Positions 1 through 64,000 are shown, counted from the stretch's first letter. The stretch: 64,000 nt of DNA from an uncultured Pseudomonadales bacterium (GCA_947503335.1 CANNCY010000001.1:1090958-1154957); one strand, 5' to 3'. The notes: a model not told the origin generated them from the letters alone. Numbers and translations are program-made.

Positions 1-716
1 AAGTGCTTTGAGAAGCGGTCGACATCAATGGTAGCTGACGTGATAATCAGCTTCAGATCTGGGCGCTTTGGCAGCAGCTGCTTTAAAAAACCCAGCAAGA
101 AATCGATATTAAGACTGCGCTCATGGGCCTCATCGACAATCAGTACTTCGTATTGACGCAACAATGGATCTTGCTGAATCTCGGCAAGCAAAATACCATC
201 AGTCATTAGTTTAACGCGGGTTTTATCAGTAGAATGATCTGTAAAACGAACCTGGTAACCAACGGCCTCGCCCAGTGTCTGGTGTAGTTCTTCTGCGATA
301 CGACTTGCCACTGTACGCGCAGCAATACGTCTTGGCTGGGTATGCCCGATACGCGCTTTGTTACCAAAACCCATGTCTAAGCATATTTTAGGTAATTGAG
401 TTGTTTTACCTGACCCTGTCTCGCCCGCTACTACAACGACCTGATGGCTACTAATAGCTTTCTTTATATTCTCTCGCGCGTCAGTTACTGGCAATCCTTC
501 TGGGTAGGTCACCTCTAAACGAGTGTCGGTCAACTGTTTAACTAGCGCTTGTGAGCGCTCAACCAATAAAGCTGTTTCTGCCTGCAGCTTCTCAGCTGGC
601 TTGTTTTGTCGCTGAAACTGATCGATCTTGCGCAACTTACGAAAGATCTCGGCCTTATCTCGGCCGTGGCATGCGTCCAACTGAGTTTGCAGGTCTTTAG
701 ATAATCTGTACTTCAT
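1..716 (-). CDS. hrpA: ATP-dependent RNA helicase HrpA, N-terminal part (runs off the window start)
   Basis: Manual translation from ATG at 716 (MKYRLSKD...) gives VAGETGSGKTTQLPK, HTQPRRIAAR, DEAHERSLNIDFLLG and SATID (DEAH-box motifs). Not in the ORF track because truncated. Confidence 0.93.
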   Translation of the reverse strand, partial: MKYRLSKDLQTQLDACHGRDKAEIFRKLRKIDQFQRQNKPAEKLQAETALLVERSQALVKQLTDTRLEVTYPEGLPVTDARENIKKAISSHQVVVVAGETGSGKTTQLPKICLDMGFGNKARIGHTQPRRIAARTVASRIAEELHQTLGEAVGYQVRFTDHSTDKTRVKLMTDGILLAEIQQDPLLRQYEVLIVDEAHERSLNIDFLLGFLKQLLPKRPDLKLIITSATIDVDRFSKH

Positions 717-801
717 AATCTTATTGTACGCGTTGTTACACGTGTTGTTCTACTTGAAGAAGTACTTGTTAGACCGAGTGGTCTTCTAATACACTAAATT
801 A

Positions 802-2016
802 TTGACCAAACAATTAGTAAAGGAATATCAATTGAAAGCCGTCTTTTACGTTATTACGCTCTGCACCATCTTCGTCGGCACAGCTTATGGTAAAGACTAC
901 CAAGCTATATACGATGAAATGTACAACGATTACTTGTCTCAAGATTCTTTAAATGCTCAATATAAGCTAATCACTAAACTGTACAATCTTCACTCAAAAA
1001 GAAAATTACATGTTCAGTCTTGGCAGGATCACCCCGGTTGCCTAGTCGCAGAGTCTGAATATCACAACCTATCTGCCTCTTACACTGCCGTTGAATCTTG
1101 CCTAGAACATCTGTCAGACAATGCCCCAGTACGTGCACTCACAATTCTTGACTCACTAATCGCCTATGCACCATACGACTACACCCAAAAACAAAGCGTT
1201 ATCGCGGGCTCAAGAATCAAAAGAAAAACCACCAAAACTAACAAAGGCCAACATCGATATTATAAACAAGCAAAGTTGTTGGCTCATAAAGTGTACAAGA
1301 ACGACAGCGAATCTCTAATCAACTATCTTTTTACGATTTCAAAGCGCCTTCATGACCAAGAATATAAACTAGGTGAGTTAGAGGAGTTAAACAAAAAAAT
1401 AGCATACGCTTCAAAATCGCCTGAGTTCGATACGATGATCATTGCCTTAGAATCGGCTATCGTTTTTTTAACTTTAGATCGCATCAACGATGCGCACTAT
1501 GCCCTATCTACCGCATACACAGACTTCACTCGTACTAAAAATGACAATCAACCCCTGCTGTCGACTGTCGATGCTGCTTTAAAAGAGATCGAAGCGATCG
1601 TTATGCTTGCGAAATTAGAGCTATTACTCGGCGACGAAAAAAAAGCTAGAACGCTGTTAACTGAGGCAGGCAAGAAATATCAAAATACATTAATGGGTGA
1701 ATTAGGTGTTGCAACGATGGTCTACCAAACTATACCCGACTATCCCAAAGAACTCTTAAACACTAAAAAGTCAGCACAAATAACTTTGAGAGGTGACATT
1801 GATGAAAATGGGGCATACACCAATATCGAAGTAATCGAAAATGATGGGCACTCGCTATTTGCCGCTCGTGCGATCGAGGCTGCCTCGCAAACGATCTACA
1901 TTCCCCTATATAAAAACGATAGTCCGACTGTGATAGAGGGTGTTTTACAATATGTAGACTTTAACAATATTCCTAGCAAGCCATCGCCCACCCCCTGGAC
2001 AACGACAATGTTTTAA
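802..2016 (+). CDS. Exported protein with helical (TPR-like) N-region and C-terminal TonB domain
   Basis: N-terminal hydrophobic signal; C-terminal ~90 aa (IPDYPKELL...ITLRGDIDENG...IEVIE...FAARAIEAASQTIYIP) fits the TonB_C pattern. TPR-like call is from helical character only. Confidence 0.7.
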   Translation: MTKQLVKEYQLKAVFYVITLCTIFVGTAYGKDYQAIYDEMYNDYLSQDSLNAQYKLITKLYNLHSKRKLHVQSWQDHPGCLVAESEYHNLSASYTAVESCLEHLSDNAPVRALTILDSLIAYAPYDYTQKQSVIAGSRIKRKTTKTNKGQHRYYKQAKLLAHKVYKNDSESLINYLFTISKRLHDQEYKLGELEELNKKIAYASKSPEFDTMIIALESAIVFLTLDRINDAHYALSTAYTDFTRTKNDNQPLLSTVDAALKEIEAIVMLAKLELLLGDEKKARTLLTEAGKKYQNTLMGELGVATMVYQTIPDYPKELLNTKKSAQITLRGDIDENGAYTNIEVIENDGHSLFAARAIEAASQTIYIPLYKNDSPTVIEGVLQYVDFNNIPSKPSPTPWTTTMF

Positions 2017-2019
2017 TGC

Positions 2020-2050
2020 AAAAAAAAGCGGGCCGACAAGCCCGCTTTTT
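2020..2050. terminator. Bidirectional intrinsic terminator between the TonB-domain gene and fadD
   Basis: AAAAAAAAGCGGGC-CGACAA-GCCCGCTTTTT: GC stem with A-run left and T-run right, between convergent genes. Confidence 0.9.
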
Positions 2051-2070
2051 GATGTGATCTAATGAGTAGA

Positions 2071-3762
2071 CTAACTATCGCGTAGCTCGCGACGCAATAT
2101 CTTACCAACGTTGGTTTTAGGTAGCTCATCTCTAAACTCAACCGACTTAGGCGCCTTATACGCCGTTAGATGCTCGCGCATATAACTGATTACATCTTTT
2201 TCAGTCAGGTTAGGGTTAGAGCTAACGACGAACATTTTAACCGCTTCGCCTGTTTTCTCGTCTTCTATGCCCACTGCAGCACACTCAGTAACATCTGGGT
2301 GGTGCATTAGTACGTTATCTAGCTCGTTAGGATATACGTTAAAGCCTGACACAATAATCATGTCTTTCTTACGGTCAACCAAGCGAACAAAACCGTCTGC
2401 ATCAAAGGTTGCCACATCGCCGGTGCGCAGCCAGCCGTCTTCATCAAGAATTTCAGCGGTGGCTTCGGGGCGCTGCCAGTAACCTTTCATCACCTGAGGG
2501 CCACGAACAGTAAGTTCGCCCTCTACGCCTTCGCCGGGCTCAAGATCGTTGCCTTCGTCGTCGACAATCTTGAACTCAGTGTTTGGCGTAGGAATACCGA
2601 TAGTGCCTAGGCGCTGACCACCCTGTGGGTTAATCGACGTTACTGGCGAGGTTTCGGTCATGCCATAGCCTTCGGTAACCATGTTGCCGGTTAGTTCTTT
2701 CCAGCGGTTAGCCGTATCGGCAGCCAACGCCATACCACCTGACATGGTTAGCTTAAGGTTCGACCAATCTACTTCTTTAAAGCTTGGGTTATTCATTAGA
2801 CCCACAAACAGGGTATTAAGGCCTGCAAAGATCGTGAAGTGAGTCTTTTTAAGCTCTTTGATAAAGCCTGGGATATCACGTGGATTCGCGATTAGATGCG
2901 TGTGGCCACCCTGCGAAAACGCCACCATACAATGCAAAGTGAATGCATAGATATGATAAAGCGGTAGCGGTGCAATCAACGTTTCTAAGCTACCTGGCTC
3001 AGAAATACTTTCGTAGGTTGGCTTAACTTGAACCATGTTCGCGACAAGATTCGCGTTAGTAAGCATCGCGCCCTTGGCAACACCTGTAGTACCACCTGTG
3101 TACTGAAGCACAACAGTTTCTTCGGCTGAGCGGTCAACACGCTTAAAAGAGTGCTTTGCACCTTTAGACAAAACTGAGCGTAACGTTTTGTGGTTCGGCA
3201 AGTTGTAGCTAGGCACCATCTTCTTGACGCGCTTAACGACAAAGTTGATTAATGGGCGCTTGATACCAGATAGTAAATCACCCATCTCAGTTACGATGAC
3301 TTCGCTAATATCTGTATCGCCAACTACTTCTTCTACCAGTGAGGCCATGTTGGCCAAAACAACGATCGCTTTAGCGCCCGAATCTTTAAACTGATGGCGC
3401 ATCTCTGTAGTGGTGTACAGAGGATTTGTATTTACAACAACCATACCTGCGCGAATCGCCCCAAAAACAACTACGGGATACTGAAGCACGTTAGGTAGCT
3501 GAACCGCTATACGGTCGCCAGGTTGTAGACTCGTTTCATTTTGCAGATAGGCTGCAAAATTAGCTGACATGGCATCAATGTCATCAAAAGTAAGGGTCTT
3601 ACCAAACGATGTAAACGCTGGGCGAGGGCCAAATTCGGCTATCGCCTGATCAAATACCTGGATTACAGATTCGTACTGATCAACGTCTACCTCGTTTGGG
3701 ATACCAAACTTAGAACGAGCGTCATTAAATAGTTGTTGCATAAATTTCTCCGCCTTCGGCAC
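2071..3762 (-). CDS. fadD: Long-chain fatty acid-CoA ligase
   Basis: YTGGTTGVAKG P-loop, EGYGMTETSP, GWLRTGD, RKKDMIIVSGFNVYP, PKTNVGKILRRELR. Confidence 0.92.
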   Translation of the reverse strand: MPKAEKFMQQLFNDARSKFGIPNEVDVDQYESVIQVFDQAIAEFGPRPAFTSFGKTLTFDDIDAMSANFAAYLQNETSLQPGDRIAVQLPNVLQYPVVVFGAIRAGMVVVNTNPLYTTTEMRHQFKDSGAKAIVVLANMASLVEEVVGDTDISEVIVTEMGDLLSGIKRPLINFVVKRVKKMVPSYNLPNHKTLRSVLSKGAKHSFKRVDRSAEETVVLQYTGGTTGVAKGAMLTNANLVANMVQVKPTYESISEPGSLETLIAPLPLYHIYAFTLHCMVAFSQGGHTHLIANPRDIPGFIKELKKTHFTIFAGLNTLFVGLMNNPSFKEVDWSNLKLTMSGGMALAADTANRWKELTGNMVTEGYGMTETSPVTSINPQGGQRLGTIGIPTPNTEFKIVDDEGNDLEPGEGVEGELTVRGPQVMKGYWQRPEATAEILDEDGWLRTGDVATFDADGFVRLVDRKKDMIIVSGFNVYPNELDNVLMHHPDVTECAAVGIEDEKTGEAVKMFVVSSNPNLTEKDVISYMREHLTAYKAPKSVEFRDELPKTNVGKILRRELRDS

Positions 3763-3831
3763 GCGCCACCCTTGAGTATAGATGGCTTTTACATCTGTGC
3801 CTGCTGCTATGTAGGTTGCTGTTTTAGCTTA

Positions 3832-5007
3832 TTATCGCGATAGCTCGGCCATCGCATTCTCTAACCCCCCAAGGGTTAGTGGGTACATTCGCTCTTCGAG
3901 CAGTTCGCGTATGATACTGATGGATTGGGTGTGACGCCAATGGTTTTCGGGGGTTGGGTTCAACCAAACGGTTTTTGGATAGGTTTCAGTAAGTCGTTTG
4001 ATCCAATCCATGCCGGGTTCTTCATTAAAATATTCAACACTGCCACCTGGGCTAAGTATCTCGTATGGCGACATCGACGCATCACCAATAAAGATAACCT
4101 TATAATCAGAACCGTACTTGTGCAGTACGTCGAGCATAGGTGTTGTCTCGCTAAATCGGCGATAGTTGTCTTTCCAGACGCGATCATAGGGGCAATTATG
4201 AAAATAGAAGTATTCCATATGCTTAAATTCGGTCTTAGCAGCCGAAAACAACTCTTCGCAGAGCCTAACGTATGGGTCCATCGAACCACCGACATCGAAG
4301 AAAATCAGCACTTTGACGGCATTATGGCGCTCTGGCACCATTTTGATATCCAAAAGCCCTGCGTTCTTAGCTGTCGAATTGATGGTATCGTCAATATCGA
4401 GCTGATCTTCGGCACCAGTGCGAGCAAACTTACGCAACCGCTTTAGCGCCATCTTGATGTTGCGAGTGCCTAGCTGAATACTGTCGTCATAATTGGCAAA
4501 TTGGCGCTGATCCCATACCTTAACGGCTTTCTTTTGGCCACCTTGCCCACCAACACGGATACCCTCAGGGTTATAACCACCATGACCAAAGGGGCTAGTG
4601 CCACCAGTGCCGATCCACTTGTTACCACCTTCGTGGCGTTTTTCTTGCTCTTTTAGGCGTTTTTCAAACTCTTCAATCAGCTTATCTAAGCCGCCCATCG
4701 ATTCGATGGCGGCCTTCTCTTCTTCTGACAGCTGTTTCATGAACTCCTGACGAAGCCAGTCATCAGGAATCAATGCCTCAACCAAGTCGTCAAAGGATTG
4801 AATCTCTTTAAAATAAGCGCCAAATGCTTTATCGAACTTATCGTAGTGCTTTTCGTCTTTCACCATGATGGTGCGCGACAGCATATAAAAGTCGTCGATA
4901 TCGCCCAGTACAAGTCTTGCCTCTAGTGCCTCAAGTAACGCTAAGTGCTCTTTTAGCGTGACCGGCACACCGGCACGACGAACGCCGTTAAAAAAACTAA
5001 GCAGCAT
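3832..5007 (-). CDS. VWA-domain protein, CoxE-like partner of MoxR ATPase
   Basis: MIDAS-like FFDVGGSMD, IFIGDASMSPYE, KWIGTGGTSPFG; shares one base with the upstream AAA gene. Confidence 0.85.
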   Translation of the reverse strand: MLLSFFNGVRRAGVPVTLKEHLALLEALEARLVLGDIDDFYMLSRTIMVKDEKHYDKFDKAFGAYFKEIQSFDDLVEALIPDDWLRQEFMKQLSEEEKAAIESMGGLDKLIEEFEKRLKEQEKRHEGGNKWIGTGGTSPFGHGGYNPEGIRVGGQGGQKKAVKVWDQRQFANYDDSIQLGTRNIKMALKRLRKFARTGAEDQLDIDDTINSTAKNAGLLDIKMVPERHNAVKVLIFFDVGGSMDPYVRLCEELFSAAKTEFKHMEYFYFHNCPYDRVWKDNYRRFSETTPMLDVLHKYGSDYKVIFIGDASMSPYEILSPGGSVEYFNEEPGMDWIKRLTETYPKTVWLNPTPENHWRHTQSISIIRELLEERMYPLTLGGLENAMAELSR

Positions 5008-5855
5008 TAGACGCGTGACTCACGGCGAGCCATAAATGCTAGTCGCTCAAGTAACTGAACGTCTTGTTCGTTTTTAATCAGCGCCCCGTATAACGGCGGA
5101 ATCGCCTTAGTAGGGTCTCGTTCGGCCAAGATATCGCCCGATAGATCGTCACTCATCAATAGCTTAAGCCAGTCGACTAGCTCTGAGGTTGATGGCTTCT
5201 TCTTTAGGCCAGGCACCTTTCGCACATCAAAGAATACATCTAACGCTTCAGACACTAGGTCGGTCTTTAATTTAGGAAAATGCACTGCAACAATCTGTTC
5301 CATCGTGGCTCGGCTTGGGAACGCAATAAAATGGAAGAAACAGCGACGCAAGAAGGCATCTGGTAGCTCTTTTTCGTTGTTTGATGTGATGATCACAATC
5401 GGGCGATGTTTCGCCTTGATGGTTTCGCCTGTTTCATACACATGAAACTCCATCTTATCGATTTCTAATAGCAGATCATTAGGAAACTCAATATCAGCCT
5501 TATCGATCTCATCAATCAATAGAACAACTTGCTCGTCAGCCTCGAAAGCCTCCCACAACTTGCCCTTTTTGATGTAGTTCTTGATGTCGTGAACCTTGTC
5601 ATCACCCAGCTGCGAGTCGCGTAAACGTGAAACTGCATCGTATTCGTATAATCCCTGCTGTGCCTTGGTTGTCGACTTAATATGCCACTGCACCAAGCGC
5701 ATACCCATCGAGCTTGCCACTTCTTCTGCAAGCATGGTCTTACCGGTACCCGGCTCGCCTTTAATCAATAGAGGGCGGCCTAGCGTAGCCGCGGCATTCA
5801 CCGCCATACTTAGATCGTCAGTTGCAACGTAGCGCTCAGTGCCTTTAAAGTTCAT
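5007..5855 (-). CDS. MoxR-family AAA+ ATPase (CoxD-like)
   Basis: Walker A GEPGTGKT, Walker B LLIDEIDKAD, TSNNEKELPDAFLRRC. Confidence 0.9.
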   Translation of the reverse strand: MNFKGTERYVATDDLSMAVNAAATLGRPLLIKGEPGTGKTMLAEEVASSMGMRLVQWHIKSTTKAQQGLYEYDAVSRLRDSQLGDDKVHDIKNYIKKGKLWEAFEADEQVVLLIDEIDKADIEFPNDLLLEIDKMEFHVYETGETIKAKHRPIVIITSNNEKELPDAFLRRCFFHFIAFPSRATMEQIVAVHFPKLKTDLVSEALDVFFDVRKVPGLKKKPSTSELVDWLKLLMSDDLSGDILAERDPTKAIPPLYGALIKNEQDVQLLERLAFMARRESRV

Positions 5856-5877
5856 AGATGCCTTCTTATTTTCTGAA

Positions 5878-6318
5878 TTATTCGACGCGGTTTACGTCAT
5901 TTAGGTGCATGATAACAACATCTCGCCCCTGTTCAGTCAAGCGTATAAAGTGACTGGCTATTTCTGCATTCACAGAATCTATATCACTCGGGCAAAAGCC
6001 GCCTTGACTGTAGAACCCTTCAAGATGTGACAACGCATAGCAGTAACAGTAACGACCCTGCAGCCATTGCACGACCCAGCTCAACAGACTAGCTCCAATC
6101 CCTTGGCCTCGTCGACTAGGATTTACCACCATAGCCCTCAAGAAAAAGCCCCAGGGTTTAGGCTGTAAACGCACCGCGCAAACCAGTACTTCGCCCTCAA
6201 GCCCAACAATCGTAACATCACCACGATCTGTTTTAGCTGAATACTTGGCGTGTTTATAAAACCGCTTTACGAGCGAAAGCTTCTCGGGCTGTACGAGCTG
6301 AAAGCGAATGTCTGACAT
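5878..6318 (-). CDS. GNAT-family N-acetyltransferase
   Basis: MVVNPSRRGQGIGASLL acetyl-CoA motif A; LEGFYSQGGF motif B. Confidence 0.85.
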   Translation of the reverse strand: MSDIRFQLVQPEKLSLVKRFYKHAKYSAKTDRGDVTIVGLEGEVLVCAVRLQPKPWGFFLRAMVVNPSRRGQGIGASLLSWVVQWLQGRYCYCYALSHLEGFYSQGGFCPSDIDSVNAEIASHFIRLTEQGRDVVIMHLNDVNRVE

Positions 6319-6325
6319 GGTTAAA

Positions 6326-8008
6326 TTATGCGTGCTTGGGTTTAAGATTGGCTCTGACAGCGGCTAATGCCGCACGAGCTGATTGGGTCCAGAACATACG
6401 CCATAGCCCCACCAGAATCAATATTAAGCCCGCATTGCCACCGATCATAATCGCCCATACCACCCAACTTGCCGAGGCTTCAGCAACAGGCTCAGATTGC
6501 TGAACGGGGGCTACAGGTTCAGGATCAGGCAACTGCACAACCTCTTCAACGACAGGCTCTGGTTCAATGACAGGTGCGTCAATCACGAAAAGTATACGCT
6601 GCGAGTAACGCTCGCCGGTAGTAAGGTCAACTTCTACCAACAGTTGATGACTACCGGGCGGTGTCTGAATACTACCCGACCACCCTGTGGCATTGGGTGT
6701 TAACACTAGACGTTGCGAGTCGTTTAACACTGCAAAAACGCGAGCATTTGAGGTGTCGCCCTTCGCCAACGCAATATCAATCTGAGTCACTTCACCCTTA
6801 GTATCTCTGTTGACTAAGATAAGGGGGTCGAACTGAATCTCTTTTCGCCATAGGCGTTCAAAAGTACGACCGTCAAGTAGCACTTCTACTTGATAGGTAG
6901 CAGCACGTTTTTGCGCTGCAAATGCCACAGGATAAACTCCCTCTGAATTAGGCTCGGCAACCACCCTTGCGTCTAATAGATGGCCCTCGCTATACAGCTC
7001 ACCTTTCACCTGTACCATGGCTTTAAGCGAAGCATCTTGCGGAATAGACTCACCCATTATTAGCGCCGCATTCAGCGCTATGTTTAAGGGCAGTTCTTGA
7101 TTAATCTCGCCTAATTCCACCTTTAACGCCAGATCACTTAAAATACTGACTCGCCCTTCAATACCACCATCATAATCTATATGCCAGCGGCCCGATGTGG
7201 GCTTGGTAACTGTAAACATCGTAAAGTCTGGCCCCTCAAAAAGGCGTGCTGACGGCAGTGATCTAGCGACATTACCATGGGGATCACGCAATACTATCTG
7301 ACTACCTTCTCGATGAAAAAGCAGTGCGGTAAACTCGTTTACGAAGGGGTCAACATTAAAATATTCGCCTCTAATAGCAAGCTGAATGGGCGGTGCAATA
7401 TTGTCGATGGTTTTACCGAAGAGCCGGCTCAACTGACTGGCGCTTTCTACCGCCGCGTAACTACCCTGAGTTAACTGCCCCATTTGGCGCATTAAACTTG
7501 TATCGAGGTTGCTACCAAGCCCTAAGCTATGCAATTGAATCTTTCGTTTCGACAGATCAGCAAGATGGTCATTAATAAGCTGCTTGCGGGCATCCTTATT
7601 AACCTCTGCATCATGGTCTACATCAAGCGCTCCATCGGTAAGTAGGATAATATGACCGTCACTTTGCAGCGCATCTCGGGCATGCTCTATGGCGGTCAAA
7701 AAATTGGTTCGCTGGCCGCGGCTATGGATCTTAGCCAGACTGCTCGCTGCGGCCCTTCGCCACATGGCATCTACCGGTGTTAAGGGCACCAATACAGTGG
7801 CTTCGCCATCAAACATCGCGATACCAGCCATGGTATCGGCAGGGAACATTTCGATCAGTAATTTAGCGGCATCAATGCGACGATCTAAAGGGTCATTTGT
7901 GCGCATACTGCCTGATACATCAACCAGCAGCACAACCCGTTCACTAGCCTGCGCAATACCTGCAAGTAAAGAGAGCAATATCGTTATTAGCACCCCTTTT
8001 CTAGTCAA
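6326..8008 (-). CDS. Exported VWA-domain protein with C-terminal membrane anchor (TIGR03503-like)
   Basis: Signal peptide; MIDAS LLVDVSGSM, T, LLTDG; Pro/Glu-rich linker; C-terminal TM helix and basic tail. TTG start. Confidence 0.75.
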   Translation of the reverse strand: MTRKGVLITILLSLLAGIAQASERVVLLVDVSGSMRTNDPLDRRIDAAKLLIEMFPADTMAGIAMFDGEATVLVPLTPVDAMWRRAAASSLAKIHSRGQRTNFLTAIEHARDALQSDGHIILLTDGALDVDHDAEVNKDARKQLINDHLADLSKRKIQLHSLGLGSNLDTSLMRQMGQLTQGSYAAVESASQLSRLFGKTIDNIAPPIQLAIRGEYFNVDPFVNEFTALLFHREGSQIVLRDPHGNVARSLPSARLFEGPDFTMFTVTKPTSGRWHIDYDGGIEGRVSILSDLALKVELGEINQELPLNIALNAALIMGESIPQDASLKAMVQVKGELYSEGHLLDARVVAEPNSEGVYPVAFAAQKRAATYQVEVLLDGRTFERLWRKEIQFDPLILVNRDTKGEVTQIDIALAKGDTSNARVFAVLNDSQRLVLTPNATGWSGSIQTPPGSHQLLVEVDLTTGERYSQRILFVIDAPVIEPEPVVEEVVQLPDPEPVAPVQQSEPVAEASASWVVWAIMIGGNAGLILILVGLWRMFWTQSARAALAAVRANLKPKHA

Positions 8009-8477
8009 ATCGACGTCTCCTTACGCGATGTATCAGCCCCCTTGTGTGCACGGCTGCGGGGGTAGGCGCATCGGCAAAGTTAGCCCACTTTGACGAGACA
8101 ACCTTTACACGCTGACTTAGCTTTGTATGCTTGTCGATACGCTTAAACGTACGCCTCACTACAAGCCAAATAACATAGGTAATCAGTGTTGCGATCGACG
8201 CCGCCTCAAATAAGCTCATTAGCGATTGCGCGACAGGTTTGGGGTCGCCCATACCGGTAAATACACTGGTGATGAGTAGTTTGGTCCATGCGGGGGCGAG
8301 CAACTCAGAGTTTTCTGCAATTCGGTATGGAAGCGCCAACAGCACCAAAAGATTTACCCTGAGCAGCCAACTAATCAATGACCATCGCCACTTTGTAGCT
8401 GACCAAACACATACAAAAGCAAGCGCAGCCGTTGCTGCGTACATCTGCCAAGCAAGCAAATAGGTTTCGTGAGACAT
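8001..8477 (-). CDS. Hypothetical membrane protein
   Basis: About three hydrophobic segments and a basic C-tail; overlaps the VWA gene start by 8 bp. Confidence 0.65.
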   Translation of the reverse strand: MSHETYLLAWQMYAATAALAFVCVWSATKWRWSLISWLLRVNLLVLLALPYRIAENSELLAPAWTKLLITSVFTGMGDPKPVAQSLMSLFEAASIATLITYVIWLVVRRTFKRIDKHTKLSQRVKVVSSKWANFADAPTPAAVHTRGLIHRVRRRRFD

Positions 8478-8605
8478 GCCGAGATACCACTGTTCGACTT
8501 ACCGAAACGTATGCCAGCCCCGGTAGCGAGGCTATTTCATACACCATTAATTTCAGTGTAGCAGAGCAAAATGAGGTATTTGGGCAGGATTAGAACAGGT
8601 ATGGA

Positions 8606-9052
8606 TTACTCAACCCAACTAATTATGTGCTCTTCAATGGCATCGGGATGAACATATTCTTCGCTAAGCGCGCGGCCTTTAATAGAGATACCTGCTTCGT
8701 GCACCGAGTTGGGATCGCCAGAAATCAAAGGGTGCCATTGCTCAAGAGGCTTACCTTCGGCTACTAGACGGTATGCACAGGTTTGTGGCAACCAATGAAA
8801 CTCGCCCACGTCTTCTGGTTGCAACCAAACGCAGTTGGGCACTAGCGTATTGCGATCTTGGTATTCGGTACAGCGACAATCATCGCTCATATAGCGACAA
8901 ACCACCTTGGTGTAATAAACGTCGCCTGTATCTTCGTCTTCAAGCTTATGTAAGCAGCACTTGGCGCAACCATCGCAAAGCGCCTCCCATTCTTCTCGAC
9001 TTAGCTCATCGAGCGATTTTTTAGTCCAAAAATTGGGTTCTAGCTGACTCAC
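8606..9052 (-). CDS. ycgN: YcgN family cysteine-cluster protein
   Basis: WEALCDGCAKCCLHKLED...CRY...CRCTEY...CVWL...WLPQTCAYRL. Confidence 0.9.
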   Translation of the reverse strand: MSQLEPNFWTKKSLDELSREEWEALCDGCAKCCLHKLEDEDTGDVYYTKVVCRYMSDDCRCTEYQDRNTLVPNCVWLQPEDVGEFHWLPQTCAYRLVAEGKPLEQWHPLISGDPNSVHEAGISIKGRALSEEYVHPDAIEEHIISWVE

Positions 9053-9066
9053 ACAACCTCCTTTAA

Positions 9067-9369
9067 CTATCGCTGCAACTTTGTGTTGGCTAACGCGATT
9101 GCTTGCATCTCTTCTTCTTTAGCAGGAGGGAGCTGCAGATAGTAGCCCTGCTCGCGAATGCCCTTCATCACCTTAGCAGCATCTGCTCGAGCAAGTTGTT
9201 TTTGCTCATCTAACACCAACACCATCACCGCAGTGGCATTGCCGAACAGATTCATCAACGCCTCGGGCACATTATCTAGCCCCTTCGCCTTTTCAACATA
9301 AAGATACATGTCGCCATCTTTGCTGCTGCGAAATACTTGGGTAATGATCTTGCCTTTTAGTGCACTCAC
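9067..9369 (-). CDS. ycgL: YcgL domain protein
   Basis: FRSSKDGDMYLYV...VPEALMNLFG...LARAD...QGYYLQLPP. Confidence 0.88.
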   Translation of the reverse strand: MSALKGKIITQVFRSSKDGDMYLYVEKAKGLDNVPEALMNLFGNATAVMVLVLDEQKQLARADAAKVMKGIREQGYYLQLPPAKEEEMQAIALANTKLQR

Positions 9370-10463
9370 TGTGATTCCTCTTTAAACACCTCATTGAGCT
9401 TAGGTGTTAGTAACTCGGCTCGCCAGCCCGTCGTGAACAGACTAGGTAACGACGTACCCGGAGTTTTAATAGATTGATAATAACGCTGTAAATCGCGGCC
9501 CGAAGCCACTATTTCGGCGGGCATATTAAGGGATTGGGCCACTGTTCGAATAGCCCCCTTTGCCTTTTTACCTAATTGCTGAGATAGGCGCTTGGGTAGC
9601 CTTGATGACTGCTCTCGATGATTAGCCACTATTTGTAGCCATGTATCGCCATATCGCTTGATAACGCCACCAGAAACGCCCTGCAGCCGATCAAATTGCC
9701 AGCTTTCGCTAGGCTTTAAACGCGCTAACTGAACCAAATGTTCGTCTTTCATCAACCTGTTACGCGGTAGATCTAGCTCGCGAATCGTACTTTCGCGCCA
9801 CTGGGTCAAAGCCACTAGTGTTGGCCAGTGCACGCCTTTTAAATCAGTTCTTGTAGCGATTCGCTCAAGCCAGGTATCTACCTGTTGCGTTGCCGTCGCT
9901 GCATCTGTCATGCGTTGCGACTCGCCCAACCACCATTCATAGCGCCCTAACTGCCTCAAAGGCTCTGCAATTTGCTGATACAGTTCGGGTAAATACAACA
10001 CGTCATCAACGGCGTAGGCCATTTGCTTTTGAGACAAGGGGCGAGTGAGCCAATCTGATCTTGACGCCGACTTGTCTAATTCTTTTGATAGTCGCAACTC
10101 GACAAGGTTGGCATACCCCATCAAATGATCGCCTGTTGCCATCGCATGCCCCACTTGGGTGTCTACAAAGTTTGCAGGCACACAGCCAACTTGCGCCATA
10201 AATAGCTCAAGATCTTCGCTTAGGGCGTGGCCGATAAACAGAGTATCGCTTTCAAATAGGGGCTTAAGCCAGTCAACGCCCAATGTTACGGGGTCGATTA
10301 ACCAAGTTTGCTCGCCATTGCTTAACTGAACTAACGCAGGCTTAGCGTAAAAGGTACTGACGCGAATAAACTCGGTATCAAAGGCGATGATTGATTGCTG
10401 GTTTGCCCAGTCAACTGCCTGAGCAAGCGTGGGCTGGGTATCGACCCAATGGGTGTGAGACAT
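9366..10463 (-). CDS. rnd: Ribonuclease D
   Basis: DEDD exonuclease motifs AFDTEF, HALSEDL, SDWLTRPLSQKQMAYAVDDV; HRDC-like C-region. Confidence 0.9.
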   Translation of the reverse strand: MSHTHWVDTQPTLAQAVDWANQQSIIAFDTEFIRVSTFYAKPALVQLSNGEQTWLIDPVTLGVDWLKPLFESDTLFIGHALSEDLELFMAQVGCVPANFVDTQVGHAMATGDHLMGYANLVELRLSKELDKSASRSDWLTRPLSQKQMAYAVDDVLYLPELYQQIAEPLRQLGRYEWWLGESQRMTDAATATQQVDTWLERIATRTDLKGVHWPTLVALTQWRESTIRELDLPRNRLMKDEHLVQLARLKPSESWQFDRLQGVSGGVIKRYGDTWLQIVANHREQSSRLPKRLSQQLGKKAKGAIRTVAQSLNMPAEIVASGRDLQRYYQSIKTPGTSLPSLFTTGWRAELLTPKLNEVFKEESQ

Positions 10464-11059
10464 TAATTAACCTTTTGACGGCCCGAAAATGCATGGGCCA
10501 ACGTGCCACCATCTACGTATTCTAGCTCACCACCAAGGGGCACACCCTGTGCGATACGCGAAACGCCCACCGAATGTGAACGGGAGATTTCTGATAAAAA
10601 GTGGGCTGTGGCCTCGCCCTCCATCGTGGCGTTTGTCGCCAAGATTACTTCTTTTACCTCGCCCTCTTTTAAGCGCTGGGTAAACTGCGGCACACCAATC
10701 TCATCAGGCCCCATGCCATCGATAGGTGATAGACGCCCGAGCAAACAAAAATACATACCGCTATAGGTACCCGAGCTTTCAATAGCTACTAGATCTGCAG
10801 GGCTTTCTACCACACATAGCGTGGTTCTATCGCGACGAGGGTTCTTACACAGACCGCATACTGGCGTTTCAGATAGATTGCGACAACTTTCGCAACGCCC
10901 CACTTTGTCGAGCGCTTCTGATAACGACTCTACTAATTGATGAGCCCCTTGAGGGTCGCGTTCTAACAGGTGCAACGCCATGCGCTGAGCACTCTTAGGG
11001 CCAACCGAGGGCAAAATCTTGAGGGTATTTACTAAGCGCTCTACAAGTGGGCTAAACAT
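10463..11059 (-). CDS. recR: Recombination mediator RecR
   Basis: LPSVGPKSAQRMA, C4 zinc finger CESC...CGLC, TOPRIM EVILATNATMEGEATA, RIAQGVPLGGELEYVD. Confidence 0.97.
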   Translation of the reverse strand: MFSPLVERLVNTLKILPSVGPKSAQRMALHLLERDPQGAHQLVESLSEALDKVGRCESCRNLSETPVCGLCKNPRRDRTTLCVVESPADLVAIESSGTYSGMYFCLLGRLSPIDGMGPDEIGVPQFTQRLKEGEVKEVILATNATMEGEATAHFLSEISRSHSVGVSRIAQGVPLGGELEYVDGGTLAHAFSGRQKVN

Positions 11060-11078
11060 AGTTTCTTAATCGAATTAG

Positions 11079-11408
11079 TTAGAAAGGCATCTTAAAATCG
11101 GTGCCAGCTGGCATACCGAACTGCTTTGCCATATCTGCCATGCGGTCTTGATTATTCTTTTCGACACGGCGTACGGCGTCGTTTACCGCTGCAGCTAGAA
11201 GGTCTTCTAAGATCTCCTTGTCTTCTGACATCAATGAATCATCGATCGACACCTGTGTTACATCGTGGCGACCATTCATCTCTACCTTAATCATGCCAGC
11301 ACCAGCCTCGCCAGTGACCTTAGCCTGAGCCACCTCTTCTTGCATGGCTTTCATTTTTTCTTGCAGTGCTTGAGCCTGCTTCATCATGTCATTCATGTTA
11401 CCAAACAT
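11079..11408 (-). CDS. ybaB: YbaB/EbfC nucleoid-associated protein
   Basis: [12 protein letters not shown]...[10 protein letters not shown]...[12 protein letters not shown]; canonical position between dnaX and recR. Confidence 0.95.
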
Positions 11409-11418
11409 GATTTACTCC

Positions 11419-13446
11419 TTAACTATCAATTGGCACAACCGACTCTAAGTCTAGCTGTGCACCAAAAATCTGACCTAACGCTACCACTTGAGGGTGATTT
11501 TGTAACGTGGATACTGCCAATGCTAAGCGCTCAGCTACTAATCTTTCGGTGCGTCTTGCAGGGGTTTCGACACTAGGTACACCTAGCTCTATCGACACTT
11601 TCATGGGGCGTTCATAGTAGGCCGTTAACCCTTCTGCTAATCGCTCTTGGTGTGCCACATTAAACAATGCCGATCGCTCTTGATCTAGCAACAATTTGAA
11701 GTGATCTCCGTCAGAGCTAATCACCTGACAGTTGGCTGCTGAGTTTTCTAGCATGCCTTTCAACTGCAGCGCATCCACTATCTCAAACCAAGTCTGCTCA
11801 CCATAAACAGGGGCAGTTTCGACAGGATTTACCGGTTTAATCGGCTCTATTTTTATTTCTGCCGCTGCAGGCGGAATCACTTTAGGCTCTGGTACCACTG
11901 TAGGCTCTGGTACCACTGTAGGCTCTGGCACCACTGTAGGCTCTGGTACCACTGCAGGCTGCGCTACCTCTGCGACAGGTGGTTCCTGTGGCGGCACAAT
12001 TTGCTCGGTGGGCACAGCCGCCGGTTCTAGAGTGTCACTTGGATCTAGCTGTACTGGCTCACCAGTATCCCACGGTGGTGGCTCAGACAACTCCTTAACG
12101 GGTTCTGGCTTTGTAGGCTCTACAGAAGAAGGCACCGCCGAAGAAGGCATTGTCGGTGTCGCACCACCCAATAAAGCTGCCGCCCCGCCCTCAGGACGAC
12201 CAGCGGGCTGCGCAGTGAGTGACGCTGTTAACGCCTCATTTTTGACAGCTGACTGCCCTACTTGCGAAGGAGCTAATGTTTGCGATGGGGCGGGTGCTTG
12301 CTGCACTGCGCCCGAGGGCGCCTCAGACTTTTTTGCGGGAGCTGCCCCTACCTGTGCGTGTTTAAAGGGGCGAAATGCCATCATGCGCAGTAGAATCATT
12401 TCAAATCCCATTCTGGCATCGGGCACATGGGCAAATTCGCTTCTAGCTGATACGCCGATCTGATAAAACAATTGCAAATCTTCGGTCGTTGTATTGCCTG
12501 CAATCGTCAATAAACGCTCGCGATCTGCAAGGTGCTCTGGCAATGATCCCGGTACTGTTTGCTCAACCACCAGGCGGTGAAATAGGCCAATCAGCTCGTC
12601 TAGTAACAATTCGTAGTCTGGCGAATGCTCGGCAATGGTTTCAATCTGGGCCAACATCGCACCAGCATCACCACCACATACTGCAGCCAACAAATCGTTG
12701 ACCAAGTTGCGATTAAGACTACCCAACATAGCGGCAACGCCGTCGGCCGTCACTGAACCACCGCCAAAGGCGATCGCTTGATCAGTAAGACTTAGTGCGT
12801 CACGCATACTACCTTCAGCGGCGCGCGCTAGTGCCCAGGTTGCATCTTGCTCGACCTGAATCATCTCATTGCTAAGGATATGATTAAGTTGCCCAGCAAT
12901 ACGCTCTGGAGAAAGGTTTTTAAGATTAAACTGCAAACAACGCGACAAAATGGTTACCGGCAGCTTTTGGGGGTCAGTCGTCGCTAACAAAAACTTTACG
13001 TGCGGCGGCGGCTCTTCAAGGGTTTTTAGTAGGGCATTAAACGAGTGCATCGACAACATGTGTACTTCGTCAATGAGATAAACCTTAAAGCGACCGCGTG
13101 TAGGAGCATATTGAACGTTGTCTAACAGCTCTCGGGTATCGTCTACTTTGGTCTTAGACGCCGCATCTACCTCGATTAAATCTACAAAGCGCCCTTCTTT
13201 GATTTCGGTACAAGAGGCGCAGGTACCGCAAGGCTCTGAACTAACACCTACTTCGCAATTAAGCGCCATCGCAAAAATACGGGCGACCGACGTTTTGCCA
13301 ACACCTCGGGTGCCAGTGAACAGATAGGCGTGATGCAATCGATTATGATCGAGTGCGTTGATCAGTGCCGTTAAGACATGCTCTTGACCAACCATTTCTC
13401 TAAAGACACGTGGGCGCCACTTGCGGGCGAGTACCTGAGAACTCAT
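11419..13446 (-). CDS. dnaX: DNA polymerase III subunit gamma/tau
   Basis: QVLARKWRP, FTGTRGVGKT, DEVHML, LKTLEEPP, SRC motif; Pro-rich linker; C-terminal tau domain. Confidence 0.98.
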   Translation of the reverse strand: MSSQVLARKWRPRVFREMVGQEHVLTALINALDHNRLHHAYLFTGTRGVGKTSVARIFAMALNCEVGVSSEPCGTCASCTEIKEGRFVDLIEVDAASKTKVDDTRELLDNVQYAPTRGRFKVYLIDEVHMLSMHSFNALLKTLEEPPPHVKFLLATTDPQKLPVTILSRCLQFNLKNLSPERIAGQLNHILSNEMIQVEQDATWALARAAEGSMRDALSLTDQAIAFGGGSVTADGVAAMLGSLNRNLVNDLLAAVCGGDAGAMLAQIETIAEHSPDYELLLDELIGLFHRLVVEQTVPGSLPEHLADRERLLTIAGNTTTEDLQLFYQIGVSARSEFAHVPDARMGFEMILLRMMAFRPFKHAQVGAAPAKKSEAPSGAVQQAPAPSQTLAPSQVGQSAVKNEALTASLTAQPAGRPEGGAAALLGGATPTMPSSAVPSSVEPTKPEPVKELSEPPPWDTGEPVQLDPSDTLEPAAVPTEQIVPPQEPPVAEVAQPAVVPEPTVVPEPTVVPEPTVVPEPKVIPPAAAEIKIEPIKPVNPVETAPVYGEQTWFEIVDALQLKGMLENSAANCQVISSDGDHFKLLLDQERSALFNVAHQERLAEGLTAYYERPMKVSIELGVPSVETPARRTERLVAERLALAVSTLQNHPQVVALGQIFGAQLDLESVVPIDS
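11884..11960 (-). repeat. In-frame 18-bp tandem repeat (about 4.3 copies, VVPEPT) in the dnaX linker
   Basis: AGGCTCTGGTACCACTGT units start at 11884, 11902, 11920 (one T>C) and 11938 (last base C), plus a partial AGGCT at 11956. Confidence 0.95.
12308..12349 (-). promoter_or_regulatory. Programmed -1 ribosomal frameshift cassette in dnaX (gamma subunit)
   Basis: Minus strand: AGGGG (12349-12345), 10 nt, slippery AAAAAAG (12334-12328), -1 frame GTC TGA stop (TGA 12325-12323), hairpin GCGCC-CTCG-GGCGC (12321-12308). Confidence 0.85.
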
Positions 13447-13573
13447 ATAGTTATTGCGACTCGTTTTATATTGGGTGCTAAATCGTAAAGGCGCAGTATA
13501 CCCTGTTTCGATGTGAATTGGATCGAAAATACAGAATTACGTGTGTGATAACGAGAGAAAATATGAGAGAGTT

Positions 13574-13684
13574 GGAGGCAGACCTACCAGCACCCTTCGG
13601 CACATGAAGTCACTGCTACCGTTGCTTCCTTCCGGACCTGGCGGAGTTCACAGCTGTTCATTGCGAAGGACCAGTAGGCCCACC
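13574..13684 (-). ncRNA. ffs: Signal recognition particle RNA (4.5S)
   Basis: Minus strand GGTGGGCCTACTGG...CAGGTCCGGAAGGAAGCAAC...CTGGTAGGTCTGCC with the conserved CAGGTCCGGAAGGAAGCA domain IV core and pairing ends; upstream of dnaX as in many proteobacteria. Confidence 0.95.
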
Positions 13685-13746
13685 ATCGTGAGCGGCGCAT
13701 TATGCTTAACTTTGCCCTGCGGTGCAACCCAAAGCCTGAGAAAAAT

Positions 13747-14559
13747 ATGACAGATTTTAACAACTTATGGCGAATCAGTGCCGATGAGCTAATCAATACT
13801 ATCGACAACCATGTCATTTTAGACTGCCGTTTTTCACTCGCTGACGCAAATGAGGGGCGAAGCCTCTACAACGAAAGCCACATTGTTAACGCACAGTATT
13901 TTGACCTTGAATCTGACGGATGTGCCGAAGATGTTAAACCCAACGAAAACGGCTGCTATTTAGGCGGCAAACACCCCCTACCCGATCTTGACACCCTAGC
14001 CGAAAGATTTGCCAACCTTGGTATCAACCAAGATACACCTGTCGTTGTTTATGATACCGCAGCCCCAATGTTCGCTGCACGCGTGTGGTGGATGCTAAGG
14101 CTATTAGGCAACGACCACGCAAAAATACTTGATGGTGGCATCACTGCTTTTCAGAAACAGGGGGGCGAGGTAACCGATATCACGCCATCTGTAATGCCGA
14201 CCTTGTGGCTAGCAACCCCCAGAACAGAATGGATTATCTCAAGACAACAAATCATCGACGGCGTAGATGCACTTGTCGACGCTAGAGCCCGCGATCGCTT
14301 CAACGGCCAAAATGAAACCCTACACCCAAAAGCTGGCCACATAGATGGCGCCATAAATGCCCCATTTACCGAACATTTTGATCAAGGCTTACTTACTGAT
14401 AAAGGCCCAACGTGGCCCGACGGTGCTACGCATCAATGCGGCTCAGGCGTAACAGCTTGCGTTAATCTTTGGGTAGACGCCCTTCGCGGGCGAACCGAGC
14501 TGCCCCTTTATGTGGGCAGCTGGAGCGACTGGTGCTACTACTTAGACACCATGCGATAG
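13747..14559 (+). CDS. sseA: Two-domain rhodanese / 3-mercaptopyruvate sulfurtransferase
   Basis: LDCRFSL, HPLP, ARVWWMLRLLG, LDGG, VDARARDRF, GHIDGA, active loop CGSGVTAC, LYVGSWSDW. Start moved from ORF-track 13702 to ATG 13747 (MTDFNN). Confidence 0.88.
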   Translation: MTDFNNLWRISADELINTIDNHVILDCRFSLADANEGRSLYNESHIVNAQYFDLESDGCAEDVKPNENGCYLGGKHPLPDLDTLAERFANLGINQDTPVVVYDTAAPMFAARVWWMLRLLGNDHAKILDGGITAFQKQGGEVTDITPSVMPTLWLATPRTEWIISRQQIIDGVDALVDARARDRFNGQNETLHPKAGHIDGAINAPFTEHFDQGLLTDKGPTWPDGATHQCGSGVTACVNLWVDALRGRTELPLYVGSWSDWCYYLDTMR

Positions 14560-14786
14560 ATTAATAAAACTACGACAGCACCGGCAGTTGCCGTTGCGAT
14601 ACCACCAATTGAAATTCCGGCACCGGTTGATATACCCAGCACGGTGCCCAACCAGCCACCCACAAAGGCTCCGACAACACCTAAGATTGTTGTCATAATA
14701 AAACCGCCACCGTCAGGGCCTGGCATAATCCATTTTGCCAACGCACCAGCAATCAAACCCAAGATAATCCAAGACAAGATTCCCAT
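14538..14786 (-). CDS. GlsB/YeaQ/YmgE (transglycosylase-associated) small membrane protein
   Basis: MGILSWIILGLIAGALAKWIMPG...TILGVVGAFVGGWLG. Confidence 0.9.
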   Translation of the reverse strand: MGILSWIILGLIAGALAKWIMPGPDGGGFIMTTILGVVGAFVGGWLGTVLGISTGAGISIGGIATATAGAVVVLLIYRMVSK

Positions 14787-14804
14787 TTACCACCCTCCGT
14801 GCAA

Positions 14805-14830
14805 TAAAAAAGGCGCTCGAGGCGCCCTTT
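14805..14830 (-). terminator. Intrinsic terminator after leuA
   Basis: Minus strand AAAGGGCGC-CTCGA-GCGCCTTTTTT. Confidence 0.75.
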
Positions 14831-14856
14831 CAGTGTATGACAAATCTGATATTTAG

Positions 14857-16545
14857 CTAGTTTGCTGACAACGCAACCTGTTCGCCGAAAACACCCGCCA
14901 GTGCTTGTGCCTGCTCTAGCGCAATAAGAATTGCTTTCATCGGTGCTACCGAAAGATCGCGATCAACACCAACACCAATATACCGCTTACCATCAATACT
15001 CAACTCTACATAAGCAGCAGCCTCGGCATCAGTATCTGTACCTAATGAATGCTCTGCATACGAAATTAGTGCTGGGTTAATACCCGACACCTGTGCGTAA
15101 GCGTCAACAAAGGCTTCGGCCATGCCTCGCCCATCGCCTTGAAGCTCACGTACAACGTGATCGTAACCAATCTCAACCGAGATTTGATCAGCACTGTCGC
15201 TACGCTGAATACTGTAATTATGGATCGCAATCTTAGTAGCGCCCTGCATAAAGCGCTCGCAAAACAGCGCATACAGCTCTTCAGCGCTTAGCTCGCGTGC
15301 TGTAGATTCTGCCTCGGCCTGTACCGACGCCGAAAACTCCACCTGTACCCAGCGTGGCAAATCAAAGCCATAGTTATGTTGCAGAATCCAAGCAGCGCCA
15401 CCCTTGCCTGACTGGCTGTTAACTCGAATAACCTCTTGGTAACTGCGGCCAAGGTCAGCCGGATCTATCGGCAAGTACGCGACATCCCAAAAGTCTTCGC
15501 CTTCGCGCTTATCAAGACACTTTTTAATAGCATCCTGGTGACTGCCAGAAAACGCCGTAAACACCAATTCGCCCGCATAGGGGTGACGCGGGTGCAATGC
15601 AATATTAGTCACTTTAGTGATGGTATGGATAATGCGATCCATCAAGGCAAAATTTAGCTTCGGATCTATACCTTGGCTAAATAGATTCATGCCCATCGTG
15701 ACAATATCCATATTGCCGGTTCGCTCACCATTTCCCAACAATGTACCTTCAACACGGTCTGCACCAGCCATGACTGCAAGCTCTGCCGCCGCAACAGCGC
15801 ACCCACGATCGTTGTGGGTATGAAGGCTAATACACAGTTCATCACGACGAGCTACGTTGCGACAAAACCATTCAATTTGATCGGCATATACGTTGGGGGT
15901 GGCCATCTCAACTGTCGACGGCAGATTGACAATAATGGGCGAGTTTACATGCCCGCTCCAAACCTGCGTAACCGCGTCGACCACTTCCACTGCAAAGGGT
16001 AGCTCTGTGCCCGTAAAAGACTCAGGTGAGTACTGTAATATCCAGTTGGTTTCTGGGTTCGCTTTAACACGATCAAGCACTAGCTCAGCACCGCGCACGG
16101 CAATATCGATAATGCCCTGCTTGTCTAGCTTGAATACATCACGGCGCTGCACGGTAGATGTAGAGTTATATAAATGAACACAGGCGTTTTTAGCGCCTTT
16201 CAGAGCATCAAAGGTAGTATCAATTAGCACTTCTCGTGCCTGGGTCAGCACCTGAATGGTAACGTCATCGGGGATACGATCTTCGTCGATTAAGCGGCGC
16301 ACAAACTCAAAGTCTGGGCCAGACGCTGCCGGAAACCCTACTTCAATCTCTTTAAAGCCCACATCAACCAAAAGATCCCAAAGCTCGAGCTTTTGCTCTA
16401 CGTCCATAGGGTCAATCAGCGCTTGATTACCATCGCGAAGATCAACGCTAGCCCATCTAGGCGCCTGAGTAATCTGCTTAGACGGCCATTGACGGTCGGG
16501 TAATGAAACGGGGTTAAATGGACGGTACTTATTAAAACCTTGCAT
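14857..16545 (-). CDS. leuA: 2-isopropylmalate synthase
   Basis: SVDLRDGNQAL, FKEIEVGFP, HLYNSTS, SLHTHNDRG, GNGERTGN, C-terminal regulatory domain. ATG 16545 preferred over ORF-track 16581 (start uncertain). Confidence 0.95.
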   Translation of the reverse strand: MQGFNKYRPFNPVSLPDRQWPSKQITQAPRWASVDLRDGNQALIDPMDVEQKLELWDLLVDVGFKEIEVGFPAASGPDFEFVRRLIDEDRIPDDVTIQVLTQAREVLIDTTFDALKGAKNACVHLYNSTSTVQRRDVFKLDKQGIIDIAVRGAELVLDRVKANPETNWILQYSPESFTGTELPFAVEVVDAVTQVWSGHVNSPIIVNLPSTVEMATPNVYADQIEWFCRNVARRDELCISLHTHNDRGCAVAAAELAVMAGADRVEGTLLGNGERTGNMDIVTMGMNLFSQGIDPKLNFALMDRIIHTITKVTNIALHPRHPYAGELVFTAFSGSHQDAIKKCLDKREGEDFWDVAYLPIDPADLGRSYQEVIRVNSQSGKGGAAWILQHNYGFDLPRWVQVEFSASVQAEAESTARELSAEELYALFCERFMQGATKIAIHNYSIQRSDSADQISVEIGYDHVVRELQGDGRGMAEAFVDAYAQVSGINPALISYAEHSLGTDTDAEAAAYVELSIDGKRYIGVGVDRDLSVAPMKAILIALEQAQALAGVFGEQVALSAN

Positions 16546-16735
16546 GAGATACAGCCAAGAGAACTTATTGATATTGTGCAAGTATACGCCACCCCACCCT
16601 ACATTTCTCGCTAATTTTTCTATAGATATTACCCTTCAATAGTTTTAATCACCACTAAAGGCGAGTTTAATAGTTAACAAGCACTAGCTGAGACATTCTA
16701 AATAGTTGACGCCACCCCACACAGCCTCGTAAGGT

Positions 16736-17215
16736 ATGCGGATTAACCTTGAGGACATATTTGTGCACATAATCTTAATCATTGCCCTGCTTTTATTGAC
16801 GTACTGGTATTTAAAGTCAGACTTTGATCGCACACCTCTAGAGTATCGCCGCCAATGGCTAACACAAAAACTGGGCTTTGCGCTGATAATCGTTTTAGTA
16901 CTACTCGCCATGACCGGCCGTTTACATTGGCTAGGCGCGCTTGTAGGTTCGGTAATACCTGCCATCAAGATGATCTACGACACCTTTAAAAAACGTAAAT
17001 CAACTGAAGCTCCGCAGCAACCCCAACCCCAATCTAGCGATTTAAATCGTGAACAGGCGCTACAAATTTTAGGGTTTGCTAATGACGCGACTCCCAGCGA
17101 AGACGAGATTAAAACGGCCCATAAACAGCTGATGCAAAAGCTCCACCCAGACCGTGGCGGCAACGACTTTTTAGCAGCCCAGCTTAACGCCGCCAAAGAA
17201 AGACTTCTCTCTTAA
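16736..17215 (+). CDS. Membrane-anchored J-domain (DnaJ-like) protein
   Basis: N-terminal TM segments; C-terminal ALQILG...EIKTAHKQLMQKLHPDRGG with HPD. Confidence 0.85.
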   Translation: MRINLEDIFVHIILIIALLLLTYWYLKSDFDRTPLEYRRQWLTQKLGFALIIVLVLLAMTGRLHWLGALVGSVIPAIKMIYDTFKKRKSTEAPQQPQPQSSDLNREQALQILGFANDATPSEDEIKTAHKQLMQKLHPDRGGNDFLAAQLNAAKERLLS

Positions 17216-17286
17216 CACTAAAACATTCAAGCAGACACTAGAGTCTTAGCTAAACTATTAGCAAAAGATAAAACATAGGATCGCCT

Positions 17287-18363
17287 ATGCGTGTTGCCGT
17301 GGTTGGCGGAGGTATCAATGGAGTCTGCTGTGCTCGCGAGGCCGCTTTGCGTGGTCACGATGTTACGGTGTTTGAGAAAGGATCGCTGCTAGCCGCAACC
17401 AGCGCTAACTCGTCGCGTCTGCTACACGGTGGGCTAAGGTATTTAGAACAAGGCGCTTTTGGTCTTGTTAAATCGAGCCTTAACGCTAGGGAACGCTGGC
17501 TAAGAGACTGCCCTGAACATACCGAACGAATCAAAATTTGCCTGCCGATTTATCAGAACAATCGCAGACCACGGGTTGCTTATGCTGCGGCCTTGGGCCT
17601 ATATCACCTGCTGGGTATAGGTAAAAACCTTGGCCCTTTTAGCTACCTGAGTGAGCAGCAGACTGTTAATAGACACCCATCGATTAAAACCTCTGGCCTT
17701 ATGGGCGCATTTCAATTTTACGACGGTTACATGAACGATCGAGCCCTTGGCCGCTGGGTAATTGATCGCGCCATGGCGGCAGGAGTAACCTTTAAAGAAT
17801 ATCGACCAGTAACCCACATTAGCGCAGATGGCTCGTTAACCGCGTCAGGCACAGACTACAAATTTGATCATATATATTGCTGTGCAGGGCCGTGGCTAAA
17901 ACACCTAGCTAACGACAGCCAGCTCTCATCATCTACCGAATTAGAGTATGTAAGGGGCTCTCACCTGGTAATCAACCAACAATGCACCCAAGCATTTATG
18001 CTTGAAGTCCCCAACAGCCACCGATTCTTTTTTGTATTGCCCCACGAGCAAGGCAGTATGATTGGTACCACAGAAGTGCATCAAAACTCGCCAGAACCTG
18101 TAATAACATCGGCAAGCGAGGTAGATGAGTTAATTAAAAACTACAATCACTATTTTAAAACAGCGATCGATCATGGCGATATATTAACTACGCGCGCAGG
18201 TGTGCGACCTCTCATCAAGACCAAAGCAAATCACTGGGCGTCGTCGAGAGAAGCGAAGATTGAGCAAATTGATAGAATCACCCTTGTATGGGGCGGCAAA
18301 TGGACATCGGCGCCTGAACTCGCCAATGCCGTCATTAAGCAAACCGTTAGATCGGGCAACTAA
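17287..18363 (+). CDS. FAD-dependent oxidoreductase, glycerol-3-phosphate dehydrogenase-like (short form)
   Basis: [50 protein letters not shown]; ends without the usual GlpD C-terminal domain. Confidence 0.75.
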
Positions 18364-18994
18364 CGCCTGTGCCGCCGATACCACAGTAACCGTCAGGGTT
18401 CTTGGCAAGATATTGCTGGTGGTACTCTTCTGCCAGATAGTAGTTTGGCAGCAATGATATTTCAGTCGTAATCTCGCCCTTGCCAGCCACATTTAAGGCC
18501 TGTTGGTAAGCGTTTTTCGATTGCTCTAAATCAGACAGTAATGCCTCATTCGTAACATACAATGCCGAACGATATTGGGTACCGATGTCATTGCCCTGAC
18601 GCATTCCTTGTGTGGGGTCATGCTTCTCCCAAAACAGCTTGAGTAACGCCTGCAACGACACTACGCTTGGGTCAAATACAACCCGCACCAACTCTGCATG
18701 ACCAGTAAGGCCGCTGCACACTTCGTCGTAGGTTGCATTGGGTGTACCCCCTGCGCCATAACCCACAGATGTGGTAACAACCCCAGGAACCTGCCAAAAA
18801 ATGCGCTCTACACCCCAGAAACAACCCATACCGATGAACAGCTCTTCTAAGCCATCAACTGCCTGCTGTCGCATGTCGCTATCGTTCACAAAGTGAATGC
18901 CCAAGACACTGTGGCCCTGTTCACGACCAGGCAATGTCTGCCCATTGAAGATAACCTGTTGATTGTCTGTAGTTGCCATACACCACCGATACAC
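18347..18994 (-). CDS. msrA: Peptide-methionine (S)-S-oxide reductase
   Basis: [54 protein letters not shown]. Confidence 0.97.
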
Positions 18995-19037
18995 ATTAGA
19001 GTAGAAAACCCCTATACATTAACGAGTTATCAGTTCT

Positions 19038-19808
19038 TTGACTATGCATATTTTACGCTTGATAGCACTTTGGGTAGGTATGCCAATATTGGCTGAAGCC
19101 GCCTGCATCAAGCAGCCACAGCATGACCAGTTTTTAAGTAATGAACTCTCAATCGCCGTTTGGAACGTAGCCAAGCTGAACCACCAGCGCAGCGCCAACG
19201 ACCTAGAACTGCTTATTAACCTGCACGACCTTGTACTAACCCAAGAAGCAATCACAGATAACTCGCCCAAACACCTTACAGGAGCAAGGTACAAAACATT
19301 CGCGCCAGGTTTTAAGATGAATCGCGTGCAAACCGGTGTTGCGACATGGGCTACGGTTCCGGCCACCTTAAAATGCCCTCTCTCATATACCGAACCCTGG
19401 GTGCGCACACCCAAAGCCGCTCTTGTTTCTGCCTATCCTTTCAATGGGGGCGAGCTGTGGGTAGCCAACCTTCATGCAATTAACTTTGTCACCGACCGAA
19501 GCCCATTTGTAAGTCACCTTACGCAGGTCTTAAATACCCTTAAGAATCATGATGGGCCAGCAATTTTTGCAGGCGACTTTAACACTTGGAGCCTAGCAAG
19601 AACGCAAATTATGAATGACCTGCTAAAGAATGCTGGATTCTCGCCGCTAACATTTACCACAGACGTTAGAAGCAGACCCTTTCTAGGGTTACCCTTAGAT
19701 CATATTTGGTATAAAGACCTTGAGGTAATCAGTGGCTCGTCATTCGTTTCAGATAGCTCTGACCATAACCCTATGGTGGCCCGTTTTAGGGCTTTGCCAA
19801 ACGATTAG
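19038..19808 (+). CDS. Endonuclease/exonuclease/phosphatase family protein (YafD/UPF0294-like)
   Basis: VWNVAK, LTQEA, NLHAINF, AGDFNTW, PLDHIW, SDHNPM; signal-like N-terminus. Confidence 0.85.
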   Translation: MTMHILRLIALWVGMPILAEAACIKQPQHDQFLSNELSIAVWNVAKLNHQRSANDLELLINLHDLVLTQEAITDNSPKHLTGARYKTFAPGFKMNRVQTGVATWATVPATLKCPLSYTEPWVRTPKAALVSAYPFNGGELWVANLHAINFVTDRSPFVSHLTQVLNTLKNHDGPAIFAGDFNTWSLARTQIMNDLLKNAGFSPLTFTTDVRSRPFLGLPLDHIWYKDLEVISGSSFVSDSSDHNPMVARFRALPND

Positions 19809-20118
19809 CACCGCCGATAAAGTCGACTTACTGCTGGCGCAAACCGAGACTGACCGCTGCGTTATCTTGCATTTAAACGAACAATACCCTATCGCCCAGT
19901 TTAACCAGCGGCTTAAAGACAAGTATCGTGCAGGCCGTGCACGAATTGGCAGCGTAGATGACTTTATCGACAAGGCCGCCACCCAAAGCCATGTCACCAA
20001 AACCGCGTATCTCTTTCGCTGTCAAAACGGCCTAGAGGGCGAGCTAGCAGGCTGGCTGCACGATATTGCGGCGCGCCTACAGCACGCCGAATGGAGTGAA
20101 GAAAACTTAGAGCCCTAG
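19732..20118 (+). CDS. DUF5329/YfeK-like exported protein
   Basis: KY...IGSVDDFIDKAATQS...Y...C...WL pattern; signal-like N-terminus; GTG start overlaps upstream gene by 77 bp, so start uncertain. Confidence 0.6.
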   Translation: MARHSFQIALTITLWWPVLGLCQTISTADKVDLLLAQTETDRCVILHLNEQYPIAQFNQRLKDKYRAGRARIGSVDDFIDKAATQSHVTKTAYLFRCQNGLEGELAGWLHDIAARLQHAEWSEENLEP

Positions 20119-22619
20119 AGCTCTGTTTGTTTAATTGCTTGTGACAAGAACAGCGCGTTACCCACCAATGGCTCTGTGCCTGCCATCGTTGCTCTAAAGA
20201 GTGGATCAAAGGCAAAGGCAATGACGGCTCCTTGACCTACTCGCTGAGCTGTTAACGCTGGCCGTTGCGACAACACAGCCTTGTTATGCTCACCCAAAAA
20301 GCCAGCCCTTAATGGCGCCTTGTCAAACACAATGGGCGAGCCATAGGGGTTAGTCAATTTAGGAATCGTGGCCATACGCTGCTTAAAGACAGGCATGGTA
20401 GTCTCATCAAAACCAAATAAGAGCGGGTGCGTAAGATCACTGTTCACAGTTAAAAACGCCCCACCCAATGATCGGTCGGCACGATGTGCGTCAAACTCGC
20501 CATAACTTTGGCGTTTATCGCTAGCCTTAGGCTGATCTTCTTTTACGGTGAAACCGCCATACCACTCGCCCAGCGCCCCAGACGCAGAGCCCATCGTTAT
20601 TAGAACACCACCTGCTTTAACAAAACGTTCAACGCCTGACTGTCGATCTTTAGCCCAACCATGATTACCTGCGGCCATCACTATATGGGTAAAACCAGCA
20701 TCTAACGCGCGACCTGCATCGCTGCTATCCACTAAGGTCACTGGGTATTGAAGACGCTGATCTAGATAATGCCACACCTCGCCCGCGCGATAGCTTGAAG
20801 CCCCCTCGCCCACAATCAACGCGATCTTGGGGGCAGTTAGATTAACAACCGATGGCGACCCCATATCAACACCCTGAACTGATAAACTAGAGGTTAACGA
20901 GTGTACCTTGGTGCCCTTTTCACCCACTAGGGCGTTCAGCGTTTTCACAATGCTTGAAGCATCTGACTGCAGCTTGCGAGCAATCATAATCGAGCCAGCA
21001 CCCAGTGATACGATACCTTCTGAAGTTTTCACTTTGACGGGCTTTGTAATCACCTTGGCATTAACGCCTTTACGATGAAGCTGGGCCAGATAGTACAGTG
21101 CGTCAGCGCTGCTTACATCAAACGCCCATGCCAATGCAGTACTATCGACCTCGCCGGAGGTAGCCTTCGGCTGCTCACCCAAGGTAACACTAGGAACCAG
21201 CGCATAATCAAAACCATAACTAAGCGCTAAGTTGTAGGCCGAGACATCATAGAAGGTATTGTCTTCAAAGCTTGTACGCTCTTCAAAGATCGCATCAATC
21301 AATCTACGCTGCTTTTGATTACGAGCAATGACTATCGACTCGCCCACCTTAAACTGCTTGTTGGCGTGCTTTTTATCACGCCCTAACCAGCCCCATTTAA
21401 TATCGTGAAGCTCTAGCACCTCGGTAAAGCGAATCAATTTATTGCGATCGACATCGCTAATCACATAACTACCGCCTTGCGACTTATCAACGGTTAGGTA
21501 TTGACGCTGATAACTGATTAACTCGCCCTTTAACGCCACTGCTGCATCGGTGGTCGACATCGCCGTGGTTAATTGGTTAGAGACAGCATCAGCAAACGAT
21601 CGCTCACGATCACCGGCATCAACCAAATGACCGCGCGCCGAGCCCTGCTCGAACAGAATACCTATGGTGCCGTGAATGTCAGGGTATGTAGAGCCCTTAC
21701 CATAGTAAAAGTCATCAAAGCCTTCTTTTGTGTAATACAGCTCACCTGCAGCGTCTAATGCCTTAGCATGAAACTCGCCAATCTTAGACACTAGCTCAAA
21801 GTTGCGATCGCTGGTATTAGGGTTTTGCCGACTAGGCACCCCTGGCTGAAAGAAATAGTTACTGTGCGAACCCATCTCATGAAAATCAGTTAACACATGA
21901 GGGCGCCATGCATGAAACTGCTTCAATCGCGCTTGCGACTCGGGGTGCTGTGCAAGTAACCAGTCACGATTAAGATCGAACCAATAATGGTTGGTTCGCC
22001 CGCTAGGCCAGCCCTGATTATGATCGCGATTTAAACGATCACTGTTAGGCACCTTTGCTCGATGACCATTGGCCCAGGTGGCAAATCGCGCTAAACCGTC
22101 GGGGTTAAGCACTGGGTCAATTAAGATCACAGTTTCTTCAAGAAATCGTTGGTGCTGATCGCTTTGATCAGCCGCGGCCCACCATGCATATAGAGGTGCA
22201 GCATTAGCGCCACTCGCTTCATCACCATGAACCGAAAAGCCTTGCCACAAGATCAGGTGCTCGCCCTTGCCGGCAAGGTGATCTCGCCTAATTTGCTCTA
22301 AGTTACCTTGGTTTTTTTCGCTGGTAATTGCCAGCATGACCAACGGCCAACCACCCGAACTTTGCCCTGTTTCGATCAATGAGACACGTGGCGAGTTAGC
22401 TGCAAGCGCTCGATAATATGCTGTTAGCTGTGCGGGGTGCAGATGGCGCTGACCAGGCACAAACCCGAACGATTGCGTGGGTGTGACAACATTCGCATCA
22501 GGGCTGAATGGCTTCGCATCAAAATACGCCTGATCACTGGTCTTAGCCTGCGCCATTGCCGTCAGAGCTAGCGCAACACTTAGCCCCGTAGCCTTAAAGA
22601 AGTTCGTTAACTGCATCAA
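20115..22619 (-). CDS. Secreted M14-family zinc carboxypeptidase
   Basis: Signal peptide; SVHGDEASG (HxxE), NPDG, DLNRDW, DFHEMG, FEQG; long C-terminal extension. Confidence 0.85.
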   Translation of the reverse strand: MMQLTNFFKATGLSVALALTAMAQAKTSDQAYFDAKPFSPDANVVTPTQSFGFVPGQRHLHPAQLTAYYRALAANSPRVSLIETGQSSGGWPLVMLAITSEKNQGNLEQIRRDHLAGKGEHLILWQGFSVHGDEASGANAAPLYAWWAAADQSDQHQRFLEETVILIDPVLNPDGLARFATWANGHRAKVPNSDRLNRDHNQGWPSGRTNHYWFDLNRDWLLAQHPESQARLKQFHAWRPHVLTDFHEMGSHSNYFFQPGVPSRQNPNTSDRNFELVSKIGEFHAKALDAAGELYYTKEGFDDFYYGKGSTYPDIHGTIGILFEQGSARGHLVDAGDRERSFADAVSNQLTTAMSTTDAAVALKGELISYQRQYLTVDKSQGGSYVISDVDRNKLIRFTEVLELHDIKWGWLGRDKKHANKQFKVGESIVIARNQKQRRLIDAIFEERTSFEDNTFYDVSAYNLALSYGFDYALVPSVTLGEQPKATSGEVDSTALAWAFDVSSADALYYLAQLHRKGVNAKVITKPVKVKTSEGIVSLGAGSIMIARKLQSDASSIVKTLNALVGEKGTKVHSLTSSLSVQGVDMGSPSVVNLTAPKIALIVGEGASSYRAGEVWHYLDQRLQYPVTLVDSSDAGRALDAGFTHIVMAAGNHGWAKDRQSGVERFVKAGGVLITMGSASGALGEWYGGFTVKEDQPKASDKRQSYGEFDAHRADRSLGGAFLTVNSDLTHPLLFGFDETTMPVFKQRMATIPKLTNPYGSPIVFDKAPLRAGFLGEHNKAVLSQRPALTAQRVGQGAVIAFAFDPLFRATMAGTEPLVGNALFLSQAIKQTEL

Positions 22620-22890
22620 TCTTGTCCTGCATTGTTTGCTCTCTGTCGGTACGAGTGCCGATCTTTACCGTCGATGTTATGCGCGCACACCCCATAGCGT
22701 GTACCGCTTCGTGGCAGGCCTTTATCGCGGCGGTAACCGCATCGAAATCGCCATCGATTACTGTGCCGTACGGGTGCATCTGATACTCTAGCCCTGACGC
22801 CTCAAGTACACGCTGGCACTGTGCGATATAGGGTGCAAGCGACGTACCCACACCCAACGGAATCAAACACAGATCTGCCATTGCTTTCAT
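22594..22890 (-). CDS. MTH1187 family thiamine-binding protein
   Basis: ADLCLIPLGVGTSLAPYIA...HPYGTVIDG...TVKIGTRTDR. Confidence 0.9.
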   Translation of the reverse strand: MKAMADLCLIPLGVGTSLAPYIAQCQRVLEASGLEYQMHPYGTVIDGDFDAVTAAIKACHEAVHAMGCARITSTVKIGTRTDREQTMQDKIDAVNELL

Positions 22891-22898
22891 GACTACTC

Positions 22899-25022
22899 CT
22901 ATAACTGTTTCTTATCTAGACCCAAAATAAAGGCCATATGTTTAGCTTCTTCGCGGGCCGCGCCATAACGACCCGAGGCCCCGCCATGCCCTGCTGTCAT
23001 ATTAGTATCAAGTAACAACAGGTTGGGCGAGTTCCAATGGTGACGCATTTTCGCGACCCACTTAGTTGGCTCAAAGTATTGCACTTGCGAGTCGTGTAGC
23101 CCAGAGGTTACCAATAAATTCGGGTACGCGATGTCACTTACTTGATCATATGGCGAGTAGCTTAGCATGTAGTCAAAGGCTTCTTTGTCGATAGGATTGC
23201 CCCACTCGTCCCACTCGAAAGTAGTTAGCGGAATCGATGCATCTAACATCGTAGTAACAACGTCGACAAAGGGCACACCCGCGATCACACCGTTGTATAA
23301 ATCTGGTGCAATATTGATGACTCCACCCATCAACAATCCGCCAGCGCTGGCCCCTTCAGCATAAACGCGCCCATCGGCTCCATAACCTTTTTCGAGCAAG
23401 CCTTTGGTTACATCGACAAAATCGGTAAAGCTGTTTTTCTTGTGCATTAAACGCCCCTGGTCGTACCAGCTTGCGCCTAATTCTTTACCACCACGCACAT
23501 GCGCAATCGCCCAAATAAAGCCCTCATCTAACAACACTGTGCGTGCTACTGAGAACCAACTATCTGACGATGAACCATAGGCACCGTACCCATAAACCCA
23601 CAACGCAGCCGAGCCATCAGTCGGCGTACTCTTGTGACGTACCGTAGTTGCCAACACCCGCTCACCATCACGCGCCGTAATCCAATGGCTTTCAACCACA
23701 TAATCATCGCTGCTGATATTAGAATGGGTGTTTTCAGAGGTTGCGCGTAGGCGCTGTGTAGTTGAGGAGCCTAGCTTATGAGCATAGCTAAAGTGCTGCT
23801 CAGGTTGGGTCAATCCCTCAATCACTACGTTCAAATGCTTGCTATCTATATCGTAGTTAGCACCAAAGTAAATAGTGTCAGCGTCGAACTGCTTAGGAAT
23901 GTACTGCACCAACTGGCCATCATTCTGGCGATGAGCAATCTGTAAATAGCCACTCACGCGCTCAAGGGTATAAACGTCGTCATCAAAGGCAACTAGTGAC
24001 TCGATTAATGCTTCTTGACGCTCACCGACCAACAGCTGCCACTGCGACATGTCGCTATGCTGCGCTTCTGCAACCCTGAACAACTGCCCATTAGGCGCCT
24101 TAAAGTTAGATACCACATAGAAATAATCGTTCACATGGTCAATCGTCAGCTGGTGCTTGTCGGCTGGCTCAACAAAATACGTTGGTTTCGCATTCTCTTT
24201 ATTCAGATCTACTAGAGACAAATGAGTCTGTTCGGTATGGGTAGACGAGATCACTAAGTATTCGCCCGAGCGCGTTGCATCAATATACAGAGCGTATTCT
24301 TCGTCGGGTTCATGCAAGACCACACGCACCGCACTGTTGTCTGTTAATACCTCCAACACACGGTGCTCACGTAAGGTACCCTGCTCGCGCTGAACAACGA
24401 ACACTGATTTGCTATCTTGACGCCAAACTAGCCCATACCCCAGATCTTGTACCGACAATTGCGTCACCTGATCGGTAACCAAATTCTTAACAAATAGCTT
24501 AAATTGTCGGCGACCCTCGTGATCTTCTAGCCAAGCAATGTGTGACCCATCAGGTGATACGTCGTAGCCTGAGTATTCAAAAAAACTATGACCGGCAGAA
24601 CGTTCTTCAAAGTCTAGAATAACGCGCTCGGCATAGGTAGCACAGCGCTGTAGCAACTGCTCATAGTTGGCGCCTTCAGCGTAATCTGTACGGTAACGAC
24701 AGCCTTGCTTGTGATAAGGTTGCGACGCCGAATCATCGGCAAAGCGGTCGTATACGCGCTGATACAACGACTCTTCTAGCTCTGCAACATTTGATAAAAC
24801 AGCGTTGGTGTACTCGTTCTCTTGCTCGAGATAAGCGAGTATCTCTTTGTCAGACCGCGTATCGTCTCGCAACCAATAGTAAGGATCGTTTCGTTCAACA
24901 CCATGATTGACCATCACGTGGTCAATGCGCTTTGCCACCGGCGGCTCTATCACAGCCGGTTCGCAACCACCTATTAAAAGGCCTGCAAATATAACCGCGA
25001 TACCTTGCTTATAATTCGCCAT
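22899..25022 (-). CDS. ptrB: Oligopeptidase B (S9A) with lipoprotein signal
   Basis: DPYYWLRDD, GYGAYG, AHVRGG, nucleophile GASAGG, DSQVQYFEP, AGHGG; lipobox LLIGGC. Confidence 0.9.
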   Translation of the reverse strand: MANYKQGIAVIFAGLLIGGCEPAVIEPPVAKRIDHVMVNHGVERNDPYYWLRDDTRSDKEILAYLEQENEYTNAVLSNVAELEESLYQRVYDRFADDSASQPYHKQGCRYRTDYAEGANYEQLLQRCATYAERVILDFEERSAGHSFFEYSGYDVSPDGSHIAWLEDHEGRRQFKLFVKNLVTDQVTQLSVQDLGYGLVWRQDSKSVFVVQREQGTLREHRVLEVLTDNSAVRVVLHEPDEEYALYIDATRSGEYLVISSTHTEQTHLSLVDLNKENAKPTYFVEPADKHQLTIDHVNDYFYVVSNFKAPNGQLFRVAEAQHSDMSQWQLLVGERQEALIESLVAFDDDVYTLERVSGYLQIAHRQNDGQLVQYIPKQFDADTIYFGANYDIDSKHLNVVIEGLTQPEQHFSYAHKLGSSTTQRLRATSENTHSNISSDDYVVESHWITARDGERVLATTVRHKSTPTDGSAALWVYGYGAYGSSSDSWFSVARTVLLDEGFIWAIAHVRGGKELGASWYDQGRLMHKKNSFTDFVDVTKGLLEKGYGADGRVYAEGASAGGLLMGGVINIAPDLYNGVIAGVPFVDVVTTMLDASIPLTTFEWDEWGNPIDKEAFDYMLSYSPYDQVSDIAYPNLLVTSGLHDSQVQYFEPTKWVAKMRHHWNSPNLLLLDTNMTAGHGGASGRYGAAREEAKHMAFILGLDKKQL

Positions 25023-25083
25023 AAGTACACCAAATATTTTTGTTATGATGGCGCACAGCTTACCCTACTAAGGCTTAAAGGTC

Positions 25084-25560
25084 ATGACCGACAAGGCTCC
25101 AAAAATCTGGGTCGACGCAGACGCGTGCCCCGTTGTGATAAAAAATATTCTATTCAAAGCAGCCACACGCGCTGAAATAGAAACAACCCTAGTTGCCAAC
25201 CACTCAATGACCGTACCCAACTCGCCCTATTTGCAGTTTATTCAGGTGCAACAAGGCTTTGATGTAGCTGACAATCTGATCGTTCAGCGTGCTAATGCGC
25301 ACGATCTAATCATCACACAAGACATACCGCTAGCGGCCGAGATAGTTGAACTGGGCGCAACAGCGCTCAATCCTAGAGGCGAACGCTACACAGCAGCCAA
25401 CATCAAGGCCAGATTAAATATGCGAGACTTTATGGAGACACTAAGGTCGTCGGGCGTACAAACTGGCGGGCCCGCTGCCTTTAACGATCAAGACAAGCGC
25501 GCCTTCGCTAATGCACTAGACCAGTGGATTACTCGTCAGCAACGACAGGCTCGCTCTTAA
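25084..25560 (+). CDS. yaiI: YaiI/YqxD family protein
   Basis: [35 protein letters not shown]. Confidence 0.92.
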
Positions 25561-26935
25561 GCTCGAGCATCGCTGTCTCTACAAGCTCGGGGGGCAGCTC
25601 TTTTTGAACCGAAACACCCAAATCTTTAAATTCAGCAGCCTGTTTAATCAGGTTACCGCGCCCAGTATAAAGTTGACCAAAGGCACTGGTATAGGTCTCT
25701 TTTGCTTTATCTAATTGATTGCCAACAGCCTGCATACTGGTTAAGAAAGTGTTTAGTTTTTTATAGAACTTTTCGGCTCGCTGAGCCAGTTGAGCAGTAT
25801 GCTTATTTTGGTCTTCAAATCGCCACAACTGCCTAACGATATTTAAACTAGTTAGCAGCGTTGTAGGCGTTGCCACCAATACATTTTGCTCTAACGCTCG
25901 CTGAAACAGCGACTCATCATGCTTTAGTGCTTCGACATACGCCGATTCGATGGGCACAAACATAATAACCACTTCGGGCGAGTTTAAGCCCGGCAGCTTA
26001 CCGTACTCCTTGCCTGCCAACTCATTGATGCGATCGCCAACAGCCTGAGCATGCTCGCCCAACGCTATTGCTCGCTGCTCGTCAGATTCTGCATTAACAT
26101 AGCGCGTGTATGCCGCTAAGGATGTTTTGGCATCAATGATAATGTGCTGATCATTAGGCAGATACACCACAGCATCAGGGCGAAGCTTGCCCTCTTCTGT
26201 TTGCACGCTCACTTCGCGCTCATAGTCTTTACCAAGGCGCAATCCTGCACTATCAAGCACATTCTCAAGCATCAATTCGCCCCAGTTACCCTGCACCTTT
26301 TTCTGCCCCTGCAGCGCGGTTGCTAGGCGACTGGCTTGATCTGTAATTTCGCGATTTAACGACTGCAAATGCTTGAGCTCAGTCTTTAGCTCGACACGCT
26401 GCTCAGTGTCACGATGATGTAGCCGTTCTACCGTTTCTTTAAAGCCCTTCAAATCGCCCTGAACGGGCTTAAGCAGCGCATTCAAACTCTCTTCGCTAAG
26501 TGCTTTAAGATCTTTACCTTTACGTTCAAGAATTTCGTTGGCAAGCAGTTCAAACTCTCGCTTTAATTGTTCGCGATCATTCTGCAATACCGACAGCTGC
26601 TCTTTATAATGGGCTTCTTTCTCTTCTAAACGAACCTGTAATTGATTTGCCCCAATACGGGCTTTCTGCTCGGCCTCTTTAATCATTTCTGCAGCTTTTT
26701 CGACCCGCTCATTGGTCGCTTGCAGCTTGGCGCACTCGTCTTTGATCGCTTCATGCTCTGCTTCAAAGCGGGCATAGCGCACTTCGATATCTAGCTGCTT
26801 GTCTTGCGCTTCTTTCAGCACGACTTTGATCTTACGACCGCCTAGTAAATAACCAACTAGCGCGCCAAGAATCAGCGTTATCAAAGAAACCAGCAATAGC
26901 GACTGCGATAGTTCGAAGGTCATGAATGTCTCCAA
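25529..26935 (-). CDS. rmuC: DNA recombination protein RmuC
   Basis: N-terminal TM, coiled coil, [44 protein letters not shown]. Confidence 0.93.
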
Positions 26936-26954
26936 ATGGGTTTAAACTGATGGC

Positions 26955-27515
26955 CTATTTGGGCAAACAGCTTTCGATAATCTTATATAGCTCTGGCCTA
27001 TGCGTGGCCACTTCGTCGATGCTCAGGCCCTCTAGTGAATGAGGGTACTTAAGCCATTCTTCAGTTGTGTGTAAAAAGTAGTCAGGCTGTATCTGGGTCA
27101 AGCGCCTAGCTGGCTTATAGTAGGGTACAGCCACCTTAATTTGCTCGGGCGTATTCGCCCTAGCCTTGGCCTTCAACTCGCCAATTACTGCCTCTAATGT
27201 TCGCCCTGTATCAAACACATCATCAACAATTAGCAGGCGATCACTGTGAGTGCAGGTTTCTACCAAATAGCTTAAACCGTGTACCTGCACCTGATCACTA
27301 CGACCATCAATACCCTCATACGACGAAGTTCTTATGGCAATGTGATCACTGTGCACCCCTTGATAGGCAAAGTATTCTTGCACCGCAATACCAATGGGCA
27401 CACCGCCTCGCCATAACGCTACAATCATCGTTGGCTCAAAACCATCTCTATAGATAGTATCGGCTAGCTTGTACGAGTCTTCTAATAGCGATTGCGCACT
27501 AAGATAAGTTTTCAC
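26955..27515 (-). CDS. Type I phosphoribosyltransferase (xanthine/guanine/hypoxanthine PRT-like), paralogue A
   Basis: WRGG, PRPP loop LLIVDDVFDTGRT. Start set at GTG 27515 by alignment with paralogue B; ORF-track 27629 would overlap the divergent gene. Confidence 0.85.
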   Translation of the reverse strand: MKTYLSAQSLLEDSYKLADTIYRDGFEPTMIVALWRGGVPIGIAVQEYFAYQGVHSDHIAIRTSSYEGIDGRSDQVQVHGLSYLVETCTHSDRLLIVDDVFDTGRTLEAVIGELKAKARANTPEQIKVAVPYYKPARRLTQIQPDYFLHTTEEWLKYPHSLEGLSIDEVATHRPELYKIIESCLPK

Positions 27516-27593
27516 AGATATTCTCAGTAGTTGTATGGCCGTAGTATAATGATTTGGCCCTAGATCAAGCCACCTATTTTTGATGCAATTTAT

Positions 27594-28160
27594 ATGAGCA
27601 AAGCCAAGCAATTTATTAGCGAACAACAACTATTAGAAGACGCCTATACGCTGGCCGTGGCCATATACAAAAGCGGTTTTGTACCCAATTTTATTGTGGG
27701 TGTTTGGCGTGGCGGCTCTACAGTTGGTATCTATGTGCAAGAGTGCCTCCAGTATCTGGGCATTCATACTGATCACATCGCTATTCGCACGAGCTACGAG
27801 GGCGTCGAAAGCTACCACCAGCAATTAGACAACGCCAACATTCGAGTTCATGGCTTGCGATACCTTCACGAGCGAGTAAATGCTAATGATCGCCTACTTA
27901 TCGTTGATGACGTTTACGCATCGGGCCGACATATTGAGGCAGTGATAAACCGACTAAAGCTAAAAAGCAAAAGAAACTGCCCCGACGACATTCGCGTCGC
28001 CGCGCCCTACTTTAAACCAACTCAACTACAAACTGACCGCAAGCCAGATTTTTATCTGCACGAAACCAATGACTGGCTGGTGCTGCCTTACGAACTTACG
28101 GGGCTAACAAAAGAAGAGCTTGCCGAACACAAGCCCTGGGTACATCAGCTGATTAGCTAA
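27594..28160 (+). CDS. Type I phosphoribosyltransferase, paralogue B
   Basis: WRGG, DHIAIRTS, variant PRPP loop LLIVDDVYASGRH. Confidence 0.85.
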   Translation: MSKAKQFISEQQLLEDAYTLAVAIYKSGFVPNFIVGVWRGGSTVGIYVQECLQYLGIHTDHIAIRTSYEGVESYHQQLDNANIRVHGLRYLHERVNANDRLLIVDDVYASGRHIEAVINRLKLKSKRNCPDDIRVAAPYFKPTQLQTDRKPDFYLHETNDWLVLPYELTGLTKEELAEHKPWVHQLIS

Positions 28161-28176
28161 CCAAAAGCCAATTCAA

Positions 28177-28599
28177 CTAAGCGGGCTCTGTTAGAAACCG
28201 CTCGGCTTGCTGACGCATCTCGCCGTCGATAGCGGTTGCCTTGCGAGCCGCCATATCAAACAGTACCGAAGTACTCTCAAGTGTTGCTGCCACTTCATTA
28301 CGGCTTAGGTTGTGCATTGTGTATTTAGCGGTTGCAGACTTACCACCTAAACGAACAAACTCGGCAGTCACTGCCAACAAATCGCCCGAACCAACCTCAG
28401 CAGCATATTCAATCACGTGCTTTACGTCGGCCCAACCAAGCTGCAGCTCGGCCGCTTGCTCTGGGGTCCAACCAAACACCTTAAATAAAAAGTGATAACT
28501 AGCATCGTCAAACATCGCAACGTAGTGGCGAGTTGTCATATGCCCCATAACGTCGCACAACCAAGGATGTGCAACGCCTTGATAAACTGCGTCTTTCAT
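28177..28599 (-). CDS. Acyl-CoA thioesterase (4HBT hotdog fold)
   Basis: WLCDVMGHMTTRHYVAMFDDA; GKSATAKY hotdog pattern; shares a base with the MarR stop. Confidence 0.85.
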   Translation of the reverse strand: MKDAVYQGVAHPWLCDVMGHMTTRHYVAMFDDASYHFLFKVFGWTPEQAAELQLGWADVKHVIEYAAEVGSGDLLAVTAEFVRLGGKSATAKYTMHNLSRNEVAATLESTSVLFDMAARKATAIDGEMRQQAERFLTEPA

Positions 28600-29132
28600 T
28601 ATTTTTGATTCTCTAAAGAAAGGTCTATTACGTTAGCAACTTGGCCAACGGTATTTGATTCTGGCTGAACTGGGCTACCGAGATCTAGCAATGGCGCAGC
28701 ATCAATGTCTTCTGCATCCATCATTGAGGCAACACGTTGAAGAGAGGCCAATATCATGCTTTTTTCCCACTCTTCTAGTTTCTCGAAGCGGTTAGCAAAA
28801 CGATCTTGCAACGGCGTCGGTGCGCTCGCTAGCACCGACTCGCCCGTTTCAGTTAAGAAAGCGTGCACCTTGCGACGATCTTGGCTAGAGCGCTCTCGAT
28901 AAACCAAACCTTTCGATACCAAACGATCGATAATGGTAGTAACCGTAGCCTGGCTGAGATTAACTTCACCTGCGATGGTGCCAATGGTAACAGGCGAATG
29001 CTGAGCAATCGCCTTTAATACCAATATCTGAGGGGCTGTGTAGCCTGAAGTTTTAACCAGATGCTTCGAATGCAGATCTGTTGCGCGAATAACACGTCGC
29101 AAACAAACCAGCACTTCGTCAATTCGATCCAT
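28599..29132 (-). CDS. MarR-family regulator of the CosR/EctR type
   Basis: MDRIDEVLVCLRRVIRATDLHSK...LSQATVTTIIDRL...DRRKVH...APTPLQDRF...WEKSMILASLQRVASMMDAEDIDAAPLL matches the CosR/EctR1 pattern as recalled. Confidence 0.8.
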   Translation of the reverse strand: MDRIDEVLVCLRRVIRATDLHSKHLVKTSGYTAPQILVLKAIAQHSPVTIGTIAGEVNLSQATVTTIIDRLVSKGLVYRERSSQDRRKVHAFLTETGESVLASAPTPLQDRFANRFEKLEEWEKSMILASLQRVASMMDAEDIDAAPLLDLGSPVQPESNTVGQVANVIDLSLENQK

Positions 29133-29154
29133 AAAGCACTGCCTAAATTAGTTA

Positions 29155-30072
29155 TTAGCTTGCAGAGCGCAGTTTAGCGGCACTTTCTTGTTTTACCAAG
29201 CCCAAGCTTTCGCGTGACTCTTGAGCGGTTTGTACCGAAGCACCCATCAACTCAAGAATTTTGCGCGCGCGCTCTACCAACTGAACGTTTGTAGCGAGCT
29301 CGCCCTTAGCCAAGTATAGGTTGTCTTCAAGACCAACGCGCACGTTGCCACCTAGTATCGCCGCCTGAGCCACCATGGGCATCTCTTGCGCACCAATGCC
29401 AAAGCCTGCCCAGTTAGAACCTTCTGGCAAGTTACTTACCATCGTCTGAAAGTTTTGAGTGGTTGCCTCTGCGCCCCATTTGATACCCATACATAGCTGG
29501 AATAATGGAGGTGCGTCTAACAAACCCTCTGCCATCATCTGCTTAGCAAACCAGATATGACCTAAGTCGAACACTTCAAGCTCAGGCTTCACACCAATCT
29601 CTTGAAGACGCTTAGCCCCTTCTCGCAACATGCCTGTTGAAGACACATACACATAGTTATCGATGTTGTAATTGAACGAGCCGCAGTCTAGCGAGCAGAT
29701 CTCGGGCAACAGCATCTCAACATGCTCTTGACGTGCCTTTTGGCCAATCAGGTCGGTGTAAGAATCAAGATTCAACGGTTCATCATCAGGGCCCAAGTAA
29801 AGATCACCACCCATACCGGTGGTTAAATTGATAACAACATCAGTGTCTGCGTCACGGATGCGATCAACCACTTCGGCATAAAGCTTTACTTCACGAGACG
29901 GTGCGCCAGTTTTAGGGTCACGTACGTGGATGTGAACAACACCTGCGCCTGCTTTAGTCACCTCAATGGCTTCTTTAGCAATCTGTTCAGGGGTTATAGG
30001 AAGATGAGGTGTTTTATTTGCTGTATCACCTGAGCCAGTAATCGCTGCGGTGATGATTGGGCTTCTATTCAT
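29155..30072 (-). CDS. Beta-keto acid cleavage enzyme (BKACE/DUF849), CdhC-like
   Basis: ITAAITGSGD, HIHVRDP (Zn His pair), NLTTGMGGDL, LPEICSLDCG, KPELEVFD, GGNVRVGLEDN. Start set at ATG 30072 (MNRSPIITAA) rather than 30192. Confidence 0.88.
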   Translation of the reverse strand: MNRSPIITAAITGSGDTANKTPHLPITPEQIAKEAIEVTKAGAGVVHIHVRDPKTGAPSREVKLYAEVVDRIRDADTDVVINLTTGMGGDLYLGPDDEPLNLDSYTDLIGQKARQEHVEMLLPEICSLDCGSFNYNIDNYVYVSSTGMLREGAKRLQEIGVKPELEVFDLGHIWFAKQMMAEGLLDAPPLFQLCMGIKWGAEATTQNFQTMVSNLPEGSNWAGFGIGAQEMPMVAQAAILGGNVRVGLEDNLYLAKGELATNVQLVERARKILELMGASVQTAQESRESLGLVKQESAAKLRSAS

Positions 30073-30080
30073 AGAAATAT

Positions 30081-30092
30081 TTTGAGATCTAT
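30081..30092. promoter_or_regulatory. Candidate CosR/EctR-type operator 1
   Basis: TTTGA-GA-TCTAT, 9-20 nt upstream of the BKACE ATG. Confidence 0.45.
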
Positions 30093-30207
30093 ACAATTTA
30101 ATTCGAAATTTAAAGCAAAAATCAGAAAAATCTTCGAAGACCCTACAAAAAACACTGAAATTATGCGTTCTTTGACTGACTAAGTTATCCAACCAACCCT
30201 TGCGAAT

Positions 30208-30225
30208 TGTTTAGTAGTCTAACTA
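30208..30225. promoter_or_regulatory. Candidate CosR/EctR-type operator 2
   Basis: TGTTTAGT-AG-TCTAACTA; core TTAGT-AG-TCTAA is one mismatch from a perfect palindrome. Confidence 0.5.
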
Positions 30226-30312
30226 TTTTTTTAGCAAATTTCAATTTTGTCGAAAATGCGCCAAAATCGATGATTAAATACACTCTAAATAAAACTCATA
30301 AAAACGATACCT

Positions 30313-31755
30313 ATGCGCTTACTCAAGACAGCCTTAATTTTAATCGCTAGCATCATCGCGGTGATCACGTTTAACACCATCCAATACACTACCAATGACC
30401 ACGAACCTGCTGCCTTCGAGCCGGTTAACGTCAACGAACATCGCTCTTTAGAGCGCCTATCAAGCGCCATTCAGATCAAGACCATATCTGGCCAAGGGAT
30501 AGAACCGTTCAAGCAATTGCACCAACTACTTAGCACGCAGTTTTCAGCGGTTTTCGCAACGCTCGAAGCCAGCACGTTAAACGAAGGCACTCTAGTTCTT
30601 GTTTGGCATGGCAAGGACACCTCGTTAGACCCTATTGTATGGCTAGCGCATCAAGACGTTGTTCCCGTCGAAGCGGCGTCTATAGACAAGTGGCGCTTTG
30701 CACCGTTCTCAGGAACACTTGCTGATGGCCTTATTTGGGGTCGTGGCACGCTAGACGACAAAGGCTCGGTGATGGCAATTTTTGAAGCGCTCGATCTATT
30801 AGTAACCGAAGGCTTCAGACCGAATCGAACGATGCACTTTGTTTTTGGTCATGACGAAGAAATTGGTGGCGAGCTAGGTGCAAAAGCTTATGCGCAAAAG
30901 ATGCACGAACAAGGCACACGCTATGAATACGCCCTTGATGAAGGAAGCGTGATTACTCGCATGGTACCAGGGGTTAACAGTGCAGTAGCGTTAATCAGCA
31001 CCACAGAGCGCGGATATTTGTCACTAAAACTAAGCACCACCGATACCGGTGGCCATTCTTCGACACCGAGCGGATATCCGGCTATATTTCGCCTTGCTAA
31101 CGCTCTTTCTAAATTAGCTCACCACCCCTTTGCCGCAGACCTTAGTGACATCAGCGCAACGATGAAAGCGCTAGGTAACAAGCTGCCCTGGTATTACCGA
31201 GCTATTTTTGCAAATGAATGGCTTTTTGCGGGCGCAATCAATCAAATGATGCAGTCGTCTGGGGCATTAAACGCCGGCATTAGAACCACCATTGCCCCAA
31301 CGATGCTAAAGGCAGGCGTTAAAGACAACGTGCTACCAACCTACGCAGAAGCAGTAATCAATTTAAGACTGTTCCCGGGTGATACCACCCAATCAGCAAT
31401 TGAAAAAGTTAGAACACTGATCAACGATGACAGCATTGTAATCGCTCCGTATGAAGGCGACTTCGGTAGTGAAGCCCCGACCCCATCAAGCACTGACGCA
31501 CAAGCCTATAAAAGTTTAGTGACGGCTATCGAGAAAAGTTATGACGGCGAAATTAGCGTTGCCCCACGCATCATGATTGGCGCCGCAGACATTCGTCATT
31601 TCACGCACCTTACCGACAACCATTATCGATTCATCGCCGCCGAATTAGATCAGTCGATGATTGACGGCTTTCACGGTATAAACGAGCGCCTGCCCGAAAC
31701 CAGTTATATACGTATGATTAGAATGTATTACCACCTAGCAAAACAAAACAACTAG
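30313..31755 (+). CDS. M20-family metallopeptidase (Gly-Xaa carboxypeptidase-like)
   Basis: N-terminal anchor; LAHQDVVP, WGRGTLDDKG, GHDEEIGG, LDEG, GGHSS, HGINER. Confidence 0.88.
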   Translation: MRLLKTALILIASIIAVITFNTIQYTTNDHEPAAFEPVNVNEHRSLERLSSAIQIKTISGQGIEPFKQLHQLLSTQFSAVFATLEASTLNEGTLVLVWHGKDTSLDPIVWLAHQDVVPVEAASIDKWRFAPFSGTLADGLIWGRGTLDDKGSVMAIFEALDLLVTEGFRPNRTMHFVFGHDEEIGGELGAKAYAQKMHEQGTRYEYALDEGSVITRMVPGVNSAVALISTTERGYLSLKLSTTDTGGHSSTPSGYPAIFRLANALSKLAHHPFAADLSDISATMKALGNKLPWYYRAIFANEWLFAGAINQMMQSSGALNAGIRTTIAPTMLKAGVKDNVLPTYAEAVINLRLFPGDTTQSAIEKVRTLINDDSIVIAPYEGDFGSEAPTPSSTDAQAYKSLVTAIEKSYDGEISVAPRIMIGAADIRHFTHLTDNHYRFIAAELDQSMIDGFHGINERLPETSYIRMIRMYYHLAKQNN

Positions 31756-31759
31756 CAAA

Positions 31760-32197
31760 CTAGTCAATACCCTGTTGCTTTAACCAGGCTAACAATTGAG
31801 GTGCCATCATGGCACCCGCCTGATGGGCAACTGGCTTACCTTGGCGATACAAAATAAGCGTAGGAATGCTGCGAATCCTTTGCTCATGGGCCACTTTCAC
31901 AGCAACCTCAGTATTGACCTTATAGAACTTAACCTTACCCTTCAGCTGCTTGGCCACCTCATCAAAGTGGGGGGCCATATTCTTACAGGGCCCACACCAA
32001 GGAGCCCAGAAATCAACTAATACGGGCAGATCATTTTTAGATACAAATCTGCCAAAGTTAGCGTCGCTTAATTCGTGCGGTATGCCATGAAACAACGTAG
32101 CACGACACTTGCCACAATTTGGCCACTGCTCGATTCGCTCGCGCGGTACCCTATTGACCGCTGAACACACATTACAAACAACTTGAATCGCAGACAT
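31760..32197 (-). CDS. trxC: Thioredoxin 2
   Basis: N-terminal CNVC...CGKC zinc site plus WAPWCGPC. Confidence 0.92.
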   Translation of the reverse strand: MSAIQVVCNVCSAVNRVPRERIEQWPNCGKCRATLFHGIPHELSDANFGRFVSKNDLPVLVDFWAPWCGPCKNMAPHFDEVAKQLKGKVKFYKVNTEVAVKVAHEQRIRSIPTLILYRQGKPVAHQAGAMMAPQLLAWLKQQGID

Positions 32198-32224
32198 GTA
32201 TACCTATAAACCTCTCTAACTGCC

Positions 32225-33079
32225 TTACGCCAATGCTGGGTAGGACAACAAAATAAAATGAAACAGATTCACCACTACATGACACAGCATGGCAGCTTCG
32301 ATGCGTTTTGTCTTGTGATAGCAATATCCATAAAAAGCACCAGCTATCGATGCTAATACAACATATGTCAGACCACCGGCAAAGTGCGCAGCACCAAACA
32401 ACAGTGCCCCTATAGCGATGGCCAAGTTACCTCCCCATCGATATGGCGAAAACAAGATTGCTAGACGCCCCTGAATCAATCCTCTAAAAAAGGCCTCTTC
32501 AGTCAAACAGGTAAACAACAAATTGTGCAGCAGCCAAACTGGTAGCAACCAATGAAACTGGGGGCTCCAATCCACATAATCAAACGTTAAAGCAAGCGAA
32601 GCTACGATCAACATCGCGATCACTGCAGGCCTTGCGGCTTGATATAACATCAGACGCCAATCGCGAACGTGGCTTATACGACGCAACATGATACCAGCAA
32701 TCAATACACCCGCTGCGGCCTTATCGAAATTAAAGTAAAGCTTATAGTCAATGCTGTCAGCCTTAAGCTGCCCAGCAAATACCTGTGCATTATCGACTGG
32801 CAATACATGTACACCCAATGCCAACCCCAACATCAAGGCTAACAACCAAGCTGCCCACCCAACCCAATCAGTGCGTTTTGCAACCCAGAGCATCACACTC
32901 AGCAACCCGATGGCAACCAACAAAAGTAAAGAAGCGCGACCGTCAAAGTAACCCAGCAAAAGCGACGCTGCTAGCGCCCCTGCCCATATTGCAGAATGAC
33001 GAAAAGCCCACAAAGCGATAACCGTAAAGATCATCATTGCGTAGGCCAAATAAGTGAGAAGAGAAAATTCGTTGTACAT
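32225..33079 (-). CDS. CPBP (CAAX/Abi) family intramembrane glutamic endopeptidase
   Basis: TEEAFFRGLIQ, LFGAAHF, AAMLCHVVVN; polytopic membrane protein. Confidence 0.88.
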   Translation of the reverse strand: MYNEFSLLTYLAYAMMIFTVIALWAFRHSAIWAGALAASLLLGYFDGRASLLLLVAIGLLSVMLWVAKRTDWVGWAAWLLALMLGLALGVHVLPVDNAQVFAGQLKADSIDYKLYFNFDKAAAGVLIAGIMLRRISHVRDWRLMLYQAARPAVIAMLIVASLALTFDYVDWSPQFHWLLPVWLLHNLLFTCLTEEAFFRGLIQGRLAILFSPYRWGGNLAIAIGALLFGAAHFAGGLTYVVLASIAGAFYGYCYHKTKRIEAAMLCHVVVNLFHFILLSYPALA

Positions 33080-33166
33080 TACTTTATTATTTTACTGTTC
33101 AGAAAAATCACCAAAATAGATCGTCTAAGCTTAGGCGCAAGCTAACACCATCTGGGCTAAACACCT

Positions 33167-35911
33167 ATGTCTCAATCACCTACCGAGAACATGCCTAACA
33201 ATGTTCAAAACGCTCACACGATGTCTATCTCTGATATCGCTGACGAGCTAAAAATAGATACCACTAAGGGCCTTTCGCATGAAGAAGCAGCTCAAAGACT
33301 GAAAACCTTCGGCCTAAATCAGTTAGCAGAGGCAAAACGAGAGTCGGCGATTGTATTATTTCTTAGGCAGCTTGTTAATCCCCTCCTAGTGATACTAGGT
33401 GCAGGCGCCGCTATCTCGGGCTACACCGGCCATTGGGTTGATGCCATTGCCATCATCGCTATCATCTTTATCAATGCAACCATTAGCTTTGTGCAAGAAT
33501 TTAAGGCAGAACAGTCAATTGCAGCCTTGAGCAAGATGGCTGCGCCGCTTGCAACCGTTATGCGCGGCGCAAAATGGACAGAAATTGAAGCCAAAGAACT
33601 GGTTCCTGGCGATATCTTGCGCATTAAGGCAGGCGATATTTTGCCCGCTGACGTGCGATTATTAGACACATATCAGCTACATGCTGAAGAAGCTGCGCTG
33701 ACAGGTGAGTCAGAGCCCGTCGAAAAGAGCTGCCACACAACCATTGATGAAGAAGCACCACTAGCCGAACGGTTCAATATGGGCTTTAGCAGCACGCTCA
33801 TTACTAGTGGCACTGGTATCGGTATCGTAACCGCTACGGCGATGGATACTGAGGTGGGCCACATCGCCAAACTAATGAATGCTGCAAAGCAACCAAAGAC
33901 CCCACTACAAGAACGTATCGAGGGCCTATCAAAAATTCTGATCGCCGCCGCGTTGCTCGTAGTTGCAATCATCATTGGTATTGGCCTTGCGAATGGCATG
34001 GATACCTTCGAGATGCTTAGCACTGCAATCTCGCTATCTGTCGCGGCAATTCCTGAGGGTATGCCGACGATCGTTACGATAGTGCTAACGATTGGATCTC
34101 AGGCCATGGCAAGAAAAAACGCATTGGTACGCCAACTCAACTCGGTCGAAACCCTTGGTACAACGTCAGTCATCTGCTCAGACAAAACAGGTACATTAAC
34201 GCAAAATCAGATGCAGGTGATGCGACTTTGGTCAGCAGGTAAACTATGGTCAGTATCGGGCGAAGGATTTAACCCTAAAGGCCAATTCATCGGCACAGAT
34301 GGCTTATCTGCAAAGGGTGACGACGAAACTGACCTATGGCTGACACTTGCCATTTCAGCCTATTGCAACGAGGCCAAGCTTATCGAAAGCGACGGCCGCC
34401 CTGCCATTCAAGGCAATCCAACTGAAGGGGCCTTAGTGGTTGCGGCAGCAAAACTAGGCATTACCAGAGCTGAGTTAAAAGAGGGGCAATTCAAAACCCT
34501 ATCAACGTTCCCGTTTGACTCGAACCGAAAGATGATGAGCATGGTTGTTCAAACTCCCGAAGGTAAACGCATATTAATTGCCAAAGGCGCCCCTGACGTT
34601 GTTATCGGTAAGTCAACCCAGGTTCAAATCGACGGTCAATCAACTCCATTTACCTCTGAACACACTGCATCTATTGACCGTGTTATTGAGGAGTTTGGCG
34701 AAAGTGCACTGCGAACACTTGCCGTAGCGTATAGACACCTTGAAGAAGACGAAGACATTGCGACACTGACAGTAGATGACGCCGAGCAGAATCTAGTTCT
34801 TCTAGCTATTCACGGCATTATCGACCCTCCACGCCCCCAGGTGCCAAAAGCAGTCTCTGAAGCTGCCAAAGCCGGTATAAGAACCGTAATGATTACGGGC
34901 GATCACGTTAGTACCGCTACCGCCATCGCAGAACAAATTGGTATCAAAGAAGATGATGATCAATCTGTGCACACTGGCGTCGACGTAGATGGCTATTCTG
35001 ATAAGAAACTCGCTAGAATTTGCAAGAATGCCGCAGTCTTTGCTCGCGTAACCCCCGAGCATAAACTGCGTATAGTGAACGCCATGCAAAACAACGGCGA
35101 AGTAGCTGCTATGACAGGTGATGGCGTTAACGATGCCCCCGCTTTGCGAGCAGCTGATATTGGTGTAGCGATGGGCATCGCAGGCACTTCTGTAGCCAAA
35201 GAAAGCGCATCTTTAGTATTGTTAGATGACAACTTCGCAACCATCGTCACAGCGGTTCGCGAGGGGCGCCGAATCTATGACAATCTTCTTAAGTTTATTA
35301 GACAGGCGTTAACTGCCAATGTGGCTGAAGTGTCTGCTATTTTATTTGCTTTTTTGCTGCTTGGCGCTGAACCGCTGTTAACACTTACCCCCTTAATGAT
35401 TCTATGGATTAACCTAGTATCAGATGGCATGCCTGCGCTGACTCTAGGTCTAGAGCCAGCAGAACCAAACGTGATGAGGCGACCACCGCGAAGCCGTTAC
35501 CACCGGCTGTTTTCAAATGGTTTAGGTGCACGCATACTTCTGAGGGGGCTCGCGCTCGGTGGGCTTACATACTATTTGTTTGACTTCACTTTACAGATGG
35601 GTCACACGCTGCAATATGCTCAGACAGTCGCCTTTGCAACGCTTATTTTCGCACAGCTTTGGCATATATTTGATGCTAGATCAAGTACATCGCTATTTAG
35701 AAAAAACCCCTTCGGCAACAAGAGTCTACTGTTGGCGGTATTCGCATCAGCGGCATTGTCGTTGCTCGTAATCTATACACCTTACGGCAATTTCATACTG
35801 GGTACCGAGCCACTAGAATTTACTAAGCTGTTTATCGTGATCGCTCTGGCATCCCTACCGACGCTAGGCCTATCTGCAATAAAAGAGATCTTTGAGATAA
35901 AGTCTTTATAA
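33167..35911 (+). CDS. P-type cation-transporting ATPase (type IIA, Ca2+-like)
   Basis: LTGES, IPEGM, CSDKTGT, KGAPD, MITGD, TGDGVNDAPAL, ILWINLVSD. Confidence 0.92.
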   Translation: MSQSPTENMPNNVQNAHTMSISDIADELKIDTTKGLSHEEAAQRLKTFGLNQLAEAKRESAIVLFLRQLVNPLLVILGAGAAISGYTGHWVDAIAIIAIIFINATISFVQEFKAEQSIAALSKMAAPLATVMRGAKWTEIEAKELVPGDILRIKAGDILPADVRLLDTYQLHAEEAALTGESEPVEKSCHTTIDEEAPLAERFNMGFSSTLITSGTGIGIVTATAMDTEVGHIAKLMNAAKQPKTPLQERIEGLSKILIAAALLVVAIIIGIGLANGMDTFEMLSTAISLSVAAIPEGMPTIVTIVLTIGSQAMARKNALVRQLNSVETLGTTSVICSDKTGTLTQNQMQVMRLWSAGKLWSVSGEGFNPKGQFIGTDGLSAKGDDETDLWLTLAISAYCNEAKLIESDGRPAIQGNPTEGALVVAAAKLGITRAELKEGQFKTLSTFPFDSNRKMMSMVVQTPEGKRILIAKGAPDVVIGKSTQVQIDGQSTPFTSEHTASIDRVIEEFGESALRTLAVAYRHLEEDEDIATLTVDDAEQNLVLLAIHGIIDPPRPQVPKAVSEAAKAGIRTVMITGDHVSTATAIAEQIGIKEDDDQSVHTGVDVDGYSDKKLARICKNAAVFARVTPEHKLRIVNAMQNNGEVAAMTGDGVNDAPALRAADIGVAMGIAGTSVAKESASLVLLDDNFATIVTAVREGRRIYDNLLKFIRQALTANVAEVSAILFAFLLLGAEPLLTLTPLMILWINLVSDGMPALTLGLEPAEPNVMRRPPRSRYHRLFSNGLGARILLRGLALGGLTYYLFDFTLQMGHTLQYAQTVAFATLIFAQLWHIFDARSSTSLFRKNPFGNKSLLLAVFASAALSLLVIYTPYGNFILGTEPLEFTKLFIVIALASLPTLGLSAIKEIFEIKSL

Positions 35912-35942
35912 AAGACAAAGAATTGAATCGAGCTATAGACGA

Positions 35943-36032
<90 letters not shown>

Positions 36033-36075
36033 GTTAGGGCGCGTACTGTACACACAGCCTTGCACCAAATCAACG

Positions 36076-36633
36076 TTACTTAGGCAACCCCTTAATGAAA
36101 TAGTCGCTGATATTTAGATCAGGAACGGGCTTTAACTGCCCTGCAGGCGTGCCCAAGTATAAAAAGCCCACTATTTTCTCTTTCTTCGTTAAGCCAAGCG
36201 CCTGGGTAACGAAGTCGTTCATAGCCAACGGCCCTGTACGCCAAATCGCTCCCAACCCTTGGGCATAGGCCGCCGAAATCATCTGCTGGCACGCACCACC
36301 GGTGCTGACTAACTGCTCCCAAAGTGGCACTTTCGGGTGCTCTTTAAAAGACGCTATCGCGATGATCATCATCGGAGCTCGTAGCGGCATTTTGCGAGCC
36401 CGCTCAATCTTATCGTCACTTTCGCCCTCTAGCGCACTCGCCTGGGCCAAAATGTCGCCCAGTTTCTCTAAGTCGCCCCCCTGAAGCACCATATAACGCC
36501 AGGGTCGAAGATACGCATGGTCTGCGGTACGAAAGGCAGCCTGCTGAATAATCTTAAGCTGGGCGTCAGTGGGCGCGGGCGCCTCAAGCTTGGGTGAAGA
36601 TACGCGCTGCGTTACAAGGTCTATTGCGTTCAT
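36076..36633 (-). CDS. Nitroreductase family protein (YdjA-like)
   Basis: RVSSPKL, ADHAYLRPWR, GLGAIWRTG, VGFLYLGT. Confidence 0.88.
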   Translation of the reverse strand: MNAIDLVTQRVSSPKLEAPAPTDAQLKIIQQAAFRTADHAYLRPWRYMVLQGGDLEKLGDILAQASALEGESDDKIERARKMPLRAPMMIIAIASFKEHPKVPLWEQLVSTGGACQQMISAAYAQGLGAIWRTGPLAMNDFVTQALGLTKKEKIVGFLYLGTPAGQLKPVPDLNISDYFIKGLPK

Positions 36634-36713
36634 AGGGTCATTAATTGCCTAGATGAATGGTCTATCAGGGTCAATACTGATTTTAATGGAGTATTCTAAC
36701 TAGTGCAGGGAGC

Positions 36714-37586
36714 TTGTACAGAGTGTTTTTAAATGAATTTACACTTCTGGGCGTTGGCCAGGTCGTATTGGGCTGCCTAGTATTGATGTTCGCACTACTG
36801 TTCTACCTAAAATCACTGCGCGGCACTCTATTTGATCAAAATGACGAGCTAGAGCGCCTTGCTGACGAACTTGCTGGCAAAAACAGTCAACCTACTCCCA
36901 CCTCAACAAAGATCACCGCAGAAATGGTTGCAAAACAGCTTGAGGTAACCAAAGCCCATCACGAGTCGTTAGGAGGCGATAAATCTATTAATGACGACCT
37001 TAATATCGGAATTCCTAGCAATCGTCGTACGGCCGCTATGCGCCACGCGTATCTAAATGCTGAACACAGAGCCACAACTGACGAAGAGATACCAAACTGG
37101 ACTTCGCTTGAAGGTGATTTAGACCCGCTCATGAATCGACTGATCGCGCTAGGAGCTAGCGTGGAGCGCGCGAGAAGCCTAAAGAAACTAGCAGCAGCGA
37201 ATGAAGCGAAAGAAGCTGAAGAAGATGACGCAGCACCTAACGTTCAGTTTAAAGCTGGTGAGAATCCTGAAATGGACGACCTTCGCCTTCTTACAACTCG
37301 CCAAGCCGCCGAGATTGAAGCACTGCAACAACAACTAAGCACGGCCACAGACAACGAAGAGAAAACTCGAATAATCAATGACCTAGCAAACAAGTGCAAT
37401 CAATTAACTGAAACGAATCACAAGCTACAACTCGCTGCTCGCCAACTAGCTCAGGCCAAAAGCGTTGACGTGAGCACTGATCCTGAAGAGATCAACCGTT
37501 ACAAGGCTCAGATAAAAGAACTAGAGACCTGCATCGAAACCCTAGAACAAGAGATAGAAACACTTAACAGTAAAGGTGGCGAGTAG
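36714..37586 (+). CDS. Hypothetical membrane-anchored coiled-coil protein
   Basis: Single N-terminal TM then heptad-rich E/K/L/Q segments; no family recognised. TTG start uncertain. Confidence 0.65.
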   Translation: MYRVFLNEFTLLGVGQVVLGCLVLMFALLFYLKSLRGTLFDQNDELERLADELAGKNSQPTPTSTKITAEMVAKQLEVTKAHHESLGGDKSINDDLNIGIPSNRRTAAMRHAYLNAEHRATTDEEIPNWTSLEGDLDPLMNRLIALGASVERARSLKKLAAANEAKEAEEDDAAPNVQFKAGENPEMDDLRLLTTRQAAEIEALQQQLSTATDNEEKTRIINDLANKCNQLTETNHKLQLAARQLAQAKSVDVSTDPEEINRYKAQIKELETCIETLEQEIETLNSKGGE

Positions 37587-37644
37587 CATCCATTCTGATT
37601 GACACTTACAATGGGCACAACGATAACAACCACTTAGCAGTTTC

Positions 37645-38367
37645 ATGCGCAAAGAGCACAAGCCCTACTGGCTTAAACGCCTGATCGAAAAGATAGGCCA
37701 AACCTATGTATCTCGTATTATCGCCCCACAACTAGATCACTTGGGCGAGTTTCCCAAGATATACGGCCCGCAGTACCTTTTACTATTTGGCGAAAAGATC
37801 CGCATTGGCAATTGTCTTCACATGGCTTGCGATAGCGACCGAAAAGTACGTATTCAGACCTGGTCGCACAAAGGTGCATCAGCCAGCATAACCATTGGCA
37901 ATTACTGTTTAATATCGCCTGGTGTACGTATCATGGCAGAACGTTCAATAACAATCGGTGACAGCTGTATGTTTGGCGCTGGTGCTTATATCGCCGACAG
38001 CGACTGGCACGGGCTGTACAACCGAACTAGACCTTTTCGCTGCAGCGAGCCTGTGGTTTTAAAAGACAATGTATGGATTGGAGACGGCGCCAAAGTCTGT
38101 AAAGGGGTTACCATTGGTGAAAACTCGGTTGTGGGTGCTGGAGCTGTGGTTACCAAAGACGTACCAGATAACGTCGTCGTAGCAGGCGTGCCAGCTAAAG
38201 TCGTTAAGAAAATTAATCCCAATCGCAAGATGCTTACAAGAGAATTTCTATTCTCAGACCCAGCTTGGTTGACCGATCAAGAAAATCAACTAAACAAGGC
38301 TTTTCTAGCTAACAATTCTGTATTCAAATGGCTGAAATCCTTGATATTTCCGACTAAATTAGACTAG
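37645..38367 (+). CDS. Hexapeptide-repeat O-acyltransferase
   Basis: ITIGNYC, ITIGDSC, VVLKDNVWIG, GVTIGENSVVGAGAVVTKDVP. Confidence 0.88.
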   Translation: MRKEHKPYWLKRLIEKIGQTYVSRIIAPQLDHLGEFPKIYGPQYLLLFGEKIRIGNCLHMACDSDRKVRIQTWSHKGASASITIGNYCLISPGVRIMAERSITIGDSCMFGAGAYIADSDWHGLYNRTRPFRCSEPVVLKDNVWIGDGAKVCKGVTIGENSVVGAGAVVTKDVPDNVVVAGVPAKVVKKINPNRKMLTREFLFSDPAWLTDQENQLNKAFLANNSVFKWLKSLIFPTKLD

Positions 38368-38421
38368 TGCTGTGACTGAACTGTTGGTACACTGCCTGCT
38401 GGATTAATCCCGTGGACCACT

Positions 38422-39792
38422 ATGCAACCAATCGCCCAAGATACAGCGCCAGATAAAGAGTACTCGCTTTTTCAGTACTACTTTAGAACTTTGCTGTGCA
38501 TAGCCGCGGCTGGGTCTATCATTGCCATGGGCGGCCTAGAATCGATTGACATAGTCGATGCCGCAGTTGTGCTATCGTTGCTTTGCTGGCCCTACCTTGC
38601 ATTTGTGTTAACCAGAAACATCGAGGGTAAACGTGCCACCACTGTTGCAAGTATTCTATGTCGTGCTGACGCAGCTGCAATTGGGGCAGCCCTTGCCCTT
38701 ACCCAATTCAATTGGTTAGCGTGCGCATTACTATTTGCAATGATTCAGTTCAACGCAGCCCTAACCGGGGGCATAAAGCGTTGGGCCAACGATAGTCTAG
38801 CGTTTGTCATTGGTGCCGGAATTGCCTACTGGCTAACCCAACCAACACTAAATTGGCAGCCTTCGACCAAAGTTAGCCAAATAGCAATCTTCGGCGTCCT
38901 GGTCTATTTCTTCGTATATGCTGTATACCTAAACCGCATTATTCAAAATTTAAAGGCTGATAACGACCACCTATCTAGTCAGTCGCAGCAGATTCGCATG
39001 CGTGCATACAAGTTAGCCCGCTACGTAAGCCCCCAGGTTTGGCAGTCAATCATTACTGGCAAAGAGATCAAACTACAAACCCAGCGTAAAAAGCTGACCA
39101 TATTCTTCAGTGACATCAAGGGCTTTACCGAGCTGACTGAAGAGATGGAAGCCGAAGCGCTAACCGATCTACTAAACACCTATCTGACCGAAATGTCGAA
39201 GATCGCTGATCGCTACGGCGCCACTATCGATAAGTTTATCGGCGATGCAATCATGATCTTTTTTGGCGACCCAAACAGTAACGGCACCAAGCAAGACGCT
39301 ATTGACTGCGCTCGCATGGCCATTGCTATGCGCAAGCGAACTCGCCAGCTACAAGCTGAATGGAAACGCCAGGGTATAGCCCAAGAGCTTGAAGTTCGTA
39401 TGGGTATCAATACAGGTTACTGTACGGTCGGAACCTTCGGTACCGAAGCACGAGCCGACTACACCCTACTAGGCCAAGAGGTCAATCTAGCAAGCCGGCT
39501 CGAATCGGTTGCACAACCTGGCGAAATCTTAATTTCTGAAAGCACTTTTGCGCTGGTACGTGATAGCATCTTAGCTCACGACAAGGGGCAGATTCGCGTA
39601 AAAGGCTTTACGAGGGCTGTTCGTGTATACCAAGTAAACGGCAACCGAGCCGATCTTGGTGGCAAGTCTAACTATTTAGAGCACAGCAGCGATGGGTTCT
39701 CATTCCATCTAGATATGGATGAAATCAAAAACTACGACCGCGACCATATCGCCGACCAGTTGAAAGAAGCGCTAGAACGCCTTAAAGACTAG
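38422..39792 (+). CDS. Class III adenylate cyclase with N-terminal membrane (MASE2-like) domain, CyaB-like
   Basis: TIFFSDIKGFT, DKFIGDAIMIFFG, RMGINTG, DYTLLGQEVNLASRLES; multi-TM N-terminus. Confidence 0.88.
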   Translation: MQPIAQDTAPDKEYSLFQYYFRTLLCIAAAGSIIAMGGLESIDIVDAAVVLSLLCWPYLAFVLTRNIEGKRATTVASILCRADAAAIGAALALTQFNWLACALLFAMIQFNAALTGGIKRWANDSLAFVIGAGIAYWLTQPTLNWQPSTKVSQIAIFGVLVYFFVYAVYLNRIIQNLKADNDHLSSQSQQIRMRAYKLARYVSPQVWQSIITGKEIKLQTQRKKLTIFFSDIKGFTELTEEMEAEALTDLLNTYLTEMSKIADRYGATIDKFIGDAIMIFFGDPNSNGTKQDAIDCARMAIAMRKRTRQLQAEWKRQGIAQELEVRMGINTGYCTVGTFGTEARADYTLLGQEVNLASRLESVAQPGEILISESTFALVRDSILAHDKGQIRVKGFTRAVRVYQVNGNRADLGGKSNYLEHSSDGFSFHLDMDEIKNYDRDHIADQLKEALERLKD

Positions 39793-39819
39793 CACCCAGC
39801 TAGTTTCACTCGTGTAAGC

Positions 39820-40638
39820 TTACTGCCTAATCAAACGAATATCTTGATGCCAACGGCTTGAGTCTGGGTCAGAGCTACGAACTGGGTTGATATCTAAACC
39901 ACCACGACGCGTATAACGGGCCGACACACATAGGTAATCAGGCTTTGCGATCTCATAAACATCAGTGAAGATGCGTTCAACGCAGTGCTCGTGAAACTCT
40001 TGATGATCTCTAAACGAAACGACATATCTAAGCAAACTAGCCAGATTGATTCGCTGCGCGGCCTGATATTCTATCAATACAGACCCCCAATCAGGCTGAC
40101 CAGTAACCAAACAGTTACTCTTCAATAAATCAGAGCTATAACGCTCAATACCAATAGTAGGTTCGCTATCTAAAGATAAAATATCTACCGACGGTTGGTA
40201 CACGAAGTCACTATCACAAGCACCATCAATGTTAATGGCGTCAATAGCACCCACACCATAGGCAGCAGACTGAACCCGCTCAAATCGCACAGCAACCGGC
40301 GCACCGGCGCAGGCACTAAGATCGCGCTCGCAGGTAGCTACTACATCTTCTAATGACTCGAAAGACGTTTGATTGAATGAATTTAGATAGAGCTTAAAAG
40401 ACTTAGATTCAATCAAATTGGGCGAGTTTGCGGGCACCGCAAAGAACGCTACCGCCACTTCGGGGCGCCCCGAAGGGCGTAGCCAGCTTACTTCGTAGCC
40501 TGTCCATCGATCTACACCATAAAAACTATGGTTAAAGCTGAGAGTGTCACGATTCAGCGATCTAGGCACCGGCTCTAAAAGAGAAGCGTCATACGTTTGC
40601 TTGTACGCTGATTTTTGACCTAAGTGTTTATCGATCAT
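39820..40638 (-). CDS. queF: NADPH-dependent preQ0 reductase
   Basis: WTGYEVSWL, NLIESKSFKLYLNSFN, KSNCLVTGQPDWG, EFHEHCVE, YTRRGGLDINP. Confidence 0.97.
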   Translation of the reverse strand: MIDKHLGQKSAYKQTYDASLLEPVPRSLNRDTLSFNHSFYGVDRWTGYEVSWLRPSGRPEVAVAFFAVPANSPNLIESKSFKLYLNSFNQTSFESLEDVVATCERDLSACAGAPVAVRFERVQSAAYGVGAIDAINIDGACDSDFVYQPSVDILSLDSEPTIGIERYSSDLLKSNCLVTGQPDWGSVLIEYQAAQRINLASLLRYVVSFRDHQEFHEHCVERIFTDVYEIAKPDYLCVSARYTRRGGLDINPVRSSDPDSSRWHQDIRLIRQ

Positions 40639-41399
40639 TTGCGAATTCTTGTTCCTGAGTTCAATAAATACAGACAGAAAGAGTATAGAAGAAGAATAAA
40701 ACCAGTGATCACCGCGATACTCGCCGTTACATTGATGTCTGAGATACCCAGAACACCGTACCTAAAGGCATTTACCATGTACAAAATCGGATTGGCCATC
40801 GATACATTTTGCCAGAACTCTGGCAATAAGCTCATTGAGTAAAACACCCCGCCCAAATAGGTCAGCGGCGTTAACACGAACGTTGGGATTATCGAAATGT
40901 CATCAAAACTATTGGCATAAACCGCATTGATAAAGCCCGCTAAGCTGAACAGTGTAGCCGTGAGTAACACCACTGACACCATAATGAACCAATTGTGTAC
41001 GTGTAATTTGGTAAAGAACATACTCACAATCGTTACGATCGTTGCAACCAACAGGCCTCTTACAACACCACCGATTACATAACCCAACAGAATCACTTGG
41101 TTCGACACAGGCGATACCAGTAGCTCCTCGATGTTGTTCTGAAACTTGGCCGAGTAGAAACTAGAGCACACATTGGCATAGGAGTTACTAATGATCGACA
41201 TCATGATCAAGCCTGGTACGACGAACTCCATGTAACTGAAGCCGTCCATCGTGCCAATACGAGACCCAATAAGTGCGCCAAAGATAACAAAATACAACGA
41301 CATCGTGATTGCTGGGGGCAATAATGTTTGCACCCAAATACGAGTAAAGCGTCGAATCTCTTTAGTAACGATTGTTTGAAAAGCAACCCACTGCTGCAT
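40635..41399 (-). CDS. yadH: ABC-2 type permease (YadH-like)
   Basis: EIRRFTRIWVQTLLPP, FVVPGLIMM, PLTYLGGVFYS. Confidence 0.88.
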   Translation of the reverse strand: MQQWVAFQTIVTKEIRRFTRIWVQTLLPPAITMSLYFVIFGALIGSRIGTMDGFSYMEFVVPGLIMMSIISNSYANVCSSFYSAKFQNNIEELLVSPVSNQVILLGYVIGGVVRGLLVATIVTIVSMFFTKLHVHNWFIMVSVVLLTATLFSLAGFINAVYANSFDDISIIPTFVLTPLTYLGGVFYSMSLLPEFWQNVSMANPILYMVNAFRYGVLGISDINVTASIAVITGFILLLYSFCLYLLNSGTRIRK

Positions 41400-41401
41400 A
41401 C

Positions 41402-42316
41402 TTACCTCGACTGCTCTACTAGGTTTACAAAAAGTTCTTCTAAGCGGTTTGCACGATTTCTCATACTAAGCACTTCGATACCATGACTCTTAATTGCTGC
41501 AAATAAGGCTGTTACGCCCTGCCCTTTTTCGACCTCAACCTCGATAGACTCGTCGTCGAGAGCTCGCCACGGATAACCTAAGTCAAGATCAGGCTGCGGA
41601 ATACTCGTCACATCTAAGATGAAGTGCTCTTTGTTCAGCTGTGACAACAATGCTTTAATGCTGGTGTTTTCTACCAACTCACCCTGATTAATGATACCCA
41701 CATTACGACAGAGACTTTCGGCCTCTTCAAGGTAATGAGTGGTCAGAATTATCGTCGTGCCTTCTTCATTAATTTTACGTAGAAAGTCCCACATCGATCG
41801 ACGCAATTCGATATCAACACCTGCAGTAGGCTCATCTAAAATCAATAACTTAGGGTTGTGCACCAGGGCACGAGCAATCATCAAACGTCGCTTCATACCC
41901 CCAGACAGCATACGCGCCTGATCAAAGCGCTTGTCCCACAAGCCTAACTGCTCTAAATAATGCTGTGCTCGCGGTAGCGCGACCTTTTGCGGTATTCCGT
42001 AGTAGCCTGCTTGCTGAGTAATAATATCGATCACTCGCTCGAACTGACTAAAGTTAAACTCTTGCGGTACAACACCTAACTGCTCTTTAGCCAACGCAAA
42101 GTTTTCATCAATGTCGTGCCCCAATATCTGTACAGAGCCAGACGACTTAGATACAAGTGAGCAAAGAATACCAATCGTTGTCGACTTGCCTGCGCCATTG
42201 GGCCCCAATAGTGCATAGAAATCACCTTGATCTACGGTCAATGACACTCCTTTCAGAGCCTCAAAACCGTTGTCGTATACTTTTCGTAAATCGGTTATTT
42301 GAAGTGCGTAAGTCAT
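41402..42316 (-). CDS. yadG: ABC transporter ATP-binding protein (YadG-like)
   Basis: GPNGAGKST, LSGGMKRR, ILDEPT, TTHY. Start moved to ATG 42316 (MTYALQI). Confidence 0.88.
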   Translation of the reverse strand: MTYALQITDLRKVYDNGFEALKGVSLTVDQGDFYALLGPNGAGKSTTIGILCSLVSKSSGSVQILGHDIDENFALAKEQLGVVPQEFNFSQFERVIDIITQQAGYYGIPQKVALPRAQHYLEQLGLWDKRFDQARMLSGGMKRRLMIARALVHNPKLLILDEPTAGVDIELRRSMWDFLRKINEEGTTIILTTHYLEEAESLCRNVGIINQGELVENTSIKALLSQLNKEHFILDVTSIPQPDLDLGYPWRALDDESIEVEVEKGQGVTALFAAIKSHGIEVLSMRNRANRLEELFVNLVEQSR

Positions 42317-42401
42317 CTCTACTGCCAGCGATAGTACGTTTTTCAACTATGTTACAGAGCACTCACATAATGTGCGAGAGTGCTCTTTGTGAATGTGACA
42401 C

Positions 42402-43616
42402 TCAATGAGCAAGATGATCTTTTTGTGGGTCGATGTGCAATGGGCTATTAAGCCAAAATTGATCAGATTGCACGCTTTCGTAGGCGTAATCAAACAAGAG
42501 CTTCATGTTTTCAGAGTCAAACATTTCATGCTTGGCCTTCTCTTCGAATTCATCTGGGATATAGATTAAGTTGAACTTCATGCCATCACGTACCGCTCCC
42601 AAATAAGCTCTATAAGTATCACCTAGAGTTTGCGCGGCCACCAAGCTGTCTATACTTCGCACCAAGATTGGCACTACCTTATCATTTGTATGAGCAGCCC
42701 TTGGGCGCAGGCGACCATTTCTAATAATGTAAACGTTACCTGCCCCTGTTGCGCCCATATTCTGCTTCAACTTTGCAAAATCGAATTTGAGTGGATCATA
42801 AAACAACTCTCTAGTTACCCCACCATCTACATGAATCTCGTGATACTCTTCGCCATTGTGGTACACATCAAATATCTGAGGCGGAAAGAATCCAGGAATA
42901 GACGCACTGGCTATAATAATTTTTCTAATTAGATCATATCGACCCTCGTCGCCAGAGCTTGCTATTTCGCCAATATCCCAGGTCATAGGCCGCCCTGCAT
43001 CTAAGTGAGTCGTGCTTAGCAGCAATCTGCGCCCTTTGCGATATTCTGCTGCTATATCATCAATCATTGAATCAGGAAAATAGCTCTTTACGTAGTCTTG
43101 TAACTTGTCACCCTTGGTATAAGAGTCATTAAACAAAACCGTCAGCAACGATCGCTCGTCAACCAGACTATCGTGGGTTGCTGCTAACATCGAACGCTTT
43201 AAACGCTCATCATAATCACTACCAAGAAAGGCAAACGGCGCAATCAATGCACCGGCGCTAACACCAGTCACAATGGTAAACTCAGGGCGGGTCTCTAAGG
43301 CAGACCAACCCAACAGTACACCTATACCAAATGCACCGTGCTCGCCTCCTCCTGAAAGCGCCAATACATTAAGCTCTTTACCGACTAAATAAGGAAACTG
43401 CGACTCAAACGCCCTTTCATCTACTAGAAAGTCATGATCAAAGATGGACTGCGAACGCCCGTCACCAAAGGCACGAATGGTCGGCGAATAGTCACCCGAA
43501 ACCAAAACATTGTCATGCAGCGCCTTTGGAACCCTCGGCTCAAGCGTGCGATTAGACTGACAGCCCACAATGACTATCGTCAGACAAAGCGAAATAAATA
43601 CCCTTGTACAAGTCAT
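42402..43616 (-). CDS. Patatin-like phospholipase, lipoprotein
   Basis: SGGGEHGAF, GVSAG, HVDGG catalytic motifs; lipobox IVGC; ATG 43616 has AGAGGGG RBS. Confidence 0.85.
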   Translation of the reverse strand: MTCTRVFISLCLTIVIVGCQSNRTLEPRVPKALHDNVLVSGDYSPTIRAFGDGRSQSIFDHDFLVDERAFESQFPYLVGKELNVLALSGGGEHGAFGIGVLLGWSALETRPEFTIVTGVSAGALIAPFAFLGSDYDERLKRSMLAATHDSLVDERSLLTVLFNDSYTKGDKLQDYVKSYFPDSMIDDIAAEYRKGRRLLLSTTHLDAGRPMTWDIGEIASSGDEGRYDLIRKIIIASASIPGFFPPQIFDVYHNGEEYHEIHVDGGVTRELFYDPLKFDFAKLKQNMGATGAGNVYIIRNGRLRPRAAHTNDKVVPILVRSIDSLVAAQTLGDTYRAYLGAVRDGMKFNLIYIPDEFEEKAKHEMFDSENMKLLFDYAYESVQSDQFWLNSPLHIDPQKDHLAH

Positions 43617-43663
43617 AAGCCCCTCTATTAGTTGCACGGTCATCATTATAGACAATTTTGTGG

Positions 43664-43702
43664 TTGCACTATCTGTATCAGTGTATTACTGTATTAATAC
43701 AG
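43664..43702 (+). promoter_or_regulatory. Sigma70-like promoter overlapped by candidate YtrA/GntR operator
   Basis: TTGCAC(43664)-N17-TACTGT; inverted repeat TGTATTA-N6-TAATACA (43682-43701); perfect palindrome CTGTATTAATACAG (43689-43702). Confidence 0.7.
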
Positions 43703-43719
43703 TATGCATAAAAGAGGCA

Positions 43720-44097
43720 ATGATGTTCTCAATTAACCCTAACAGTGGCGCCCCTATATATAAGCAGCTCACCGAACAGGTAGAACTACTTATCAACGCT
43801 AGACGCCTTCGACCCGGTGATGCACTGCCGTCAGTTAGAGAGATCGCAACTACCCTAGCTGTAAACCCAATGACTGTATCTAAAGCATTTTCGTTGCTAG
43901 AGGCACAAGGGCTACTAGTGCGTCAGCGCGGCAAACCCATGCGCGTAGCTGAACTAGCGACCTCCGAAAACCATTCACCTCTAGAGCTACTGCATAACGA
44001 TATCGACGAGTTACTTGCTAAAGCAAAACAGCTCGATGTAACTAACGAACAATTAATAGACTCAATTCACAGCCGGTTAAGGAATCAAGATGACTAA
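43720..44097 (+). CDS. GntR-family regulator, YtrA subfamily
   Basis: PIYKQL...LRPGDALPSVREIA...VNPMTVSKAFSLLE...G; short C-terminal helix. Start set at ATG 43720 after AAGAGG. Confidence 0.9.
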   Translation: MMFSINPNSGAPIYKQLTEQVELLINARRLRPGDALPSVREIATTLAVNPMTVSKAFSLLEAQGLLVRQRGKPMRVAELATSENHSPLELLHNDIDELLAKAKQLDVTNEQLIDSIHSRLRNQDD

Positions 44098-44956
44098 GCT
44101 TGCAACTATCGATCATCTAACCCAGACATTTGACGGTACAGATGTCTTAAAGGGTATTACAACGAATATTAACGAAGGCGATGTTATTGGCGTACTAGGC
44201 CTTAATGGTGCAGGTAAATCGACGCTGATAGAAACCCTATTGGGGTTTATCCCTGCACAACAGGGCGACATTAAACTGTTTGGTGAGTCACCACTTAACA
44301 TGTCATTAGAATCGAAATCAAAGATCGGTTATGTCGCACAAGAAGATGAGCTTTTGCCTAATCTAACGGGCCATCAATACCTGTCGCTGCTATCTGGCTA
44401 TTACGCTGACTGGAACAAAGAGGTATGCGATAAGTTAATTAATGACTGGCAGGTAGACGCGAACAAGCGTATTTCTAAGCTATCGGTTGGCCAACGTCAA
44501 AAGCTATCTATTATTGCCTCAATGGCTTATAACCCTCAGCTACTTGTTTTAGACGAACCTGTTGCTAGCCTTGACCCTGTTGCTCGCCGAGAGTTCTTAC
44601 AAACTATTGCCGGTATCGCCTGCGAACCTACTAACGCCGTTGTATTCTCAACACACATCGTTACTGATCTAGAACGTGTCGCTAGTCGGCTATGGATGAT
44701 CAAAGATGGCGAGCTGATATTTGACACCTATATTGATGAACTAGCAGATCAGGTTAGCGTTATCGAATTTGATGGAGCCATATCTTTACCCAAGCTACCT
44801 GGCGAGCTGTCTCGAAAACACCCACTTGGCAATACGAGAATCTGTGTTCAGGGTTACAACCAAAGCCTTGCACAGCATATTGATGCGAACGCTTCAGTTA
44901 AACACCAGCGTATACCGGTATCTCTAGAAGACCTGATGCTGGAGATTCACGCATGA
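44090..44956 (+). CDS. ABC transporter ATP-binding protein (YtrB-like)
   Basis: GLNGAGKST, LSVGQRQK, VLDEP, FSTHIV. Confidence 0.9.
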   Translation: MTKLATIDHLTQTFDGTDVLKGITTNINEGDVIGVLGLNGAGKSTLIETLLGFIPAQQGDIKLFGESPLNMSLESKSKIGYVAQEDELLPNLTGHQYLSLLSGYYADWNKEVCDKLINDWQVDANKRISKLSVGQRQKLSIIASMAYNPQLLVLDEPVASLDPVARREFLQTIAGIACEPTNAVVFSTHIVTDLERVASRLWMIKDGELIFDTYIDELADQVSVIEFDGAISLPKLPGELSRKHPLGNTRICVQGYNQSLAQHIDANASVKHQRIPVSLEDLMLEIHA

Positions 44957-46317
44957 TACGTTTTGATTTAGTTTGGCGAAGTATGAATAACGGCTCGACA
45001 CTGAGTATGCTGATTGCGCTTATCGTAATAGGTAGCGGGCTTATACTGATCTCAATCTTCACGCAAGATCATGAGCAAACCCTGCGCGTAGGCGGCACCA
45101 TCGGTGCCTTAATGCTAGCAACGCATACCATCTTTTTACCACTAACTGCTGGGCGCGTATTGGCCAATCCTAAGCTGCAACTTGCGCCCCAAGCACAGCC
45201 CAGTATTCGCTTATGTGTACTGGCTCTCGTCGTGCTTAACGCTATAGTCTGGCCTGTGATTGGCGTTGCTGTTTTTAAGCTCAATTATCCATTTATTGTA
45301 TTGTTAACAGCGTGCTGGCTCTCGATGATTACGCTAGCGTTAATAGCAGTCGCCGCGCCCAAAAATACATTCGGTATCGTAATGTATTTTTCGTCAGTCG
45401 GTATCATTCCGAGCTTATTACTACCCTGGTTATTGACGCTGCCAATCAATTTACTGGTTGGCTTATCATCACTATTGTTAGTCATCGCGATCGCCTATTG
45501 CTTGATAACGGATAGCCGCTACTCAAACGCGAATCTGCTGCGTTCAAGGCAGCTACTCAATCCGTCGAGCACTAAAAACTTTAGGTGGGTCGAGCGACTA
45601 TTTGATTACTCGCCAAGCGACACCTTTGATAACGACGACAAACGAAACTACGCAATGCTGTCGATGCAAAACAGCGGGCCAGAATCAAAGCTGATGGCAA
45701 CGATGCTGCTCGGCGTACCGGCCGCAATCGTATTAATTCATTTCATTGTGCTGATCTTCAAACCTGAAGAATCACTCAATCGAGTACCCTTACTGGCAAT
45801 TGTTCCGGCGCTATGTGGCATATACGGAGCCATAATAGCCCCATTAGTAGATAACGCACGCCGAATGCACCTTAGAATAGATGGCGATCGCAATAAGTTG
45901 TTTACCTTAATAGACAAACTAGTTTTTACTAAAGTAGTAAAATGGCTACTGGCTGCTGGAGTAATGGTTCTTACGTTGATTGCCTTACTACCAAACATCA
46001 GTTTTACGCTGCTAGACAGCGCAAAGATTTATGCCACAGTCATGTTTATCTACATCGCTGCAACATACATTGCCTTGTACATATTTTCTGCCACGGCTAG
46101 AGGGCCAAAAAGATATGTCGTTGGCACACTACTTTATATTCCACTTATGTTCGGTGTGTTTTGGCTTGCTAAAATAGCACCACAAGCTGACTTCATAGTT
46201 TTGGCCAGTACCTGTGCCGCAGCTACATTTACCGCGATTATATTTAGAAAACTGGCCAGAAAAGTGTTCGCAAACAAAGCCCTACTCTATGTTTCACCTA
46301 AAACAGTCCATCTATAG
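44953..46317 (+). CDS. Polytopic membrane protein, probable permease of the YtrA-type ABC system
   Basis: Two blocks of about 6 hydrophobic segments; ATGA overlap with the ATPase stop. Confidence 0.65.
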   Translation: MIRFDLVWRSMNNGSTLSMLIALIVIGSGLILISIFTQDHEQTLRVGGTIGALMLATHTIFLPLTAGRVLANPKLQLAPQAQPSIRLCVLALVVLNAIVWPVIGVAVFKLNYPFIVLLTACWLSMITLALIAVAAPKNTFGIVMYFSSVGIIPSLLLPWLLTLPINLLVGLSSLLLVIAIAYCLITDSRYSNANLLRSRQLLNPSSTKNFRWVERLFDYSPSDTFDNDDKRNYAMLSMQNSGPESKLMATMLLGVPAAIVLIHFIVLIFKPEESLNRVPLLAIVPALCGIYGAIIAPLVDNARRMHLRIDGDRNKLFTLIDKLVFTKVVKWLLAAGVMVLTLIALLPNISFTLLDSAKIYATVMFIYIAATYIALYIFSATARGPKRYVVGTLLYIPLMFGVFWLAKIAPQADFIVLASTCAAATFTAIIFRKLARKVFANKALLYVSPKTVHL

Positions 46318-46337
46318 CTAGCAATGCTTAAGGATTA

Positions 46338-46982
46338 CTAGGCCCAATGGCGCCCACTGGGCGTCAGGCCACAACCCGAAAGAATCATTTCACACAAGAA
46401 TCGCTTAATACTCTTAACATCATCCTGCTCGTACTCTTGTCGATTAGTAATCGCCAAAATCTGGGTTTCAAAATCGGCGTAATGCTGTGTAGAAGACCAG
46501 ATCATAAAGATCAAATGCTGAGGATCGACTGCGTTCATCTTGCCCGCTGATATCCATGCATTGATTAGATCAACCCGCTCTTTAAACCAGGCGCGTAGAT
46601 CGCTTCGAAAATGCTCTTGCAGGTTAGGCGCGCCAGAAATAATTTCCATTGCAAATATCTTAGATGCATTAGGGTAATCGATTGAAAGATCGACCTTGGC
46701 ACAAATATAATCTTCAAGTACCTGCGCAGGGTCATCATCAATTGACGCGGTATCAAGCACCGAGTTCCATCGAGAGATAATCGAAGACAGCACTTCAGCA
46801 TAAAGCTCAAGCTTTGAACCAAAGTAATAGACTATATTCGCCTTGGGCAAGTCGGCAGCGTCGGCGATCGCCTGCATGCTAGTGCCTTTAAAACCAGCTT
46901 TCACAAACTGAGTCTCTGCAGCCGCTAAGATATTTTCGCGGTGCTGTTGGCGTATTTTGCCTTCTTTATATTGCTTTGCCAC
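46338..46982 (-). CDS. rutR: TetR-family regulator, RutR-like
   Basis: ILAAAETQF...GFKGTSM..IA..A..PKANIVYYF HTH; C-region SKIFAMEIISGAP, HLIFMIWSSTQHYADF. Confidence 0.8.
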   Translation of the reverse strand: MAKQYKEGKIRQQHRENILAAAETQFVKAGFKGTSMQAIADAADLPKANIVYYFGSKLELYAEVLSSIISRWNSVLDTASIDDDPAQVLEDYICAKVDLSIDYPNASKIFAMEIISGAPNLQEHFRSDLRAWFKERVDLINAWISAGKMNAVDPQHLIFMIWSSTQHYADFETQILAITNRQEYEQDDVKSIKRFLCEMILSGCGLTPSGRHWA

Positions 46983-47011
46983 ACCTAAACCTTTGAATTG
47001 TTCATCGCCAG

Positions 47012-47040
47012 AAAAACAAAAGGCGGCCTAAGCCGCCTCT
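47012..47040 (-). terminator. Intrinsic terminator after the Tsx-like gene
   Basis: Minus strand AGAGGCGGC-TTAG-GCCGCCTTTTGTTTTT. Confidence 0.8.
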
Positions 47041-47053
47041 ACATCATACCTGA

Positions 47054-47764
47054 TTACAGGTGGTACTTAATCAGTGCACTAAACGCACTTTCTTCAACAC
47101 CCTTGATGCCAAACTTGTTGTTCCAGTATGAGTACTCTACACCAAGCTCTAGCTTAGATTTTTCCATACCAAAGAACTTGCCAACGTTTGCGCGAAGCTG
47201 AGGGTTGATGTGGCTATCTGCTGCATGATCTGCTTGACCCGTTGAGAAATCAGCATAGCCGTCGAACATCCACTCAACGCTACCTGTTTTGAATGGGAAG
47301 CCGTAAACAATAGTTAACTGCTCGTCAGACGACGTCTCTGAGTTATCTGCGTAGTAAACGTTTGCTTGGAAGAACGCCGCACCTGGTACTTTTAGATCAA
47401 CACCAGCACCGTATAGATGATTGCTCTGACCGCCAAAAGTGTGGTTGTTGTATTCGTATGTGTAAGCAGCGTAAACGTTGTTTACTGGGCCAAAGGTTGC
47501 TTCTGACAACTTAAAGCGAGGTGATACTTCACCATAGATTTCGCTAAAGTCGTTTTCAGCTTCGTGACGATCAACAAACAAGAAAAGGTCGCCCCAGCTA
47601 TGGCCCGATACGTGCTCGATAGTTAGGGTAGTCGCTTCGCCCATTAGCTCGTAGTCGTTACCGTACAATAGCGTAAAGCTATTGTCTGCCCAAAACTGCT
47701 CTGCTTGAGCATTCACTGAAACAGCTGCAGCTGCCGCAAAAGAAAGTGCTTTAAGTGATTTCAT
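47054..47764 (-). CDS. Tsx-like nucleoside-specific outer membrane channel
   Basis: Signal peptide; TLTIEHVSGHSWGDLFLFVD, YGEVSPR, FDGYADF, VEYSYWNNKFG. Start set at ATG 47764 (MKSLKAL). Confidence 0.8.
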   Translation of the reverse strand: MKSLKALSFAAAAAVSVNAQAEQFWADNSFTLLYGNDYELMGEATTLTIEHVSGHSWGDLFLFVDRHEAENDFSEIYGEVSPRFKLSEATFGPVNNVYAAYTYEYNNHTFGGQSNHLYGAGVDLKVPGAAFFQANVYYADNSETSSDEQLTIVYGFPFKTGSVEWMFDGYADFSTGQADHAADSHINPQLRANVGKFFGMEKSKLELGVEYSYWNNKFGIKGVEESAFSALIKYHL

Positions 47765-47798
47765 AATATCTACTCTCAAATTGTGTAATCTATGTAAC

Positions 47799-47818
47799 TG
47801 GGCGGCGATCGCCGCCCA
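47799..47818. other. Perfect 20-bp palindrome between the BMP and Tsx genes
   Basis: TGGGCGGCGATCGCCGCCCA, no adjacent U-tract. Confidence 0.8.
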
Positions 47819-47843
47819 CTTCATTCGGTCTATGCCGACTTAA

Positions 47844-48980
47844 TTAATTCTTTGGTAAAGCGCCTTCGACACCTTGAACGTATTGGTTAAAGCCCAATAG
47901 TGCACCGTCTTCCATCGTTTCGCCTTCAGCAACGATTACTTCACCAGCTTGGTTCAACAGAGGGCCGTCAAATACACGCATTTCGCCAGCTTTAAGCGCC
48001 GCTTTCTTAGCGTCAACCAGCTCGCGAACTGCAGCAGGTACTACATCAGCAAATGGTGCTAGATCGGTTGTACCCTCAGCAATGCCAGGCCATAGATCTT
48101 CAGAGGTCCAAGTGTCATTCAAAACCGCTTCTACTTTAGCAGTATATAGTGGCTCCCAATTGTGAATCGTAGCAGTCAGATGCGCTTTTTCACCGTAAAC
48201 GGCCATATCTGAGTGATAACCGATCGCAAATTTACCCTTAGCTTCTGCTGCTTGAACAACTGCTGCTGAGTCGGTGTGCTGGGTAAGAATGTCTGCACCT
48301 TGAAGCATCAATGTTTCGGCTGCTTCGCGCTCTTTAGCTGGATCAAACCAGGTGCTCGCCCATACAACCTTAACCTTTACGTCTGGATTTACTTCTAGCG
48401 CACCCTTGGTGAAAGCATTGATACCGCGAATTACTTCAGGAATTGGAAACGATGCAACGTAACCGATCACGTTAGTTTCTGTCATGCTACCTGCAACTAG
48501 ACCCGTTAGGTAACGACCCTGGTATGCACGAGTAAAGAACGTACCCATGTTGTCAGCACGCTTATAACCAGATGCGTGTTCGAACTTAACTTCTGGGTTC
48601 ATGCCTGCAACCTTGAGGGTTGGGTTCATGTATCCAAACGACGTAGTAAAGATGAGGTCGTTACCAGTACGCGCTAGCTGGCCAATTACACGCTCAGAGT
48701 CAGCACCTTCTTTAACGCTTTCAACGTAAGTGGTTTCAATCTTGTCACCATACTTGGCTTCAAGTGCTTTACGTGCTTCGTCATGTGCGTACGTCCAACC
48801 AGCATCTCCGGTAGGGCCAACGTAAACGAAACCAATCTTTAACGGTGCCGCTGTTTCTGCTGCCGCTTCGGGTGCTGCAGCTGGTGCTTCAGCAGTTTCA
48901 GGAGCCTTACCACAAGCGGTTAGACCAAGTGCTGCAACAACGCTAAACGCTGCCATCTTTTTGTTGATTGAAAGTGTCAT
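47844..48980 (-). CDS. BMP-family ABC substrate-binding lipoprotein (purine/nucleoside)
   Basis: Lipobox LTAC; FVYVGPTGDAGWTYAH, TTSFGY, IPEVIRGINAF, TQHTDS. Confidence 0.9.
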   Translation of the reverse strand: MTLSINKKMAAFSVVAALGLTACGKAPETAEAPAAAPEAAAETAAPLKIGFVYVGPTGDAGWTYAHDEARKALEAKYGDKIETTYVESVKEGADSERVIGQLARTGNDLIFTTSFGYMNPTLKVAGMNPEVKFEHASGYKRADNMGTFFTRAYQGRYLTGLVAGSMTETNVIGYVASFPIPEVIRGINAFTKGALEVNPDVKVKVVWASTWFDPAKEREAAETLMLQGADILTQHTDSAAVVQAAEAKGKFAIGYHSDMAVYGEKAHLTATIHNWEPLYTAKVEAVLNDTWTSEDLWPGIAEGTTDLAPFADVVPAAVRELVDAKKAALKAGEMRVFDGPLLNQAGEVIVAEGETMEDGALLGFNQYVQGVEGALPKN

Positions 48981-49023
48981 AGTTCCCCCAATGGATAAAT
49001 GTAGATCATCAACAGTGTTAACA

Positions 49024-49950
49024 CTAAACCTGAGGCCGATACGGCTGACCCAAGGATAATGGTGTATTCAGTTTTGCCTTCGCGGCGTCGTTCGCCAGAA
49101 TCATCAATACTAAAATCGTGGCTACGTAAGGCAGCATCGCAAGCAAGTTGGGCGACACTTCAAATCCTAATCCTTGCAGTACCAAATGCATGATACTTGC
49201 AGCGCCAAACAGGTACGCGCCTAGCATGACACGAGATACCTTCCAGCTGGCGAATACAACTAATGCAAGCGCGATCCAACCTCGCCCAGCTGACATGCCC
49301 TCTGTCCATAAAGGTGTGTAAGCTAGCGACAGGTAACCACCCGCTAAGCCCGACATTGCGCCGCCGAACAACACTGCTGCGTATCGAACACGCGTTACTT
49401 TCATGCCCACAGCGTTGGCTGCCTCAGGGTTTTCGCCCACAGCTCTTACTACTAAGCCACCACGACTTTTCTTAAAGAATAAATAGACGCCAATGAACAA
49501 CACCCAGCTCAAATAGACCAAGGGATCTTGTGCAAACAGCGCCTTGCCCACCAGAGGAATATCACTCAACACTGGCACAATCCATGGGGTGATTCCTTCG
49601 ATACCCTGCCCCACGTAGCTAGCGCCAACAAAGGCACTGAGCCCAGTCCCGAAAATGGTAAGCGCCAGCCCCGTTGCCACCTGATTCGACACCAATGAAA
49701 TAGCTAGCACACCGAACAGCAAACTCATTAATAGGCCAGCTGCTATCGCAGCAAATACACCCAGCGTTAGGCTGCCGGTTACCGTTGCTACGATAAAACC
49801 CGAAACAGCGCCCATTAACACCATACCTTCTTGACCCAGGTTTAGTACGCCGGCTTTTTCGGCTACTAACTCGCCAAGCGCAATCAAGATAAGCGGTGTA
49901 CCTGTGCGCAGGGTTGCAAACAAGATGTTAGCAATTAGATCGATATCCAC
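49024..49950 (-). CDS. Nucleoside/purine ABC permease 2
   Basis: GELVAEKAGVLNLGQEG, RAVGENPEAA, GRGWIALALVVF. Confidence 0.9.
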   Translation of the reverse strand: MDIDLIANILFATLRTGTPLILIALGELVAEKAGVLNLGQEGMVLMGAVSGFIVATVTGSLTLGVFAAIAAGLLMSLLFGVLAISLVSNQVATGLALTIFGTGLSAFVGASYVGQGIEGITPWIVPVLSDIPLVGKALFAQDPLVYLSWVLFIGVYLFFKKSRGGLVVRAVGENPEAANAVGMKVTRVRYAAVLFGGAMSGLAGGYLSLAYTPLWTEGMSAGRGWIALALVVFASWKVSRVMLGAYLFGAASIMHLVLQGLGFEVSPNLLAMLPYVATILVLMILANDAAKAKLNTPLSLGQPYRPQV

Positions 49951-49953
49951 GAC

Positions 49954-51024
49954 TTATACCTCTACTCGCTTCATTTGCGACCAAGTAACCCGATAACTAA
50001 TAAATAAGTCGCAGGCTAATAAAAAGAACAGCAGCATGCCTTGGAACAAACCAGTCAACGATTTGGGCAGGCCCAATTGCATTTGCGCCATTTCGCCTCC
50101 CATATAGGTAAGTGCTAATAACGCGCTAGCGATCAAAATACCCACTGGGTTCATACGACCCAAGAACACAACAATGATGGCAGAGTAGCCATAGCCAGCT
50201 GCCACATAGGGATTTAGCTGCCCTACAGGCCCTGCCACTTCGGCAATGCCAGCCAATCCGGCCAAACCACCAGAAATTAACAGAACATACCAAACTAACT
50301 TGTTAGTGCTAAAACCAGCAAATGCTGCAGCGCGCTCGTCTTCGCCCAACACTTTTATCTGAAATCCGATCATTGAACGTGCCGACACGACCCACACCGA
50401 AACCATTGCTAACAAGGCGATCAGAAAGCCTACGTGCAAACGGTAACCGTCGATTAATGTCGAAAGCATTGTATTGGCAGGTAGCATTGCTGATTCAGGA
50501 AAGTTAAAACCAGAGGGGTCTTTTAACGGCCCATGCACCGCATAAAGCATTAGATTCAAAGCAATGTAATTAAGCATGATCGTCGTTAAGATTTCGTTCG
50601 CAGCGAACCTAGTCTTAAGTAGTGCCGCCAAAGCCGACCAAGCCATACCGGCCAGGATACCGAAAAGTAAAGTAACCCAAAGACTAGCAGCACCCAACGA
50701 AGGCAAATACAACGCTGCAATACCACCACCTAGCGCACCGATAACAAATTGACCTTCAGCGCCAATATTCCAAACCTTTGCTTGGTAGCAAAGCATGAGC
50801 CCCATTGCACACAATAACAACGGCGTTACTTTCAAACCTAGCTCGGTAACGCCATACAGGTCAGAGACAGGTAATACGAAAAAGGTGTATAGCGCGTTGA
50901 ATGGATCATGCCCCAGCGCAGCAAACAATACGGCCCCAGTAATTAACGTGAGCACTGTAGCAATTAGTGGCGAACCCAGCTGCATCCATCGCGAGTCAAC
51001 AGCTCGTTTTTCAATCTTAAGCAT
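49954..51024 (-). CDS. Nucleoside/purine ABC permease 1
   Basis: WNIGAEGQ, EILTTIMLNY, GYGYSAIIVVFLGR. Start set at ATG 51024 (MLKIEKR). Confidence 0.9.
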   Translation of the reverse strand: MLKIEKRAVDSRWMQLGSPLIATVLTLITGAVLFAALGHDPFNALYTFFVLPVSDLYGVTELGLKVTPLLLCAMGLMLCYQAKVWNIGAEGQFVIGALGGGIAALYLPSLGAASLWVTLLFGILAGMAWSALAALLKTRFAANEILTTIMLNYIALNLMLYAVHGPLKDPSGFNFPESAMLPANTMLSTLIDGYRLHVGFLIALLAMVSVWVVSARSMIGFQIKVLGEDERAAAFAGFSTNKLVWYVLLISGGLAGLAGIAEVAGPVGQLNPYVAAGYGYSAIIVVFLGRMNPVGILIASALLALTYMGGEMAQMQLGLPKSLTGLFQGMLLFFLLACDLFISYRVTWSQMKRVEV

Positions 51025-52552
51025 GTGCCGTCTCCACAACCTCATTTGACGGTGTCATTTCACCAGCCATCCATTTACCCAGCTGCGTCAAACTAACCTC
51101 GTCGGTATTGCGTATAGGCGATAGCTTACCGTCGCAGATAGCTCCAATTCGATCGCACAAAGCATATAACTCGTCGATGTCTTCACTAACTATCAATACT
51201 GCGCACCCCTGGTCTCGCAGTGCAATCAATGAATGCCTGATTTGAATCGCCGCGCCAATATCGACACCCCACGTAGGGTGCGAACAAACCAGCAGCTTTG
51301 GCGCCTGTAGAATCTCGCGCCCTATAATAAACTTCTGTAAGTTACCGCCAGAAAGACTCTTTGCCTGCGACAATATAGAAGCGGTTTTTACATTGAACGA
51401 ATCGACAACCTTTTTCGCAAAAACCTTAACAGCCTTATTGTCTACTAAACCGTTAGTAACGAGCCCCTTAGCTGAAGCGGTTAACAACGCATTATCGGCC
51501 AGAGACATATCAGGCACCGCCCCACGCCCTAAACGCTCTTCTGGCACGAAACCCAAACCAAGAGATCTACGCTCGCCAGGCCCGCTTTTAGCGACCGGAT
51601 GCCCATCAAAACAAACCATACTCGCATCATCTGCAAGTGTCTCACCGCTGATTAGCGATAACAGCTCTTCTTGCCCATTACCCGCCACACCAGCGATACC
51701 AACTATTTCGCCGGCCTTCACCTGACAATTGAGATTCGAAAGAGACACACCAAATGGGTCATATGTAGTACATGACAGATTTGCAAGAGACAGAAAGACC
51801 TCTTGACCTGTCGCTCGTGGATAATGCTGATCTAACGGTGTATCGGCGCCGACCATTGCTACAGCCATCTCATCTACTGTGGTGACCCTGGGGTCAAACG
51901 CGCCGGTAACAACTCCGCCACGCAACACTGTTGCAGCCGTACAAATAGACTTCACCTCATCTAACTTATGAGAGATGAACAGAATACTGCACCCTTCGCT
52001 GGCTAAGGTTTGCAGCGTGTTGAACAACACTTTTACTTCTTGCGGCGTCAAAACCGACGTAGGCTCATCTAATATCAATAACTTCACGTCTTGAAGTAGA
52101 CAGCGAACAATTTCGACGCGCTGCTGCTCGCCGATTGAAAGACTATGCACGTAACGATCGGGATCTAAAAGCATGCCGTACTTAGCTGATACGTCGAGAA
52201 TCTTTTGCTTTAGAGCATCTTTATCTTTACTAAAACTCTTCGGCAGGCTCAGAGCAATATTCTCGAGTACAGTTAGGGTTTCGAACAACGAAAAGTGCTG
52301 AAACACCATTCCAATACCCAGTGCACGTGCGTGATTTGGCCCTTTTACAGTTACCGGTTGGCCTCGCCAAATCATAGTGCCCGCATCTGGCGCCACAACG
52401 CCATAAATGATTTTCATCAACGTTGATTTGCCTGCACCATTTTCGCCTAGCAAGGCGTGAATTTCACCCTCTCTAACGCTCAGTGACACTGCGTTATTTG
52501 CCACACAGCCTGGGTAGGCTTTTGTGATGCTATCGAGTTGAATTTGGTACAA
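51017..52552 (-). CDS. Nucleoside/purine ABC ATP-binding protein (two fused NBDs)
   Basis: GENGAGKST, LILDEPT, second domain LSGGNLQK, HPTWGVD, SEDIDEL. Confidence 0.92.
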   Translation of the reverse strand: MYQIQLDSITKAYPGCVANNAVSLSVREGEIHALLGENGAGKSTLMKIIYGVVAPDAGTMIWRGQPVTVKGPNHARALGIGMVFQHFSLFETLTVLENIALSLPKSFSKDKDALKQKILDVSAKYGMLLDPDRYVHSLSIGEQQRVEIVRCLLQDVKLLILDEPTSVLTPQEVKVLFNTLQTLASEGCSILFISHKLDEVKSICTAATVLRGGVVTGAFDPRVTTVDEMAVAMVGADTPLDQHYPRATGQEVFLSLANLSCTTYDPFGVSLSNLNCQVKAGEIVGIAGVAGNGQEELLSLISGETLADDASMVCFDGHPVAKSGPGERRSLGLGFVPEERLGRGAVPDMSLADNALLTASAKGLVTNGLVDNKAVKVFAKKVVDSFNVKTASILSQAKSLSGGNLQKFIIGREILQAPKLLVCSHPTWGVDIGAAIQIRHSLIALRDQGCAVLIVSEDIDELYALCDRIGAICDGKLSPIRNTDEVSLTQLGKWMAGEMTPSNEVVETAHA

Positions 52553-52691
52553 GTGTGGTTCCTAAATGCTTCGGCGTAATAACGACGGCGCCAAATATAA
52601 CCGCTTGGTTAGTCAAAGTACACGACCAAAAAACCCGCAACCCCTTGATTTTTAGAGCCTTAGAGACCATTTGATTCCAAAACAAACTAAC

Positions 52692-52707
52692 CTGACTATA
52701 TGGTTAA
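52692..52707. promoter_or_regulatory. Candidate RutR box 1
   Basis: CTGACTA-TA-TGGTTAA versus RutR consensus TTGACCA-nn-TGGTCAA (3 mismatches). Confidence 0.55.
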
Positions 52708-52787
52708 ATTTTTGTCATTCATGTAAAACTTCACTCGCTCAAATATTGGGCACTCAAGCGACATTTGCTACCAAACGAGCCTTTTTG

Positions 52788-52803
52788 TTGACCATGTAGA
52801 CAG
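52788..52803. promoter_or_regulatory. Candidate RutR box 2
   Basis: TTGACCA-TG-TAGACAG: perfect left half, 3 mismatches in right half. Confidence 0.5.
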
Positions 52804-52883
52804 ATATTTGAATATTATTCTGTAAAAATGAACATATTTAGTTACTGTGTCAATTTGTAAGGGGATTAGAGTAAACTTAAACG

Positions 52884-54221
52884 ATGAGCGAATTTTGTAT
52901 AAAAACAACACCGTCTAATAAAACTCTTTACCGAGCAGATATTCTGTATTTCAAAGAAGATGGCGACACATTTAGTGATTTTAAACCAATACACATTAAA
53001 GATGGCGCCATTGTCATAGAGAACGGCTCTATCTGTTACTGTGGCGAATTTACTGACGCTGCAAAAACAATTGATGACAGGGCAACAATTGTTGACTACT
53101 CGGGCAAGCTAATCATGCCAGGCCTAATCGACGCTCATACCCACAGCGCACAACTAGACGTCATAGCCTCTTATGGTGAGCAGCTGCTTGACTGGCTACA
53201 TAACTACACATTTTTGGCAGAGCAACGCTTTGACGATCTAAGCTACGCAAATCAAGCATCAGCTTTTTTCTTAGACAACTGTCTTAAAGCGGGCACAACA
53301 TCTGCAGCAATATTCTGTACCGTTCACAAAGAAGCTACCGACGCACTCTTTGAACAGGCATCAAAACGTAACATGCGAATCATTGCCGGCAAAGTAATGA
53401 TGGACCGTAATGCACCTGAAAATCTTACAGATACTGCACAACATAGCTATGACGATAGCAAAGACCTAATCAACAAGTGGCACAATAAGGGGCGAGCACA
53501 ATACGCAATCACACCGCGATTTGCGATTACGTCGACCGAGCAACAACTTATGGCAGCGCAAGCGCTGGCAAAGGAGTACCCTGACGTTGCCGTACAAACG
53601 CACATCAGCGAAAATCACTCTGAGATCGATCATACGTTGTCACTTTTTAAATGGGCAACCGATTATTTATCTGTGTACGAACGATTCGAGCTGATACGAC
53701 ACAATAGCCTGCTAGGACACGGTATCCATCTAAGCCACCACGAGCTAAACCGTATTGCTGAACACCAAGCTAGAATTGTCTTTTGCCCTAGCTCTAATCT
53801 GTTTCTGGGCAGTGGCCTGTTAGACCTAGCGCATCTTGAACACCACAACATCACCACTGGCATGGCGACTGATGTTGGCGCAGGAACAAGGCTTTGTATG
53901 CTAAACACACTGTCATCTGCGTACCAAGTAGGCCAGCTTAACCACAATCCCTTAGGTGCAATGAAAGCTTTTTACATGGCTACTCGTGGCAATGCCATAG
54001 CACTTAACATCGCTGACAAAGTAGGTTTGCTAGAACCTGGTTACGAAGCAGATTTTATTGTGTTAGACAGCAATAACAACGACCTTTTAATGCATAAACA
54101 GTCGATCGCAAGCGACCTACACGAACAGCTGTTCAATCTTATGATACTTGGCGACGAGAGAGCGATCGCTCGCACCTACGTAAATGGCGAGTGCCTATAT
54201 AACCGAGATGCATCTACATGA
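52884..54221 (+). CDS. guaD: Guanine deaminase
   Basis: PGLIDAHTH, SYGEQLLDWLHNYTF, YAITPRFAITS, QTHISEN, FCPSSNLFLGSG, ATDVGAG. Confidence 0.93.
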   Translation: MSEFCIKTTPSNKTLYRADILYFKEDGDTFSDFKPIHIKDGAIVIENGSICYCGEFTDAAKTIDDRATIVDYSGKLIMPGLIDAHTHSAQLDVIASYGEQLLDWLHNYTFLAEQRFDDLSYANQASAFFLDNCLKAGTTSAAIFCTVHKEATDALFEQASKRNMRIIAGKVMMDRNAPENLTDTAQHSYDDSKDLINKWHNKGRAQYAITPRFAITSTEQQLMAAQALAKEYPDVAVQTHISENHSEIDHTLSLFKWATDYLSVYERFELIRHNSLLGHGIHLSHHELNRIAEHQARIVFCPSSNLFLGSGLLDLAHLEHHNITTGMATDVGAGTRLCMLNTLSSAYQVGQLNHNPLGAMKAFYMATRGNAIALNIADKVGLLEPGYEADFIVLDSNNNDLLMHKQSIASDLHEQLFNLMILGDERAIARTYVNGECLYNRDAST

Positions 54222-54988
54222 ACCCACGCATAGCTATCACTAGTTTAGCCTTAATTGTCGCGCTATTACTGGCTTTAACAATTGGGGCAATCGTATACCG
54301 ACTACCAACCGCCACAGTTAACAATGAGGCTCACCACGTAGATACCCGTCAGATTGAAAGCACTGAAACACCAGCGTTTAAACAGATTAAAACCGTGGGC
54401 GAGCGTAAACAGCAATTCTTTAACTATTTTGCCCCCATTGCACACCAACTTAATCAGCAGGTTTGGCAACAGCGTCTGGCGCTGCCATCGATGACTACTG
54501 CTCAGCTTGCTGATCTATGCGCACATTATAAAGCTAGCTGTAACGGCACACAGACTCACGACCTAGATGCGTTAAGGTTACATATTGATATCGTGCCCGT
54601 TAGCCTCTTATTAGCGCAAGCCGCGAACGAATCAGCCTGGGGCACTAGTCGTTTCGCAACAGACGGCAACAATTATTTTGGCGAATGGTGTTACAAGCCT
54701 AACTGTGGATTGGTACCTCGCCACCGTGCTGCAGGGGCAACCAACCAAGTACGTATATTTGCTTCACCTAGTGACAGTGTCGCTAGCTACATCCATAATA
54801 TCAATACAAGTGCTGCTTATAGCGAGCTGAGGCAAATTCGCGCAAACCTTCGCGCCAAACAAGCCACACTATTAGGTAGCAAACTAGCTGCGGGTCTAAC
54901 ACGCTATTCAGAACGCGGCGACGAATACATTGATGAAATCAAATCGATGATCTCGTATAACGAACTGGCACGTTTTGATACAGAATGA
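54218..54988 (+). CDS. Bax-like glucosaminidase (GH73-like) protein
   Basis: LAQAANESAWGTSRFA, NNYFG, HNINTSAAY, YSERG; N-terminal TM. Confidence 0.85.
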   Translation: MNPRIAITSLALIVALLLALTIGAIVYRLPTATVNNEAHHVDTRQIESTETPAFKQIKTVGERKQQFFNYFAPIAHQLNQQVWQQRLALPSMTTAQLADLCAHYKASCNGTQTHDLDALRLHIDIVPVSLLLAQAANESAWGTSRFATDGNNYFGEWCYKPNCGLVPRHRAAGATNQVRIFASPSDSVASYIHNINTSAAYSELRQIRANLRAKQATLLGSKLAAGLTRYSERGDEYIDEIKSMISYNELARFDTE

Positions 54989-55608
54989 ATATCAGCCTAA
55001 TTGTGGTAGAAAGCATTGCTGTTATTGGCACAGTCGCCTTTGCGATTAGTGGCGCATTAATGGGCGCCAAGCATCGCCTTGATGTTGTCGGCATGATGTT
55101 TTTGGCCTGCATCACAGGCGTGGGCGGCGGCACCTTACGCGATATTATTCTTGATGTACCCGTATTTTGGCTGATTGACTGGCATTACATTGGCATCTGC
55201 GTCACCTTTGCCGTAATCGTTTATTACCGTGCCAACCGCTTGGGCAAATACACACGACTGTTATTGTGGGCTGATGCAGTTGGAATGGCGCTATTCGCTG
55301 TACTAGGTGCTGCTAAAGCCTTAGATGTAGGCGCCAACCCGTTGGTGGCGTCTATCCTTGGTATGTTTGGCGCCTGCCTCGGTGGCGTAATTAGGGATAC
55401 GTTGGTTAACGAGATTCCGATTATGATGCGTAAAGAAATTTACGTTACGGCCGCGCTAACGGGCGGGCTAATCACCGCTCTAACAATCAGCTGGGCAAAC
55501 ATGCCTGTTTACCTCGCCTTGATTATTGGCGGCACGGTCGCACTCATCATTAGAGGCGCGGCACTGATTAAAAACATCAGCTTACCCCCACACCCCGGCA
55601 TCGATTAA
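54985..55608 (+). CDS. UPF0126 / TRIC-channel family membrane protein (YadS-like)
   Basis: AFAISG, GVGGGTLRD; second repeat DAVG...GGVIRD...EIP. Confidence 0.9.
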   Translation: MNISLIVVESIAVIGTVAFAISGALMGAKHRLDVVGMMFLACITGVGGGTLRDIILDVPVFWLIDWHYIGICVTFAVIVYYRANRLGKYTRLLLWADAVGMALFAVLGAAKALDVGANPLVASILGMFGACLGGVIRDTLVNEIPIMMRKEIYVTAALTGGLITALTISWANMPVYLALIIGGTVALIIRGAALIKNISLPPHPGID

Positions 55609-56321
55609 TGCTACAGGTATTGGCCGAAACAGATCGCTTGATCGCGGTAAACAAACCCGCTGGTATGTTGGTGCACCGAACAGACTTATCTAACGACGAC
55701 GCGCCCGACTTATTGAGAGCATTGCGTGATCAAATCAACCACCACCTTTACCCTATTCACCGTTTAGATCGGCCTACGTCAGGCATCACGCTATTTGCAA
55801 AAGATTCAGAGTATGCTGCAACAATGCAGTCGGCGATGGAACAGGCAACAAAACAATATCTACTAGTTTGCCGCGGGCACATTCTCAGTGCAGGCACCGT
55901 TGATCACCCGCTAAAAAAAATCTACGATAGCCCAAGCGATAAACGCAAGCGCAAACGTGGCGTTGAGCAACCGGTGCAATATCAAGATGCCATTACCCAT
56001 TACTCGCCACTAGCTACAACCACACTAGCAGCGCCTATAGATAAATATCCCACTAGTCGATTTTCTTTAGTACAGGCAACCATTGAGACGGGGCGACGGC
56101 ACCAGATTAGGCGACATTTTAAACATCTGTCGCACCCGATCATCGGCTGCCCAAAGTATGGCAAGTCTAACTACAATCGCTATTTTATAAATGAATTAGC
56201 GATATCAAGACTTTTGCTGCATGCAGAAAATCTATCAATCAGTTTGCCTGACCACGACGTCTTAACAATTACAGCACCTGTAGATGAGCAGTTTCAACGG
56301 GCGATGAATCTGTTTCAATAA
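55608..56321 (+). CDS. truC: tRNA pseudouridine synthase C-like (RluA family)
   Basis: VNKPAGMLVH, HRLDRPTSG, TGRRHQIRRH, HPIIG, LLLHA. Confidence 0.8.
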   Translation: MLQVLAETDRLIAVNKPAGMLVHRTDLSNDDAPDLLRALRDQINHHLYPIHRLDRPTSGITLFAKDSEYAATMQSAMEQATKQYLLVCRGHILSAGTVDHPLKKIYDSPSDKRKRKRGVEQPVQYQDAITHYSPLATTTLAAPIDKYPTSRFSLVQATIETGRRHQIRRHFKHLSHPIIGCPKYGKSNYNRYFINELAISRLLLHAENLSISLPDHDVLTITAPVDEQFQRAMNLFQ

Positions 56322-56330
56322 GCAATATTA

Positions 56331-58127
56331 TCAGCCTAAAGTTTGATTTATGACACGCATAAAGGTAGCGCCGTATTTCTCGAGCTTGCGGTCGCCTACC
56401 CCGCTAATGGCTGACATCTCGGCATACGATCTGGGTGCAACACGGGCCATCTCTTGCAGCGTCTTATCGTTGAATATGACGTAAGGCGGTACATTCTGAT
56501 CGTCTGCCAATTCTCGTCGGCAGGTACGTAAAGCCTCCCATAAGCCAACATCGATATCATCGGGTAAGGGTGTACGTGTGCGCCTAGATGTGGTGTTCTT
56601 AGTTTTCACATCGCGGCGCATATCAATGCTTTGCTCACCCTTTAGAATTGGCCGGCAGCGCTCGTTAAGCACCAACGCGCCAAACCTGGCGAGATCAACA
56701 TCTAAGTAACCGCGCGCAACAAGCTGCCTGAATACTGATCGCCACTGGTCAACATCTAGGTCTTTACCAACGCCAAATGTTGATAGTTCTTGATGACCAA
56801 ACTGTCGAATCTTTTGCGTATCGCTACCTCGCAAAATATCGATCACGTGCGATACACCAAAACGCTGACCGCTTCGATAGGTAGCACTTAGCGCTTTTTG
56901 GGCCGCTGTTGTGGCATCCCAAGTAGGAGGTGGCGATATACAGGTATCGCAATTACCGCAGGGCTTGGGTAAATACTCGCCAAAATAATTTAACAGTGCC
57001 TGACGGCGACAACTGGTAATCTCGCATAAGCCCAACATAGCATTTAGGCGCTGCTGCTCGGCACGTTTGTGCTCTTCATTGCCCTCGCTATCTAACATCA
57101 TCTGACGCAGCTTTATCACGTCTTGCAGGCCATAAACCATGAACGTATTGGCTGGTTCGCCATCGCGCCCTGCGCGACCCGTTTCTTGATAATAAGCCTC
57201 AATAGTTTTGGGCATATCTAAATGGGCAACAAAACGCACATCAGGTTTATCAATACCCATACCAAAAGCGATTGTCGCTACAATGATCACACTATCTTCT
57301 CGAAGAAAGCGCGCTTGGTGATTGGCACGAGTCGTAACGTCTAGCCCTGCATGATAAGGCAGTGCATTAAACCCTTCGCCCTGCAGCCATATTGCGGTGT
57401 CTTCTACTTTCGCGCGACTCATGCAGTAGACGACACCTGCGTCATTTGCATGATTCGTTTTAATAAACTTAAGCAACTGAGTCTTAGCATTGCGTTTTAG
57501 TTCGATCTGATAACGAATATTTGGGCGATCAAAGCCGGTTACGTAATGACGCCCGCTTTGCAACCCTAGTCTCTCGATTATTTCAGTTCGTGTTCTCTTA
57601 TCAGCGGTCGCAGTTAAAGCAATGCGAGGAACATCTGCAAACTGTTCGGCCAACACCGATAAGCCAAGATAATCAGCCCTAAAATCATGCCCCCACTGTG
57701 AAACACAATGCGCTTCGTCGATAGCAAACAACGATAGCTGTACACGTTTTAATAGTTTAAGTGTGTCAGGTAACACTAATCGCTCGGGTGCCATGTAAAC
57801 GATATCAAGCTCGCCCTTTAGCATTTCTTGCTCGATCGCATAAACCTGCCTTGAGTCGAGCGTCGAGTTGATGAAAGCCGCTCGAATACCCAATTGCGAT
57901 AAAGCGTTTACCTGATCTTGCATTAACGCAATAAGCGGCGACACCACAATGGCACAACCTGCCCTAGCAAGCGCGGGAACTTGGTAACAAAGGCTTTTAC
58001 CGCCGCCTGTCGGCATAATGACCATCAGGTTTTCGCCAGACACAAGATCACTAATGATCTGCTCTTGTGCAGGCCTAAACTGATCGTAACCAAAGCGAGA
58101 TTTTAAGATGTGGTGAATATCAGACAT
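56331..58127 (-). CDS. recQ: ATP-dependent DNA helicase RecQ
   Basis: PTGGGKSLCYQ, DEAHCVSQWGHDFR, ATIAFGMGIDK, QETGRAGRDG, Zn site CRR...CGNCDTC, HRDC. Confidence 0.97.
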   Translation of the reverse strand: MSDIHHILKSRFGYDQFRPAQEQIISDLVSGENLMVIMPTGGGKSLCYQVPALARAGCAIVVSPLIALMQDQVNALSQLGIRAAFINSTLDSRQVYAIEQEMLKGELDIVYMAPERLVLPDTLKLLKRVQLSLFAIDEAHCVSQWGHDFRADYLGLSVLAEQFADVPRIALTATADKRTRTEIIERLGLQSGRHYVTGFDRPNIRYQIELKRNAKTQLLKFIKTNHANDAGVVYCMSRAKVEDTAIWLQGEGFNALPYHAGLDVTTRANHQARFLREDSVIIVATIAFGMGIDKPDVRFVAHLDMPKTIEAYYQETGRAGRDGEPANTFMVYGLQDVIKLRQMMLDSEGNEEHKRAEQQRLNAMLGLCEITSCRRQALLNYFGEYLPKPCGNCDTCISPPPTWDATTAAQKALSATYRSGQRFGVSHVIDILRGSDTQKIRQFGHQELSTFGVGKDLDVDQWRSVFRQLVARGYLDVDLARFGALVLNERCRPILKGEQSIDMRRDVKTKNTTSRRTRTPLPDDIDVGLWEALRTCRRELADDQNVPPYVIFNDKTLQEMARVAPRSYAEMSAISGVGDRKLEKYGATFMRVINQTLG

Positions 58128-58159
58128 AAGCGCATTATATAACGGGCGGCGTCTGTGGC

Positions 58160-58663
58160 CTACTTTGACGTAGTGTGAACAAAGCCCGTCAGTGCAGGCA
58201 GCCTAACCAACAGCGAGCCTTTAGCTAATATTAGCTCACGCTGATAGATCGCATCTACGCGCCAGTCGCCTAGGTCATCACCAAGCTGATACTGTTGTCC
58301 ATTGATAATGACATAATTCTTGCTGGCGTCTTCAAATACTACGTGAGCTTGATAGCTAATGTTCGGCAAACCTGCCGACTGCTCTTTAGTTAATTGAGTG
58401 ACTGGCAGTATTGGTATTGTCGGCTCGATGGGTAAATCAGTGCTTAATTGAACATCTAAGTCAGCAGTGCCTTGGTTATCTACCCAATACACAGCCCCAG
58501 TCACAACGGCTGCCATTAGCAATGCAATAGCCAATCCTAGCACCAGGCTACCTGACAAAGCTTTAGGAGGTTCAGCTGCTGACAGGTGATTATCACCCCC
58601 TATGCTGTCGTCAGATTCACGCTGCTGTTTTGAACGCTCAAGCGCTTTCATCAATGCGCTCAT
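58160..58663 (-). CDS. gspB: Type II secretion accessory protein GspB/ExeB
   Basis: MSALMKALERSKQQR N-terminus, single TM, C-terminal ISYQAHV...YVIINGQ. Confidence 0.75.
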   Translation of the reverse strand: MSALMKALERSKQQRESDDSIGGDNHLSAAEPPKALSGSLVLGLAIALLMAAVVTGAVYWVDNQGTADLDVQLSTDLPIEPTIPILPVTQLTKEQSAGLPNISYQAHVVFEDASKNYVIINGQQYQLGDDLGDWRVDAIYQRELILAKGSLLVRLPALTGFVHTTSK

Positions 58664-60147
58664 ATTTGAGGCACCTCAATGAACCCATTTAGGGTTAACG
58701 CCAACCAGGTTTCTTGATCAATTTGCCCATGGGTCGCCAAATCATGCTGACGTTGAAATTGGCGAATACGATCTCTAATACGGCCATTGTATAAGCCTGA
58801 TGACAAAGGCGTTGCATGCCCATCAACCTCAGCAAACTTCTTGGCTAGATCGGCAATAACGGGCGACACCGTACCTAGCTGAATGGGTAATTCGACATCA
58901 GACGGCAGCTGCCAAATAAGCATCGCAGATTGCTCGAGCACTTCGTTGACTAAACTTTGAGAGCCATCGGCTTCTAGCCACTGCCACTCGCCAGATTGAC
59001 CTGAAATTGCGACTCTTGCCCTGCCTAGTGATTGATTAACAACTAGTGCACCCTTGATGTTGCGAAGTAAAACATGATCAATCGATTGAACCGACGTACA
59101 CGCCATGTGGCTAGGTTTCGTCGAGCACTCCACCGTTAACGACGGTTCGCCTAGTTGCTTAGCAACAACACTATAGGCCGCCTGTTTACTATGATAAAAA
59201 CCGTTTGCAAAATATAGAATGGCGCCAACAGCTAATACTGTTAGTACAGACACTGCGCTGCCCCACATTGCCCAATTTGTCTTCGACACTTTCTCGTCTA
59301 CCTGCCAGCTATTAACCTCTCTATGCGCTTGATCGATATGATTAAGAGTCAGTTGCTCTACTTGATCAGCATACGCAACAAGTAAAGCCCGTTCTAACAG
59401 CGTATTAACAGACCTAGGAACCCCTTGAGTGTATTTAAAGACGCGATCAGCAACTCTGCCACTAACAAGCTTTTTAGGTGTTTTATAGCCTACGTGATCT
59501 AGACGACAATAGATGTATTCGCGCGTATCAGCTTTAGATAGTGATTTAAGATGTGGGCGATAGGTGATTCGTTGCGCTAACTGGCGAAGTCTAGGTTGCT
59601 GAATTAACTGCCTAAGTTCGGGTTGACCCACAAACACGACAAGTAATAGCTTTTGCTCGTCGGTCTCTAGATTAGTAAGTAAACGCAGCTGCTCCATCGC
59701 TTCAAAACTAAGATGCTGAGCCTCATCGATTACAACCACTGACTGACGACCCGATTCGTAGTTAGTGATTAAAAAGTCTCGAAGCGCATTGAAGTAGCGA
59801 GAAGTAACCGACAAATCAGAATCACGATCTTGGTCAACAGATACCGAAAACTCTCGACATATTTCTACTAACAGTTCTTCGCCCTGTAGATAGGGGTTAA
59901 GCAACAGAGCAAACGTTGTGTTGTGCTGAACACGCGATAGTAAGCGGCGCACAATAGTGGTTTTACCGGTGCCAACTTCGCCAGAGAACAGCACTAGCCC
60001 AGTACCCTGCTGAATAGAATATTCAAGGTTAGCCAACGCCTCGCGGTGATCTTCACTCCAGTAAACCAGTTCTGGATCAGGCGATATTGAGAACGGCGTT
60101 TTGTTGAAACCGAAATACTCATTTAGCATGGCTGCATTCATTACCAA
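58660..60147 (-). CDS. gspA: ExeA/GspA AAA ATPase with peptidoglycan-binding C-terminus
   Basis: PFSISPDP, GEVGTGKTT, VIDEAQ, LRLLTNLETD, GQPEL, GVPRSVN; C-terminal IRQFQRQHDLATHG. Confidence 0.9.
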   Translation of the reverse strand: MVMNAAMLNEYFGFNKTPFSISPDPELVYWSEDHREALANLEYSIQQGTGLVLFSGEVGTGKTTIVRRLLSRVQHNTTFALLLNPYLQGEELLVEICREFSVSVDQDRDSDLSVTSRYFNALRDFLITNYESGRQSVVVIDEAQHLSFEAMEQLRLLTNLETDEQKLLLVVFVGQPELRQLIQQPRLRQLAQRITYRPHLKSLSKADTREYIYCRLDHVGYKTPKKLVSGRVADRVFKYTQGVPRSVNTLLERALLVAYADQVEQLTLNHIDQAHREVNSWQVDEKVSKTNWAMWGSAVSVLTVLAVGAILYFANGFYHSKQAAYSVVAKQLGEPSLTVECSTKPSHMACTSVQSIDHVLLRNIKGALVVNQSLGRARVAISGQSGEWQWLEADGSQSLVNEVLEQSAMLIWQLPSDVELPIQLGTVSPVIADLAKKFAEVDGHATPLSSGLYNGRIRDRIRQFQRQHDLATHGQIDQETWLALTLNGFIEVPQI

Positions 60148-60881
60148 GTACCCGTTAGTTCGTACTGATAAAACATTGGCTGGGGCGAGCTCTTGGCAAA
60201 TCGCGCCAACCTTTTATTAAACTCATCGGTCGCTTCAGAGCCGTCAACACTAAGGCTACATTGGTAGTCGATGACAGATAAACCGCAATACGCGTCTAGC
60301 GCAATCTCACCTTCTTCATTGGTTGAAAATACCGTGAGTCGCCCATCAGTGCTGCCCAGCTGCGCCATTAGTGTTCCGACTTTTGCAGAAGAATTACCAA
60401 ATCTAATTTCATCAGTAGTAGCAGATAACCTGCCGTTTAAAGCCAGTACCGCTTTACTCGCTAAATCGAATCTTGCGTCACTAATCTGCCCAACAAAACT
60501 TGTCTGCTGATTAACCGGCACAGTGCCCTCTACCACAATATTTTCAAGCACCAGCTGATCAGCTGATAGACCCATCCAACCATTGATATTAGAGTCACCC
60601 GCAGAAGCATCAACGTGCAACCAAGGGTCACCAACGACCCAATTGAGTAAACTAATTTGCCACTGCAGATCTTTAACAACACCTACATTGGGCACATCAA
60701 CATTGAGCCCTTTAACGTGCCCATGCCATAGACTGCCCGATATTTGATTGGCAGTGCAGTCTAGCTTTAAAGCCGAAGAGCACCCTTTAAGCATCAATGA
60801 GGCCGGCGCCATTGCCGCCACAAATGTAGCTAATGACAATACAAACAGGCTACCTAGAGCCACCAAACCTTTCCGCATCAC
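60141..60881 (-). CDS. gspN: Type II secretion protein N
   Basis: N-terminal TM, APAS, SGSLWHG, LQWQ; position after gspM. Confidence 0.75.
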   Translation of the reverse strand: MMRKGLVALGSLFVLSLATFVAAMAPASLMLKGCSSALKLDCTANQISGSLWHGHVKGLNVDVPNVGVVKDLQWQISLLNWVVGDPWLHVDASAGDSNINGWMGLSADQLVLENIVVEGTVPVNQQTSFVGQISDARFDLASKAVLALNGRLSATTDEIRFGNSSAKVGTLMAQLGSTDGRLTVFSTNEEGEIALDAYCGLSVIDYQCSLSVDGSEATDEFNKRLARFAKSSPQPMFYQYELTGTW

Positions 60882-61345
60882 GATGCCTCAACTGTTGCCA
60901 CAAAGGCTACACCCGTGCTTTGGGGCCTAATAGAAAGGCTTGAAAATCGCATGCCTTGCTGTTGAGCCGCCGCCATCCAGGCCATCAATGCCGATTGATC
61001 TAAATTGTTGCCGCTAACGTTTACACCATTATCTACTGGCTGCACCACCGCAAACTTTATTTTTTGCTGCTCTGCCAAACGCCCTACTTCGCGCATCAAT
61101 TGATTCGTATTGTTTGCACCAGTATCTATTGCACTCACCCAGCTTCGCATGTCGTCTAACTGAGTCAGAAGTATGCCGTTCTGGCGCTCAACGCGTTCAG
61201 TTTCAGAGACAATAGCGTCTCGCAAAAAATACAAACCAAAGAGTAACGCAGCTATCAATAGTATCGCTAACGCACGTTGATCACGGGCTGGTAATTTCTG
61301 AAATGCCTGCGACAGCTGACGGCTAAAAGATTCTAATACGGGCAT
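60878..61345 (-). CDS. gspM: Type II secretion protein M
   Basis: LPARDQRAL + TM + coiled coil; LMAWM; position after gspL. Confidence 0.8.
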   Translation of the reverse strand: MPVLESFSRQLSQAFQKLPARDQRALAILLIAALLFGLYFLRDAIVSETERVERQNGILLTQLDDMRSWVSAIDTGANNTNQLMREVGRLAEQQKIKFAVVQPVDNGVNVSGNNLDQSALMAWMAAAQQQGMRFSSLSIRPQSTGVAFVATVEAS

Positions 61346-62462
61346 TGCCTCGTCCTCCTGTCATACGCTGCTCTTCTACTTCGAAGGCTATACCACGTTG
61401 CTCTGCACGATTACGTAACTGGTCAATCTTCGCCAAACTGGTTGCAGATACAGCAAACACCACGCCCTCTCGGCCCGGTTGAACATCAACGCGCATCACG
61501 TCTACCGCGATATCAGTGTTTAGCTCGCCAAACACGATTAATGCGCTATTGACCACTGAAGCAGACTGACCCAGCCCTGTTGTGACCATCGACTCCATCA
61601 ACTGATAAGGGTTATTGGCCGTACCTGCCGGCTGTACCTGACGGTACACGTCGACTTGCGCTTGCTTGATCGTTTCTTGGTATTGCTTAGCCTGTAATCG
61701 CTCGGCAAATAGAGTTGCAAAATCAACCACTAACAATAGCGCCAGGGCAACTGCCGGCCATTTGATAGCCTCGGCGTATCGACGCCAAGGTAGTGATGGC
61801 GCAAAGCTACCAATCGCCAGGTTTGGCTCGTCGCCCGTTAGCCCTTCAAAATACCTTATATCTTTTACAGGAACCGAATCGAACTGCTCTTTGATCGCAA
61901 CCGGCTCAACCAAAGCACATTCGCAACGGCGAATCTCTCTAAAGCCCGGTAACACCCCCGCCTTCTCTAGCATAGGTAACGACTCAAAACGACCTGCTAA
62001 CCACTGCCCGTTAGACTGCCATACGCAATTTGGCCCCACCACCATCACGTCAGGGGCGGCGTCAAACAGATCGACTTCACTAACAACACTCGTGATACGC
62101 GATACGCGCGTTCTAAAGTAATCAACCCAACCCTGCAACCAAGCTCTATCAACAGCGCGAACAGAAAGCGCCTCTGCTTCACCAACAGTTACAGCATGCA
62201 GATTAGTTACCTCATCTGCTAGCTGATCTTCTATCGTATATAGTACAGCTTCAGCATCATCCTTAATCGCATTGGGTACACTCACCTTTGCATGGATAAC
62301 TCGTTCTGCCGGTAAAATCAGCGCAATAGACTGTTCAGACACCGACTCCCACTCAACGGGCCAATCGTCAATATGACAAAGGCCCGACCGCCGAAGCTCG
62401 GCATCGAACCAAAAATACTGATCCTGCATATAAGGGCGCACGGCACGCTTTATATCGATCAT
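61323..62462 (-). CDS. gspL: Type II secretion protein L
   Basis: LILPAERV, IEDQLADEV..LH, PNLAIGSFAP, TM; position between K and M. Confidence 0.8.
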   Translation of the reverse strand: MIDIKRAVRPYMQDQYFWFDAELRRSGLCHIDDWPVEWESVSEQSIALILPAERVIHAKVSVPNAIKDDAEAVLYTIEDQLADEVTNLHAVTVGEAEALSVRAVDRAWLQGWVDYFRTRVSRITSVVSEVDLFDAAPDVMVVGPNCVWQSNGQWLAGRFESLPMLEKAGVLPGFREIRRCECALVEPVAIKEQFDSVPVKDIRYFEGLTGDEPNLAIGSFAPSLPWRRYAEAIKWPAVALALLLVVDFATLFAERLQAKQYQETIKQAQVDVYRQVQPAGTANNPYQLMESMVTTGLGQSASVVNSALIVFGELNTDIAVDVMRVDVQPGREGVVFAVSATSLAKIDQLRNRAEQRGIAFEVEEQRMTGGRGNARIRIF

Positions 62463-63473
62463 CTATAGCTCTCCTTTAGCAAAGTGCTTAACCGTTAGCT
62501 CTTTACCATTTCGCTCGGCAATGGCAGTCGCAAAGAACCATCGCCCTTCAATTTGCAAGTCGGCTTCTATCTGCAGCCAATCAGCTGTAACCAATAGATT
62601 GCCCCTATCGACCGCGCCTGCAGTGGCAAGCTGCCTGTACGTCGGCGATTGATCAAAACTGCCAATAGACTCAAATGGAGTCTGCTCGCGTAGCTGTAGC
62701 CATTGTTCGGCCTGATCAATCGCTAACGGCGACAGCTGACTACCCAGGTTAATCGACCGAAGTAATGGCAAGCTAGCCGTATTCACATTAAGCGCTAATT
62801 GATCTGATGGTAAAGCGACTAGATAAGGCTTAATAAAATGATACTGCTCTAACGTGATGTGGCGAATCAATTTTAACTCACTAACACTGATCATTCTTTT
62901 ATTTGCAGCTCGATAACCCGCTTGCGAGACATAGTAATTGTCTTCAGCTCCCTGGGCTCCGGTTACCATTTGATCGTCGTCGATCCAGTCTATCACCGCG
63001 CTTGTGATCTGCTGAGCAGCCATAGCATCAATCTGCGCATCAGGAATCGCCTGTAAAAGCCTTACGAACATACGCTGTGGCTCACTAAAATTTTCGCCTT
63101 GCTGTGGCGGCGTTGCAAGCGCGTTCAGATTGAAACGCGACTGCCCGTCAACTATACGGGCGGCCAGTACTCCGCCTGGCACTGGCATAGCTGGTTGTTC
63201 GACAGCCCAAACATCGGTTAATGCATCATAGCTATCAGTACTATCTGCTTCTAACGCTAGCTGAGCTATATCAGGCAAACTATCTAGTAGATACTGTGAT
63301 TGATAGTAGGCAACCGCCGAATTTGCACCGACAACCGACTTGTAAAAGTCTGTTTGCAGCCTAGTTGCAACCATCGTAACGATCAGCACAACGATCAGCA
63401 TGGTAATCAACGCTGCACCGACCTGTGCTTTCTTAGGTGGCGTGTTAAACGATTTATCGACTGAGTAAAACAA
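62463..63473 (-). CDS. gspK: Type II secretion minor pseudopilin K
   Basis: QVGAALITMLIVV prepilin, DGQSRFNLN, DWIDDD, GAEDNYY, SELKLI, LNVNTA. Confidence 0.92.
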   Translation of the reverse strand: MFYSVDKSFNTPPKKAQVGAALITMLIVVLIVTMVATRLQTDFYKSVVGANSAVAYYQSQYLLDSLPDIAQLALEADSTDSYDALTDVWAVEQPAMPVPGGVLAARIVDGQSRFNLNALATPPQQGENFSEPQRMFVRLLQAIPDAQIDAMAAQQITSAVIDWIDDDQMVTGAQGAEDNYYVSQAGYRAANKRMISVSELKLIRHITLEQYHFIKPYLVALPSDQLALNVNTASLPLLRSINLGSQLSPLAIDQAEQWLQLREQTPFESIGSFDQSPTYRQLATAGAVDRGNLLVTADWLQIEADLQIEGRWFFATAIAERNGKELTVKHFAKGEL

Positions 63474-64000
63474 TGCGTTTCACCTCGCCTATCGTTGCTT
63501 GCGTTAACCTGATTTCGACGGCTAGCGGAGCAAGAAACGCACCTTGCTCATCTGTTTCTGTGCCCCATCGCTCGTACTCATTTACGCGACCACTTTGACG
63601 CTCAAAGTACAGAATTTCGAACTGACTAACATCTTCTAACAGCTTTACCGACTGCTTGGGCTCTTCGTCAACACGATCAATTTGCCACCACTGATCGCGC
63701 CAAAGTTCGTCGTCAACTAAACGATAGGCCACTCTAGCTAGCCCACTTTGATACTGTCGATCACTGCGATAAACGCCGTTTCTAGTTAACTCAACAATCT
63801 TAACAGCGTCGTAACCGCCTTGAATACTGGCCTCTTGAACGCCAAATTCATTCAAGATATCGCGTGGCACATAGTGTTGAAAATCGTCTCCTAATAGCTG
63901 AATAGCCTGTTGTGCAGCAGCCATTTCACTGCTCACTCTGGCAACCTGCTCGCCAGCATCACCGCTGGTTTTGATTGCCTGAAATGCCGCCAAAGCAATT
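63454..64000 (-). CDS. gspJ: Type II secretion minor pseudopilin J (5' end outside window)
   Basis: Frame open to window edge (IALAAFQ); DFQHYVPR, LTRNG, RVAYRL, PLAVEIRL. Confidence 0.85.
   Translation of the reverse strand, partial: IALAAFQAIKTSGDAGEQVARVSSEMAAAQQAIQLLGDDFQHYVPRDILNEFGVQEASIQGGYDAVKIVELTRNGVYRSDRQYQSGLARVAYRLVDDELWRDQWWQIDRVDEEPKQSVKLLEDVSQFEILYFERQSGRVNEYERWGTETDEQGAFLAPLAVEIRLTQATIGEVKRIVLLSR

Follow-up and report, generated by a model that had tools for sequence, protein, structure and literature searches.

Gene order and control region of the operon

The locus described here lies in a 64,000-nucleotide stretch of DNA from an uncultured Pseudomonadales bacterium (GCA_947503335.1 CANNCY010000001.1:1090958-1154957; hereafter the window). 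Three co-oriented genes on the minus strand encode, in the direction of transcription, a BKACE, a MarR-type regulator and a hotdog thioesterase, and are preceded by a 240-bp spacer that carries two predicted operators. The features are as follows.

28115..28137, minus strand: terminator-like hairpin with T-run, from a pattern scan only, 40 bp past the thioesterase stop; candidate transcript end
28177..28599, minus strand: hotdog (4HBT_2) acyl-CoA thioesterase, 140 aa (PF13279, E 1.5e-14)
28599..29132, minus strand: EctR-orthologous MarR, a putative repressor, 177 aa, with a MarR winged-helix domain (PF01047, E 2.6e-17), embedded between the enzyme genes
29155..30072, minus strand: BKACE of the CdhC-related clade A (PF05853, E 2.2e-97), without an adjacent HCDH-type carnitine dehydrogenase
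30076..30097, no strand assigned: proximal EctR-type operator O1 (AATATTTTGAGATCTATACAAT), predicted by matrix, whose end lies 3 nt before the BKACE ATG
30206..30227, no strand assigned: distal EctR-type operator O2 (ATTGTTTAGTAGTCTAACTATT), predicted by matrix, 130 bp from O1
30216..30244, minus strand: sigma-70-like promoter candidate, with -35 TTGAAA at 30244-30239, a 17-nt spacer and -10 TAGACT at 30221-30216
30313..31755, plus strand: M20-family peptidase (Pfam M20, NCBIfam PRK08262 family), divergent and sharing the operator-bearing spacer

Open reading frames and Pfam matches agree with the initial annotation, which had described three tightly linked minus-strand genes with the regulator between two enzymes: a 22-bp gap separates the BKACE stop (29155) from the MarR start (29132), and the MarR stop and thioesterase start overlap by one base (taATG at 28599). 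The span that it assigned to the operon, 28177-30225, holds for the gene order but not for a BKACE reaching 30225. The BKACE almost certainly starts at ATG 30072 (305 aa) and not at TTG 30192, because its close homologues are all 305 aa long and align from residue 1, and because the extra 40 codons from the TTG would cross a conserved operator. No recognisable Shine-Dalgarno sequence precedes the BKACE. The promoter candidate matches the consensus at 9 of 12 positions, a weak pattern that is not significant alone, and the terminator-like hairpin falls inside the 3' end of a convergent phosphoribosyltransferase gene; matches to promoter and terminator patterns are no commoner here than in shuffled sequence.

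The order BKACE-MarR-thioesterase recurs, at 70-85% protein identity, on four other independent, related metagenomic contigs (L033, L034, L216/L217 and L218), which argues that the triad is not a product of chance. The three genes probably form one operon, whose autoregulation is well supported. The M20 peptidase gene also adjoins the triad in L033 and L034, the two relatives whose contigs include the upstream spacer. It was rejected as a pathway member, as the other clade-A BKACE loci contain no homologue of it, and it probably stands outside the pathway.

An EctR-type regulator and its predicted operators

Compared with its 80 best named relatives, the embedded MarR shows 58-67% identity, and of these 80, 70 are encoded divergently from ectA(BC-ask), three adjoin a BCCT gene and not one adjoins a BKACE. 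In the tree it is nested among ect-linked relatives, with which it shares an invariant recognition helix (LSQATVTTI). The assignment to EctR/CosR was made through named Methylophaga and Methylococcaceae homologues (61-63% identity) together with gene context, in place of the Vibrio CosR and M. alcaliphilum EctR1 sequences. Read from these comparisons, the earlier description of a CosR/EctR-like protein stands, and a true member of the EctR/CosR family, orthologous to EctR, is well supported. The five embedded MarRs of the triads form a single clade (SH-aLRT 92) inside the EctR family, with at most 68% identity to ectA-linked EctRs versus 70-77% among themselves. Neither ectA nor ectC was found in this genome, with queries that matched 64-70 of the 80 control loci, and the MarR gene adjoins neither ectoine genes nor a bcct gene, the BCCT genes of the genome being on other contigs.

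According to a review (PMC5924519), the EctR1 operator is an AT-rich pseudo-palindrome in which 2 bp lie between half-sites of 8 bp each. From 70 ectA-ectR spacers a palindromic matrix was derived whose consensus, AATATTTAGTGCACTAAATATT, agrees with this description, and the whole 3.22-Mb genome (3.22 million positions) was scanned with it. O1 is the best match genome-wide (20.2 bits) and O2, which lies 86 bp upstream of the M20 peptidase gene, the third-best (16.4 bits); only three positions in the genome score at least 14. Both lie in the 240-bp spacer that precedes the BKACE, where the chance of the top match alone falling is about 7e-5. The second-best match, C3:322818, was rejected as an EctR operator since its core differs (TTG..CAA) and it precedes another MarR paralogue, whose own operator it probably is.

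Both operators are kept in the two of two relatives whose contigs include the spacer, and the sites are stronger there than in the window: the proximal site scores 25.6 bits in L033 and L034, in the same position as O1, and the distal sites score 24.3 and 23.1 bits, respectively, 131 bp from their proximal site. The two-site layout was found at no BKACE-thioesterase locus lacking the MarR. In this genome, the matrix scan found no EctR operators at the two BCCT genes, the SDR-ZnADH operon or the TauD gene, and the EctR orthologue appears to control its own small operon only. O2 overlaps the -10 hexamer of the promoter-like site, mirroring the reported footprint of EctR1 over a -10 box (PMC5924519). 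EctR-type operators are thus present at the predicted operon promoter, and we infer that the MarR would bind them and thereby repress transcription.

The regulatory arrangement resembles two systems of the same family, the EctR1-ectABC-ask locus of Methylomicrobium alcaliphilum, reportedly characterized by Mustakhimov et al. in 2010, and the CosR regulon of Vibrio, said to have been defined by Shikuma et al. in 2013. The EctR1 locus, known also from Methylophaga (PMC5924519), shares with ours an orthologous regulator, operators of the AT-rich 8+2+8 pseudo-palindromic type, one of which overlies a -10 box, and a layout permitting autoregulation. It differs in its target, which here is a BKACE-thioesterase pair, in the position of the regulator, divergent there and inside the operon here, and in that no ect genes are present in our genome. 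CosR, for which about 50% identity to EctR1 is reported, has a regulon of ectABC-asp, betIBA-proXWV, bcct and proVWX (bioRxiv 10.1101/845297), and belongs to the same MarR subfamily; it offers a precedent for repressing several compatible-solute systems, including betaine synthesis from choline. Its described targets include neither carnitine genes nor a BKACE, and cosR is divergent from a bcct gene, whereas here no operator was found at either BCCT gene.

The enzymes and the genes that may supply them

The BKACE scores 326 bits with PF05853 (DUF849), whose curated cut-off is 24.8, and the match spans positions 3-274 of the 274 in the profile. Its motifs HIHVRD, ELEVF and GGNVRVGLEDN have aligned counterparts in the solved Kce structure 2Y7D; the His-x-His, the Glu and the Arg...Glu-Asp in them are reportedly zinc ligands or catalytic, an assignment ascribed to Bellinzoni et al. 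in 2011. To judge from these motifs the enzyme is catalytically complete and not of the inactive G7 type; the sequences quoted earlier as CdhC-like (GMGGDL, LPEICSLDC, GGNVRVGLEDN) are all present in the translation. The BKACE family is said to have been split by Bastard et al. in 2014 into ASMC groups, G1-G7. According to a preprint statement, G5 is the carnitine group; our own placement relies on a tree anchored by gene context.

In that tree the enzyme, the only BKACE in this genome, falls in a clade of 29 sequences (clade A; SH-aLRT 99) nested in an 87-sequence radiation dominated by dehydrogenase-adjacent BKACEs. Other members of the radiation have as neighbours genes for an HCDH carnitine dehydrogenase, for a CdhR-like AraC regulator and for CdhB-like thioesterases; no clade-A member has an adjacent HCDH-type dehydrogenase. 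Clade A, common in marine Gamma- and Alphaproteobacteria, is represented in current annotation by names such as lysine-fermentation enzyme or quinone reductase, while a 69%-identical protein carries the JGI label 3-dehydrocarnitine:acetyl-CoA trimethylamine transferase. The window BKACE is 51-62% identical to those of canonical loci, and clade A and the canonical clade have 99 conserved columns in common and four fixed differences (F133/L, Y135/F, F208/M and E230/Q, clade A/canonical). The first two sit in a conserved SLDCGSxNx motif, SLDCGS(F/L)N(Y/F), that may face the substrate, and on account of the four differences the substrate could differ from that of the canonical clade. The resemblance to CdhC noted at the outset holds as far as membership of the CdhC radiation goes and is qualified by a separate subclade with its own fixed residues; 3-dehydrocarnitine would most likely be the substrate of the BKACE, and carnitine that of the route.

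The thioesterase matches best, among NCBIfam families, the C-terminal thioesterase domain of the long carnitine 3-dehydrogenase (PRK07531 positions 352-472, E 3.8e-8), and its nearest solved structure is YbaW/FadM (1NJK). It shows no detectable pairwise similarity to a CdhB-like thioesterase (BLASTP E = 2), which itself matches the PRK07531 profile at 1.6e-33, and is apparently no CdhB orthologue. It goes with clade A, adjoining the BKACE in 24 of 28 named clade-A loci and in one further genome (G054), at 46-61% identity. Its proposed role is to hydrolyse the acyl-CoA that the BKACE yields, which would be betainyl-CoA were dehydrocarnitine the compound cleaved.

As the initial annotation stated, no carnitine dehydrogenase or transporter lies within the window; candidates lie elsewhere in the genome. 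It had also counted the absence of a carnitine dehydrogenase from the genome against its own proposal, and the genome holds none of the HCDH type: the search returned only FadB/FadJ-like matches of at most 81 bits, against 278-499 bits for the same search beside the BKACE in canonical cdh genomes. The other clade-A genome searched whole, G054, has none either. The companion search for BCCT transporters did succeed, with two genes on other contigs. One of these, which scores best as a CaiT carnitine/gamma-butyrobetaine antiporter, follows an SDR-ZnADH operon on contig C4 and is promoted separately. The SDR resembles 3-hydroxybutyrate dehydrogenases and may be the dehydrogenase of the carnitine route.

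Genes for BCCT, SDR, ZnADH and type-B carboxylesterase recur at clade-A loci, so that an SDR-ZnADH-(esterase)-BCCT cassette travels with the clade; here it is off-contig and has no operator. An orthologue of the ZnADH was found in 3 of 7 BKACE-bearing genomes and in 0 of 54 without a BKACE. In genome G052 the cassette adjoins a canonical BKACE and carnitine dehydrogenase pair, and since both coexist there the SDR need not replace the HCDH dehydrogenase. A TauD-family neighbour was considered as a gamma-butyrobetaine hydroxylase, which the searches did not support: it resembles none of the solved BBOX structures and matches no NCBIfam family.

With regard to other osmolyte genes, no betIBA operon was found in the genome, only a lone GMC oxidoreductase that scores below cut-off and has neither betB nor betI as a neighbour; nor was there an FAO_M domain of dimethylglycine/sarcosine dehydrogenases. 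With ectoine synthesis, betIBA and FAO_M all missing, betaine derived from precursors is a plausible main osmolyte. Two GbcA-like Rieske proteins are present, far below the family cut-off, and as one gene for such an oxygenase adjoins formaldehyde-detoxification genes, betaine-type compounds may also be eaten; the downstream steps of betaine demethylation look incomplete, given the missing FAO_M domain.

Set beside the canonical cdhCAB carnitine system, the locus draws its BKACE from the same radiation and includes a hotdog thioesterase gene; in relatives, an esterase and a quaternary-amine transporter go with it, and the glycine betaine proposed here as product would serve osmoprotection as well as nutrition. 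It departs from that system in lacking an HCDH-type CdhA in the genome and, apparently, a CdhB orthologue, in a BCCT transporter instead of CaiX/CbcWV, in an embedded EctR-type MarR repressor where cdhCAB has a divergent AraC/GATase-type activator, and in pathway genes split over two contigs. The genomic island of Arctic SAR11 (BBOX, CDH, BKACE, ACOT; PMC12421898) is likewise a marine module of BKACE and acyl-CoA thioesterase leading from carnitine or gamma-butyrobetaine to betaine. Loci of this kind appear in our BKACE tree outside clade A and, unlike the triad, carry an HCDH carnitine dehydrogenase and no embedded MarR.

A proposed route to glycine betaine and its alternatives

We consider it about an even chance (probability roughly 0.5) that the locus is an EctR-repressed BKACE-thioesterase operon which would convert a carnitine-derived keto acid to glycine betaine and be derepressed by a signal linked to osmotic conditions. 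This retains the core of the osmo-regulated carnitine-to-betaine route put forward in the initial annotation, for which the EctR-type regulator, its operators and the CdhC radiation speak, and against which the missing HCDH dehydrogenase and the apparent lack of orthology to CdhB must be set. According to this proposal, ectoine genes would have been lost in the lineage, and ectR with two EctR operators placed on the BKACE-thioesterase pair. An EctR dimer would bind O2, over the -10 box, and O1, abutting the start codon, and so repress the BKACE, its own gene and the thioesterase, until the EctR/CosR signal, presumably one tied to high osmolarity or ionic strength, lifts the repression. What EctR/CosR senses is unknown even in the model species (PMC5924519; bioRxiv 10.1101/845297), and we infer salinity as the signal for this operon. 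The keto acid may be supplied by the CaiT-like BCCT importer and by the SDR and/or Zn-ADH as dehydrogenase, encoded on the other contig; with no operator at the uptake and dehydrogenase genes, EctR would govern just the final two steps. The BKACE would then cleave a beta-keto acid with a cationic head group, most likely 3-dehydrocarnitine, with acetyl-CoA to acetoacetate and an acyl-CoA (betainyl-CoA), from which the thioesterase would release free glycine betaine, its hydrolysis of the acyl-CoA making the BKACE reaction irreversible.

Two readings depart from this proposal at different points, one in the regulator and one in the substrate. The EctR descendant might instead have become a ligand-responsive repressor, answering to carnitine, dehydrocarnitine, the acyl-CoA or glycine betaine within a nutrient-catabolic module in which salinity plays no part. 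This is a doubtful reading, but one with several observations behind it: many MarR proteins are ligand-gated, a regulator gene set within a catabolic operon typically points to induction by substrate, the MarRs of the triads make up a clade of their own that has diverged somewhat, the canonical carnitine operon is induced by substrate through CdhR (PMC5806209), and a GbcA-like Rieske oxygenase gene lies beside those for formaldehyde detoxification. Yet the DNA-reading helix and operator type are those of osmoregulatory EctRs, neither ligand pocket nor ligand has been found for CosR/EctR in the model species (bioRxiv 10.1101/845297), and precursor-derived betaine is a plausible main osmolyte in a genome devoid of ectoine synthesis, betIBA and FAO_M. 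The substrate, for its part, could be another beta-keto acid, for example one derived from a quaternary-ammonium or sulfonium beta-hydroxy acid taken up through the BCCT, with another solute as product. Gonyol exemplifies such candidates. This we regard as unlikely: clade A is nested in the dehydrogenase-linked radiation, with 54-62% identity to its BKACEs, and shares 99 conserved columns with the canonical clade, the cassette also adjoins a canonical BKACE-dehydrogenase pair, the BCCT scores best as CaiT-like, and the esterase of these loci parallels hocS of the Pseudomonas carnitine operon (PMC5806209). Its appeal lies in the lack of HCDH carnitine dehydrogenase from both clade-A genomes searched whole, a thioesterase that is apparently not orthologous to CdhB, fixed differences in a possibly substrate-facing motif together with a Q-to-E change, and a set of accessory genes not known from carnitine loci described so far: SDR, ZnADH, type-B carboxylesterase and a member of the TauD family whose sequence is not like BBOX.

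A more far-reaching form of the latter idea, and to our minds an improbable one, is an undescribed marine pathway in which the clade-A BKACE, its private thioesterase and the SDR-ZnADH-carboxylesterase-BCCT set would turn an imported ester or beta-hydroxy onium compound, not necessarily carnitine and possibly a sulfonium analogue, into a compatible solute on demand, gated by an EctR repressor that had lost its ectoine genes and been rewired in this lineage. Osmolytes would then be made by salvage, controlled by an osmoregulator of their own whose regulon is one operon. Finally, the MarR might have been inserted by chance and the palindromes be ordinary AT-rich spacer of no regulatory meaning. 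The spacer is indeed AT-rich, and the promoter and terminator patterns occur no more often than in shuffled sequence, but two of the three best genome-wide matches in one 240-bp spacer (about 7e-5 for the top one alone), site positions and gene order kept across contigs whose proteins are about 80% identical, and the absence of such sites from MarR-less loci make this explanation highly implausible.

EctR/CosR repressors are widespread controllers of compatible-solute genes, and an EctR orthologue that appears to control one small operon, in a marine bacterium without ectoine genes, offers a far simpler setting in which to identify the signal to which they respond. The locus indicates that a regulator and its operators can outlive their original pathway and be attached to a different source of osmolyte. 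The analysis also sets apart a BKACE-thioesterase clade that would act without the classical carnitine dehydrogenase and is linked to an SDR-ZnADH-esterase-BCCT cassette, a pathway that bears on the marine turnover of carnitine-like compounds to glycine betaine. If the EctR-repressed operon is read correctly, salt stress may govern how betaine is made from precursors that the cell scavenges.

Layout of the operon and identity of its regulator

A BKACE gene, a MarR-family regulator gene and a thioesterase gene lie tightly packed on the minus strand of the window, with 22 bp between the first two and an overlap of one base between the last two. The initial annotation had described this layout, and the window sequence confirms it, as the translation does every BKACE motif quoted there. 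The genome (3.22 Mb, 99.4% complete) is the sole member of its genus and family among those compared.

Features of the operon and its borders (window positions)
28115-28137, terminator-like hairpin 3' of the thioesterase gene (pattern match)
28177-28599, minus strand, 4HBT_2 hotdog thioesterase
28599-29132, minus strand, MarR-family regulator
29155-30072, minus strand, BKACE
From 30313, M20 peptidase, divergent from the operon

The longest BKACE reading frame begins at a TTG at 30192; we set the start at the ATG at 30072, because the close homologues are all 305 aa long and align from there. On this comparison the public gene call (345 aa, from the TTG) probably includes 40 codons too many (30073-30192), which are not conserved in homologues and overlie a predicted operator, O1. 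No recognisable Shine-Dalgarno sequence accompanies the ATG, either here or in relatives. Directly downstream of the operon (26955-28160) a pair of phosphoribosyltransferase genes, paralogues at about 50% identity, overlap and are transcribed divergently; one of them also adjoins the same three genes on contig L216.

The regulator has thousands of homologues at 58-77% identity. Among its 80 best relatives in named genomes (58-67% identity; including Microbulbifer, Halieaceae, Porticoccaceae, Reinekea, Bermanella, Methylophaga and Methylococcaceae), 70 are transcribed away from ectA(BC-ask), as is classical for EctR, three adjoin a BCCT gene in a CosR-like arrangement, and none adjoins a BKACE or a window-type thioesterase gene. 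The helix LSQATVTTI does not vary across the family. The proposed EctR/CosR type is thus borne out, and the sequence comparisons lend good support to the regulator being an EctR orthologue. Ectoine synthesis is absent from the genome: tblastn with Microbulbifer proteins and a PF06339 search found neither ectA nor ectC, while the same Microbulbifer queries match 64-70 of the 80 loci. Of 60 family representatives of the order, 27 have an EctR orthologue, in single copy; G054, the nearest genome to share the BKACE-thioesterase pair, encodes its EctR elsewhere.

The three-gene arrangement recurs on contigs L033, L034, L216/L217 and L218. MarR homologues at least 70% identical to the window protein are located in it; the next best, P0126 at 68%, adjoins ectABC, as do named relatives at 58-67%. 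The five regulators of the arrangement form one clade (SH-aLRT 92) within the EctR family, and its conservation and single origin are well supported. In the literature searched, we found no paper linking EctR or CosR to any BKACE or carnitine operon, in keeping with the initial annotation, which knew of no description of the combination.

Predicted operators upstream of the BKACE gene

An EctR matrix built from 70 ectA-ectR spacers is a 22-bp palindrome (consensus AATATTTAGTGCACTAAATATT, 21 bits of information), in agreement with the EctR1 operator, described as AT-rich and pseudo-palindromic, with 8-bp half-sites on either side of a 2-bp gap (PMC5924519). Scanned over all 3.22 million genome positions, it reached at least 14 bits at just three.

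Best matches to the EctR matrix
Rank 1, 20.2 bits, window 30076-30097 (O1), ending 3 nt upstream of the BKACE ATG
Rank 2, 18.6 bits, C3:322818 (contig C3), different core, upstream of another MarR paralogue
Rank 3, 16.4 bits, window 30206-30227 (O2), in the same spacer, 130 bp upstream of O1

The chance of the top hit alone falling in the 240-bp BKACE spacer is about 7e-5. A promoter-like match (TTGAAA-17-TAGACT) has its -10 hexamer inside O2, and an EctR1 footprint has been reported over a -10 box (PMC5924519). L033 and L034, metagenomic relatives sharing the M20 / BKACE-MarR-thioesterase synteny, have stronger sites in matching positions, 131 bp apart, with 25.6 bits for the proximal one and 24.3 or 23.1 bits for the distal one; the operators are absent from BKACE-thioesterase loci lacking the MarR gene (G054, Oceanicaulis, L023). 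Location of the predicted operators on the promoter of the operon is well supported by these matches, and binding of both sites by the regulator, with repression of the operon, is likely.

Many ectA-ectR control regions (L053-L131) also have two EctR-type sites, which either overlap, offset by 14 bp, or lie about 108-130 bp from each other, and the 130-bp spacing upstream of the BKACE gene resembles an entire transplanted ectR-ectA control region. The second-ranked match (C3:322818-322839; L048 10819-10840) is a near-perfect palindrome, ATTGTATTGTGTACAATATAAT. It precedes genes for a 160-aa protein without assigned family and a 137-aa MarR paralogue; a CHASE3 hybrid histidine kinase gene is transcribed divergently from these, and a BetT-like BCCT gene lies about 1.8 kb away. 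The palindrome is probably the paralogue's own operator.

A BKACE subclade with its own thioesterase

The single-copy BKACE shares its zinc and catalytic motifs with the solved enzyme Kce, and its best solved relative is 3C6C (E 2.5e-90). Its placement rests on a 90-sequence tree and a neighbourhood survey of 80 named loci. Most members of the radiation, which share 54-62% identity with the window protein, have an HCDH-type carnitine dehydrogenase gene as a neighbour, in many cases with a CdhR-like AraC/GATase regulator and in many cases with a CdhB-like thioesterase; this is the canonical cdh locus, of which G045 and G048 offer examples within the same taxonomic order. The window protein belongs to a subclade, clade A (SH-aLRT 99, 29 sequences, 63-81% identity), in which none of the 29 adjoins an HCDH dehydrogenase and 27 are followed by the window-type thioesterase, directly or with only the MarR gene between. 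Clade-A loci also carry, variably combined, an SDR, a quinone-oxidoreductase-like ZnADH, a type-B carboxylesterase, a BCCT transporter and a TauD-family oxygenase. The two clades have 99 conserved columns in common and differ consistently at four positions (clade A/canonical: F133/L, Y135/F, F208/M, E230/Q). Public records wrongly name several BKACE homologues 'NADPH:quinone reductase'.

No HCDH carnitine dehydrogenase was found in this genome or in G054, the two clade-A genomes searched whole, by a search that gives 278-499-bit matches beside the BKACE gene in canonical genomes. The similarity of the window thioesterase to the C-terminal thioesterase domain of long carnitine dehydrogenases is confined to profile level (E 3.8e-8), and pairwise comparison with a CdhB-like protein shows none. 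Of the initial picture, the operon and its EctR-type regulator stand, as does a BKACE within the dehydrogenase-linked, CdhC-like radiation. The findings depart from it chiefly in the distinct subclade of the BKACE, the absence of a classical carnitine dehydrogenase, a thioesterase that is apparently no CdhB orthologue, and the siting of the likely partner genes.

Candidate partner genes and physiological setting

Likely partner genes are on contig C4, outside EctR control. A TonB-dependent receptor gene, an SDR-ZnADH operon and a BCCT gene follow one another there as three units divided by terminators (SDR-ZnADH-BCCT, C4:234165-237671; L046 8165-11671), their products 54%, 60% and 48% identical to those flanking BKACE-thioesterase in Oceanicaulis (SDR-ZnADH-esterase-BCCT-BKACE-thioesterase). 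G054 has the same type of cassette, likewise unlinked to its BKACE gene. In G052 it lies a few kilobases from a canonical BKACE and HCDH dehydrogenase pair, which ties it to carnitine-type metabolism and also means that the SDR need not substitute for the dehydrogenase. A ZnADH orthologue (at least 69% identity) occurs in 3 of 7 genomes with a carnitine-type BKACE versus 0 of 54 without. The top-scoring family for the C4 BCCT is the CaiT carnitine/gamma-butyrobetaine antiporter. The SDR is similar to 3-hydroxybutyrate dehydrogenases; as carnitine is 3-hydroxy-4-trimethylaminobutyrate, such a scaffold makes chemical sense for its oxidation. By the matrix scan neither of the two BCCT genes has an EctR operator, nor do the SDR-ZnADH operon and the TauD gene.

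Across Alpha- and Gammaproteobacteria, a conserved SDR-ZnADH-(type-B carboxylesterase)-BCCT cassette accompanies carnitine-type BKACE genes, in some cases joined to the BKACE-thioesterase locus and in others on a separate contig (also L022, L137, L236 in G052 and L237 in G054). In Woeseiaceae and Chromatiales MAGs a TauD-family oxygenase gene follows BKACE-thioesterase (L023, L141, L143, L144, L146, L147, L149, L161). Its orthologue here (60-64% identity; C4:195674-196735, L047 7672-8769) belongs to another cluster, whose other genes encode a GlcD-like FAD oxidase, a MAPEG protein, an aldo-keto reductase and a fatty-acid hydroxylase; a role as gamma-butyrobetaine hydroxylase is not supported, the protein being unlike the solved ones.

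The genome has no betIBA-type cluster (a lone GMC oxidoreductase scores under the betA cut-off and has neither betB nor betI beside it) and no FAO_M-domain dimethylglycine or sarcosine dehydrogenase. It encodes two GbcA-like Rieske oxygenases, each scoring well short of the family cut-off. In the contig C7 cluster (C7:34680-39104) one of them (259 bits versus 670) adjoins a secreted FAD amine-oxidase-like protein, divergent from a class-III alcohol dehydrogenase and S-formylglutathione hydrolase for formaldehyde detoxification. This layout suggests an N-demethylase releasing formaldehyde, and the bacterium may therefore demethylate some methylamines.

In Pseudomonas aeruginosa the caiX-cdhCAB-hocS carnitine operon serves osmoprotection and nutrition under CdhR (PMC5806209), and Vibrio CosR represses betaine synthesis and BCCT genes (bioRxiv 10.1101/845297). 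The operon would be a variation on these two known systems, EctR/CosR osmoregulation and the cdh-type carnitine-to-betaine route. We lean slightly towards its enzymes converting a carnitine-derived beta-keto acid to glycine betaine and acetoacetate; that salinity is the signal is an evenly balanced proposition. Taken as a whole, at a probability of roughly 0.5, this bacterium would make glycine betaine from a carnitine-derived keto acid through an EctR-repressed operon that responds to salinity.
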